Source of the DNA: Hydrolagus affinis
Taxonomy: Eukaryota
Assembly (NCBI GenBank): GCA_012026655.1
Contig: JAAILG010000114.1
Location: 1 to 64,000, forward strand
Reading direction: 5' to 3'
DNA: 64,000 nucleotides
The position numbers were made by a program, and so were the translations under genes. The notes beneath the pieces are model-generated. The model made no database searches. It was not told the origin of the DNA and saw only the letters and a list, made by a program, of their open reading frames with translations. The stretch's first letter is position 1, and the number at the start of each line of letters is the position of its first letter. Of the stretch, positions 1 through 64,000 are shown one piece after another.

Positions 1-244
1 TGTCTCTCTCAGTGTATATCTCTTTCTGTCTGTCTGTTCGTCTGTCTCCCTCTCTCTATCTCTATCTGTCTCTCTTTCCCTGTGTCTGTATCTCTCTCTT
101 CCTGTTGCTCTACCCAAAGCAATCCTCGCCAACTCTACAGTTTGGGCAAAATCCACTTTACTGTGTGTATCATACACACACACACACACACATATCTCTC
201 TCACACACACACATATCTCTGTCACACACACACACACACACACA
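1..244. repeat. TC-rich low-complexity tract and (CA)n microsatellite
   Basis: tctctc/tctgtc runs at 1-100 and interrupted (CA)n at about 172-244; these explain the HTHT-type ORFs. Confidence 0.9.
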
Positions 245-322
245 GTGAAACACTTTCAGACATCTCGAAGAAGTGATAAGGCAAGGACTGCTGCTGTTGT
301 TATTTTAGGCAATATAATAACA

Positions 323-628
323 GTAATAATCCTCGCATTTCATATAGCGTTTTTCACCTCTGCTAGACGTCTCAAAGCGCCTCGCAGAAATGCACTACAA
401 AGTGAATTGTCTGTATGTTTGCGGGCGAAACTCGGCAGCCGATTGCGCACAGCGGTGTCCTGCACACAGCCGTGGCTTGAAATAACCGATGGATTATTAT
501 TTTCTTGAAGGATTCTTATCAGGCGTGTGGAGTAAGGAAACCTGCCCAAGGTTTCACCCCCGCCAGGAATCGAACCCGGGTCACTCGCTTCTAAGGCGAG
601 CGCTCTAACCTGTGAACTACAGGACTCC
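323..628 (-). mobile_element. Near full-length tRNA-derived SINE with L2-like 3' tail
   Basis: Minus strand begins GGAGTCCTGTAGTTCACAGGTTAGAGCG (A box), has GGTTCGATTCC (B box) and ends AAAAACGCTATATGAAATGCGAGGATTATTA; the same family recurs across the window. Confidence 0.85.
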
Positions 629-815
629 CAAGTTTCCTTACTCCACGTGCCTGATAATAAATGGTTTCTCGAAAAAAAAATTGGTCACTGCAATCCATGA
701 CTGTTTGTGGGACAATGCTGTGCACAATTGGCTGCTGAGTTTCACCAACAAAAAGTCCTGGGAAGCCATTTGAGATCTCCGGGCGTGAAAGGCCCTATAT
801 AGGTGCAAGGATTTT
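629..815 (+). mobile_element. 5'-truncated copy of the same SINE, opposite orientation
   Basis: AAGTTTCCTTACTCCAC...TTTGTGGGACAATGCTGTGCACAATTGGCTGC...GTGAAAGGCCCTATATAGGTGCAAGGATT matches the family body and tail. Confidence 0.75.
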
Positions 816-3124
816 TTTTTAGAGTTCCATTAAAGAGTTCCTCAGATTTGGTTGATAATCAGGTTTATTCCTGGCTCCAGATTGTAGATTCTGCCACTGT
901 GAGAAGTACTTTGAGAAGTCCTCCTGATCCCACCGTCTCTCTTAAGACCTTCAAAATTTCTGCTCGGTTTCAAAGATAAGGGACTGAAAAGGGCAGAATC
1001 AACCAGGAGCATGTCTTAATTGTTCGCATCGTGGAAAACGACTTTTTATTGGAAGCAAAGCAGAACAAATGAAATATTCCAGAAAGTAACAAACACCAGT
1101 GAATCAGCTGGCTCACAATTACCCCAAATATTCTAACTTAATTTAGATTTTAAAGTGTGAGTCGTCTAACCTATGTGCCATTTGTGTTTGTAAAAACACT
1201 GGGTGTAACCCGCCATTACTCATACGGATCCTGTACTGTATGTTTATTCTGCTGACAGAGACAGGTTATTTTTGTGAGAAAATGTTGCAAGACAAGAATG
1301 GAAATGATTGCAAATTTCAACATACCAACTGCTATGAATAATAATGTTCACATTGCAGTTCTGTACATACTAGCAGAAGCTGTGTTTTGAACAAAGTTGC
1401 AAATAATAAACAGTTCTATTGTGATTTCAAGGTATTCTTAGGTTGCCAGTTCTATAATAATAATAACGCTCATTTGATAGTGATCTCTTAGCGCCTTGGG
1501 ACATCCTACCGATGCGAGAGGCGCTATACAAATGTAATGTTGTTGTTGTTGCCTTGTCACATTTGTCAAAACATCTCAAAGTGCTTCGCAGGATTTACTG
1601 TAAAGTGTAGTGAGTTTTGTAGTGTGTTTTGTGTCTAACATGTTCCACTTGGGAGTTTATTATTACATTGTAATCTCTGTATCAGATGGGGGACACTTTG
1701 GAAGAATCTTGTGTGTTTTTTGCGAGACAATACGTTCCCTTTAAATCTCTAATGATATTTGAAAGATTCCCCATAGCAAGAAATGTTAAAACAATTGGGG
1801 AGTAAGCATTACTGGCTGAGAATTTGTTTTGTATCAAAATAACAATGTTAGTACTCAACTTTAGCCACAAGGGACTGGTCGCAAGTGCTTTGCATTGTTT
1901 CCAAGGCAGGAATCAAATACAGTACAGTACATTGCACTTTAAATAGTTTTTGTTTTTCCTTCTCAGTGTTCCACTAAATTACAAACCACGAATGTGTAGA
2001 ATTTGTCATAATTGGACAAATATTTTGTAGAGTGTCAAGTTGATGGTCTTTTAAAGATCACTGAGTCATAGTCAATCAACCCTGTGCTGTGTGTGTGTAA
2101 AAAAAAACTTTGTTAAAACAAAGCTAAATAATCTCTCTATATTTTCTAATAGTTAACAATTTTTTTAAATGCAGTTTCAGTGAAAATTTGCTTCAGGTGA
2201 TGTAACATAATTTACTGTGAATCCTTCAGACAAGAAGTTCCTGACTTTCACCTGCCATACTCTGGATGGATTCCGGGGTTAAGATTTCGAGTTAGATGGA
2301 GAGCAGATTAACAACACACATTAAATGTCTGGACAGGAAGCCCACAGTTATGAGAAGTTACTAAGAATCAGTGATAGTTTGTAACATCCCATCCCATGCA
2401 ATGGTCCTAGACTTTTTTTTAAACAAAAAAAACTTTCCCCCAGTGTGTTTATGTTCAGTGGATGCTTCAAAATATTTCCTAAAGTGATATGTTTTTGTTG
2501 CATTACAGAATCAGTGCAAACAATCTTATGTTGACTTTTGTTGGTGCAATTTTCAAATGCTTGGATAAACATTTTTCAGAAATGTTTACAGTACAAGGTA
2601 AACATTTTATTGCATTGAAGAAACATTAACTCTGACAATACAGTAGTTTTTCCTCACTCTTTTCAGCTCTCTCCCCCGCCTTCCCTTTCACAGCACCATT
2701 CTCCAAGAATGCAAAGCAATCATCCTCCAGATCTCTCGTCAATATCATTCTTGAACCGAACATAATAATTCCCTCCCTAATGTTTGTTATTAGGCATACC
2801 AACGCCTTCATTGTCAGGGCAGTCGTACTGTCAAGGATTATTCATCATCATCTAGGAAAGTATAAATTCATAAATTCTTTCCAATCGCTTCACAGAACGG
2901 ACATTTATGGAAAACAAACTGTAAGGTAGATGTTTCACCCAAGGTAAAAATATCTTCACTTTAAAGTTAATGAATAAATCATCTGTATGAATTACCATTG
3001 CCCCTATTTCTTGCTGGTATATTATTTTTGGCTTGAGTTAAGAAAGAGTTATGTCATACTAATAATGATACTTAAAAAGGTCTTTTTCATGGGTAATGGC
3101 ACCTTGCAAGTTGGGAGGGCACCT

Positions 3125-3330
3125 CAACAACAACAACAAACAACAAAATTGCACTTATATAGTGCCTTTCACATCGGGAGGACGTCCCAAAGCGCTTTAC
3201 AGAATATGCTTTGAAGTGTAAGGATTAGTGTATTGTAGGCGAACGAGGCAACCAGCGTGCGTACAGCAATGTCCACGAAAACAGCCATGAAGTGAACGAC
3301 TAATGACCGAACCAAACGGGATTGATTTGG
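3125..3330 (-). mobile_element. L2/SINE 3' tail fragment with (CAA)n end
   Basis: caacaacaa...ttgcacttatatagtgcctttcacatcgggaggacgtcccaaagcgcttt is the same tail as the L2 fragment at 20193. Confidence 0.65.
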
Positions 3331-3939
3331 GCAGCTCTTTTCAAATCGGCACAGACACGATGGACCGAAACGGCTTCCTTCAGGGCTACGTAATCCTATG
3401 AATTTTACTTGAGGCATTGCCGGGCCTGCCTGGACACAACATGGCAAAAATACTGCGGTCCCAAAGAAGGGAATCTCATGTATTATCCACCTTCAAGTTG
3501 TAGAACAGCAGTTGTGAATAATTATCGTCCCTTTAAAGTGAGTCGGGCTTTAAAGTGAGCCCGAAGCGCGTGCTTACAAAGCATTATTTCCTGCCAAACA
3601 TTTAATCCTTTTGTTTTCCTCCTAAGATTAAGGAAGGGAACACACTCCATCCCTGGGCAAAAATTGCAGCAAAACCTCAATTCCTATTTTTTAAAATTAC
3701 ATTTTTTTTGAAAAAGAGAGCAGTTTTGCATCTCTTCTGGAAAGATACGGTTTATTTGCAAACTAGTATGTATTATATGTATGTATGTGTGTGTGTGTAT
3801 GTATGTGTTATTGCCCTTTGCAGTAAACATTGTATTGCTCAGTGTGTGTGTGTGTGTGTAAAGGTCCAAGCAGCTTTATTGGAATATAAAAGGAACATTG
3901 CGGCCTAGTGAGTAACACTCTTTACCATTCAGTTTGCTG

Positions 3940-4572
3940 CACGGCATTCTCCACACACACCCCCGCGCCACCCTCGCCGCTGTCCTTGCCATCATTCAAC
4001 AACCCCGAACACCCAGTCGAGCTTTCACCTTATTTATGCACTTTCTAGGTGACGCCAGAGGCGGGGCCCCGGTGGCCACCATGGCGGGTTTGTAGCCCAA
4101 AGTCACCCAAACACTAGCCCCCCCCTCCCCCCCCCGCCACCACTCTAAAAGTAGCCCCAAAATCATGTCAGCGCTTTGCAAACCGTGTAAGTGGGGACTT
4201 TTGTTTTTCGCGTTTTTGAATTAATTTGAAAAAAAACGCAAAAATGAGGCACCCGCTCAAACCCGTTTCTCTCTTTTTTTAAGTGTGTGTAACTAACCCG
4301 CCCAAATAGGCGTGAACCCGCCCCCCAACCGTGCGTGCTTCTGCGTGATGCGTGGTGCGTCCGTCCGTGCGTAACGTCTTAAGAGGGTGGGCGGGAAGGC
4401 GCTGGCGGTGTCATGGCGGCTGCCTACGAGCGGCTCGCAGCCTTTTCCATGTAAACAGCTCACCTGGCTTCTCCCCCTTCTTTTCCCTTCTTCCCTCCCT
4501 CACTGTCCCTTTTCCTCCCCCCTCCCCTCCCCCTTTCCTCCCCCCACCCCCACCCGCCCACCTCCCTCACAC
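3940..4572 (+). promoter_or_regulatory. CpG-island promoter / 5' UTR of MINDY2
   Basis: Sharp CpG/GC enrichment, GC box GAGGCGGGGC at 4058, YY1-like ATGGCGG motifs at 4081 and 4413, directly upstream of the MINDY2 ATG. Confidence 0.7.
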
Positions 4573-5298
4573 ATGGAAAAGAATGAAAACGTGGAGCGGG
4601 GCGGCGCGGCCTTGGAAACACCCGGAGCCGGGACGGTTCGAAGCGACGACGACATCATCATCATCAACAACGACGATGGCGGTGATGGTGGCGGCGAGCG
4701 GCCGAAGCGAGGAGACGTGGACTGTCGGCAGTTAAAAGGCACCGACGGCGTTGTCGCTGCAGCCGTCGCCAACTCGTGTATCACCGAGAGAGGGGCCTCG
4801 GAACTCTGCGCCCGGGATGCCGAGTACTCGCGCGGTGGAGGAGCCGCTGACAGGGAGAGCGCGATGGATGTCGGGCTCAGCCCCGTGGCGGAGTCGGTGG
4901 TTCGAGACTCGCAGCGGTCGCTCACGGACGAGGCTGGTTGGATCCAAGCGCCCAAATGCGACCAGGATCCGAGTATCAGCGACCAGAGCCTGCCCGGCGA
5001 GTCGCAGAGCATCGACTCGCTCGAGTCCTTTTCCAACCTGAACTCGTGCCCCAGCTCTGATCTGACCAGCGAGGGGCCTGAAGACAGGGCTCTGCCCGCC
5101 GTGTTGCAAAGCGAAGACTCCGGCGACAAAACTGGCCTGGCTAAACCGTCCAGCTCGAAGGAGAGGTTCCCAGGCCAGTCGGTTTATCACATCAAGTGGA
5201 TCAAGTGGAAAACGGAGAACACACCTATCATTACACAGAATGAAAATGGACCATGCCCCTTGCTCGCAATTATGAACGTTCTTCTTTTGGCATGGAAG
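4573..5298 (+). CDS. MINDY2: MINDY2 exon 1 (disordered N-terminus + catalytic Cys)
   Basis: MEKNEN...SIDSLESFSNL...FPGQSVYHIKWIKWKTENTPIITQNENGPCPLLAIMNVLLLAWK then GTAGAT donor; start ATG inferred. Confidence 0.92.
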
Positions 5299-8200
5299 GT
5301 AGATATATTAAAAGTTTCACAACATGTGAAGCTTAGTGTATTTTTTTTAATATGCATTACCCCCCCACCCACCCCCATTTGGTTTATATCTTCTGGGGAA
5401 TTTTTTTTTGCTAAAGACACAAAACATAATCCGTTGTGAATTTTAAATACACTTTTTTATTTGTTTTAGATTAAGCTACCACCTATGATGGAAATAATAA
5501 CAGCTGAACAGTTAATGGAGTACTTGGGTAAGATCACATTTTTTTCCAGTAACTAAAATGAAAAAAAATCCTTGCATTACAATAGTTCTCCCAATGTGTG
5601 CTTTTTAAATTTGGAATTAACATGAACCCGCCTCTCTCTTCAATGCCTTTTTTTGCAATCGAAAATAATGGACTGTTAGCACTAGCTGCCTAACCTCACA
5701 CATACAGAATACCTACAGTCTCTTGGGCAAGTTACTGTGGAACTGTATCCCAGAATGAGTTTTGAAAGATTTTTAAAAAATCTATTGTCATGGGTATTCT
5801 AAAAAGTGCTTATCTGAATCTTTTAGAACTTTAGGCTAACTTTGTTCTAGTATAGGTGCTCTCAGATTCTACTCTGACGTATAATTGATATGACTTGTTA
5901 AATGTGTATAATAATCCTTGCATTTGATATAGCACTTTTCACGTCTTCTAGATGTCTCAAACCGCTTCACAGGCTTGTGGAATAAGGAAACACGCCCAAG
6001 GTTTCAACTTGGTTGGACTCCACAAATGCTTTAGATGGGTAAAATACCCTTTGGTTTGTTACAGAAGAATTAGGTTAATTCCATTTTGAAGTCTCACACT
6101 ATAGGCTGTTTTTACTACAGATCCATGTGGTGTACTATTCACCCATTATTTTACATCTGATTTGAATAAATGTGACCATTATGCTAGCCTCAGTGAGCAT
6201 GAATTGAGAAAATGATTTATTGGTCATGTTGAATACCCCATTACTCTTGTCAACTATCCTTTTGACTTAACCCCTTTTTTCTCTCTCTCTCTTCCCCCCC
6301 CCCCCCAGCAAGTAAATAATCATGAGTCAAATTTCTGGCAATGCAAAAATAACTGTGAAATTCGGACCTGACTTATTAAATAATGACGGGAAGGCTGTAG
6401 TATATTTCAGCATTGATGTTAGTTGTTTATCTGGGATCTGTTTCATTCCAGATGTTATTTCCATTTAGTCTAAGAATGTCGCGTTCCATCGGATATTTTT
6501 ATCCCCCTTGACTGTGCTGTTCAGTTTTATGTTTGTCATTTAAAGGATTTTTACAGAAATAGTCTGATGGCTTACCTGGGTTTCCTGTTAAAATGAAGTG
6601 TGTCTTGCTCCTCTTATTTGAAATGACAATGTGACTTTGTCTTTAAGGTTCTCATAAATATAATTCCTTTGAATTTTTATCTTTCGAGATTTGGTGAAAC
6701 AGTTTTTAAAACAGGAATAAGTGTGAGATTATTAAGCCAATATGTGGTAATACTTAGTTAAATATAGTAATCTTATTTATAATAATAACCTTACATTTGA
6801 AATAGTGCTTTTTCAAAAAAAAAATTGAATCCCACCAGACAGTGGCTATTTCTCAGGTAGAACCATGTTTTTTTTAAAAAAGAGGATGAAATTGACATGT
6901 TTATGGTTGGCATACAAATATTTCACCAGTTGAAAGTGAACAAAATCTATATTTGTGAATATTTCATAGTGCGGTTCTATATAAACAACTTTGTGCAATA
7001 TAATATACTCCAGAGAATTTGGATCACGTTTCAAATTTTTAGACATATTTGGCTGTCAGAACTTGTTATCAATGCTATAATTGTTGCTGATGCCAGCAGA
7101 CTACCTGTTGCAGCCAGGAACCTAAAGCAACCTAGCTGCAATCTTTTCTGTGATCGTCTGGAAGGGTCCAAATTTCTGCAGAAATGATCTTTTCTTGGTC
7201 TTTTGCTTTACATCTATTCCCATTCCTTCATAGATGGGTTATGTTGACTAGTACGGTGTGAACTTGAATATTAATATGACGGGTTAGAGTGTTTCCTGAA
7301 TTTTCTTTGGAATTTGATTGTTTACATGAGGTAGAGCTCTTATTTATTTTAGCCAACTTAATTGGTGCTGAAATATGTAGCTCAATGGTGCTATTACAAT
7401 AGATTGCTTCATAAACGTCTTTTGGAATCATCCTTATTGATATTTTCAGAACCCATTCCATCTCAATTTCCTTTTGAAGGCAGGGTTCCCAAATCTTTAC
7501 GCACTGGTGCCTCAAAAGTACTCTCATCGCTGTCCGTTTATAGATATGGTCAAAGTTACAAACTACATTCTGTACACATCTCCACCGCATCTCTCAACTT
7601 TACCAACATAGTTCTGTCCTTGCCTGGTTTCGCTCTTGCCCTGACCGTCATCTACACTTTGTCTTTTCCTCCAGCCCTTGCACAATCATGTCTGTCGTTG
7701 GTCATTTCCTCCTTAATAATTACATTACTTCGCTCGGTGAAATCATTTGCTGCATAAGGTTAACTTTCATATGTATTCAAATGACATCCACCTATCGTTC
7801 TAATGTGTGAATTTTCCCCCAATTTCCTTTATTCAAATCCATCCACATGTATTTCTGTTTTAGTTGTTGATTTCAGTATTTACCTGTAGAAGTGCACAAT
7901 GCTGCAACTCTTCACAGATCCTTACATAGCAGATATAACCTTTTAAGGGCCAGATGATTCTTGTGTTACTTCCTCTTTGCTTGATAACTATGTGATAGGG
8001 CCTTCAGAGTATCCTTAAGCTTAGTGCGCTTTAACAAGTTTCCTGATTTTATTGTATGTTTGAATATTTTTTGTAATCATTTACAGTATTTAAGATCTAA
8101 CAACTGTATTATAGGGAACTAGATGGTGCAGTATAAAAGAACATTTCCGTTTTGCTTCTGTGACCTGTCTCCATGTAGAGATGCAAGAATCATTAAATAA

Positions 8201-11200
8201 TGAGTTTGGACAATTTCAGGCAGGTCCCAGCATGGTAGGGTTCACCTATCAATTCTTTTTGATAGAGGATTTATTAGTATGGGAAATGAAATGTTATACT
8301 GATATAAGAGGGGCTGTTGCCTGAGTTAAAGTACACTGTAGTAGATCTCACAGAAAGCTTTACTATGCAGTTGACTCATTCTCACATATTATACGTTTTT
8401 GCTGCTAGTATTTCATGCTGTTACAAGTGGGAAACATTTGCTTTTTCCCAGCATTGAGTTCCTCTCATGATCCAAGCCAAGAAAAACACCCAATTGGTAA
8501 GCCAGCAGATTGTTCAGGTTAAAGAGGTCACAATGCTAGCATCTTCAGATAATCATTTACTCCCTGGACCAACAATTTATTTTTAAATATTTCAGTAGAA
8601 AGACTAAAACTTTTAAAAAAATTGTTTTGCTATTTGCGAAAATAGCAGGAGCAGCTTTATGATGCAACATTGTAATGAAATGTATCCAGTGAAACTATAA
8701 GTAATGGTATTTTAGAAAAGTCTTTTCTATATTCTTTCTCTATTCTATTTTGTAATTAAATAAGCTCTTTGTGAGACATTCTCTGCTCCACCCATCAGTG
8801 GTTAAGACTGTGTTATTGTGTGCTTTGACACAATTGTAGCTCATTGAAGAGTTGTACTAGGATTGTTTTACAGCGAAACATTAATTGTTGTAACAAGTTG
8901 TAGCATAATAGTAATCCTTGCATTTGATATAGCGCCTTATCACGTTATTGAAAAGCGCTGCACAGAATATATTGTGAATTGACTCTGTATTTTGTGGGCG
9001 AGACAAAAAGCTAATTTGCAAATTATGTTTTCATGTCATGTAAACCTTTCTCCCTGTCTTGTTTTGTGGGGTTGAGGTTCAATAGTGTGTTGGCACTAAT
9101 TCAGTCATTTAAAGCAAATCATTAGAAATTTTAATTTGGGCGATGGTATTAATATTTACATTTTTCTGTAGGTGACTACATCCTGGATGCAAAACCGAAA
9201 GAAATCACAGACGCCCAGAGATTAAATTATGAACAGGTACTGGTTTTTTGCACATAATCGTGTTGTAATAGTGCTTAACAAAAACAAAAAACACAAGAAG
9301 TAATCAATAACACGACTAATGTCTATAATTAAACAAAACCAAGAATAATGTAAGGAATTGTACAACTTTAGCATTCTCTGAAAAATCTAAGCTTGTTAAG
9401 CATTCACAGCTGAATTGATGCACCATCTTTGCAATGGACTTTTTAGTTTTAACAATACTTGCATTCCTATAACAAATGTTATATTTGCTACACTGTTATT
9501 AATGATGTTACGAAGTCTTCTAATGCATTTTAACCCACGTTTTAATCTGTAGTTTGCAGTCAGAATATTTATTTATATAATATATTATAATAATCCTTAC
9601 ATTTATATAATGCTTTCCATGTCTTTTCGATGTCTCAAAGTGCTTCACGGAATACAATAATGTCCCAAGGTTGGGATCAGAGCAAGGGGAGGGTGGGAGA
9701 AGACAAGAGGGAAGAAAGGGGGGAAAAGAGGTAGGGACCAGAGCAGAAGGGAAGCGTCATGCTTGAGAGAAGGAGAGTAGGAAAATTGACTGTATATTTG
9801 TGGGAGAAACACGGCAGCCAAATTGTTTCTTTCCTCTCTTGAAGGCACTGATTAAAGCAGGTATATGGTTACAGGCTGGGGTGGGGGGAACATTGCATTT
9901 ACCTTTATTTACTCATATTTGATGGTTTACGAAATATTTGGTGGCTTTTTATAAAGAAGTGCACTACAACTGCATGAATCGGAATCATGAAAGCAATTGG
10001 CTCATCGTATTTTGCTTGGGGAGGAATAAATCGAGATCCCACCCACCCCTTACGGAGCGATCAACATGCCTGAGTTCTGTTACTTTATCTGTTTCTATCT
10101 TGCTAGAAGTCTTATTCATCTTTCTTTGATGCTCTGATCCAAATTCTAGGCCAAAGATTGATTTTAGCTTCTCTGACTATGCACGATTGTAGGTATGTTT
10201 GAATGCTCTCTTGAGTACTTGAGGCTTTATTTGAAAGGTGACAAGTCAGCAGGATGAAAGAAAATGTTCCATGACTGGAGAGATGAGACTACATTCTTGG
10301 TGCAGAAGCACAAGTTCTCTTAAAATATTTAAGTATGAACATTGTTTAGACCAATAATAACTGAGCTCATCACAAATTTGTCCCAACTAGTTGAAATGTG
10401 GTTTGTCTAGTCTGGAATGTCCTACATTTGGGGACAGAGCGAGTAAATTGGTGGTACATCTGGAACTCGTCTGCTGTTAGAGTTGAAGACCTGAGTTGAG
10501 GCTTTCCTGTAAGATTCTATAAAAGATGTTGCTTGTATCAAACAACAGTCTTTATTTCTAAATGTTCAGCTGCATGTCAGAGAATTTGTCAGCTTACAGG
10601 TCAAAAAGAAGATAACCTGAGAATGTATTCCATCTACATCAAAATGAAAACCAATTTGTACCAGTCTTTTGTACAATCTTCAAAACCTTGTCCTTGATTT
10701 ATTTATTACAAAGCCTTTTATCAAGCTTGTGCAATATAACACCTGTGAGTATTGTGTGTCCCTGTAAACAGTGCAAACTTTGTCCTTGATACACCTTTCA
10801 ATACATTGATGAGGAAAATCACTCTGGGTAATCATATATTACCCCCAAATTACGTAAAAGCAAATTAATTGAATAAAATCATTGTCTTAAATAGCACTGT
10901 ATTTACCAATGACACACTTTGAAATGTGTCTTATATAAGGTACTTTGAAAATATAAATTCTTTCTATCATGTTTACGTTTCCACAATATAATTGCAAAGC
11001 GCATTTTCAGGAACACTTTTGTGTACAATTATGGCAAATCAGATGGAATGATGAGGACTTTTTGTGCCTGGAAATTGTTGCCACTGTGCTTTTGAGTAAA
11101 TGCATCCTGCAAGTTCAATTGAGCTCGTATGCAAATTAATTTATCATGTCCTTGGGATAATTTACCCTTTTAGAATAAAAGCAACTGTTTCCATTGCCTT

Positions 11201-14200
11201 GGTAAATCATCTTGTGCTTAAATAGAATTTCATTCCTAGTTGAAATCAGCTTGCAATTAAGTCCCATATTTTATCATGAAAGTTCAGTTGGATCTTATTG
11301 GGTTTAATTGCACTGTGGGATTTTTTTTTGCAAGAAAACTGTTTGGGCATTGTTATTGCTTAATTTGAGCTTTGTTTTTAAGTTTTTCATTCCCACAAAT
11401 TTGCTGTAATTAATATGGTTGAAGTGAGCTCCAATGCTGTGAAGGTAACTGTGTCAGAACTATAATTAACAAATAAATGCACAATTTTAAAAATAAACAA
11501 ATTGGGACTTTTTTTAACCATTCAAAAGGGTTAGGAGATGTGTGCCTGAGGCAAGTGCTCATCAGATGCCCAAATGTGAGAAACCGAAAAGGCTTACCAG
11601 CTGTAATTGTGTTGCAATAAAATTAAGACGTGAGGTGTGAGGAAAGATGTCACTGGAGGAATTTAAAAGTAGAGACTTGTACTTCCTTCCAGAGCCTGCA
11701 TATACTGTTTTTTGAGCCGGCGAGCTAATTTGGGGAAAATGCACTGGAGGCTGAGTTTTGCCATATTGTCCATGTGCAAAGTATGACCAGTTTGGAATAG
11801 ACAGAATCTCAGCAGTACTTAAGTATTGATTTAAATTCGAGCATTTACTTAGTCTTTATTTTTGTGGCCCATGGGTTAACCTTTTTATTGCTTTTTCTAT
11901 AACAAATTGGACAAAGGGTATCAAATTTATGCAGAAAGTTCATTACTCAAATATTTATGAAGCTTAATGCATAATAAATGAAGAAGCCATAATTCAGGCA
12001 GTAAATTTATTCATTGCGGTCCTAACTGACATTGTCTTGAACCATTGGAAAAAATATGAATTGGGTTGGATTGGGCTATACAGTATATTAAAATTAAACA
12101 AGATATTTATCTACAGTGCATAATTGGGCTTTTAATACTTGAAATGCACTTTAAATCTTTATGGTATGTTGTTATATTAACCCCCTTGACTTACCTTGTG
12201 GATGTATTAGCAAACTTAACCAATATGAAATACTTTATGTGGCATATCAGTGGTTTGATGGACTGCAGAAACAAAATTTACCTTGTCAAAATTTACTGTT
12301 CTAATTTTGAGTTGTTATAGATTGAACATCATTCTTCTGAATTGAATCCCTTTTGTACGCTGCACAATATTGCTTCTGCTCATTTGTTCAGATGGAGTAT
12401 AAGGTGTTCAGTAGTAATAAGAAAGATGCTTAAGAAAACAACAATGCAACAAATCAGCCAGTCAGTGGAAGAAAGCCGATTCATAATGTTGTGTAGAAGA
12501 AATAATAAATTAGTTCAACAAATTTATTATGAAGAATTAAGTTTACCAAACTGACATGCCTATGATACACTGCTACAAGAAATCAAGCAATTCCAATGTA
12601 TTTTATATGTTTAATAAAGATTTAAATTCAGTTCTTACCCTTTGACAAGTGGTTTATGTAAAAAGCATCAGCTGGACTTTAAGCAGTATTGAAATGTTAG
12701 TACTCTAATGTAGTATGCGGTTGACTAAAATTGGGTTGGGGTGGTCATGCGTATAATTGCCAAAGCTTTTTGGGTAGGACACTGACATTTTGAGTTTAGG
12801 GGATTATTCTGCGACCAAATTTGTATACCTAGAGTGGTCTAATCTTCATAAACCATTTGCTGTTTTTAATGAAGTATCAAAATGACGCTCTCCAGCTNNN
12901 NNNNNNNNNNNNNNNNNNNNNNNNNNNNNNNNNNNNNNNNNNNNNNNNNNNNNNNNNNNNNNNNNNNNNNNNNNNNNNNNNNNNNNNNNNNNNNNNNGCG
13001 AATTGCGGCAGCCAATTGCGCACAGCAGTGTCCCACACACAGTCGTGGATTGAAATGACCAATTTTATTATTGTGGTTTTTTTTGGATGGATTATTATTT
13101 AGTTGATGAGCAGTGGCAACCCTCCGCATCCCATAAGGCATTGTTTCGATTAGTATCACATTGGGCCTTCACAGAGTAGGACTTGCCTTTCTTCTGGCAA
13201 ATAGATAAGAACCATGACCTTTGAGCATACTTCATACACGATAAAAGGTGACTCACTCAAGATCCAGTGAAAGGGGAAACTGCATAAAATAAGGTTACTA
13301 CCACTTAGAAAATGTGCCCACCTTCATAAAGAAGACAAACCCTTTTCCTGGCATTTCTTTCAATAATTTGAGAATCTTTTACGGAGATGCTTTTAAACAA
13401 CAACTTGCATTTATATAGTGCTCCTACACAGGTTAACAACTCAGAATAGTGGTATTGTTCATACAAGTCTTATTCATAAGATGTGTATGTACGCAGCCTT
13501 TGCATTTTGCTTTAAAACACCGTCTGAGGTTTTCTCCGCAAATCGTGATCAAGAAGCGGATGAAAGTATGTGTAAGTGTTCAGGTGGGATTCACATCAGA
13601 TACCTCAGAATTTCTATCTTAACTTATGCAAACAGGCTAAAACAAAGTAACAGCCAAATGGGAGCTCGAGACCTACAGCACAAGATGTAGTATATTACAG
13701 CAGGCAGTGTAAAGAATCAGGGTTCTTTGATAGAAACGCCCATGGATTGGATCTGTAAGTATATTAAAAACTAATGTTAAGTTTGCATATTAATGATTCT
13801 GAGAAGGTACACATCCCAAAGCAATGTGAAAACTGGGGGCATTGAGGAGAAAAAAGATGAGAAATTACAAACCAAGCTCAGTGATGGCCTTCCTTAGGCA
13901 GTAAAATGCCTCACTGGTATCATCTTGGCCATAATGTCAAGAAGTAATCCCCAGTGTGGCCTAAGCCAACTGGAGGAGTTACAATCATACTGTGAACTCC
14001 CAAGTAAAGTATCCAGGATTCCTGCCTGTGATCATTACCAACAAAAGAATGTTGGGGTGAAAAGAGCTGGACTTCTTAAATAAATGCCAATACTTGCTAT
14101 GTTAGTTCAAGTACATGAAGTTCAACTTGAGCGAGGCTCCAGAGAGCCTTTGGTGACTAAAGATATAACCCAGTTTGTGTCGGTGTCTTCAGAGAAAGGA

Positions 14201-17200
14201 GCTTACCGAATGGCAAAGTGAGTGCCATTGTCTTTGAAAACGTTTAAACCGTTATATTAGTGGAAAACATAATAAGCTTTATGCTGGATTTTCTCAATAA
14301 AATTTCCCGCATTGAGGAAAGCTTGTACTTTGTAGTTGTACTTGTGTTTAATCATTTTGCCATTTGGACATTTTAAATCTCGAATTTTCCATCTGTGATT
14401 TCTTTTACAGAACATGAGTGATGCAATGGCCATACTACACAAACTGCAGACTGGACTGGATGTAAATGTCAAGTTTACCGGTGTAAGAGTTTTTGAGTAT
14501 ACTCCCGAGTGCATTGTATTTGATCTTCTCGATATTGCACTTTACCATGGATGGTTGGTGGATCCTCAGGTAAGGAATATAAAGAAGTCAAAGTTTTTTT
14601 TTCCCCCGCTTGTAAGAGAATTCTAAATCTGCAAGTTGCTTAACTCAGCTTTAAATTTTTGTGAGTTTCTTATTTCTATCCAAGCTTCCCTTCCCTTGGG
14701 CCTTCCACAGGTCTTTGTTTGGCTAGTTAGGTACTATTGTGAGAGGGATACAGGGCTCTGCATGACTGGCAACACTTTCTTTCTATAATTGGTCTCCAGT
14801 GTTATACAGTTAAAAATAGGGAAATATCCAAGGCTTTTTTTTCTCCCTGGGTTCCTTTTCCCTTCAATCCCATGGATGTAGCAAACCATCTTTGGCAAAG
14901 CTCTGAACCTTGCAGCTTTGTATTGATTGAATCACAGAGCATAAGACCAATGGTCAGGACTAGTTTGATTGACATCCAACTGACTGGAACACAAGCTGCT
15001 TGTTAAGAAAAAGCTGTGGAACTATGACGCACGAGTTTAGTAGTTTTATGGAGCCTATAAAAGTTTCACATTCTCTAAAAAGAACAGAGAATGCAGTTAC
15101 TGTATGTTTGTATATAAAAAAAGGTGCTAATGCTCTGGTACATTTAGACTGAAGAAAATTAATTTCAAGACCCATGGAAGTACTGCCAGTAAAATTAGAT
15201 GTGTTAGTCAGAATGAAGAGCCAGAAAAATGTGAGCATTTTCTAAAGAGCTGAACTGTTGGATAGAGACGAAAGTTCTTTTTAATGAAAATGTGGCCCTT
15301 TCTAAAATCTAAAAGGTGTGTAATGGGATATAGCGTATATTTATATGGCTTCTTGGACAGTTATGCCCCTGCCCCAACAACCATATAGTTCAAGGCTTTT
15401 GCCCCTTTATGTCTGAGGAGGCCGTCTAAGGCAAGGATAGCTAACTTTTGGCCCAGTGACATTCTACACATCTATTTAAGTTAGCCATCCCTGCATTTAA
15501 GTTAATTAAATAGTAGAGCTCCTTCCATGGTCAAAGTCTAAAAAATGCAGCATTTCAGCAAGGAAGTTTTAGAAGAAAAGTCAGATTCACAACATTTTCC
15601 TCACTGGTCGAATGAGTGATGTTGATATTGGGAGTTTCTCCCAGTGGGAGTTTAACCAGCGTTATCAAGACTGGGGCAGATAACTGCCGAATGGACTAAT
15701 GAAAGCACAGGAAGTTGGTTGGGTTGTGAGAAGGAAATTTCATGGAGAAGCTGAGAAAGAAAATTAAAGAATAATAACTTCTAAAAATGAAGTAATTATA
15801 TATAGACTTGAGGACTATCTGGGCCCACTGCTACCAGAGCTTTCCTTATTGTGATTACATTTTCTTTTTTTCTGCCACAAATAAAGTCAATTCGCTTTAC
15901 ACGATAGTGATTACAATTCGCTTTTCCTTATTGTGATTACATTTTCTTTTTTTCTGCCACAAATAAAGTCAATTCGCTTTACACGATATTCTGTGAAGCA
16001 CTTTGAGATGTCTAGAATACATGAAAAGCACTGTATCAAATGCAAGGATTTTTTTTTACACATAATGTTCTGTGGAGGTAGATGATGATATAATGCAACT
16101 GTAATTTGCATTATAGTTTTCACCCACAAAATGTACACACAGTCGCATCACTTTGCAGTATATCCTGTGAAGCGTTTTGCAACATCTTGACGATGTGTTT
16201 AGGCCCTATATCAAATGCAAGGATTATTTATTTCTGATGTTATGAAAGGTGTGATTAACTGGCACTCCATGCTCCCATTACAGTTTATTTAAAGCTGGTA
16301 CAACCTCTTAAGTACCAAAAATGTGACTTGTATGGTTCTCTTGCTATGTAAAAAGCCAAAGAATTCAGTTGAAGGTGTACTAGGTAGTCTGCTTGAAGTT
16401 GTGGATGATGCATTATCACGAATTATCAAACTGATCAGTGATGAGCAGCTGCAAAGTAAAGAGTGGAAATTGATTGCAATGAATTTGACTTAAACAGAAA
16501 AGGAGCCAGGTAGAATTTAGTTTCAACTCGCCACATTGCAGGCAATTCCACTTGTGAATCTGCAAAGAACTTTATTTTTAATTACAGGGTTACTTGTTTT
16601 GGAGAAAGTGTCTGATTGCTGTGAAACATTTTTGTGTAACATGGAAGGGTCTTGAAGCAAATTCACAAATTGTATCAAAAGGAATGTATGGGTCTAAAAG
16701 AAAGCCTCTTCGGAGTCTCAAATGTGATTTTCTGTTGATAATTCTATTCTGTAGAATGCTGATATAGCGAAGGCAGTGGGAATGTGCAGTTATAACCAGC
16801 TGGTGGAGAAGATTATCTCATGTAAACAGTCAGAGAACAGTGAACTAGTCAGTGAAGGTAAGGGAAGAACGGCTTTTTCTTTTTCTTCAAAAGCATTGGA
16901 TATTGGGGAAGAAAACTGCTGCATTGTACAGTATACTTGTCAAAGCAAGTGTTGTCCAGGATCTTTGAATGAATAGGTTTCTCGCTCTTCATGCACATAC
17001 TTAAACCACTGCACTATTTGAATAGATGGCTTTTTAAAAAAAAGTGAATCGATTATAGTAATGCACATAACAGAAGGATCAGTCAAGCCAAATTATAACT
17101 TAATGTAAATTGAAAGTTACTAACTTCATGGGAAGTATTAACTTTGCCCAGCTGCGTCATGGTAACATTGACGGAATCTGGGTGTAATTAGTGCCTGGCT

Positions 17201-20200
17201 TACCCTTGTTTTGCCTTTGTGGTACAGCTTAGATAGGTAACTGTCTCTAGAAATTGTGGGGGCAACTCGATACCTTAACACTGGTAGCAAAGCATTAAAA
17301 TTGGGAACCTTGTGTTCAGAAAATCGGTGGATGAGGCCATCAGAATAATTGATGTGAATATTTCTCATCTAATCCACTTGAGAAAATTCATGGGTTGACA
17401 ATCATGCCAGGTTTTCTCTTGTGATTTCTATAGAAACATTTCTGTGCCGTGCACCCTGTTCTCTCCATTGTTAATTATTTGCCGTACTGTATTTTACATG
17501 ATTTGTCATCCTAAACTATCTCAGTCTTGTAGATCCTCCATTTCCCAACATTTTAGCTTGTCTGCCACAGTAAAACTAATCGTGTCCTGGTTTGCATGAA
17601 TATGCTAAGTTATTGTGAAATGAATTATTTTGCCCTGCCAATTTACAGAACAAAGTACAGAACTGATTCACACAATAAGTTGGAAACCGCATCAGTGATA
17701 TTGTACGGTGAAACATTGCTTCCCAAGACATTCCTTTTAGCCGTAAACATATGCTATATGAACATTAGCTGCATTATGAATTTACCTGTAGAAATAGGAG
17801 CTTCCCACTTATCGCCTAACCAGTTTGGAAACAACAACAAAATTACATTTGTATACCGCCTTTCATGTCAGGAGGAAAAGTCTGAAAAACAAATGGTCTT
17901 TCTTTGCATAGATATTCAAGCCACTGCAATGGGTTGATTTTTACAGGTTAATTCAAGGCTAATTATATTTTTAATTACTGTTGCCATCCTTGTCTTCAAC
18001 TTCTGAGTTCTAGACTAGGATAACAGGATGCAATTTTAGACTTCTTAAATTGTGACCACTATTTCTTTATTTTGAATACTTTCAGCCGTGTGTTTCCATC
18101 AGAGTATTGCAGTAAAAATATGGTTCCCAGAGTAGCTGCAAAGAGAAGCTACTGTTTGGGGAGATCTGAAAATCCAATTATAAGAAATGTGCTTTTAAGC
18201 CATTTTATTCTAGTAGAAACTGTTTACCAAAAATAATGAAATATTTAAAAATAGTGGGCACACTTTTAGTCCAAATCCAACTTGCAATAGCATGCATTAT
18301 GATTGGAAGCGGGTCAGGCCTGCACCCCATTCTTATCGGAGATCCATGCATTCTCGGCTTGTAATGTGCCTAATTGTGGGTAATGTTTGTTTTGCTTCAC
18401 CCAGAATATTAATTTACATAGTTTTTTTTTTCTATGTCCTTATTAGCGTTTGTCGCAGAGCAGTTTCTGAACAGCACTGCAACCCAGCTGACATACCATG
18501 GGTTATGTGAACTGATGTCCGGAGTGCAAGAAGGAGAACTGTGTGTGTTCTTTCGCAATAACCATTTCTGTACGATGACAAAACACAAGGTACCCTTTAT
18601 TTTCAATGACTTGTTTAATTCTTAAAACATAGACAAGCTGCTTCTACTGTACGTTACATATTGGTACTGCTTTGAAGTGCAAAGATAAATGAGCTGTTGT
18701 GTTGATTCTTGTTAGAGTAAAAATGTGTTTGGCAGCATTTTTTTCATACAATAACCCGTGAATGATATAATTGGCCACAGTTGTCTGTCAAAATCCTAAT
18801 TTATACAGGAAACAGCTTCATTCGATTCAAATGGACTCTGAAATTTAATTTGATCATGCTAAGTGGATGTTTTTATTGAAATTAGGTTTGATACAAGTGA
18901 ATATGGTGCACTGTAAGTGATCTAGCATGGCCAGACCTCCAGATATGTAACAGACCATTTCCTGTAACATTAGAGATCAAGTTTGCCATCCTAACATTTA
19001 CCAAATACAGTATTGTGAAAAATGCTGCATTCGTTTTTTGAACTAAACCTTCTCTTCCCAAAAAACCTCCCTACCCGGCCCCGAATGTTTTTTTTAGAAA
19101 AAATGTCTGAAAATGTATGCACACAGGAGTTTTAAATAGTAATGACCTCTGTTAAGCGAAAATTAATTTGTGTTTTTATTTCCCAATCAATTGAAGTGTC
19201 TGTGCAATGCAATCCAGGTTCACCTCCTTCGAATAAAGTGATGTGAACTATGACTGGTGTACTGCAAAACAGCACCATCTGGCTATGTAATCTACAGGGT
19301 GAAACCATGGGCAAGTTTCCTTACTTCACACGGCTGTTAATAATCCCTCAAAAAAAATCCAATAATAATTTGGTCACTCAAACCAATACTGTTTGTGGGA
19401 CATTGCTGTGCGCGATTGGCTGACACTTTATGTCCACAGATAAAAGGTTGATTCACTTCACAGTATGTCCTGTGAAGCGCTTTGAGGTATCCAGAAGACG
19501 TGAAAAACGCTATATCAAATGTGGATTATTATTATCATTACACATTATAAAGCAAGTTTAGATCACAAGTCAAGTACAACTTGCCAGTGACTAGCATTAT
19601 AGAGTTTAAGAAGTGAAGGCTATATTCTCCTTATTGTGCGTGGTCACTAAAAAACTGAGTTAAGAGCAGTAAATTGCTCTCATCATTCATTTACTTAAAG
19701 TAGAGAAAGACAAGGGTTTTGCTATCCGCACCAGTGAATACAAGTTTCTCATTAATGGTGAAGATTCTAGGAAAACAGATGGGCTTTATTCAAATGTGGT
19801 TTGGAGCCCCTGCTGTGACCTGTATTAAGAAATGCACCAGTTGAATGAGCATGCAAATTATGTTAATTATATATTTTAACTTAAAAGCAAGTTGATTTAG
19901 TGATATTTCTTTTCATTTTAAATTATTCATTTAAGTTTCAGACTGAGCGATTCATGAAGAGAACTTTAACCAACCATCTAATACTGCACTCTGTGGAGAT
20001 TGACATTATTAATCACAAATCATTGAGCATGATATCAAAACTAGTTGAATTAATTTTAGGAGCTGGTGCATTTACATCTGTTAATAAGTGCTTATTTTTT
20101 GTCCATTATATTTGACAATGTGTAATATGGTTATCCATGGATTCTAACTTGACAGATTTATTGATATGTAGGTCTTGAGATATCATTGACTTCAACAACA

Positions 20201-23200
20201 ACAATAAAATTGCACTTATATAGCGCCTTTCACGTCGAGAGAACGTCCCAAAGCACTGAACAGTCTGGTCGGGACCCAAGCTGGGGGTGGGGAGGGAGGG
20301 GGAGGTGGGTCAGGGTAGAGGGAAGGGGAAGGAGAGTGGGAGACGGGGAAGAGTTAGTGGGGCAGCTGAAGGTGCGGTCGTAGAGGAAGGTCTTGAGACT
20401 GGCCTTGAAGGGGGAAAGGGAGGAAGCGAGGCGGAGGGGCTGCGGGATGGAGTTCCACTGTGTGGGATCAGAGAGGCTGAAAGTCTGGCCGCCGATGGTT
20501 GGGCAGTTAGGGTGGTGGACGTGGAGCAGGCCTGAGTCTGCTGAACGGAGGGTGTGAACAGGCTGATAGGGAGACAGTAGGTCAGAGAGATAGGCAGGGG
20601 CAAGGCCGTGAATGGCCTTGAAAGTGAGGACAAGGATTTAATGCAGTCTAACAGAGCGTTCACTTAATAAAATAATAATCCTTGCATTTGATATAGCACT
20701 TTCACGTCTTCTATATGTCTCAAAGCGCTTCACAGAATATACTGTAAAGTGAATTACTATTATTTGTGGGTGAAATGCGGCAGCCAATTGCGTATAGCTG
20801 TATCCCACAAACAGTCATGGATTGAAATGACCAATTTATTGTTTTTTTTTGAGGGATTATGATTAGGTGGATTATGATAAAGCATGTGGAGTAAGGAAAC
20901 TTGCCCAAGGTTTCACTCTGATCTGCCTGGATTTGAAGGCATGAATGCTCTAACCATTGAGCTACAGGACTCCACACTTAGAACCAGTGTTCTCACCATT
21001 TTAAAAAAAAGTAAAAAATCCGTACGTTAGATCAACCAGCAAAGCAGCCACTGCAGAATTGTAATTTTAGCTTGTAGGCACTGATGAGACCCAATTTGTT
21101 TACAGGATTTGCTCCCAATGAGCCTTGAAAAATCTGTTGCTGAACTGTTTGCGTTGCTCTGAATTATTGTGGCTAATACTATTAGCTAACTTGTGCATTC
21201 GGGCATTCGATTGCACAGTCCAATTTGTTTATTGTTTTACAAGTCCTCCAATTGTTTTATTTGATTACCGGTAATTTCTTCCCCCTGCTGTATTTCATTC
21301 TGTATTCCATTCTGTAGCTGAGATTGTGTCCAGATGAGCTAGCCTCTGACCCCCAATTCTGCTCATGAGCCAGGGACGTAAATATACAGACAATCTCTTC
21401 CAAAACGTCACTTCCCACCATTTTATTATTTTCCTTCCCCCTGTATCCTTCCTGTGTCCTCCCTGGTGTTTTGAAGGGAAGCTACCAATCATAAGTGACG
21501 AGGTAGGAGAATTAAAACCGAGAAAGGAAAGCACGACAGTGATACAAAAATGATTTTGTAAAACATAATTTTCTTTTGTGTGTCTCTCCATTTTGATCAC
21601 GAACAAAACGTATCTAGATAGGCTTGCAAGTTCCGATTGTTAAGGAAATAATTCTAAGGCTGCGTCTCATCCGAAATAAAATTAAAAAGATTAGCCCATA
21701 AGGCTTAGGAAAGATTATGGTATCATCCTGAAAGGAAGAGGGAAGGATAGGAAAAATTGAAGGGGAGAAGCAAGATTGGGCAGCTTCCTTCTGTGTTTGG
21801 GCAGTGTCCTTGTGTACTTGGGCATTCCCAGTGATCGGCTACAGGGGAAGGGGAATAGATTGGAGAATGGAGGTAATCTGGAAACAATGTAGGCACGAGA
21901 AACTACAGATATCAAGTGAAAGACTTGAAAAATCTGGGGTAGAAGAAATGGAGCCTGAGCAATCTTATTTATATTTTTTAAAAGTTTACTTTTTTTTAAA
22001 AAAGGTTCGGTGGTTATTAATATGTGGAGAGAATTGCTCTTAGTGTCATATCAGAAGTTTGTATTTCTGACAGAAGGTTCCATCGGCAAACAATCGGGGG
22101 TCAAGTTTCAGAGATTTTCACACCAGCTTGTTTGTTCTCCTGCTCTTAGAGTGATAATTGTGATGTGTTATGACTCTACTATGTCTGCCAGCATCCAGCT
22201 GTTTTGCTTTTGGAATAATGCAAGGTCACTCCTGGAGTGCAGGACTGCATAGTATGAACAGATTGCTCTGACTTCACTGAAATCCCAAAGCTGGAGCACT
22301 ATCTTTACATGTATCGTGGTGCTTGAGCCTTGTTTTTGAGTACTGAATACTCCTGAAGCTTTGTGCCAAATGTTTAATACTGAAAACAATTTGTGTTGGG
22401 AGGAGGAAAAATGTTTCATGTGGGAATTTAAAAAAAAATGTAGGTGTTGGAATGAGGCATTTGCTGGTGACAGTGTTCCTTGTTTGGAGAATGGGCAAGT
22501 TGCTGCTTTTTGATTATCTTTGGATTGAGCCAGTACTAATAATACTGAAGAATCTTTTTTGACGAGCACATTGTACACATGTCGCATTCCACCCGTAAGT
22601 AGTTCACCGTGATTCTTTTAATATGTGGTGTGTCATTAAGTGGGAGGCAGAGGCAATGTTCATGGTGCTTTGTCAATTACCATCAGCGCAGTATTATTCA
22701 CTTTCAGGAAGTGCAGCAGTCCTGAATCCCCATGCTATACATGTCTCAAGCTGGAATCGAGTGTGCCTGGCAAATTGCCACATGTTTTGTTTATCAACAG
22801 TACTGTTGATTGATGGGGGCAGATATTCAAAACTACCTTGAACAGTCACTTTTTTTCTGAAGTTACAATTGTTTTTTGTTCCCACGGAGGAAATGACCTG
22901 AGCGTTTAAGAGACAGACCATTTATACCTTTGTGCCAGCTGGAAAGCATTCCAGAATCCGACCGAAAAGAGCTATTGAATATTTATTCATTGCAGTTACG
23001 AGCTACCAATTTTACAAATCATACCATGTCGCTATGCAAAGAATTTAACAGTAGATGGCACAAAGCAATGACAACAGTCTTGTTGGTTTTGAAATAGTAG
23101 TATTTAACAATTACTAAATAGGGCTGGTATTTGGCTCTCATAGTATGATCAAAGTTAAAACACTATCCTTCCACTAATTCGGTTGCGGGTTTAATGTTAA

Positions 23201-25621
23201 ACGAAAGTATTTTTTGTTCTGGATTTGTTTTGCCGTGTCTCAAATTTTTTTTGTGGAGAATTTGGAAGCTTAGTTTGGAGAAACTATCAATGGAGGTTCA
23301 AGGGTCTGACTGACCTTAAACCTGACTGGATCAAAACCATCAGGTTTGTACAAATGAAAAGCAAACACAAATGCTAAAAATGTGTAATGAAACCAGAAAT
23401 TCTGGTTCTGCACAGCAGGCCATACAGCATAAAATAATAATAATAATAATCTTTGTATTTGATGTAGTATCACATTGTTGAGATGTTTCAAATAAATAGA
23501 AAGTTAGGTTAGTGTTGGGCACAAGTCCAAAAAAGATACAGTCAATTCACTTTAAAGTATATCCTGTGAAGAGCTTTGAGACTTCTCAAAGACGTGATAA
23601 GGCACTATATCAAATGCAGTAATTATTATTATGGAGCCTTGAATTCAAATCTGCTTTGTTTGTAGAGCAAATACAACTTTGGAGGGTTTCTTACAACAAC
23701 AAAATTACAATTGTGTAGCGCCTTTCATGTTGGGAGATCATTACAAGGCGCTAGACAGTCATTGTTTCAGACAAGTTCAGACTTAATTCAGATCTTAGGA
23801 GGTTATGGTCAATTGTGTGCTCCATCTAGTGGAATGTATTGAAAGTGCACTTTGAAAGCTAATTCAGTTGAATGCTATGTTATTCTATCTGAACTTATTA
23901 AAAATTAATCATGTTTTATATTTAATTGTTTTGTGAGTTTATTAAACCTTCCATAAGGCGTTGGTGTGGATCTACATACTAGTTCTTTTTTTCTCACTTT
24001 TTAATCTTTAGATGAAGTCTCAAAGCAAACAACGTTTCAAGAGTTAACCTACCTCTAATACCAAAAACAACCTTTATGTAAAAAAAAGTGGTTAAAATCA
24101 ACATTTCTTCCATGTTTTCCACTTCATAGGATCAGCTGTATCTACTGGTGACAGATCAGGGCTTCCTAACAGAAGAGAAGGTGGTTTGGGAGAGTTTACA
24201 TAATGTGGATGGAGATGGCAATTTCTGTGACTCTGAATTTCACTTGAGACCTCCTTCTGACCCAGAGGCTGGGTACAAGGGGCAGCAGGATCAAATAGAT
24301 CAGGTACTCCATAAAGAAAACAAAAGTCTTAAATTCCGCCCAATATTTTTGTAGGGTCTACATTCAACCATCAGAGAAATGGAGATAAATTTTGAATCTC
24401 CCACACACCAGACTCCTGTCATCAATGTTGTACTTATCATGCATTGTTCAACACCAGTTGCTTCTTCACGTATTGCCAATTTATCAAATTCAGAAAAGTT
24501 ATCTATCGGCAATCAATTTTGGTTTCTTACAAGTGGTAAGATTTAGTTTAATTACTTTATCACAGATTTCATCTTGTGGTTCTAAAACATTTCAGTGATT
24601 TTAAAATAGGACCAGATGTTTTTGTAATTGCAACTTCAGTAGACAAAATGTTGCTGAACGCATGCATACAGCTCCTTGGGACGTCCTCCCAACGTGAAAG
24701 GCGCTATACATATGTAATTTGATGTCGGCAGTTAGACTTTAGGCATCTATATTACCTGGGACTTTGATCAACTGCATAAATACGCCTCCACACTGTTCAG
24801 TTCACATTGGTGCAGGCTCACCACATCAAACATTACACTAAATTGTTCAGGGGTTTTCTTATGATGTTTATTTTTCAGGACTATCTAATGGCATTATCCT
24901 TGCAGCAAGAGCAGCAGAGCCAGGACTTGTCCTGGGAGCAGATCCCTGAAGGAATCAGTGATCTTGAGCTGGCAAAGAAACTGCAGGAAGAGGAGGACAG
25001 ACGAGCTTCTCAGTTCTATCAGGAACAAGAACAGGCAGCTTCAGCTCAAAGCCAGGTAAATGTTAAGTGGGACTAGTTTTACTGCCCAAATTAGCCTATT
25101 TTAGTCTTTGGTAAGCTTTTACCCACAACAGTGAAATGCAGGGGGCAGATCGTTTTTTTCCTAAATCATATCTTTCACTACAGATTTCATTGCACTAGTT
25201 TCCCCCTTTTCCAAACAACGCCTTGCACTGTTGTGCTTCCTCCTGGAATGACGTGCCAAGTTCTGCGTTTCTCATGTTCACCATCCATGCCTTTTTGATC
25301 AGCTGATTGGGCAAAGCTCTGCCCAACATATGATCTCCGAGAATAAGCCAAAAACATAGCCACTTGGTGACAAACCTGCTATTTGAGTTTGGATTTGAAC
25401 TCACACCTCACGCCCAAGTTTCATGTGTTTAAAATGGACAGATTTAAGCACCAGTGATTGCCTGCGTAATAGATTTTCATTTCCATTTTCTTAAATTGCA
25501 GCAAGGGCAGCCATCGCAGGCAGCGGCAGCCGCCGCCACTGGGAGACAGCCTGGGAGCAGCGAACGCAAACAGCGGAAAGAACCGCGAGAGAAGGAAAAG
25601 GACAAGTGTATTCTCTTGTGA
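4573..25621 (+). CDS. MINDY2: MINDY lysine-48 deubiquitinase 2 (FAM63B), spliced gene span, 9 coding exons, about 574 aa
   Basis: Joined exons give the MINDY catalytic domain (TQNENGPCPLLAIMN; FFRNNHF; LLVTDQGF), tandem MIU motifs and a C-terminal CaaX; all introns GT-AG with consistent phases; total 1725 nt. Confidence 0.95.
5470..5527 (+). CDS. MINDY2: MINDY2 exon 2
   Basis: ttttag|IKLPPMMEIITAEQLMEYL-G|gtaaga, 58 nt. Confidence 0.95.
9172..9236 (+). CDS. MINDY2: MINDY2 exon 3
   Basis: ctgtag|(G)DYILDAKPKEITDAQRLNYEQ|gtactg, 65 nt. Confidence 0.95.
12898..12997. other. Assembly gap (100 N)
   Basis: Run of N; flanked on the right by a SINE body fragment (12998-13090). Confidence 0.99.
14411..14569 (+). 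CDS. MINDY2: MINDY2 exon 4
   Basis: ttacag|NMSDAMAILHKLQTGLDVNVKFTGVRVFEYTPECIVFDLLDIALYHGWLVDPQ|gtaagg. Confidence 0.96.
15841..15988 (+). repeat. Exact 66-bp direct duplication with 16-bp spacer
   Basis: 15841-15906 is identical to 15923-15988. Confidence 0.9.
16755..16857 (+). CDS. MINDY2: MINDY2 exon 5
   Basis: ctgtag|NADIAKAVGMCSYNQLVEKIISCKQSENSELVSE|gtaagg, 103 nt. Confidence 0.95.
18447..18589 (+). CDS. MINDY2: MINDY2 exon 6 (catalytic His)
   Basis: tattag|(A)FVAEQFLNSTATQLTYHGLCELMSGVQEGELCVFFRNNHFCTMTKHK|gtaccc. Confidence 0.95.
19297..19534 (+). mobile_element. tRNA-derived SINE (body and tail)
   Basis: GGGTGAAACCATGGGCAAGTTTCCTTACT...GTGAAAAACGCTATATCAAATG..GATTATTATTAT. Confidence 0.8.
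20193..20637 (-). mobile_element. L2-clade LINE 3' fragment (ORF2 C-terminus + 3' UTR)
   Basis: Minus strand translates ILVLTFKAIHGLAPAYLSDLLSPYQPVHTLRSADSGLLHV...IGGQTFS...WNSIP..LR..SSLSPFKASLKTFLY, typical of an L2 ORF2 end, followed by a (TTG)n tail. Confidence 0.85.
20671..20973 (-). mobile_element. Near full-length tRNA-derived SINE
   Basis: Head GGAGTCCTGTAGCTCAATGGTTAGAGCA, tail TATATCAAATGCAAGGATTATTATT on the minus strand. Confidence 0.85.
24130..24303 (+). CDS. MINDY2: MINDY2 exon 7
   Basis: tcatag|DQLYLLVTDQGFLTEEKVVWESLHNVDGDGNFCDSEFHLRPPSDPEAGYKGQQDQIDQ|gtactc. Confidence 0.96.
24879..25055 (+). CDS. MINDY2: MINDY2 exon 8 (tandem MIU ubiquitin-binding motifs)
   Basis: tttcag|DYLMALSLQQEQ...SDLELAKKLQEEEDRRASQFYQEQEQAASAQSQ|gtaaat. 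Confidence 0.95.
25502..25621 (+). CDS. MINDY2: MINDY2 exon 9 coding part, ends in CaaX
   Basis: ttgcag|QGQPSQAAAAAATGRQPGSSERKQRKEPREKEKDKCILL-TGA. Confidence 0.92.
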   Translation, partial: QGQPSQAAAAAATGRQPGSSERKQRKEPREKEKDKCILL

Positions 25622-28600
25622 CGGGGGGTGGATTTTTGCCAGGAACTAAGTGCGTAACCCCTAAAAAGAACCTGGTGACATGCCGTCTGTGCCTGATCCC
25701 TAATTGTTCATATTTTGAGAAGAGAAAGGATGGCTTCTTTGATACAGTCGGCCAAACTTTGTTGTATGTTGCACAATGCACTATATTCATGATGGAGTTT
25801 CTACGGTATTGCTTGATGTGGTTACATTTCAAAGACATAATCATTTTTTGCTTAATACAAAAAAAGCATTTTGTCATGTAACAGTAAAATCACAGTGCCT
25901 CTTTTCTTCATTATTTGGCATTAATGTCGTCAGTTAATAAGCTATTTTAACTAATGCTGCCTCAGTTTTATTACAGGACATGTCGGGCAGTTTGTGGTTT
26001 ATTTTTCCCCCTTTTGCTTACAATAAATGGCAGTAGCTAGAGTATGCTCTTGAGCTTTCATTAACTTATAATTGTACATGATCTAGATATCGAAACACAT
26101 TTTTTTTTAAAAAAAAGATGTTTAGCAATTGTTTCTAAAGAGGTTAAAGATGTGCTGACAGAAAATTTTGTGAGATTCAAGTGTAGAGGTAGAAAATCTT
26201 GTCTAGAAATTAACAAAAAAGAAAAATTCCCTCTCCCTTGAGTTGGTTTTGCTGTAGAAGCCATAATAAGCTTCTTATGAATAAGGAAAAAGTAATGGTG
26301 TTACTCTTGCTTCCATTTTCGTTTTAATTGGAGGAATGTTCCAAGCTTTGCATGGCTCTGAAATTATTCGTGCAAAATTCACTTTTGGGGAAACGGGTGA
26401 AATGGTGATTTGAAGTTTAAGATGGTCATTACAACAAGAATCATAGACAAAGCAAAACTTGTTTTTGACCAAATATTTTTTTTGAGCAACTTACATTTGT
26501 ATCAAGATTTACAAACCAGTGATAAACTGCAGAAGGCACAAACTGGTGTCTGCCAAAATGTTGCCATCTTTGTCCATTTGTCTATTTTTGTTAATCAAGC
26601 AAGTGCAACCTTAAATGCAGCACTATTTATGATGACATTGAGATTCCTCCAGCTTTTTTCAGTCCTGAATGATGTGCATAATTTATTGGGTTGCTATAGT
26701 CCAGCTGCTTTATGTTGTGCCTTGAAATTTATTTGGTCAAATACTGGTTGATTCCAGAGGGGAAAAAAAAACTGCTTGCCTGAATGGGACCAATATTTCA
26801 AAATAGAGGGCATTTTAAATGCAGTGATTCATAGAAGCATAATTACTTTGCTGATGTTAAACCTGGTATGTTATACGCTTCCTATTGATTCACTAATATA
26901 ATGCCCAACAATATTACCTGGGAAACTACTGCCTGGAACATGTCAACAAACACTACCTGTTGTCAGACACAAATTATTTGAAGTTCATATTTATATTGAT
27001 ATCAATCTACTCACGATTCTATTAATGTATCCCTTTTGTGCTTTGTAATGAACTGACCAGTTAATTTATTTGAATAGCTCTAATATGGTTTCGTTCGGGT
27101 CATCTTCAGTTAGCTGCTAAGAATAGTTGTATAATTGTAACAGGAGGAAAACCTACAACCCTTTGGGAGCTGAAAAGCAGACATAAAAAAGGCTACGTCT
27201 TTGTACTGATACATGTATATTATCGACATCCCAGACAATTGATTAACACACTTCCACGTCTGTAGTTCTTGGGTTTGTTGAAAGATTGTGTTATATCTCT
27301 AGATTTTCTTTTTTGGGTCATTTTTCCCCAATGAAGGTTCAGTGGAAGAAAGTGTTTTGGGGGGAAAAAAGATTTGTATACTGAAACCATCTGTATATTT
27401 TAGATCGGCTGACATTTTTAGTGCATGATCATTCTAGGAAATTACATACGTACACAATGCTATGCATAGATCCAAATGAAATTCATACCTGCCTCATTAG
27501 AATGTGACTGATATTAAAAGCATTAGGATTTGAAATCCATATAAATCTTATTTTCCCCATTCAGTCCTTGTATTGCTTTTGTCATTTCGATGCAATTTTT
27601 CAAGAGCAAATGAGAAGAATCCCCACCTGTGCTTTTAAACCAAGAAGGTACTCAAATGTTTATTACCTATAACTGTTAGCCTTGTATTACTGATCAGCTC
27701 TAAAAAATGGTACATGCAGTTCCTGGTCTAACAGACTAACGTGCATTTGGTTTTTTTATTTTCAATGTGTAATAAATAGAAGGATTGCTGAAAACAATGT
27801 TAAGTCACCTTAAGGACCGAAACGTGCTTTAAATGTCACTTGTTTTGCATGCTTATTTTGTTAACAGAAGAAGGGTAAAATCGGTTAATTTCATTCTAGA
27901 AAACCTAATTTTGCAAAATACCAGATTTGAATGCTTTGTGTAGATACTCAGTGCATGAAAGCTAAATGTTGAACTAAACATTTCATCACTAAGGTAAGGT
28001 GATTTGTTGTTTCAAGTATTACAATAGAATATATGCTGGATGTTTTAGTACATCAACGTCAAGCTTATTACCTTGAAAATGTAATCTTTTGTGAGATTGA
28101 AGGGTATTAGGTTTATGATCATTTTTCAGCCACACCATAGGACATTGTCTAATTAGCACCAGTGCATGTTTGTATTTCACCACATACTGATAATGGGAAA
28201 AGGAAACGTTGAACAGAACCTACTTGCAATGGTTTTTGTTGCACCTATCAGTTTGCTGCAGTCTTTATTTTATGAGACTGATTTACCAAAATACTAAATA
28301 TAATTTTTTATATATATATTGTGGGGGGGGGGGGATACTATGTTTTAAAATTGTTTGTGTGACCTATTTTAAATGTCTTGTGAACAGCCACTACACCACT
28401 TGCTTTTGTATCCTGATAATGTTACAAGTCCTGTAGTTTTGGAAGCTCTGCCTTTTGGTAGATTTTGGTTACAAAATATTCAGGTCCTTTCTATAACTTA
28501 TCCATAGGTGTTTGTAGCACACAATTACCTTAATGTGTGTATTAAACAGGTTCTGACAATCTCCTATTCTGCTTTTGTAGGTGGTACATTACATTAATAG

Positions 28601-30128
28601 GTCTTGGTCATTTGGCACTATATTAAAAAAAAGTAAACAAGATTTTGTATGGAACAATCTTTTCTTCAGTTTATATGCTTCATATTAAATGACTGAAGCT
28701 TGGCAAATAGCTACCAGAGTATGCATCTTAAATTATTCATTTATGCAGTTTGAGACATAGAAGGAGACAGTAGCATATTGTGCCATAAGATTTTCTTAAG
28801 GTTCTATGCTTGCAAATAAGCCTAGAGTGGTAGAATTAATGCTGTGTATGTATTGTTTGTTTGAGATGTATTATTATTTTTTAAAGGGGGAATGTAAGGG
28901 AGGTTTTGCTAACAGTTCTAGATTTCAATGCCCAAATTAAAGGGGGGTTTGGGGGAGGGGGTGCAAAATCATACGTTAATTTATTGACGTAAGCATCAAT
29001 AAAGACTTGATAAATGGTTAACTACAGAAAGTGTTTAAGATCTTTTGAGGGAATACATCTGGGTAAAACATAAAATGTATATGCAAATGATGGTACAAAT
29101 TAAATTAAGATATGGACAGTGTTGGGGACTAGGGTCAAACTGTTATGTAACTTCCACATAGTGAATAACTGATGGGTAAGCATGTTCCCTAATATGCCTC
29201 AACAACTTTTTGGTGAGTATTTGGAATAGAACAAGCACAAAGTACTGAATACCAGATAGTGCAAGGAATTTTAGGATTGGTATACTGTGACCAAATCAGC
29301 TTTGCCAGCTGAACTGTACACCCATTAGTGCCTAGATAACAATCAAGCGTACAAGCAAGTCATTACTGGAATAGTGCTACATTGGAGCATTACAACTTTG
29401 GGTGATTGTCCTTAATTTATTTGGCACCACTCAGTGCTAAAACTTCTGCAATGGCAGAAGTATGGTTAAATTGATAGGCAGCAAACTAAAATAAAATGGA
29501 TTTCTTGCAGTTGTTTTTGTCTGAAATTATTTCATAGCAGATGAGAGGCAGGATTAGACTTCTGCCATTTATTTCTGCACTGGTAAATGAAAGGTGCCCA
29601 GGTATTCATATTACATGAAGATCTATTTACTTATGGAATTTCAACATACTCAAAATAGGTATGAATCTGAAGCTTGGGTTTGTGGATGCACTTAGCTGTT
29701 TTGAGTAGAGGACCTATCAGGTCCAGAATAGAAATTTAAGATGCTAACTACTGCATAGGGACTTTTTTTTATATAAGATTTCAATCCAACATAACCTTAT
29801 ATAGGTAAGAATCATCTATAACATTTGTCAATATGCATTACAATCCCAACAGAGAATGAGTGGAAAAAACATGCCCATCAGATTCACAAGAACACTGAGA
29901 CAATCTGGAATTTTAAAGACCAAGAGAGTGGGGGGGGAAAAAAGTCACATTTAGAGGAACCTGAACATATCAAGATTTATTCTAAAATCTAAGAATACAT
30001 TGACCCAGCATCAGTAATACATTTATACATGTGAATGTGTAAAGACTGAATACACCTCACAATCTTTCTATCAAAAAATATGCTATTAACTTGCTGGTAA
30101 ATGTAGAAAATTCATTTTTATCAATAAA
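25622..30128 (+). other. MINDY2: Probable long MINDY2 3' UTR with several candidate poly(A) signals
   Basis: AT-rich, SINE-free stretch; AATAAA at 26022, 27771, 28998 and 30123; the true end cannot be determined from sequence. Confidence 0.5.
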
Positions 30129-30229
30129 TACAAGCACAATTTAGCAAAAGTGGAAGCCTTGTGAACTATAATACTTATAATGAACATCTGAAACTACATT
30201 AACTATTATAGAAAGGATTGGTCATATGA

Positions 30230-30365
30230 CAGGGTGGTCCAATCTTTAGCCGCTGAGGGCTGGGAGCCCTATTTGAGAAATGAGCAGGGCCGCGTAAGCA
30301 ATATTTTCACGTTTCCCTTCCAGAAAAAACATTCAGGGGTGAAGTCGGCCCATGGGACCACCCTG
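30230..30365. mobile_element. hAT-type MITE (136 bp)
   Basis: Perfect 11-bp terminal inverted repeats CAGGGTGGTCC / GGACCACCCTG; target-site duplication not clearly preserved. Confidence 0.65.
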
Positions 30366-30487
30366 ATTATAGGGCATTTCTGTAATTCACAGCTGTAAAA
30401 TACCTATAATCTCGTCTTGGATCAGTTTTTCTCCTGAATGACATTTATACAAAATTAAAATAGAAAACAGAACTAGTTTAATTTTAC

Positions 30488-30493
30488 TTTATT
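30488..30493 (-). terminator. Candidate SLTM poly(A) signal (AATAAA on minus strand)
   Basis: TTTATT on + strand, about 180 nt beyond the SLTM stop codon. Confidence 0.55.
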
Positions 30494-30669
30494 TTCAATA
30501 TCTGCAGTGCTAAGAAACATTGAAAACCCAAATCGTAAGAGTCACAGAACATTTGCTAAAAATACAACAGACCAAATAACATCTGTATAACAAAAACTCA
30601 TTTAAAAAAAAAAGTTGTACAGACGAATTTCAAACTAACAAAGGTGGCCAACTCCTACAAAGCCCATCA

Positions 30670-30808
30670 TCAGAATCTTCGTGGTGCTCCCCCTTTGAAT
30701 GGTTTAAAACGAACATCGCCTGATCCATGCATTCCTTTGGAGCCTGACACACTGCCTCCTTGCATTGAGTTGTTGGTGATCTGTACAATTCTGTTTGTTA
30801 CAGAAGGA
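30670..30808 (-). CDS. SLTM: SLTM exon 20 (last coding)
   Basis: ctgtag|[18 protein letters not shown]...[15 protein letters not shown]. Confidence 0.92.
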
Positions 30809-33800
30809 CTACAGTGGGCAATGGAAAAAAATAGTAAGATACCAATAAATAATTCTATTCATGGTTGAAATTAAAGTTGCACCCAAGTCTTACAGAAAAT
30901 AGCAGTATACAATGAAGGGAATTCACCATAAGTAAACCAATCATGATCATAATTTGTCCCAATGCCAAATAATGTAACAAATTAGATAAAATCAATCCAT
31001 GTGGTGTGAAAGAATGGGTTACATATAATCCCACTTCCTTTGGTAAATGTTAAGTGGACAAAATACAGTAGCAAAAGATAAATGGAACTACATGGCATAT
31101 TGGGACACTATACTGTGTCATCCACCTTGGACAAACATTTGCTTTTCCTAATCTAAAATAGCACAAATGTGTTAGCAAATCACTGGGGTATAAATCAGTA
31201 TGTTGATCCAAGCTGCTCCCCAGTTCCAACTGACAAGATCTAGCACATGCAGAAAACGTGAAAAGCGCTATATCAAATGCAAGTATTATTATGTAAGATT
31301 TGCTCCATTGAGGTTTTTAGAAGATCAAATCCACATGATCTGCTTCAGTGATATGTCCAGTGCTGATGCCAAAGATCATACACATGGCAACAAAACGATC
31401 AATGGGAAAACAATCAAGCGATTGCCCTTGGAGAATTAATAAAGCTGGGCCTATCTCTCGTAAATTATAGCATCCTTCTGAAATTTCACGGTTTGATCTC
31501 AAAGGCACCAATACTTCCTGAAATAGACTTCCTGAAACTTCCAGAGTAAAGTAAGTTTAACACATCACGATTAAAAAAAAATCTGGCATAGGAATGCACT
31601 TAATGTAAGGAATCAAAGATTCTACTGAATGGGCAGATATATAGGAACCGCATTTCACCTACCCGCCCCAACTGATTAGCTTAGGTGTGTGTGAAGAACA
31701 AGCCAATACAAATATCGCCCCATCATTTAACCATTGTGAGGAAAGAGGTGAGTTATCACTGATTTGAACTTGACACCAATATAAACAAAGCTTATTGAAA
31801 AATGCACACCAAAAAAACTAAACCACTCAATATTCAGCATGATATAGGTTGAGTTGTTTTAATGCACTGCAAGTGAATTTTTCACACGTAGCAAAGAGAA
31901 ATCACAGAAACTTGGAAGTGATTTTGGCAACAGATACATTTATTAGTATCCTAACATTTCACTACATGGTTAATCAAATTTTGACTTTGCATGGTCATGT
32001 TGAATTTACATCATTTAATTAATTAACTATTGTTGGTATCACTGTTGGAGTAACAAAATGACCAAAAAACATTGAGAAGCAACCCAGTACACTCAAATAT
32101 GGTTCCAAAAGGCGCTCTTCTATGTTTATATAAAAAAAGTCCATCAAAAAGGTAGAGCCAACAGTCTTCTGTACTATTTACATTACAATTAATTCATGAA
32201 AGGTCATCAACAGCAACTGACAGAATTACTTTAGTACCTGGATGGCGGCATCATGCCAGGGCCACGATTGTCGCTCATTCGCCTCATGTCCTGATATCCA
32301 CTGCCTTGAGAACTAGGTCCAGAATGCCAACTGTTCCGTGGCGCTCCTGATTCACGCCCATGACGCTCTACTACTGGGTGCCTGCTATCATGATAGTGGG
32401 ATTGCTGGGAAAGAGGAGTTTGTGAATAATTAACCCTGGTACACACACCTCATTTGGAAATCAACAGATCAACTTCTGAAACTGATTTACAACTTAGTAG
32501 TAGTAATGCACTATATAATGACCAACTGAGCACACAAATAATTTATTTCATGCATTTCTCTTTTGTCGTGACACATAACCGTCTAAAATAATTATTCATA
32601 CAGGGTGATGATGTACAGCGCATGATCACTTAGTATTACATTAGTGCTTAAGAAAGATTCAAAATTATGTTGATGATTAACAAACTAGTGCAAAGTACCA
32701 CTAATGCTAAGGAACCGATCAAAGCTTCTCACTGATTTAAGCCCCTTGGGACATCCTGACGTGAAAGGCGCTACACAAGTGTAATTTTGTTGTTAACATT
32801 TACTGAACCGTACCCACCTGATTATTACTACCCCTCTCCATTACAGGCCGGCCTCCATCTCGGCTACTGTACCCAGACATGCTGCTGTGACCACTAGGTG
32901 GCCCACTTCTTATACTGTGTCCTGATCTCTCCGGTCGCATCCGATCTCGATCCCTCGAATTCCTGAAGTTAAAAAAGTTAACATTCAGAAACATTTCTTC
33001 ACTAAAAGCAGGGCAAAATAGTAATTAACCATCTTCAAATCCATTTTCCATGCTGCACATTATTTACAACTAAGGTCAATTAGATGACTTAAAAACAACC
33101 AAAAGAGGAATAATAAAGAGCAGAAAACAGCAGCCCACCCACTACATCTCAGCTTCCATTATTGTATAACAATGTTGGGACTTTGAGAAATGAAACTTCT
33201 AGGTGACTGTACGATGTGAAGGCATCAAATAGGCCATTGCATTCTGCGGTATCAACTAGGCATCATATTTCCCTCCCAAAAATCCGGCAATTGCTAGTGT
33301 TATAAAATAAAACTTAAAAACATCCAGCAACAAAATTGAACAACCAGAAAAGAATCACTTGAGGGAATTTGCCTACATTCAATTATATTCACATTAAATA
33401 TGGAGTTGCGTATAGGTTGTGTATTTAGCTGAGAACCTGCACGGGTTTCGAGATTGGAATGATCAGGTTACCTAATCTCAAAAATGCTAATCCCAAAGAA
33501 TCACAAATTCCTGTGATCAAAAAGATGTTAATTTGTGATGATTAAAATTAACCCTCCCACCCTCACCCCCACAGCAACAAATCCAACACTTGAATTCACA
33601 GATCACAAGGATTTTATTGGAACAAGTTCCACAATACCTTATTTCACGTTTGGAAGAACCCATACCACTCGGCTTCCATTCATTTGGTCTGGAAGAATTG
33701 TGACTTGGCCGGCCGTGCTGGACTCCATGGTCACTCATCCGGCCCCGGTCAGGAAAGCTCCTTGATGGGGAAATCTTCGGGAGGTGGTCATGGCCCCTGC

Positions 33801-36800
33801 TCCCACTTGATCGGTCCTGAAGAGTCACAGTTCGCCGTTCGTCTCGGTCTCTCATTTCCCTCCGTTCATTATTTCCATGGAGCTCAATTCTTTGTTGAGA
33901 AGATGGTCGTCGAGAATCACCATAGGGTTTGGGGTACCTATTGTACCCAGAGTCCTCCCTGCGGCTCCCAGAGCGAGTCTTCTTTCCTTCTCCTTGATGG
34001 TTGTAACGATCTCCTCGTCTGATTTAATTAATAGGATGACACAGTTAGTTTCATGAAACAGGTCTAGTAAATGGTTAGATTTTACAGCAAATGCCATCAC
34101 AGGAGATCAAAGGGATATCTAGAGGGAAATTGAGCTACCTACTCTTATTGCTAACTGCGTGAAAGCCAGCTGAGTTAGTTGACCTTTTTTGGGACGTCCT
34201 CCAGACGTGAAAGGCAATATACAAATGTAATTTTGTTGTTTTCCCATGGAATCACATTCATTGTTAAAAAGATCAGAAATCTAACACACAGAAACAAGAT
34301 AGGAACTCTGGTCCTAAAACTGATATGTCACTTAGGTAGCTTTTTTTTTAGCATTATTCTCAATGGATGAAATGTATAAATGTGCATCAAGACTATTTGC
34401 GATGTGTAATTACCATTTCCTTTCTGTTCTAATTTCATAATTCTCAGTGAACAATAAGAGGGATAAACTGAATAAGAGAGATAAACTCACTGAAGTGCAG
34501 TAACATCCAGACAACAGCTATCATTAGCCACTTACCCATCAAAAGATGAAGATTGAACTCTATGGTCAAAGTCATTGAAACGGTTTGGATCCTGGCGACT
34601 GTAATCAGAATTGTGGCTAAAGCGGGCATCACTGTCCATGGTCCTCCTCTTATGTTCATTCCAATAAGGTTCATCACGTCTAAACAGAGTACATTAGAAG
34701 CCCGTTTATCCGTGACTCGATGAACCGGCACTTCCGTATAACCGGCACGCCTCAAAAAAATTCCCCATTCAATAAACTGGAACTTATCCATAATAATAGC
34801 AGTGGAGCATTTGTAAATGCATAAATAACAGATAATAACAGAATATTGTATTGGTACTTATTGTTAAAACTACTCTCTTGCGCTTCTCACCTTTCCTGGT
34901 AGATGTTGCGCTTGAAGCCATGATGCTGCACTTGAGGTTTATAGTCCAGTGATTCTTTTTAAAATGGAGGACGCCAAGCGGGTGAAAAAAACGTCAGCGT
35001 GACTTTAAAGCCTTACTAGCGGCAAGCCGATAACTCACATTGTCGCGCAGGTGCAGCATTTCGGTTTGCCACTAGTAGAGTCCAGGGTTATCGGCTTGCC
35101 ACTAATAAGGCTTTAAAGTCGCACTGCAGTTTTTTTCACCTGCTTGGCGTCCTCCATTTAAAAAAGAATCGCCGGAATGCAAACCTCAACCCTTAAAAGG
35201 TGAGAAGCGCAAGAGAGTAGTTTTAACAATAAGTACCAATACAATATTCTGTTATTATCTGTTATTATTTAGTCTGGTGTATATGGTGTGTGTTAAAAGA
35301 ACTTTAATTTTTTTGCGGTGGGTTTTTGGCCGCGGGTCGCACGAATATCCGGCAGGCGCTTTAACCGGCATTGGCCAGGTCCCGCGGGTGCTGTATAAAC
35401 TGGCTTTTACTGTATTTAGAAGCCAGTTCACTAAAGGAACCATTCTTACCTTTAAATACTGTACAAAATTAATTCTACTAACAGTAACTAATTAAGCTTT
35501 AGGTTTTCATAAATTAATATCTATAGATGGCCATGCAGTGATACTGTTTTCTATTCCACAATTTATACAAGTGGTGAGGTGCACTTTCACACCTTCAGGA
35601 ATTCTAAGGATCGAGATCGGATGCGACTGGAAAGATCAGGACACACTGTAAGAAGTGGGCCATATTCCTTATTTCAGCTGATATAATCAAGACTATAAGC
35701 CTCTTTGTAACAAGTGCAAAATATAAGTCCTCAAAGAAAATTCACTTGTTTTTAATATCACCTATGCCCCTCCAATGCAAAAAATAAATTGGTTATTTGT
35801 TACAACAGTTTGTGGGACACTGCTATGCGCAATTGGCTGCACCGTTTCACTCACAAATATAGTCAATTCACTTTACAGAATATTCTGTGCAGCACTTTGA
35901 GACGTCTAGAATATGTGAAAAGTGCTATATCAAATGCAAGATTATTATTATGTACAGTATATGTTTTTAGAAAAGTTTACCCTTCGTCACTACATCTAGA
36001 AGCCCATAAGTTGATTCCAAAACTTCTTTCTACATGTTAGAACAACACTGGAAACACAACTATTCATCCCTCCTTGATCTAACTTACCTATCTTTTCTGG
36101 TTCTAACTAACTTATCTCTCCTTGCTAACTTTCTTTTTTCTTTGGGATAAATACCCTTTTTCTCAACAAAGCAAAAATTGGGAAGTTTTGCACAGCAAGT
36201 GAGAAAAAACCTCAGGTGCTGCCTATCTACAGGACATCATGTTGGGACTCAAACAGATTACATCAATCTCATGTCAAATACACGTTACATCAATAATTTA
36301 TGTATCAAATTTTGGAGTGAATGACTGCGAACATATTTTAATTAAAAAGGGCAAGTAAACAAGTATTGCACAAGTACTTTCATCAATCTCAGCTTGTATT
36401 CTTCAGCATAACATTACTTACGTATCCTAACACTCCACACAGATGGCACACTGGAGCGGAAACATGCTGTGCCACCATTCTGCCCAGCACAAATGAATTC
36501 CCTGAACTCTACAGGAAATGATTAATCACTTTCAGGCCTGTAATTCCCCTCCAAAAATACCTGTTATCTACATCACGTGGTCGTTTTAATGAATTTCTTC
36601 TTTCTTGTTCATAACGGAGCTGCTCCTGTTGCCGACGGAGTTCTTCTCGTTCGCGGGCTATGCGCTCGATCTCCTTTCGCCTCTCCTACAATACAGGGAT
36701 ATCAGTTTGATATTGACTCATCTTTCTACTGCAGACCTTTCACCCGATGAAACAAAGCGCATACCTCAACGTACACTGAGAAATAATGAAGCATAATGTT

Positions 36801-39800
36801 CCACAGTATCGTAATCTAGGGATACCAGCTAACACGTAGGAAAATGCCCATGATCGCCCGCCAAAAATCGCTCTCTGAGACACCACTCCAACCAGAGACC
36901 AACCAATTGTAAATCTGCGACCAGAGTCCCCTTGCTAAATACAAGCAGGAACAAACTGCACCCAAGAATGTTTCCGAATAATGGAATCTGCATTAAAAAA
37001 TCTTCACCTGTTCTATACGGATACGTTCCCTTTCGAGTCGTTCCCTCTCCATTCTTTCCCTTTCGAGCTTCTGCTTCTCAATTTCCAACCTTTCCCTTTC
37101 TCGCTGCAGGCGGTCGCGCTCTTCTCGCTCACGCAAGATGCGAATACGATCCCGCTCACGACGCTGTCTTTCAGCTATTTCCCGCCGCCTAAATAAAATA
37201 CAGAGAAACATTAGAAAAATGCAGAGTATAAACATTTGCCACAGCAGCCAACCTTAAACCAAGCTTACTGGGGAATTAAGCATGCATATTGCATAGTATG
37301 CTCGCGTCCACTAGCCTGGTAATTACTGAACAGCTCGTGATGTATAAGATAATCTAAAAATATCAAGTTCAGTACCGATACAGACAGGGTAGTTATAAGA
37401 AACTAATACAAACGAGTATTGCTCACCCCGTAGAATTTAAAATGAACACAATCCCGAGGGAGGATAAGCATTGCATTTTACCTCAACCTAAGTGACAAAC
37501 CCCATACCTTCTTAATTCAATCGCACGTCGTATACGTTGCAATCGAACTAAGCGTTCCCGAATCTTTTGTTGTTTTATCTTCTCAAATGGTAAAATATCT
37601 TTTCTCTCTTTACTGCTTGGTTTACTCGGAATAGGTTTTTCTTTGCTTTTTGAAGTGGACACCTGCAAAATAAAATGAAGGACTAGAACAATTCTCCATG
37701 TTATGCCTCTCCTCCTTTGCTATTAAGGCTAGGGAGTCAGTCCTATAATCACTAATGATTTGGTTTCACTTTTGTTTGGAGACAGTGTTCATGGTGTATG
37801 TAATTAACATGCCCTTTTCCAATTTAGTAGCTTTAACCCATCTGATATCGCCATTTTAGGAAAGCTAAAATACAAATGTCAAGACAAGGTTAAGAATCAA
37901 ACCTCTTCCGCAACTCGACAAGCTGCACAAATTAACATTTTAAAGAGCTACTCTGTCACAAGATCTCAACACCAAACTTCTAATCAGGCTTTCCTTCAAA
38001 AATCACAATCAGCCATGGGTGGGTTGACATTTAACAGAACACATGCAGATCAAGTACAATTGGTTTAAGTTTCAAATCCGAAATGCAACCTGAACTTTTA
38101 ATTTTTTTTCTTTTACGAAAAATAAATGGTGCAAGATTAAAAGTGTGTTATGAGGCTATGAATTGGTTGACAAATAAACAAAATTTTTCTCCTGGATGCT
38201 CACCGGCTCACTCTTGCCTTTCTTGACAGTTTTCACACTGACCACAGGTTCCCCCTTAGCTTTGTCAATAACTACCATACGGTGAGGACTCTTCACACCT
38301 GGGGAGCAAAATAAAACATCAGAAAAATCTAATTTGCTGGTGGTAAAATAGTGGCAATCATTCCTTTATTGACCAAATCATACAATAAAATCCAAGTGCA
38401 TACTTCTTCGCCTTTTATCATCTGCTTTTTTGGAATGGTCATGATTGCTGCATGTATTTTCCTTTTCATCCCTCTTTTCTTGTTTCTTCATAGAATTTGA
38501 CCCATCCTTGCTTTCTTTTTTATCTCCAAGCTTTTCGGTTTTCTTATCTTCCTTTTTGGACGACACCTGGATCCTTATATTGATAAGGGAGTTTAAAGAA
38601 ACAATAAATGCTGTAACTCTGGATCAGAATTAAAAGGCTAACTCGGTTTAACATGTTTCTATATTATAATCATGGTACAAGTGATGGTACACTTATGATC
38701 ATTAATTATCTTAAAAAACCTAACTGTCACAAAGAATAATCTGGTCAATAAAATTGTCACTGACACGAGATTCTGCTGATGGATGCATTCTCGGAACAAT
38801 TATTGACGCCTGCAAAAATGTACTATTCTTTATACCAAACTTCATTTTTGCTATCATCACTTCCTATCATCCCTAACATTCAATGATTCTGCACAGACGG
38901 CATTTGAACAAGAACAAGTACAAAGTGGAGCAAAATTCAAGTAGCCTTTAGAGCACAAGCATTGGTTTTAATGTGGACATTTTTCTTGTGCACATTTTAA
39001 TTGTACATTATCTCCAATGGACCAGTACATGCATGCCAAGCTCAGAATTGCTTTTTGGGGGATTCATAGATATTTAGTTACTAGCATTAATACAGAGTTG
39101 GAAATGTTGGCTTGCAGTATGAGAACTCCTGCAGATAGTTTTCAAGGGCGTTTGTGTTAACCACCACTTTACCATGACATGTACAAAGATGTTATTGACA
39201 CAGGTACAGTCTGCTTTATTTGAAAAGAAGATTATGCTCTTTGAGACAAATAACTGAGCAGCAGCTTCACTGAATAGCTTGAACAACTGGCCTTTACTAT
39301 TGCATCTTGCACAAGCCAGGGTCCATGAACTTCATAACCGAGGAAGTCACTTGAAATTGGCACAGTTCAAGGAATTATCCAGATATTTCATCTACACCCA
39401 GTGTTTATAAACATTTATACCTTAACCCAGCATTTACTTACTTGCTGCTGGTTTTCCCACTGCTCGAAGACTTCTTATCACTCCCATTTCTACTCGAACT
39501 CATCTTCCCGCTGCCATCTTTTGTTGAGCAGTCTTTTTTAAAAGGGTCACTTTTCACCTTAAAGACAATTTGGAATTTGTCAAAGGCAAAACAATGATTT
39601 GATAAAACTAGACGTAAGGAATGATCCAACATGGAATCTTTTGTTCTGACATTTAAATTCAAAAAGCGTTCCTGTATATAGATGTGTTTTCTTTATGTAG
39701 ATGTGTACTAATTGGAACATATGCGTTTCCCCACAAATATAGTCAATTTTCCTACTCTTCTTCATCCTGCCCCGATCCCTCCCCATCTGCTCTTGTCCCT

Positions 39801-42800
39801 CCCTAACTGTACTGCGCCTTTGGACATCCTCTTGATGTGAAAGGCGCTATATAAATGTAAGGATTGATTGATTGATTTGGGATCAATCTCAGATAGTGGG
39901 GTCAATTCAAGAGATACATTTGTCCCCCTTGAATGTACCTGGATTTATTACAATTATTTTGGATAGTGACAGCCATAATACCAAGATATTGGACCAGGAG
40001 TAAGAATCAAGAGCATTTGACAGTCAGTTAGTCAGCGCAATAGTGTCTTTTTAATAATAATGCTTGCATTTGATATAGCGCCTTATCACATCTTCAAGAC
40101 GTCTTAAAGCGCTTCACAGAATATACTGTAAAGTGACTTGACTGTGCACTTTTAATACAAATGACCCAACCCTAAGCAGCCAATTTTACACACCATTGTC
40201 CCACAGTCATGGATTGCGTGACCAATTTATAATTTATTTCAAAGGAATCCCTGGAAAAGCAATCCACCAATCGACTAACAACGAGTTCCTACTTACTATT
40301 AGGTAAACCCGAGGTGTGTGGAGTAAGGAAACTTGCCTAACATGTATATTACCATTGCAAATAGCATTGAGGTGGGGAGTGGAGGGTCTACTTTTGCTAT
40401 ATTTGATGTAATCAGCAGAATTCCATCGAGGTTTTTTCCATTTGAAGTCTTGTGCAAATGAATTGCAGGTTATTAGCAGTTAGGCCCTCCTTATAATGTT
40501 AAGCATATTTAAAATGGACTATTCTATATGGCAAATGTGTATTATTTACTTTCTCAACAGAAATCTGCTGCCCATGCAGCTCTGTGCGATGCAGGTGGGA
40601 AATACACCTCGACACCTCTGTACTTGAAGACATTGTCACAAATCCATAGCATCGAGCACCAGGACTGCGAGCGTTGGTCACTACCTTTGCACTCAGAACC
40701 TAGGGGCAAAAGAATAAAATTCAGCATGAAACATCATTACCAGCATCTTCATTAACGTCAATCTGACACCGGGAAGGAATATAGCATGTAGTATTAAACT
40801 GTCATACCTTTCCATATTTACTGAACAGGTTCTTTAGATCAGCTGCTTTAGTGTTGGAAGATAGACCACTAATCCACAGGTTCTTGGTTGAGCTGCTACT
40901 GCTGCCACTGGTGCTCCCAGAACTGCTGCTAACACCTCCTATAACAGAAGTGAAAATAAAACCATTGACATGACTATACACCCTATGGAATATTTCACTC
41001 AGCTGTTATATAACTTATCTGAATATTGCATAACAATAACATTACATAACTTCATCAGATATTGTAGTACAGCAGAGACACATATGACAGTCACCCTACT
41101 AATGCGGTTAGGATTTTTTGCAGCTTTTTTCACTTGAAGATTACATAGTAGCCATACACACTACTGAGGTCAATCCGTTACTGTAGTCAAAATTATTCAG
41201 TTTGTTTGGTGACCTTATTTGTGAATTTCCTCTGTACTGACATGAACTTTGAATGTAAAATGATAACAAAAATTCAATACAACAAGAAATCAATTATTGA
41301 GTCACCTTTTTCATCCTTGGTAGCAGCCTTATCTTTGGAGTCCTTACTTGAACTATGAACACAAAGGAATATTAGAAGCTGCACACAAACCAAAGTACTC
41401 AAGAACAATAAGTGGAACTAATCCTTTAGACAAAATACTGCTGTACCGATTTATAAAGTAATGCATTAAAAAAACATCAAACCAAGCATATTGGTTAAAA
41501 TATAAAGAACCTAAAGAATCTCTAGTCACAAATATACAGAAGCCAACGAGGCCTACATTTGAACAAAATGGTTCCAAAATGGACTCTTGCATCGATATTC
41601 CAAAGCTGCCTGAAGGTCAAGATTTGTGCCAATTCTATTCAGTGAGCAAATCACAATCTTCTCCAGTAATCAGGAGTGGTAGTTTGGTTTCCATACTTGA
41701 GAATTCTCCTTACTTGGCTTCATTGTGATTTTTTCATATGGCGTGCTGATTGTTCAGGATCAACACAAAAGTTATTTAAAAAATAATGTATTTTTTTTTT
41801 AAAAAACTTCTAATTGTCAAAAAAGGATATAAAAGCAAAAACCGAAGTGTGTAGAAGAAAAAATAGGCAACGATAAACGCAAGCTCTCAATATTGCACCA
41901 GTCTTTTTTTTAAAAAACTCACCGTCTTTCAAAATAAAAACATACAATGTTAAGCTTCTTAAAAAAGGATTACCACATACACTGGCTTGTTAGGTATCAG
42001 ATTATAGAGCTGTGAATACTCACAAATGCAGACTGATCTTACTGTTGATACTCGGTATGAGAAATTGACATAGAAAAACAAACCTCTTTGCTTGACTGGA
42101 TGCCCCAGCTGATGAGGGGCCTTTCTTTGAAGAATCTCTCTCTTTATCTCCACCTTCAGCTTTTCTAGATCCTTCTCTGGCTTCCTTCTTCGACTCGGCT
42201 TTCATCCCCTCCTCTTTTCTTCCTTCCTTATGGTTTTTCTCTTTCTTTCCCTCATTTTTGACTTCTCCCTCTCCGTGCTCCTGGGACTGGGGCTCCTTTT
42301 CAGCTTTGGGTTTATTCACCTCACAATCTGGTGTTTTCGGGTTTTTACCTGTTTCCAAAAGGTCATCCCCATCGAAGTCCAATGTGATGGCATCTTCTGC
42401 TTGGATTGTGACCGAAATGTTATCGTCATCCGCTTCTTTCAAAGACGCACTGGGTGCAGTTTCATCTTGAATAGTTTGGTGAGCCTCAGCGAGGCCTTCC
42501 TCTGAAGGTAGAGTTTTTGACACTTCACGAGAACCGTCATCTATATCATCTACATCTGAGAGATTTAACAGGAATAAACATGGCAAAAATACAGGTTTAA
42601 AAGTCAAAACTTTTACCTAGATGGTGACCTTATCATTGATATTCAAAAAAAATAACAATTTACCTAAACTCAGAAGGTTAGAAAACTATAAGGTGCAGCA
42701 TGTGAATCTGACTTCCTCAATGACAGTTGTTATGTGCAATACCTTTGGGTTACAAAGTCTTCTGTGGCAGCACAAAGATCATTACAGAGGCATTATTCTT

Positions 42801-45800
42801 CGTTGAAGGAATCCCAGGTGCAAGCCTTCTCACACAATGCAATCTGTCAGTTTTTCCCCCAAGTCAAGGTCTGTTTTCATTTCATATTCATCACTTCAAC
42901 AAAGTTCAACAATCCACCAAGGTCCTCTGATGTGAGCATTCCTCACATGTCTGGTAAAATCCATTGGATGAAATGGTCCATGCAAGCCGTGTTCTCACAC
43001 ATCCATGTGCACGCATCCAGATTCGGAAGGGCATAAGTCGTCTTCAACACAATGCCATATCCTGCATGCATTTCAAAGAATCCATCCATCATCTTCTGAT
43101 TGCTTAGTTTTGGTGACAATATACCAATGGGAACAGGATGAAAGTCTTCGGCGCAATCAACATCTTTTTTTTCCCACGCATCATCGAGATCACATAACAG
43201 TGACAATCTTCATTGTGGAAAGTTACATCTACTCACACGTCCGATTCTGAGCTTCCATAGTTCCAGTGTAAAGCAGATCATTGTTCATAGATGTTGCCTC
43301 CAAGCATGGATTTTCATTGTCCCAACTATGGTTGCTAATTTTTTTTAAAGAGTTTCTGGACTCTTCAGATTCTAGCCACCCCGCACTCCCCAATTACTGC
43401 AGTACAAGTAACAGAAATGCACATCACAATCATTTCCAGCAAATCAGATTTAAAATGAGTGTGCGTAGTTTTGTATTAAGAAGGCTCCAGTTAAACTGAG
43501 AGAAACAAAGTCATATTAAATAATCTTTTCTTATCCCTTTTCCATTATTTGTTAAGGAGAGTTATGCACTGTCAGTCACGTAAATTATTGTGAAAGAACA
43601 GAGGTTCCTCATTCCGATTATTCATATAGTATTGAAAGCTAAAATTGGCCTTATTAAAGACAAAAAATAATAATAAAAATAATCCTTGCATTGGATATAG
43701 CAAGTTATCACATCTTCAAGATGCCTCAAAGCATCAAATTCATTTAATTAATTGTTTCATAAGAACAACAACGAAAATGTGCTTGTGCTGTGCATGTTCA
43801 TAAATGTACTCTAGTAATTGGCATGAATATTCTGCACCTTTTTACAAGACACATTTGGATTAAAAAAAGAAATCCCAAGTATATTTGCTATCCCCAAAGC
43901 AAGTAGGCATTTTAATCCCATGCTGTTAAATCTAGTGCCTTGTAATGGTTTTCCAACCTTCAACTATAAATTGGTCTAAAATGCAGTCATGAAGAAAACT
44001 GAAAGGAAGATACAAACATTGCAAAGTAGTAGTGGGGAGTCACATACCTTTTTCATTCTCATCCTCTTCTGCTTCCTGAAACATCAGTTTAAAACCAATT
44101 ACTCTCTTAAAAAAAGCAACTTTTGAACTTCACAACTTTACATAACTGTAAAGTTAAGATAAATCTTAAATCTAGCTTAACAGTGGACATACAAACTAAG
44201 CAATCTGAAAATTACCAATAAATATTTGTATAAAAAAAAGAAGTCACTATATGTGTGTATATATATATATACACACTAAGGTGAAAACATGAGACGATAG
44301 GAAAAACACAAGTGCTGCATGAATTGAAGATTGAAAAAAGAAATACCCCAGCTGACCATCTTATTTTCTTTCCATTTTTAATTCTGCTCTATTGGTTCTC
44401 TGTCCACCTTTTAACATTGTGTATGTAACCTGTTCTAGCATTCCTTTAGCCTACATTTTTTTTCACAAATCCTGACCCCTACTTTGGAAAATTGGAGCAC
44501 CTTTTTTTTGAAAAAGGTAATTGGATTGAAACTAGTTCAACAAGCCAATTTAAATATACAAGACCAATGACTGATCATAGCTGCAACCAGTCATTTTTTG
44601 ACATGTTTTCAATCATTAAGCTAGAAGTGGAAATCATGAATATAAATAAGTCGACTCTTCCCCACTATCCAAACGAGATAATATCTTGATGCACCAGCAC
44701 ATCAGCAATACTCTTGGGCATAAAATGATGTGTTGCAAAACTTGCTTAACTTCACTGCAGAACATTTGAACCAATAAAATATCCATCAGCAAAAATGCAT
44801 CACACCATAGGGAAGAGAAGAATTCTACATGGTGACGTACTGTATCATGTCCACTTATGTAAACAACTGAAAACATTATTAAGATTGGAGGAAACTGGAT
44901 TTGATAAAACTAAAGATATTTTCTTCCATGAAAATAAGCCCCCATCCAAAACGAGTAATCCAGAACTGCTGGAATTATAAAATTGAGCTGACTGGTTAAA
45001 TAAATGATTATTACTGGCAACTAATTCACTTAAATGTTTTCATATTCATTTACTTAGATGTTTTGAAACGTAGAAAGGCCAAGTTCTTTTTAGAAAAACA
45101 AGGGCACACAAAAAGCACCCAAAGACATCATGGAAACTGCTTTCAATAATTGGAAGTGCAAAATCAATTGAACTAGCAGCTAGCTTTTTAATACTTAAAA
45201 GTTACAAATCATAAATGTGACCAAATCCAAATACTGGATATGGCAAAAATTATTCAAATAATCCATGTAATTCTATATATGACCAATTATGGTTGTAAAT
45301 GTATTTAAAAGATATAATGATATACTAAACCAAATAGATCTCTAGTTAAAAGTTCATCTACTTCTTCAAGAATGTCCTCTTAATTTTCTCTCTCAGCCTG
45401 AATGAACAAAATGAGCCATCGACTAAATCCCAATATTAAAGTGCTTGATTTCCTACTCATTTCAGACAAGGTTAATGATATCAGCAGGTTTAGATGTAAC
45501 ATGACACGTTTTATCATCCTGCCTCAGTTCCTTTCAAATAGTTCAAAAGCTATTGATGTTTTCATTAACATGCAATTCCAAACGTTGCTTTCATTTTCCA
45601 AAAAAAGTGAAGAACATTTGTGATTAATTCTCAGTGGTTGAAGTAGTGATACAAATTCTAATTTCATAATGGTAGTAAGAAAATTATAAATCTATTGGTT
45701 CGTATTTGGAATATTGGCTTGATGATTCTTTGCATCTATAATTCCACTCCTCTATATTCCTCACTTGCACATATCTCCTCTTTAAACATTTCAATTGACT

Positions 45801-48800
45801 CTACATCTGTATGTCATCCTGACGTGAAAGGCACTATTCAAATGTAACTTTGGTGCGTCGTTATTGTAGTACTGTAGGTGGAGATTTCCTGGCTATGCAT
45901 TCATTTCATTGTGTGATGAGATTTCTATCCTCACCTTTAATCGGGTCAACTCTAATTAAGATCATATCCCCTCATTCGGAATTTGTCTACCATGCAGAAG
46001 AGTCCTTTGCCCCATCTAACTTGTCAACTCGATCCTTCATCTTAAATACTACAATTAAATCACCCTCAACCAACTATAACCCAGTCATAATCTCTCATCG
46101 TAAAATACTCCTGATCTCACATATAGCTCTGGTGAATCATTACCAGAATTTCCTCATTGCCACAATTCAAAAAGAGATGATTGTCCTGTTGTCCTAGCGC
46201 ACAATCCCTCTGATAACATTGATTATTATTATTAATTATTTTTGATGATTTGGAAACAAATCCCCACAATTCTTCTTCGTCTATTTTCAGTAATTCCTAC
46301 CACCCTTTTAAAGCGTGGCTAAAAATCTAATTTATGGCCTTTTTTCCCCTCCCTTAAGCCTGATACTGAATGCATCATACCATGATCACTATTCCAAAGA
46401 TGCTCCCTTACTTTCAAAATTTCTATTTCCATCCTTGTTTCTCATAATTAAATAATAACATTATTTTCTCCTGTGTTTTTAGCTGTTTAGAAAACAATGC
46501 TGAACGAATTCACAATTTCTACTTTCTTTTCTACTGCTGCTAAGTCGCCGTCCAGTGTGGAGGACACTATATAAATCGAAGTTGTTGTTATTATTGCCCT
46601 CTTATATATGAAAATTAAAATCTTTAATTATTACCACATTTGTGTTCTTGCAGACTTGTCTGATTTGTGTATAATGCATTTCTCCGTCAGTTCTACAAAA
46701 ATACTCCAGTGTGCTACACTCTTTCGATACACCTATAAGAATTCCACCTGCTGATTGCTCTCTTTACATTCCTCTTTTCAACTGTCATGCTGTTGTCATA
46801 ATAAGGTAGTGACCAGATGTCACTGATGCACAATAGTCTGTCAAGGCAACTGAAAATATACATACTGTATTTTCACATAGGTATCTGAATTGTTTTCCCA
46901 CAAGTCAAGACACATCCATAGCTTATGCAGGCTATAGCTAAATTTCAACAGTTGTCCTGTAAATGGTTCTCTACCCAGATCAGTATTTATCTTCAACCAG
47001 TTGACTCCATATTCTGCTTGCATAATCAAAAGACTAATACTCCAGAACAAATGTACCACTCAATCACTTGTTTCTACGGTTTTAATCAGATTGTTACCAA
47101 AGTCCCTCAAAAGCAATAAATTTAAATTTCTAATCTTTTAAGTGTATTTCACATTAGAACAACATAATTTAGAGAGCAACAGAAGACCCATTAACTTTCT
47201 ACACCAATATAATGTCAACATTGGAGTTGATGAGGCAATAAGATGCTTAGCAGGTAATTTGCCAGACACCACCAGGCAGCATTTTACAAGTTTAGGAGAT
47301 ACCTTTTTACCAAAAAAAAGGAAAAATAATTTGTATTTATATATATATACCCTGAGGCAGGGTAACATCCCAAAGTGGTAGATGTTTTTCATTCTAAAAT
47401 GTATCACAAATGTTATTGTTTCAGAAGGATTTCACAAGAAAATTGAAGAACACTTTCTCTTCTCGGCTCTCCTGTATTCCACAGAGTGAAGTGTGATTAT
47501 ATATGAAATGAAATGATTGAACAGGTGAATAGAACAAATTCACCAAAAACAGTACAGCATTTTTTACAGAAAGTAAAGATCCCTTTTGCGTTTCCTATGT
47601 TTAGTAGGAATCTTGAGTGCTTTAACTATTACGCAACACCTTTCAGAAGACCAAAAAACATCAGAATGTCACTGAGAATCATAGGCTCATTTGGCAGGCA
47701 AACATATTCAATTAATAACTAAAGTACAATTAATTATGTGATCAAAACATCTCTGGCTAAGTATCCACTTTGATGTTTTCTCTCCAGAACTAAAGGTATA
47801 CATTCACCTAGATCCTCATACAATTTCATGAATTGTCACTGAAATTTCTCCAAGGTTTATGAACTGGGACTCCTAAATCCCCTTGTTCACAATCTCTCCT
47901 CAGTACATTCCCATTTTCACATCCAAAAAGTACCGCTTTAGTTTTTAAGAGCCCACTGGACAGTTAAAACACAAAAATCTGACTGAGCGACGTCTAGAAT
48001 CCAGTTTAGATAATCAGATAATCTGTTGTGATGAAATAGTTATGTGATGGACATGCAATTAAGTTAAATCAATTTAAGAGCTGGAATGCTTCCTATTGAT
48101 TTATGAAAACCAGACATTTTTGTACCTGGCCTTCAGGATCCAAATCCTCAGAAATTTTTACTTCAGATGCATGTTGACTTGAACTCTTAGGCAACTGTTC
48201 ACTGACTGAATCACAATTTTTATCCACCTTTTCCTCAGCTTCAGTGGTCTTCTGATCGTCTGCTCCATCTTGATCACTTGTATCCTGAGAATCACTCTGG
48301 ATTGCATCTATATCAGTTTCCATCTATTACAAGACACTATTATTTACACTTCTAAATATAATATAGAAGTCAAGGAATGTATACGTTTAACTGAGTGTTT
48401 GAAAAGAAAATCTGGGGTTTATTCCTTTTAAAACCAGAAAGGCGTTTGCCGCACAGTTCAGGAATACAACAGGAAGGCTTGTGAAATGTAATCATTTTAA
48501 GCAGGATTAAAAAGTTCTACCTCACTGCCTATGTACAACAATCACATTTAATGAATTTTAAAATTGAAGAGTTGGTTCTACTATTACAAAACTGTAGGTG
48601 ATACATTAGAACTGAGTCAACCAAAGCAATGCAATTAAACAAGTAACAGAGAAGAGAGGAAATAAACAGATTTAAGGACCTATCCAGTATATTATTTTTC
48701 AACTGACAGTTTCAAACACAGTTTTTCTTAGCTGAGTTATTGATGTACCTTCTTACCACTTTCATTCTCACAGTATCCACCACCTGATTAAGAAATGCAT

Positions 48801-50903
48801 TTTGTATTTACCTTGCTATTGCCATCCTCTTCCATGCTAGCATCACCACCAGCTTCATCAGCATCGTTTTTTTTCCCTTAGGAAAAATTAAATAGGAGAT
48901 CACTCTACATTTTTCTACCTAACTGGCTGCCATAAATCCCCACCTTTAAAATTTCTGTCAGATTACTTCTGACAGTGACAATACAGTGTGCCCCAAAAAC
49001 TGCACTGGAAGTGTGACCCAGACAATAAGAGTTTGAAGTCCTGACAGGATTTGATTCCACAAATTCTCTGCTCAAGCGTATAACGTTCTGAGTCTGAGAC
49101 AAGAGTGCGCTATACAAACGTAATTTTGTTGGTGTTGGTGTCTCTAAAATTAATATTATCTACTGTATAAAGCTCTATCTGAGAGTCCTATTTGAATCAT
49201 TGTGCTGTATTGGGTCATCTAATCAGGAAAATTTAAGTCTTTCAAGGTGATAATTTACACTTAATAATAATCCTTGCATTTGATATAGTGCTTTTCACAT
49301 CTTATCGACGTCCAAGGTTTTGACCAGGCCCTGACCTGCCTGGATTCGAACACAGGTCTCCCCAGCTTGCAAGACAAATGCTCTAACCACTAAGCCACAG
49401 GAGCTCCACACTTGTATTGCAAATAGTTAGGTTGGGGAAATGGTTAATCACAAAACCCATTAAAGTTTCCCCAATATATAATAATGTGATTTGAAATCTG
49501 GTAATGTGACAGCTACAAAATTGTATGGGAAAAAAGGCATTACCTTTGCTCTTAGGAGTTTTCTTTGAAGGTGTATCTGATAGTTGAATGTTATCAGGAT
49601 CGCCTCCCTCCTCTTCTATAGCCTATTTTTAGATTTTTTTTTAAAAAAGAGCAAAACATTCATTAAAAAAAATTCTAGAACACCCATTTACACGTTGTAA
49701 TACAATCAAAAAATGAAACCAGATCAACAATGTAAGAACTATTTTGGAACAGCCATATCAGTTGCAGTAAACATGTAATTTAAGAAGAATCATTTACAAA
49801 CAAACAGTATATTAACATCAACGCCTTAATTTTCAACTAAATTCCTTATTTGAAAGTACTCACAATCCACTTTTTATTTAAAAAAAACCGTTGCTAAGAT
49901 CAATTTGCACATAAGAAAACCATACAAAACGGTTAAAATCATATAAAACCACACAATGCTGTCACCAAAATACCCAATTTTCTGTTAGCATTTGGCACTG
50001 CAATATTACAGTAGTTATGAATCCACACTATGTGCATAAAACATTGGTTTGCAATTTAGGAATAGTGTAACTCGATTAGACAAGTTACTCGCCGCTATTC
50101 CGATAAATGTATTTGAACGCATTTAAAACTATAAACCAATAATCCACAGACCTACAGACCTACGTTTAATACGTGATTATCATAAAGATAAGGTCCAATA
50201 AATGTTACTTTTCGGTTGAAATTAAAGTTTTAAAAACCATATTCCAGCAAATACAAACGCGAAAAAAAAACCTTCAAACTTAGATACCGATTCTTTAAAA
50301 ATAGACAACCCGGCGGTAGGAAGTTGCCATATTAAAAGAGCAGTTCTTAATAACGTATGAGTTTTAAACGAAAAAAAAGTCACTTTAGAGCCCATCTGAA
50401 ATATGTCAATGTCTACTGTTTGGAGCCCTCAGGGTCCTCTCAGGTGAAATACACTATATTCCAGGACACTGCCTCCAAAACGCAATGCTGTGACCAGGGA
50501 TCATTTGATCCCTCACTTCAAACAGAGCTCAAGTGTTTTTTTTAATTTCTAAACAAATGTGGGGGGAGGGGGGGGGCGGTGTAAATAACCACCATCGGTT
50601 TGGGTCGACTCTGTGACAAATTAGACCCGTTTCCAGCGGCAGCCATTAAAAAGAGGGATGTCAGTGGGCTCCCACCGAGGCCCAGTTAGGCGCCAGGCGC
50701 CAAACGGCAGCATCCCGCTCATCGGGTAGAAGCAACGGGGCCCCCCACTTCCTGCCTTCCTTTCGCACCTGCTTGAGCCTAGTGATCAGGACATTTTTAA
50801 CGCCGCTGGTGTCCAAGTTCCGTCGCTTCAGTTCGGATTTGAGGTCCACGACCCGCAAGTCCGTTAAGCGCCGGCCCTCGGGCGCGCTCACCACAGCCGC
50901 CAT
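30670..50903 (-). CDS. SLTM: SAFB-like transcription modulator, spliced gene span, 20 coding exons, about 1040 aa
   Basis: SAP domain ([31 protein letters not shown]), [22 protein letters not shown] ([17 protein letters not shown]...CYGFVTM), RE-rich coiled coil, C-terminus [12 protein letters not shown]; phases consistent, total 3123 nt. Confidence 0.95.
32238..32404 (-). CDS. SLTM: SLTM exon 19
   Basis: tcccag|[27 protein letters not shown]...GMMPPS|gtacta. Confidence 0.9.
32818..32962 (-). CDS. SLTM: SLTM exon 18
   Basis: cttcag|[24 protein letters not shown]...ERGSNNQ|gtgggt. Confidence 0.9.
33638..34018 (-). CDS. SLTM: SLTM exon 17
   Basis: aatcag|[16 protein letters not shown]...[12 protein letters not shown]...SSKREI|gtattg. 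Confidence 0.9.
34536..34679 (-). CDS. SLTM: SLTM exon 16
   Basis: gtttag|[47 protein letters not shown]|gtaagt. Confidence 0.92.
34690..35414. mobile_element. Non-autonomous Tc1/mariner (pogo/Tigger-like) element with internal 443-bp palindrome
   Basis: TA-flanked imperfect termini TACATTAGAAGCCCGTTTATCC vs reverse complement of the right end TACAGTAAAAGCCAGTTTATAC; internal inverted arms span 34824-35266. Confidence 0.6.
35593..35662 (+). repeat. Inverted (antisense) copy of SLTM exon-18 acceptor + first 64 exonic nt
   Basis: 64/70 identity to the reverse complement of 32899-32968. Confidence 0.9.
35789..35950 (+). mobile_element. SINE 3' half
   Basis: TTTGTGGGACACTGCTATGCGCAATTGGCTGC...GCTATATCAAATGCAAGATTATTATTA. 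Confidence 0.8.
36561..36685 (-). CDS. SLTM: SLTM exon 15
   Basis: ttgtag|[41 protein letters not shown]|gtattt. Confidence 0.93.
37008..37188 (-). CDS. SLTM: SLTM exon 14 (RE-rich coiled coil)
   Basis: atttag|[60 protein letters not shown]|gtgaag. Confidence 0.95.
37508..37662 (-). CDS. SLTM: SLTM exon 13
   Basis: ttgcag|VSTSKSKEK...[30 protein letters not shown]|gtatgg. Confidence 0.93.
38204..38298 (-). CDS. SLTM: SLTM exon 12
   Basis: ccccag|(S)[31 protein letters not shown]|gtgagc; this donor is the one that keeps the frame. Confidence 0.88.
38404..38573 (-). CDS. SLTM: SLTM exon 11
   Basis: tataag|[14 protein letters not shown]...KKADDKRRR|gtatgc, phase 2 to phase 1. Confidence 0.85.
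39442..39557 (-). CDS. SLTM: SLTM exon 10
   Basis: tttaag|[38 protein letters not shown]|gtaagt. Confidence 0.9.
40053..40340 (-). mobile_element. SINE copy (body and tail)
   Basis: aataataatgcttgcatttgatatagcgcc...gtgtggagtaaggaaacttgcc. Confidence 0.75.
40550..40699 (-). CDS. SLTM: SLTM exon 9 (RRM, RNP1)
   Basis: ccctag|[50 protein letters not shown]|gtaaat. Confidence 0.96.
40808..40938 (-). CDS. SLTM: SLTM exon 8 (RRM, RNP2)
   Basis: ttatag|[43 protein letters not shown]|gtatga. Confidence 0.95.
41306..41352 (-). CDS. SLTM: SLTM exon 7
   Basis: tcatag|[15 protein letters not shown]|gtgact, 47 nt, phase 2 to phase 1. Confidence 0.88.
42084..42555 (-). CDS. SLTM: SLTM exon 6
   Basis: tctcag|[20 protein letters not shown]...[19 protein letters not shown]...[12 protein letters not shown]|gtttgt. 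Confidence 0.92.
44048..44075 (-). CDS. SLTM: SLTM exon 5 (28-nt small exon)
   Basis: tttcag|EAEEDENEK|gtatgt; supplies the phase 0 to phase 1 link between exons 4 and 6. Confidence 0.85.
48126..48323 (-). CDS. SLTM: SLTM exon 4 (acidic)
   Basis: taatag|[20 protein letters not shown]...EDLDPEGQ|gtacaa, 198 nt. Confidence 0.85.
48812..48876 (-). CDS. SLTM: SLTM exon 3
   Basis: cctaag|(G)[21 protein letters not shown]|gtaaat, 65 nt. Confidence 0.9.
49263..49407 (-). mobile_element. Internally deleted tRNA-derived SINE
   Basis: Head GGAGCTCCTGTGGCTTAGTGGTTAGAGCA...GTTCGAATCC joined almost directly to the 3' tail. Confidence 0.75.
49544..49622 (-). CDS. SLTM: SLTM exon 2
   Basis: aaatag|[26 protein letters not shown]|gtaatg, 79 nt. 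Confidence 0.93.
50769..50903 (-). CDS. SLTM: SLTM exon 1 (SAP domain)
   Basis: [45 protein letters not shown]|gtgcga. Confidence 0.95.
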
Positions 50904-51060
50904 TTTACGTTCCTAGTTAAGTCGCTGGTTCCAGTCAAAGCCCGGTCAGGAGCCCGGATGTAAGAGGCTGTCGCAAAAACCAGAAAACCAGGAGCCGGGG
51001 TTAACTGGACTGGACTGTGGGTTCAGGTGGCAACGGAAGCAAACTGGAACCGGAATAAAT
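50896..51060 (-). promoter_or_regulatory. SLTM proximal promoter / 5' UTR with YY1 and ETS-type motifs
   Basis: YY1 consensus AAAATGGCGGC overlapping the ATG (50896-50906); CGGAAG at 51034 and further CCGGA cores; CpG-rich. Confidence 0.6.
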
Positions 51061-51939
51061 AAATCTTTCCATTTGACATAGCGACTGTTCACGTCTCCGA
51101 GACGCGTCTCAGAGCGATTCACAAAATAAACTGTGAAGTGAATTGACTTGCGTATTGTGTGGGCGAAAGGCGCACAGCAGTGTCCCACAAACAGTCGTGA
51201 ATAGCCATCGACCGGAGATTGTACTGGCTTGTAGGTATCGCTTATGAAGTGACACGGGAGGAGATACAGTCGTCAAGTCAGTGGGAGTCGTGTTTCGTTT
51301 CCATTCAACTGACAACTGGGAGGGCATCCCGCTCCTAGCTCACTCCTGTTTATCGCACTGCTAGTGTGCAGCCAGCGATAGAAATGAACTGGAATGGCTG
51401 GGAGAGCGGGTACTGGCTGAGTTGGGGAAACGGAATCTGGGTGCGGAGGAGATGTGGGCCGACAAGGCTACTTATTGGTGGACTTGGGATCTTCTTGACA
51501 ACCCCCCAACCAACCCCCCCGCCCCCCCCATCCCCCACAAAAAATCTTATAAAGCATCCATTACTGTCAGGAGCTTACTTTTTTTTGGATGGGTGAAACA
51601 CGCTGTGAAGTGGCTCAAGTTACGGATGACGTTGAAAAGCACACGGCCGGTAGAAAGAAACAAAACGCGTCCTATCAAACCAAAAACAACAACAAAATTA
51701 CATGTATAGAGCGCTTTCAAATCAGGAGGAAATCCTCAGCATTACTTCCCCCCTTCCCCTCCCCCCCCAACCCCCCAAAAAGTTTGAAACCGAATAAAAT
51801 CAAATGGCATATTGTAACTTTCACCTGAGCAGGATACGATGGTGTGTTGTTATATAGTGACTTTGTTTGTTTGTTTGTTTGTGTGTATATATATATATTT
51901 GTGTGTGTGGATTGAAAGCAGTAAAATACCTAAGGCGCC

Positions 51940-52340
51940 TTTCAAAAGTCGCCGGCTGCGCATGCTCAGATACCCCGTCATGTGTCACCGTTCGCACCGT
52001 GTTTACCGGCTACGTCATGTGACGCAGAGCCAGGAGGAAGGGGGGGGGGGGTGGAACTTTTTATATTTTTTTAAATAAGGAGGATTTTCTTTGACATTTA
52101 TCTTCGAGTGGCTTCGCGTCTGGTCGAAATTTGTTTCAATATTATACACGAGTATGGGAGTTTGTGGTTATATATATACACACACAGAAAATAAAACATA
52201 CACGAGGGCGCGTTATAGCCGCTTCGCGGGGGTTGAACAAAGCCGGTGTCGTAAAAAAATAAACGCGGTGCGCAGGCGCAAGGCGACACTAAGTGCGAAT
52301 GAGGAGAGGAAAGAGGGAAACCTACAGAATACGGTTTTGT
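51940..52340 (+). promoter_or_regulatory. CpG promoter of the divergent gene with NRF1-like and E-box/CRE motifs
   Basis: TGCGCATGCTCA at 51957; palindromic CGTCATGTGACG at 52013-52024; a second CGTCATGTG at 51976. Confidence 0.55.
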
Positions 52341-52670
52341 CGTAAAGACTCGAGCTCCCCAGCTTCCCGCCCCCTCCTCCCCCAACAGTCCGACGCGTTT
52401 AACCGACGCTCGTGAAGCTCGTCAAAGAGGGGAGCGGAGCCTGAGAAGAGGAAAAAAAAACCTCTTACCCCCTCCCAACCTCACTCTCTCTCTCTTTCTT
52501 TCTTTCTTACCCCGGGTTCCCGAAGAGGCGAAAGAAGTCAGAAGAAGAAGAAGAAAAAAAGAAGAAGAATTTTCCAAACAACAAACAAAAAATGCCTGAA
52601 TAAAAAAAAACGCTGGGGTAAAGGGGGAAAAAAATGCGCGTCTCGCAGGACTTCAAGGCAAAGAGCTTCG
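52340..52670 (+). other. Probable non-coding first exon of a divergent gene (RNF111/Arkadia expected by vertebrate synteny MINDY2-SLTM-RNF111); 5' boundary approximate
   Basis: CpG-rich segment ending in the donor TCG|GTAAGA at 52670/52671, followed by more than 11 kb of intron-like DNA with no coding exon; identity inferred from synteny only. Confidence 0.45.
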
Positions 52671-54635
52671 GTAAGATCGGTTTTCTCCGTCGTCATGTGG
52701 GGTTTTGTTTTTACTTTTTTTTTGGAATCTTCCTCGTACACTCTCACTCAAGAAAAAAAAATCCCTTCCTCCTCGCTGAAGGCTCCTCCGTATTTGTCTT
52801 CTTTTTTTAAGGGTTAGGGTTGGGTATTGGTGGTGTGGGGGTGTGGGGGGGTGGGGAGGGAGGGAGGGTGGTGGGGGTGGAGAAGAAAGTGAACACCGAA
52901 AAGTCTCGGCCTGGTCAGCTCAGCGCATTTTGAGCTGCTGACGTTCGTGCGCTCTGACCCCCCGCACAAATATCCACACACCACGGCGGCTGCCTTCAGG
53001 CAGGAGGAAGGAAAGAGGGAAGGGAGGAAGGAAGGTAGTGGAGGAGGGAGGCTTGGATTAAAAAAAAGTTGTTTCAATCTTCAATGTAATCTCCCTGATG
53101 TCTTTGGTTTATTTATTTTTATTTTTTACCCCCCAAAAATGCTATCACACATACAGACACATACAAGACGAGACATACGAACGAACGCACAAGCAACCCG
53201 CCTTTCACAGGGGAAAAAATATTTTCAGAAGGCTCTCTCTCTCTCTGTTAAGTTATGTAGGTAGGTTGGTTGCCAGGGAGTGATGTAGGATCCTCGGTGG
53301 CTTTTGAATTGTCTGTTGATTGATTGAGCATGTTGCAGTCTGTTCACAGGAGGACCAGAAAGGGGGGAAACAAATGCCGGGTGCGTTTTTCCTATGTGTA
53401 TATTTCCGATGTCAAATTCTTATGCCGGTTTGAGAAAGTAAGAGATTCAGCAGTGAGAGAGCCGGTTTTAAAACGGTCTAATTTGCTGAGTTTCTCTTCT
53501 ACGGTACTGCCATTTCCTTGTATTCTTTAAAAGGGTTTTTTTTTTAAAAAAACGTAAGTCTTGTTCTTTGGAAGTGATTAATCTCTACGTGTCATTTTGA
53601 ATAAGATCAGTTTTTATTACAATTGTAAGTTTGGATATTTCAATTTGAGGCCTTCTCCGACCAGAAATGGGATGGGACCATGGGATCCAGCAGTACATAA
53701 TGTGGAATTGTACTGCATATAATGCTATCAGGTACACTGCAATTGTATCAATATCCATTTTTTAAATTTAAAAAAAGCTATTTACAATTATTCATCAGGA
53801 ACTGGCTCAACCTAAAGCTATTTCCAAACTAGGTTTTAATCATTTATGGCTTTGCCTTTTCAAATGAGACAACGAAGTGGGTCATATTCATGCATTACAT
53901 TGGTTCATGCATTATATTGTATGCAATTATCATGGAATACATTAATTTATTTGTATTCACTACTGTGATTCAGTTCTATAAATAACGCTGCTTTGATTGC
54001 AGATTAATTTATTAGATGAGCCTACTATCTTTCCCTTGAATTTTCTTCCCCTACCCTTTCCTTCTATCGGTCTCATAGCTTCCAGCTATTTGTTTGAGGT
54101 ACAAGACTGCGTAACCAAGCTGTTCAACTCGGGGAGCAGTCAAACACAATTCTATTTGCACACGCACACTTTCTAGTAGAGGTTGAGAGTCGGAGCCCTG
54201 CTGTATTTCCCTTCACAGTTCCTAAACCTAAGAGTACTGGGGCCAACCATAAACAAACTCAGTGCTGCCCTGGTATGTTACAGAGCCCCTCCACCCATAT
54301 GTCAGGTATATTGTATTTAAGAAGACTGGGGAAAGTGTAATGCATGTCTCAATCATTTAGTTATTGTGGTTTTGAACTGACCATATCGTTTTTCCTTCTT
54401 TGTGGTGTCATGATGATTGACATGTGAAGTATGTTGTAATCTGGTATTTTCATCGTCTACATACAGTCAACTATTCCTTTTTTTAAAAAAACATTTTCGC
54501 AGGTTATTTTTAACTAACATTTTTAGTTAACATATAACATTACACAAATCTTCAATGACATATATGTCACAGATGGCAGTATTATAATTTACTGTGTCAC
54601 TGAAATAGTATGGTGTTTTGGTATGGCATATATGT

Positions 54636-55010
54636 CAGCTTGCCTCATTTGGTTGCACCCTTGCCTCTGGGTCAGCAGGTTATGGATTTAAGCCCCATAT
54701 CATGACTTGAGCACATAGTTGCAGTAGTCACTCCAGTGTATTACTGGGGGAAATGCTGAATTACTGGAGATCTCATCTTTTGGATATGGTATTAAGATGA
54801 GTCATCTGTCTGTTCAGGACATTGAAGTAATCCCATGACTATTGGGGAAAGAAAATCTTTGTCCAGTATTCTAGCTAGCAATCGTCCAGATTAATTGGTC
54901 ATTCATCCCATGGCTGTTTGTTGGATGATGCTAAAGCATATTGCAACTGTGTTTGCCAACCAAGATAGTCACGACACTTGACAGGAATTACACATGAGGA
55001 ACTTTTTGAG
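54636..55010 (+). mobile_element. Ancient Deu-domain SINE (SacSINE1/AmnSINE-like), degenerate
   Basis: GCCTCTGGGTCAGCAGGTTATGGATTTAAGCCCCA..GACTTGAGCACATA...CACTCCAGTGTATTACTG...TCTTTTGGAT resembles a tRNA head plus Deu domain. Confidence 0.55.
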
Positions 55011-56204
55011 ACATAATGAAGTACAGTGAAGCAAGTTTTTTTCATTTCAGCTTTTCATACTACGAAAGCTGATGAGACTGCAGTAAAACAATTTTTTTAA
55101 TCCATTCTATTTCATAATAATATCATTTGCAAAAAGACATTTTCATCTGAATATTAACTTAATGACTGAATTTTGCTTGGCCTGCCGGTAAATACACGTA
55201 AATAAATGTACACTAGTTCAGAATAGTACAGTTCTGTTTTTTCCACTTGATTATTTTCAAACATACTCATTTGGGAAATATTATTGCACGTGAGGGTCCT
55301 GAATGTGTAAGTAATGATGCAGTTAAAAGTGCTACCAAACAATGTTGGGGAGAGTTGGGGGTGAGTCAGAGCAGCAGCCGTATAGAGTGAGTAACACCAG
55401 TTCTCCATTCGTGTAGTAGTATCAAACTTTGACTGACTCCATTTTACTACCAGGTTGAATAATCAATTATTCGGTCTGAGGAGAGGTTCAAGTCAGCTTT
55501 AGTAAATTAATGTTTGTGACCGCTGTGGTTGACCGTGACCCAAAACACTTCCTTGCTGTTCCTCCTATCCCATTATTTAGGATTTTCTACCAAATTTTGG
55601 ATGTAAATTAGAAGCCATGTAATCTCTGCTTTTGTTGTTTATTTTTAAAATTAGATGGCTGATTGGTGGAAATTATGAAAATGAATTGGTGGCAATGTCT
55701 GGAGGTCCTGCTTGCATTTTAGCAGATGTGGCTGAGTTATCCTGTATGATTAATCTCTTGACAGTTATAAACTGTGAATAGAAAGCGCTTCTTAAAAGCC
55801 TGTACTGTCTATCTTTGGACAATAATAAGAATTCAGATCATTTCTTCGACCACATGAAATTCTTTCCTCATGTAAACTCAAACTGGGTTTAAAATGGTGG
55901 CTTGGATTCTATTTTTCAATTTCTAGAAATGTCAGACATGTTTGTTGGCTATGCTCTTTATATGTTGCAACTTTCATTCTCTTGCTTTTCATGAACATTA
56001 TGCTGAAATATGTGATTGTTGAGCTCTAGGTTAAAGTGAATTAAGTCTGATATTGCAAAGGCAATGTATCTTTAGTAAAGCTGATCATTATATAAAATGT
56101 AAAAATACAGTCACTCCACTTTGCAATATACTGTACTGTATTCTGTGAAGTCCTTTGAGGTGTCTAATAATGTCAAAGGCACTATAATCAAATTGCTATT
56201 ATTG

Positions 56205-56454
56205 ACTGGGACACTGGGAGAAGCTTCCTTCTCTTTTCAAATAGTGCTATGGGTCCGTTAATATCCATTCTCACCAGGAAAGTGAAATTTTGGTTTAATA
56301 TCTCATCCGAACGACAGTATGTCCAACAATATAGTGCTCTCTCGGTACTTTGGAAGTGTCAACCCGAATTGTGGGTTAAAAATTCTGACTTGAGGCTTGA
56401 ACCCACAACCTTCTTTCTCAGAGATGAAAACGCTTTTGACTGAGATAGCCTGAC
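56205..56454 (-). mobile_element. Ancient Deu-domain SINE, degenerate
   Basis: Minus strand TCTCTGAGAAAGAAGGTTGTGGGTTCAAGCCTCA...TGACACTTCCAAAGTACCGAGAGAGCAC...GTCGTTCGGATGAGATATTAAACC. Confidence 0.6.
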
Positions 56455-59003
56455 TAATGAATTCCTCTAAATAACAGGGTATTTAACACTCGGGAAGGCA
56501 GAACAATCTAAAACTCTGCAAAGTATGTACCAACATTGTTTTGTTTACTGCACTAATATTTCATTGTTTGAGATTTCTCCCCTTTTCTGCTGATAATCTT
56601 TGTGTAATAGTGCCAGGATTCTCTTCATGAATCATTAATTTATTGGTGGAAAGGAACAGCATCTCTCACAGTAACAGTGTGAACAGTTATAATGATCAAA
56701 AGAATGAACATTAATTTGTAGTTAGTAAAATCCTAGTTAAATGACTATTTACAGTGAAATGCACACTATCAAGACTAGTTCAGCAATCATGGGTTTACTG
56801 GAATATCGAAGCAAGGTTTCAAAATGTGCATGAAATAGTTAATACAAGTATAATACAAGATTAGGGCTGAATCATTCTTTTATTGTTTACAGTAGTCTAA
56901 AATGGTGTTCTAAAAACAGTTAATTGTAAATAATCTGAACAAATTCTTCTTGAAGGTGGACCTGATAGTCTTGAAACTTTAACTATGGATATTCTATGTC
57001 ATTTCAAAAGTCTTAAATATGAGAGGATATTATATATGATAAGGTGGGTAAAAAGATTAAATAGACAGATGAAGTACTCTATAGATTAGGCCTCAATTTA
57101 TGTTATTGTAATGTTTGAAATCAAAATAGGTGCTGCAGCATCACTGAATCTGAAATTTGTTTACTGATTTATTTGGAGATAAGTGATCTTATTATTTTTA
57201 ACTGCCATGGCAAATTAATTTGAAGGTTATATTATGAAAGGATAGAAATAAAACCCAATAATGTTACTTAAGATCATTATATGACTAGTGATGCATGAAG
57301 GAAAACTGATCAAAATTTGATGCTACTTTGGCTGAAGCAGTAAGATTATAGAAAACTGATTGCATTTCTACAAATAGTAACAGTTAAATCTAAACAAACC
57401 TCCATTTGCAAATGAATATTCAGCCTATCTTTAGAGCAATTGAATTTGTGTTTTGATGTTAAATCCTTACCACAGAAATAAATTTTAAATGTACACCATT
57501 TTATAGTGTTTAAAAATCAAAAATATTTTCTCATTTTACCAAGAATGTGGGTGATTCAGCTGTCCGTGCATTATGAAGAGGGAGTTCCAGGCTGTTTTAG
57601 ATAGAGATGCGAATGTTCAGGTTTAATCTTTGGAATTATTTATAAATTTTGTGCAAAAATATCTGCAGAGAGCATAAAACCTGTTATGCAGTTCTGTAAT
57701 TCTTTTCCCTGTGGAAATGTTAGTGCGTTTGAACAAATCTATGTTAAAGGACATTGGCAGCATATAATACTGAGAACTGCAATCTGGAGGTTAAAATGTT
57801 GAAAGTTGAATTGTGGGTTGAACATCTGAATTCTAGGCAGGTCATACAGCTCTGAAAAGGTTGTCATTGTGGTTGAAACTTGTATGACTTGAGAAGCAAG
57901 TAAAAAGGACATGCTTTGACTTAGAATCCAGTGTACAAATTAAATGCAACAGCCACGAATACGATAAGTAGTATTTCACAGTGAAACTAGTGTCCTTTAA
58001 CGATGACGCCATACAACCACCCGCTTAGTTTGGCAGTCTTTCCCACTTGAAGTATCCGTATGCTTTGAGCAATGCAGATACATCATTGATCAGTTGGCCT
58101 AGCCCTCACCTGTTTTTATCTCAAAATAGAGAGAAATATGGAATAAATCAGTGCTTGTTTTATATGGCCGAGTGCTGTTTTGCGGCACATTTCTCTTTCT
58201 TTCTACTTATTGCTCCATATGCTTATGTCTGGTATGACTTGCTCAATCCTTAGAGCTGACCTTAATCAATCCTTAGAGCTCTCTTGCTTGATTCACAGAT
58301 GTTATACAATTTGCTATCTTCTGCAGTGTTAGCAAGAACGTCAGAAAATCAACCTATCCAATCGGATAACTGGTTTAAACTGCTTCATTTGTGAGTGTGG
58401 TATGTTGGAGCTCAGAGTTGGTGCTATTCTCTCAGCTGTTGAGGAAGCAAGGAAATGTTACTGAGGGTTATCCCACCATACCTAGAGCAAGTTGAAGTGC
58501 TTCATTTAGAACGGTAGGACATTATGTGGCTTTAACAAATTACCCTCTCTTTTATTTTCTCCTTCCTCTTCTTGCTCTTCCTCCTCCCTGTCATTCCCCC
58601 CACCCCCATATACTGGGAGAATGTTCTGACATCCACTTGGCAATTACCCACACATCAGTGATTGAAATCAGGAACATTCTATATGGGGAATCATGGGTGT
58701 GAACCAGGAACCCATTACCCTAGTCCATAAAGGTCCTGTCAACTAAAAGATGGTAGATAGCATATTAATAGAACTATCCACAGAAGTAGCACTGATGCTG
58801 CAGAGCTCCACTATATACTTAAACGGGATGCTATTTGCATTGATTTACTTTTTAGCAGGTCTTGAATTGAAGTCACTTGGTCAGATTTAAAATCCTGCTT
58901 AAACTTTGTACAGATCAAATCTGACTAGATGAGACTTCAGGAAAAACCTTATCAACTTACTTTTTATTACAGGCAGGGATCATATTGTAAACCACTCTTT
59001 GAT

Positions 59004-59103
59004 NNNNNNNNNNNNNNNNNNNNNNNNNNNNNNNNNNNNNNNNNNNNNNNNNNNNNNNNNNNNNNNNNNNNNNNNNNNNNNNNNNNNNNNNNNNNNNNNN
59101 NNN
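59004..59103. other. Assembly gap (100 N)
   Basis: Run of N adjoining an L2 fragment. Confidence 0.99.
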
Positions 59104-59375
59104 GTCTTGAGACCGGTGTTGGAAGGAGGTAAGGGAGGAAGTGAGATGGAGGGAGTGTGGGGACAGAGAAGCTGAAAGCTCGGCCACCAGTGGTAGGATG
59201 GGTTGGGCAGGAGACATGGAGCAGCCGCTGAACAGAGGGGGTGGGAAGGTCGGAGAGGTAGGAGGGGGCAAGGCCATAGTTGGCCTTGAAAACCAGGACG
59301 AGGATCTTGAATTCTGTCCTCTGGCGGGTGAAGAACCAATGGAGCTGGGCAAAGGTTCGAGTGATGGGGTCGCAG
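59104..59375 (-). mobile_element. L2-clade LINE ORF2 C-terminal fragment
   Basis: DPITRTFAQLHWF..RQRTEFKILVLVFKANYGLAPSYLSDL...GGRAFSFSVPTL, similar to the copy at 20193-20637. Confidence 0.8.
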
Positions 59376-62300
59376 AGCATCAGAATGATTATAGCAGGAA
59401 CTGTTAAGATTGTAAACAAAAGTTTTGAGGGTCTAGGTTAATTTGAAATTCTTTTCGACTTTGTGGAAAATAGTACACAGCAAGTTGTTGGAACATGTTT
59501 AATTCACAAGTGAAAGACAGCATCAGCTCTGAGGAACAAAGCTCTGTGTGAGTCATGAACGTACACTATCTTCAATCATGGAAATGTGTATAGTATTCTG
59601 CAACGCCCTGTCTAATATGAGTTTGGGTAATTCGTGTGATCCGTGTTTTCGAGAGAGCATGAGTGGAATCACTTGTGAGTGAACCATAGGTAATTTACTG
59701 GGAAGGAGAAAAATTAAATGCTCTTGGTGAACTATTCATGGAGCCCCAGTTGTGGCCATGCCAATTCTCTTATTCTGAATGCCTGTCATCTGAACCAGGA
59801 TAGTGCAAAATGTTTACCGGTGCCACATAATAATCTGCCAAAAGCCTGAGTCCCACAAAATTATATGCCAGCAATTCCACATACTCCCACACTGCATCCC
59901 TTTCAAGTGCTGAGTGATCTTCTTGAGTATTATCAGAAACTCCTATACCATGGAACAAAGAATACTGAAATACCGCTTGTGGTGCAAGTTTCCTGGGGAG
60001 GTCAATACAGCCATCAAAGTATATAATGTAAATATTGTATCTAAAATATTATCTAGGATATTCGTAATAACCTATTAATTTATTGATAAAGGAAACCTGT
60101 TCTGGATCAATTTAGGCTTCACTTATGAACTTGTGTGCTTTCTCAGCACCTTGGGATATCTCCCGATGTTAAAGGCGCTCCAGAAATGTAATGTTTTTGT
60201 TGGTGTTTCACCATTTGCAGATTGGAATCTAATGCACTGATCATTTAACTGCCAATCATTCACCAACCGCAGTGTTGTAAAGACTTAATGGAAAGATCAG
60301 CATGTTGTTCAGTAACAAATATAAGTTAGACCCAACAGTATTCAGCACCATCATATGCAGCATTTCAGGTTCAGATTATGGCGAGATCAGCAATTAAGCT
60401 TTTTATCCTGTGTACAGTTTTTCACCTGGGAACTGATTAAGGCTCCCAGCAAATGTGAGAGATAAACATTTTGGTTTGGAGTTACGTTATCAGCTGCAGT
60501 TTTGATAAGGCACAAGACCTTATACAAACTCTTAGGGTATTAATTTCTGCTATCTAATAGCTTATAAACAATGCAGCCCAGAAGGATGCAGGTTCACTGC
60601 TTGGTTGGTGCCGTGTTAGCGGTTCTCAATTGGGGTGCCATGATTATCCTCCAGAGCCCTGTGCTTAGAAAAAGAGAAAATTAGCCAAAGGCTACTTACA
60701 AGGATTATTACTACTTATGGAATCATTCCTCAAGATTCAATGCTTTCATGATAGCAAGGGAGAAAAAAATCTGTTTTTATTTGAGATCCTTACTCAGCAA
60801 TAGAACAGTGAAATTTCTATTGTGTAGTGTGTAAATCAAATTACTCAGTGGTACCTTTTGTCACTGGTAGTGTTTTGCAATTCTGCTTTGAAAAGATGAA
60901 CATCTAGTCTTATTCTATTTTTCTAGTTAATTTAAAGTCTGTTAAATAAATGTGTGATTTCAGATGCATTTAATCTGCAGTTTTTGATTAGACTAGAGAT
61001 TAACAAATAATCAATCGAATTTTCTTTTTTTTTGAGCCTGCAAAAAAAAAGATCCAATCTACCTGAAGCTATATAATCTTTTTAATTACAGTATTTCAAG
61101 GTTATTCATTTAAATTGTCTGCTCAAAAAGAAGCTGGGGTAGTGGAATTCAGATGTAAATTTGTTTGTGGCCAGTGCCTAGATACAAAAAAACACGTGGG
61201 TTTCCTGAAAAATGTCAGGAGGCTGGTGCTGTTTATAGTCGAAAATGGGTGCTTAAATTAAACACTGTGGATGGGGGAGTGGAGAGGAAGTGGGGTGATT
61301 AAGCTCCAATTTGCCTGAGTCTATATATAGCAAATATAATGTATTTTGAGTAAATGTGGCCCACCTCATTGGTGTAATTTTGTTGTTGCTGTTTCGTTTA
61401 TCTGAATGGACTACAGTTGGCACTTTTGTGTGCCTTCAACTATTTTCAGTACCAAATTGTTTTATTTCCTTCCATAATGGTTGGCACTTAAAATCTTACC
61501 TTGTGATTTAATTTTGGAGGCAGGGCAGAGAATGCGTGCGCAGGGAAGGTAGAAATTACATGTGTATCAAGAATTGTTTTATTGTATGAGTGTTTTGACA
61601 TAACCAACACAGTAGAAGCAAGTTGGTATTCTGTGATGGGTGGTGTGTCAAGTGCTGAGACTTGCCTTGTAGCTGCAGATCTGATCATCTTCACAAATGC
61701 TTTCATCTCATTTAAAAATCTACTTTCTGTATATTGTTTCTTCGGCTGTTACGCATATATTCATTTATTTTGTGGCATAGTTGACTGAGAACTAATGTTT
61801 TTAGACATTCAGTAATGCCCCCAAAAATAAAATTGTCACTCAAAGTATTAAGGAGTGGTCAATAAATCTACACGTGCAGCTAGCTGTTGCATTTTGCCCA
61901 CAAAATGTAGTCAATTCATTTTACAGTGTATGGGATGATCCCAGTGTATGGGATATATTTGATATTGCGATAAGACGCTATATCAAATCCAAGTGTTTTT
62001 ATTATTGATTGAAGATTATAACCCTGTTGAAAGGTTGGAATGCTCTTTTTGACAGTTTTCTCATCTTTCCTAAGGCCATGACTTCCCAAGGTTCAGTTTG
62101 TTTGGGCCCGACACCCAGTGTACCTCACTAAAGTGAACATTCTTTATTTGTGAGTCCAGACAGTATTCATCAGCGGGTCAGTCAAATAAGAGACGTCCCA
62201 GCCATATCTGATCCTGTCCATAAGGCACATTTCACCAAAGAATATTTTTTAGATTCTTGGTTTCTACCTATGGTATGTTCACAATTTCACTAAAGGCAAA

Positions 62301-62465
62301 ATATATTTGTGCTTGAAATAGAGGAGCGATCTCTGGATGAGTTGCTCACATTATTTGAATCCCCCTATTTTCAGTCATTTCAAGAATGATAGGATCTTGA
62401 GATTGGTGCCTTTTCTATTTTTGTGTGTGTGTGTGTTTTCATCACGTTTGAGTTGAAAGGGATAC

Positions 62466-63373
62466 TGAAATCAGTGAGCATCATGTTTGAGCTTGTTTTG
62501 TCAACTTGGATAAATAAAAATAATCCTTGCATTTAGTATTTCGCCTCATGCTCTTATCCAGCACAGACTAGTTTGGTCCAATAGCTTGTTTCTGTGCTGA
62601 CATTCTGTAATTATGTCATTGAAATATCTCAAACCTCTTGTACAATTTTTCTTTAAAGTGTAGTGACTAAAGTGTAGCTGATTGTAAGTCTTATCAAATG
62701 CTTCAACAGTCTTTAATATCTGGATCCTAGAGTCTTTGTTGCTGCCCAAAATTGTTCAAATTTCTCTCTCTTCCCCCTCGCGTGATTCTTCGTCTTATCT
62801 CATGAAGTCAAAAACTCTTACTGGTGGTAAGGGTCTTCAGGTAGTGGTGTGAGGATGGTCAGTGAATAGTGGTGACATTTAAACGCAGACCAAGTGTTAG
62901 AGCGACCAAGACTGAAAGGAGAAGGTGTTGAAGAATGATTACAGGGCAAGATCGGTTCTCTACTCTACCTCTACTTCCTCTCCCACACATGGGAACATTA
63001 AAGCCAATTGAGACCAGTGAATCCAATTCTTATCTGCATGTTTCAGTGCACCACATGGTCAATTTACTAAGTATCTTCACTTTTTTCAGAACCATAAATT
63101 TTTAAACATTATGGAGATTTCAGAATATAAGGTACCGGTTTTGTTTAGCCAGTTATTGACATTATTTTCAAGACCTGTGACTGCTGGTTTCAGTGGTCTG
63201 CTTCAGTTTCAACAGCTGCCATGAAGGTTGGATCGTCAATTGTGGTAGAGTGTTGAAAATGTGATGGGTTCAGTTGTATCATCGGGTTCACAATGTTTCA
63301 ACCTCAGGCACTAATGCTTGCTTTTGCTTATTGAAATCAGTGAGCATTCATGTTTGAGCTTGTTTTGTCAACT
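62466..63373 (+). repeat. Pair of 41/42-bp direct repeats 866 bp apart
   Basis: TGAAATCAGTGAGCA(T)TCATGTTTGAGCTTGTTTTGTCAACT at 62466-62506 and 63332-63373. Confidence 0.8.
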
Positions 63374-64000
63374 CAGATATTATTGGAACTACTTTATCCA
63401 AGTATTGTAGTTTGATTGTGTTCCTGCATATAGCAGAATTTGTATACCACTAAAATGAGTTTATCTAGAGCTAAAGTTTTGATCAGTCAAATTAACTAGA
63501 GAATCCAGTGTATTTGATCGTTCGTGTCTTTAACTATGTTGTGGTTTGCGGAACCTATTTGGAGCATAACATTCAGAATCTCCTACAAAGAATTATTTGT
63601 GGAATGATGGTAGTGTCAGTTCCATTTAGATGCAGAAAATGATTTGCCAAGTTAACTACTTACATTACTGTACTTCAGATTTTAAGAAAAATTTATTGAT
63701 GTTCCATACTCTGATTAAAAGTGGTGATAGAGTGGTAAAATTGTGTTCGAGGTAGTTTATTTTTTGAGGTTTTTTGTCAAGCATCACAATTTTTGATATA
63801 CATAAACCTTTATTGATAAACTATAGAAAATTAGACCAAAGATTTGATTTTTTTTTCAGTTGGGGCATGAACTCTGATTATTGAGCCATACAGGTACCAG
63901 AGCAAAGCCATCCCATATTCCCTTGGGTGAATTGACCTTAGTCTGTTCCTATTCCTGATTGAGGTTCTTTACAAAGAAGGGTGTCTGTAGATGTTGGGTG

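What the first reader, a model, noticed from the sequence alone, without database searches (positions are those of the whole stretch)
32899..35662. Antisense copy of SLTM exon 18 in its own intron 15: a built-in RNA duplex over a splice acceptor and a candidate A-to-I recoding site
Seen: 35593-35662 (+) matches the sense sequence of the exon-18 acceptor (CTTCAG|G) and the first 64 exonic nt at 64/70. In the minus-strand pre-mRNA the intronic copy is therefore complementary to the exon about 2.6 kb downstream. Of the six differences, two become G:U pairs and one places the first A of ATA (Ile, position 32913) opposite C, the mismatch ADAR is known to favour; editing would give Ile>Val. The duplex would also cover the 3' splice site and loop out exons 16-17 (525 nt, frame-preserving). 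Inference: a self-antisense element born from local inverted exon duplication, acting as an editing-complementary sequence or splice switch.
Basis: partly seen in the sequence, partly recalled or inferred. Interest (0 to 1): 0.8.

Follow-up and report, generated by a model that had tools for sequence, protein, structure and literature searches.

The report
Inverted exon-fragment copy in SLTM intron
A 70-base backwards copy of the start of one SLTM exon sits in an upstream intron of the same gene in a chimaera-like fish; it could pair with the exon in the unspliced RNA, but the gene looks normally spliced, so it is most likely a harmless repair scar.

Summary
Plus-strand 35593-35662 is the reverse complement of 32899-32968 at 64 of 70 bases. 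These are the only two copies in the window.

The gene is SLTM on the minus strand. Its exon peptides are 98-100% identical to Callorhinchus milii.

The predicted duplex is strong: -128.5 kcal/mol against -35 for shuffles. It persists in a 2961-nt fold.

No function is shown:
- An RNA contig of a related species joins exons 16-17-18 normally.
- Poly(A) RNA shows even depth over exons 17-19 and none in intron 17.
- 11 of 11 C. milii isoforms keep these exons.
- No editing row at 32913 appeared among the 40 of 366 rows shown.
- All four amino-acid changes lie in the copy, and the share of pair-keeping changes is what neutral decay predicts.

Verdict: a real, short inverted templated duplication, probably inert. 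An effect on editing or circle formation is not excluded.

The parts
35593..35662 (+). Inverted copy of 6 nt of intron 17 (CTTCAG) plus the first 64 nt of exon 18. It lies in the intron between the exons at 36687-36561 and 34679-34536 and is antisense to the gene.
   Evidence: 64 of 70 identity to the reverse complement of 32899-32968. tblastn with C. milii SLTM also hits 35597-35668 on the plus strand at 79% over 24 aa.
35583..35592 (+). Doubtful 10-nt extension of the copy (6 of 10 match).
   Evidence: the repeat finder extension; sequences read.
32899..32968 (-). Source segment: 3' splice site of intron 17 (32968-32963) and the first 64 nt of exon 18 (32962-32899). Includes Ile codon ATA at 32913-32911.
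   Evidence: The RNA contig X15 record 2 places the splice junction at about 32961/32962.
32818..32962 (-). Exon 18 (145 nt).
   Evidence: Splice signals read; X15 record 2; 100% peptide identity to C. milii SLTM.
33638..34018 (-). Exon 17 (381 nt).
34536..34679 (-). Exon 16 (144 nt).
34680..36560 (-). The copy lies 898 nt after the donor and 903 nt before the exon-16 acceptor.
   Evidence: X15 record 5 and X21 depth mark the upstream exon at 36561-36687.

Best explanation
A short (about 70 nt) inverted duplication of genomic DNA from the intron-17/exon-18 boundary of SLTM was inserted 2.6 kb away, into single-copy sequence in the middle of the intron that precedes exon 16. The most likely cause is a repair or replication template switch, that is, a templated insertion (inferred). 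Since then the copy has drifted: six substitutions, all apparently on the copy's side. In the pre-mRNA the two segments can in principle form a 70-bp imperfect duplex over the exon-18 acceptor. In practice the gene is spliced canonically. A likely reason is that the upstream intron carrying the antisense arm can be removed before or soon after exon 18 is transcribed (inferred). The element is therefore best read as a tolerated, essentially inert duplication scar. At most it gives low-level, non-adaptive side effects such as some editing or a rare exon 16-17 circle.
For: The repeat is real, has only two copies, and has abrupt ends. Its flanks are single-copy: DNA read depth in bins 35439-35800 is 12-55, against 10^5-10^6 in the neighbouring repeat bins. 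No repeat-family match starts before 35780. Polarity: the copy reads K, L, T, V where the exon reads R, P, S, I. All 14 chondrichthyan orthologs compared keep R and P, and none has V at the Ile position, so the changes are in the copy. Four of the six changes alter the amino acid, as expected for unconstrained DNA. Only 2 of 6 changes keep a standard pair. Under neutral substitution the chance of 2 or more of 6 doing so is 0.26-0.65, depending on transition bias, so there is no sign of selection for pairing. Splicing: the RNA contig X15 record 2 joins 34536-34681, 33637-34018 and 32824-32961. In poly(A) RNA run X21, depth per exonic base is about 27-30 for exon 17, about 35 for exon 18 and about 28-30 for exon 19 (my arithmetic from the bin means). 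The three bins 33086-33628 inside intron 17 have depth 0. 11 of 11 C. milii SLTM isoforms carry the six exons from 37190 to 32238 contiguously. Published background: inverted templated insertions near their template are a known germline mutation class (PMC8421209, passages read). In human genes, conserved complementary regions are depleted around active splice sites (PMC8052449, passages read).
Against: The duplex is very stable in silico (-128.5 kcal/mol; 64 in-register pairs survive in the 2961-nt minimum-energy fold). Some molecular consequence is therefore plausible. The read tables were truncated: 40 of 366 difference rows and 15 of 386 joints were shown, and all joints shown are repeat artefacts. 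Low-level editing, skipping or back-splicing would not have been seen. X21 is a poly(A) single-cell library of a sample about 1% different from the window. For that organism, presence of the copy rests on one DNA contig that reaches only 20-30 nt into it. No clear junction microhomology supports the template-switch origin. The template lies 2.6 kb away, farther than the 100 bp searched in the cited study. Whether the copy is conserved in other species is unknown.
Confidence: 0.65

Rival explanations
1. The intronic copy acts as an editing complementary sequence. The exon-intron duplex recruits ADAR before intron removal and edits exon 18, above all the A at 32913 (Ile to Val). It may also edit other adenosines, including the acceptor AG.
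For: The intron arm is complementary to the exon and predicted to pair. Of 22 adenosines on the exon arm, 32913 is the only one opposite C. It is also one of only two with a 5' U, while 12 have the disfavoured 5' G (the neighbour preferences are recalled knowledge, not tested here). Editing sites are enriched in long-range complementary regions of human pre-mRNAs, more so in stable ones (PMC8052449, passages). Intronic complementary sequences for coding sites are well known (PMC8897444, passages).
Against: No T>C row at 32913 or elsewhere in 32899-32968 is among the 40 of 366 rows shown for a run with roughly 35-fold exon-18 depth, although rows were hidden. The A.C mismatch arose by a substitution in the copy, like five other apparently random changes. 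Val is found at this position in none of the 14 chondrichthyan orthologs. A near-perfect 70-bp duplex would be expected to be edited promiscuously rather than at one site (recalled knowledge). The arm is 2.6 kb upstream in an intron that can be spliced out first.
Confidence: 0.12
2. The pair acts on splicing topology. It brings the exon-16 acceptor and the exon-17 donor together and so promotes a 525-nt circular RNA of exons 16-17. Alternatively it masks the exon-18 acceptor and lowers exon 18 inclusion, which shifts the frame by 145 nt, in some cells.
For: Geometry: one arm lies 903 nt upstream of exon 16 and the other begins about 660 nt downstream of exon 17. Inverted repeats of about 30-40 nt flanking exons are sufficient for circularisation in expression plasmids (PMC4201285, abstract in the search listing). 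[quoted passage not shown]
Against: Linear splicing 16-17-18 is what is seen. Depth is even across exons 17-19, with no intron-17 signal in poly(A) RNA. No C. milii isoform lacks these exons (0 of 11). No back-splice joint is among the 15 joints shown, though 371 were hidden and poly(A) libraries under-sample circles. A stronger hairpin (34824-35266) and other repeats in the same intron compete for folding.
Confidence: 0.15
3. The copy is an assembly artefact, such as a chimeric read or fold-back.
For: No listed contig of the independent DNA runs spans the whole copy. X6 record 20 ends 20 nt into it, short of the tool's own 31-letter rule for bridging.
Against: The copy differs from its source at 6 of 70 positions, which a fold-back artefact would not produce. 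Both DNA runs have single-copy depth in the two bins that hold it (X5 12.3 and 44.5; X6 55.2 and 21.5). X6 record 20 carries the left junction with only 3 differences in 249 nt.
Confidence: 0.03

Closest known systems
Inverted templated insertions from template switching (MMBIR-type, or polymerase-theta end joining)
   Same: A short insertion that is an inverted copy of a nearby template on the same chromosome. Such events are known as germline variants (PMC8421209, passages read).
   Different: The template is 2.6 kb away, whereas that study searched within 100 bp. No clear junction microhomology survives: the base next to the core mismatches on both sides. At 70 nt it is at the long end of such events.
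Editing complementary sequences of ADAR recoding sites (for example the GRIA2 Q/R site; recalled)
   Same: An intronic sequence complementary to a coding exon, with an A opposite C at a candidate site.
   Different: The arm is upstream and 2.6 kb away, across two exons and three introns. No editing is shown, no conservation is shown, and the duplex is long and nearly perfect rather than a site-selective imperfect stem.
Long-range complementary regions in pre-mRNA and inverted repeats flanking circRNA exons (PMC8052449; PMC4201285)
   Same: Two complementary segments kilobases apart in one pre-mRNA, bracketing exons. The length is well above the 30-40 nt reported as sufficient for circularisation.
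   Different: One arm covers an active constitutive acceptor and coding sequence, a placement that the human catalogue finds depleted. The arms come from an exon duplication, not from transposon pairs. No junction evidence.

Membership tests
ADAR editing complementary sequence | Intronic segment base-pairs with the edited exon | tested here: met
   In silico only: -128.5 kcal/mol against -35 +/- 5 for 500 shuffles; 64 in-register pairs in the 2961-nt minimum-energy fold.
ADAR editing complementary sequence | A-to-G difference between RNA and DNA at the site | tested here: inconclusive
   No row at 32913 among the 40 of 366 difference rows shown; exon-18 depth about 35 in X21. Hidden rows and lack of matched DNA prevent a verdict.
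ADAR editing complementary sequence | Conservation of the complementary arm across species | not testable with these tools
A metagenome scan gave only 8 chance bacterial 20-25 nt matches.
circRNA-promoting flanking inverted repeats | Complementary arms on both sides of the circularised exons | tested here: met
   Arms lie at 35593-35662 (upstream of exon 16) and 32899-32968 (downstream of exon 17).
circRNA-promoting flanking inverted repeats | Back-splice junction reads (exon 17 donor to exon 16 acceptor) | tested here: inconclusive
   None among the 15 of 386 joints shown; all shown are repeat artefacts; the library is poly(A).
Templated inverted insertion | The insert is an inverted copy of a nearby template | tested here: met
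Templated inverted insertion | Microhomology at the junctions | tested here: inconclusive
   The base next to the core mismatches on both sides. A 5-nt match lies 5 nt off the left junction. After about 9% decay this is uninformative.
Transposon-carried exon fragment | The copy lies inside a repeated element with family members elsewhere | tested here: not met
   Flanks 35440-35592 and 35663-35779 have no other match in the window and show single-copy read depth.
SLTM (SAFB-like transcription modulator) gene | Exon peptides match named SLTM proteins | tested here: met
   Exon 17 alone finds a 1056-aa protein at E 6e-52, named SLTM by its source. Exon peptides are 98-100% identical to C. milii SLTM. 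The neighbouring gene was noted by the scan as RNF111 (unchecked).

The most novel reading that the evidence does not exclude
This is a newborn, lineage-specific self-antisense element. A repair accident copied a live splice acceptor and coding sequence backwards into an upstream intron. That instantly created a 70-bp intramolecular dsRNA, which now gives measurable ADAR editing of SLTM exon 18 (including Ile to Val at 32913) and/or a 525-nt exon 16-17 circular RNA. If so, it would be a natural snapshot of how editing complementary sequences or circRNA-promoting repeats arise from the exon itself rather than from transposons.
Probability: 0.15. Interest if true: 0.7.

Novelty: new member of a known kind. 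Interest (0 to 1): 0.3.

Why it matters
If the duplex had a molecular effect, it would be a dated example of an exon-complementary intronic arm arising in one step by inverted duplication of the exon. The origin of such arms is rarely documented. My two full-text searches for this idea found nothing specific: one search gave 2 papers and one search gave 1, none on the point. As it stands, the element shows that a gene can carry a very stable predicted duplex over a constitutive splice acceptor without visible harm. That is a caution against inferring function from complementarity alone.

Tried and rejected
Presence of the copy in relatives is therefore untested.

Metagenome scan with the 20-mer shared by both arms: 8 loci, all GC-rich (57-70%) contigs that match for only 20-25 nt. 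These are chance hits and I rejected them.

Transposon origin: rejected. The flanks are unique and read depth is single-copy.

Processed-mRNA (retrocopy) origin: rejected. The copy carries the intronic CTTCAG and not the end of exon 17.

Exon derived from the intronic element: rejected. The exon peptide is conserved across 14 chondrichthyans and is recognisable in bony vertebrates.

Known structured RNA or tRNA in 32000-37400: none (Rfam at E <= 0.1; ARAGORN).

Antisense transcription over the copy: X21 has 0 reads with the first mate on the minus strand in bins 35439-35800.

Selection for pairing: not detectable.

Earlier findings of the scan: nothing on this element.

Supplementary files of the papers were not opened. 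The catalogues in the supplements of PMC8052449 and PMC8897444 concern human genes and would not change the verdict.

Exon 17 was searched alone. Exon peptides were compared one by one. Full-length comparisons used public proteins returned by the tools.
Full report
**What is in the sequence**

The plus-strand segment 35593-35662 is the reverse complement of 32899-32968 at 64 of 70 positions, without gaps (blastn). The repeat finder reports the pair as 80-nt arms at 88%. The ten extra bases match at only 6 of 10, and the five next to the core match at 1 of 5, so the duplicated unit is about 70 nt.

A whole-window self-comparison finds exactly these two copies. A 20-mer shared by the two arms occurs twice at up to 3 mismatches, against 0 expected in 100 shuffles. 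The match is far beyond chance.

**The gene**

The exon 17 peptide, searched on its own, finds a 1056-aa protein at E 6e-52. Its source names it SAFB-like transcription modulator. 902 relatives carry the SAP and RRM Pfam domains expected of this family.

The window's exon peptides are 98.4% (exon 17) and 100% (exon 18) identical to Callorhinchus milii SLTM, and 60-85% identical to sharks and rays. The window therefore comes from a holocephalan close to, but not identical with, C. milii.

tblastn with a C. milii isoform places the whole coding region on the minus strand, from 50903 to 30673.

**Exon map around the finding (minus strand)**

| Exon | Coordinates | Length |
|---|---|---|
| upstream exon | 37190-37007 | |
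| upstream exon | 36687-36561 | |
| exon 16 | 34679-34536 | 144 nt |
| exon 17 | 34018-33638 | 381 nt |
| exon 18 | 32962-32818 | 145 nt |
| exon 19 | 32404-32238 | |

The map rests on splice signals read and on a spliced RNA contig.

- The host intron is 36560-34680 (1881 nt). The copy lies in its middle, 898 nt from the donor and 903 nt from the exon-16 acceptor.
- The acceptor CTTCAG is at 32968-32963, and the Ile codon ATA is at 32913-32911.
- In the pre-mRNA the six differences become G.A, G:U, C.A, G:U, G.G and A.C, the last at 32913.

Every factual detail of the finding is correct. Only the exon numbers remain unverified.

**Origin**

- The copy includes six intronic bases, so it was copied from genomic DNA or unspliced RNA, not from mRNA.
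- The exon is the source. Its peptide is conserved in all 14 chondrichthyan orthologs compared. The copy reads K, L, T, V where the exon reads R, P, S, I. All 14 orthologs keep R and P, and none has V.
- The flanks of the copy (35440-35592 and 35663-35779) match nothing else in the window. They have single-copy read depth, whereas the neighbouring repeat bins reach 10^5-10^6. No transposon carried the copy.
- The ends of the homology are abrupt.

This is the signature of a short inverted templated insertion, a mutation class known from template switching during break repair (PMC8421209, passages read). Two points weaken that assignment: the template is farther away than in that study, and no junction microhomology is recognisable.

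**Age**

The estimate is rough. The copy has 6 of 70 changes on one lineage. The RNA contigs of organism E differ from the window at 46 of 1147 exonic bases (summed, table 8), mostly at silent sites, because the proteins are 98-100% identical if organism E is C. milii (my guess). The copy may therefore be about as old as that species split. I cannot say on which side of the split it arose.

**Can it pair?**

In silico, yes. RNAduplex gives -128.5 kcal/mol for the 80-nt arms, against -35 +/- 5 for 500 shuffles. In the minimum-energy fold of a 2961-nt stretch of pre-mRNA, 64 in-register pairs form. The duplex covers the acceptor AG and 64 nt of exon 18. It does not cover the polypyrimidine tract or the branch region.

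**Does it do anything?**

1. X15 record 2 (669 nt) is spliced 34536-34681 | 33637-34018 | 32824-32961. This is canonical 16-17-18 splicing.
2. In X21, my arithmetic from the bin means gives about 27-30 reads per exonic base for exon 17, about 35 for exon 18 and about 28-30 for exon 19. The three bins inside intron 17 (33086-33628) have depth 0. There is no visible skipping or retention.
3. No difference row at 32913, or anywhere in the exon arm, appears among the 40 rows shown. 326 rows were hidden, so low-level editing is not excluded.
4. All 15 joints shown are repeat artefacts. 371 were hidden, so rare skipping or back-splicing is not excluded either.
5. DNA support for the copy is partial. 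X6 record 20 covers 35364-35612 with 3 differences, reaching 20 nt into the core. That is short of the tool's 31-letter bridging rule. Both DNA runs have single-copy depth in the two bins that hold the copy.

Separately, 11 of 11 C. milii isoforms in the protein collection carry the six exons from 37190 to 32238 contiguously; their length variation lies upstream. Whether C. milii has the copy is unknown.

**Signs of selection**

None were found. Two of the six changes keep a standard pair. For random single substitutions on this arm, the chance that 2 or more of 6 do so is 0.26, 0.47 or 0.65, for transition weights of 1, 2 or 4. Four of the six changes alter the encoded amino acid in the copy.

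The A.C mismatch at 32913 arose by a change in the copy. Of 22 adenosines on the exon arm, 12 have a 5' G. Only 32913 and 32911 have a 5' U, and only 32913 faces C.

**Comparison with known systems**

Long-range complementary regions in pre-mRNAs are a described class. [quoted passage not shown] Inverted repeats of 30-40 nt suffice for circularisation in plasmids (PMC4201285, abstract in the listing). Intronic complementary sequences for coding editing sites are standard (PMC8897444, passages).

The present pair fits the geometry of all three. Its placement is unusual, because one arm covers an active constitutive acceptor. It meets none of the functional criteria with the data available. Promotion of an exon 16-17 circle is the more coherent topological prediction.

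**Verdict**

The functional interpretation is unsupported but not refuted.

| Reading | Probability |
|---|---|
| Tolerated, inert templated-insertion scar | 0.65 |
| Circle formation or splice modulation | 0.15 |
| Functional editing arm | 0.12 |
| Assembly artefact | 0.03 |

The decisive tests are presence or absence in other chondrichthyan genomes and matched RNA/DNA reads.

Noticed in passing
window 34824-35266: Nested palindrome in the same intron: outer arms 34824-34894 / 35196-35266 are 71 nt and 100% complementary; inner arms 34932-35034 / 35087-35189 are 103 nt at 87%. Read depth there is 10^5-10^6 in the DNA runs, so it belongs to a very high-copy fold-back (MITE-like) family. All 168 pairs from one side go to the other in the minimum-energy fold. 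It is a stronger pre-mRNA hairpin than the finding itself.
   Followed up: partly
window 35780-35957, 32740-32794, 34189-34240: SINE-like repeat fragments with many copies in the window (about 20 hits for 35780-35957) and huge read depth. One lies 118 nt from the copy but is not contiguous with it.
   Followed up: partly
window 35258-35438: Another very high-copy repeat (depth about 10^6 in X5), next to the palindrome and ending about 150 nt before the copy.
   Followed up: no
window 15841-15906 and 15923-15988: Perfect 66-nt direct repeat, 17 nt apart, low copy in the window.
   Followed up: no
window 62463-62506 and 63329-63373: 45-nt direct repeat at 95.6%, 823 nt apart, low copy.
   Followed up: no
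window 48117-48323, 40541-40939 and 38198-38575: tblastn blocks of C. milii SLTM with low identity or long gaps (45%, 71%, 68%). They probably hold alternative or split exons. All length variation among the 11 C. milii isoforms lies upstream of the exon at 37190.
   Followed up: no
window 30673-50903: The whole SLTM coding region fits in about 20 kb on the minus strand. The exon peptides are 98-100% identical to Callorhinchus milii, so the genome is a holocephalan's. DNA runs labelled organism A and organism B both differ from the window by about 1%.
   Followed up: partly
   Followed up: no
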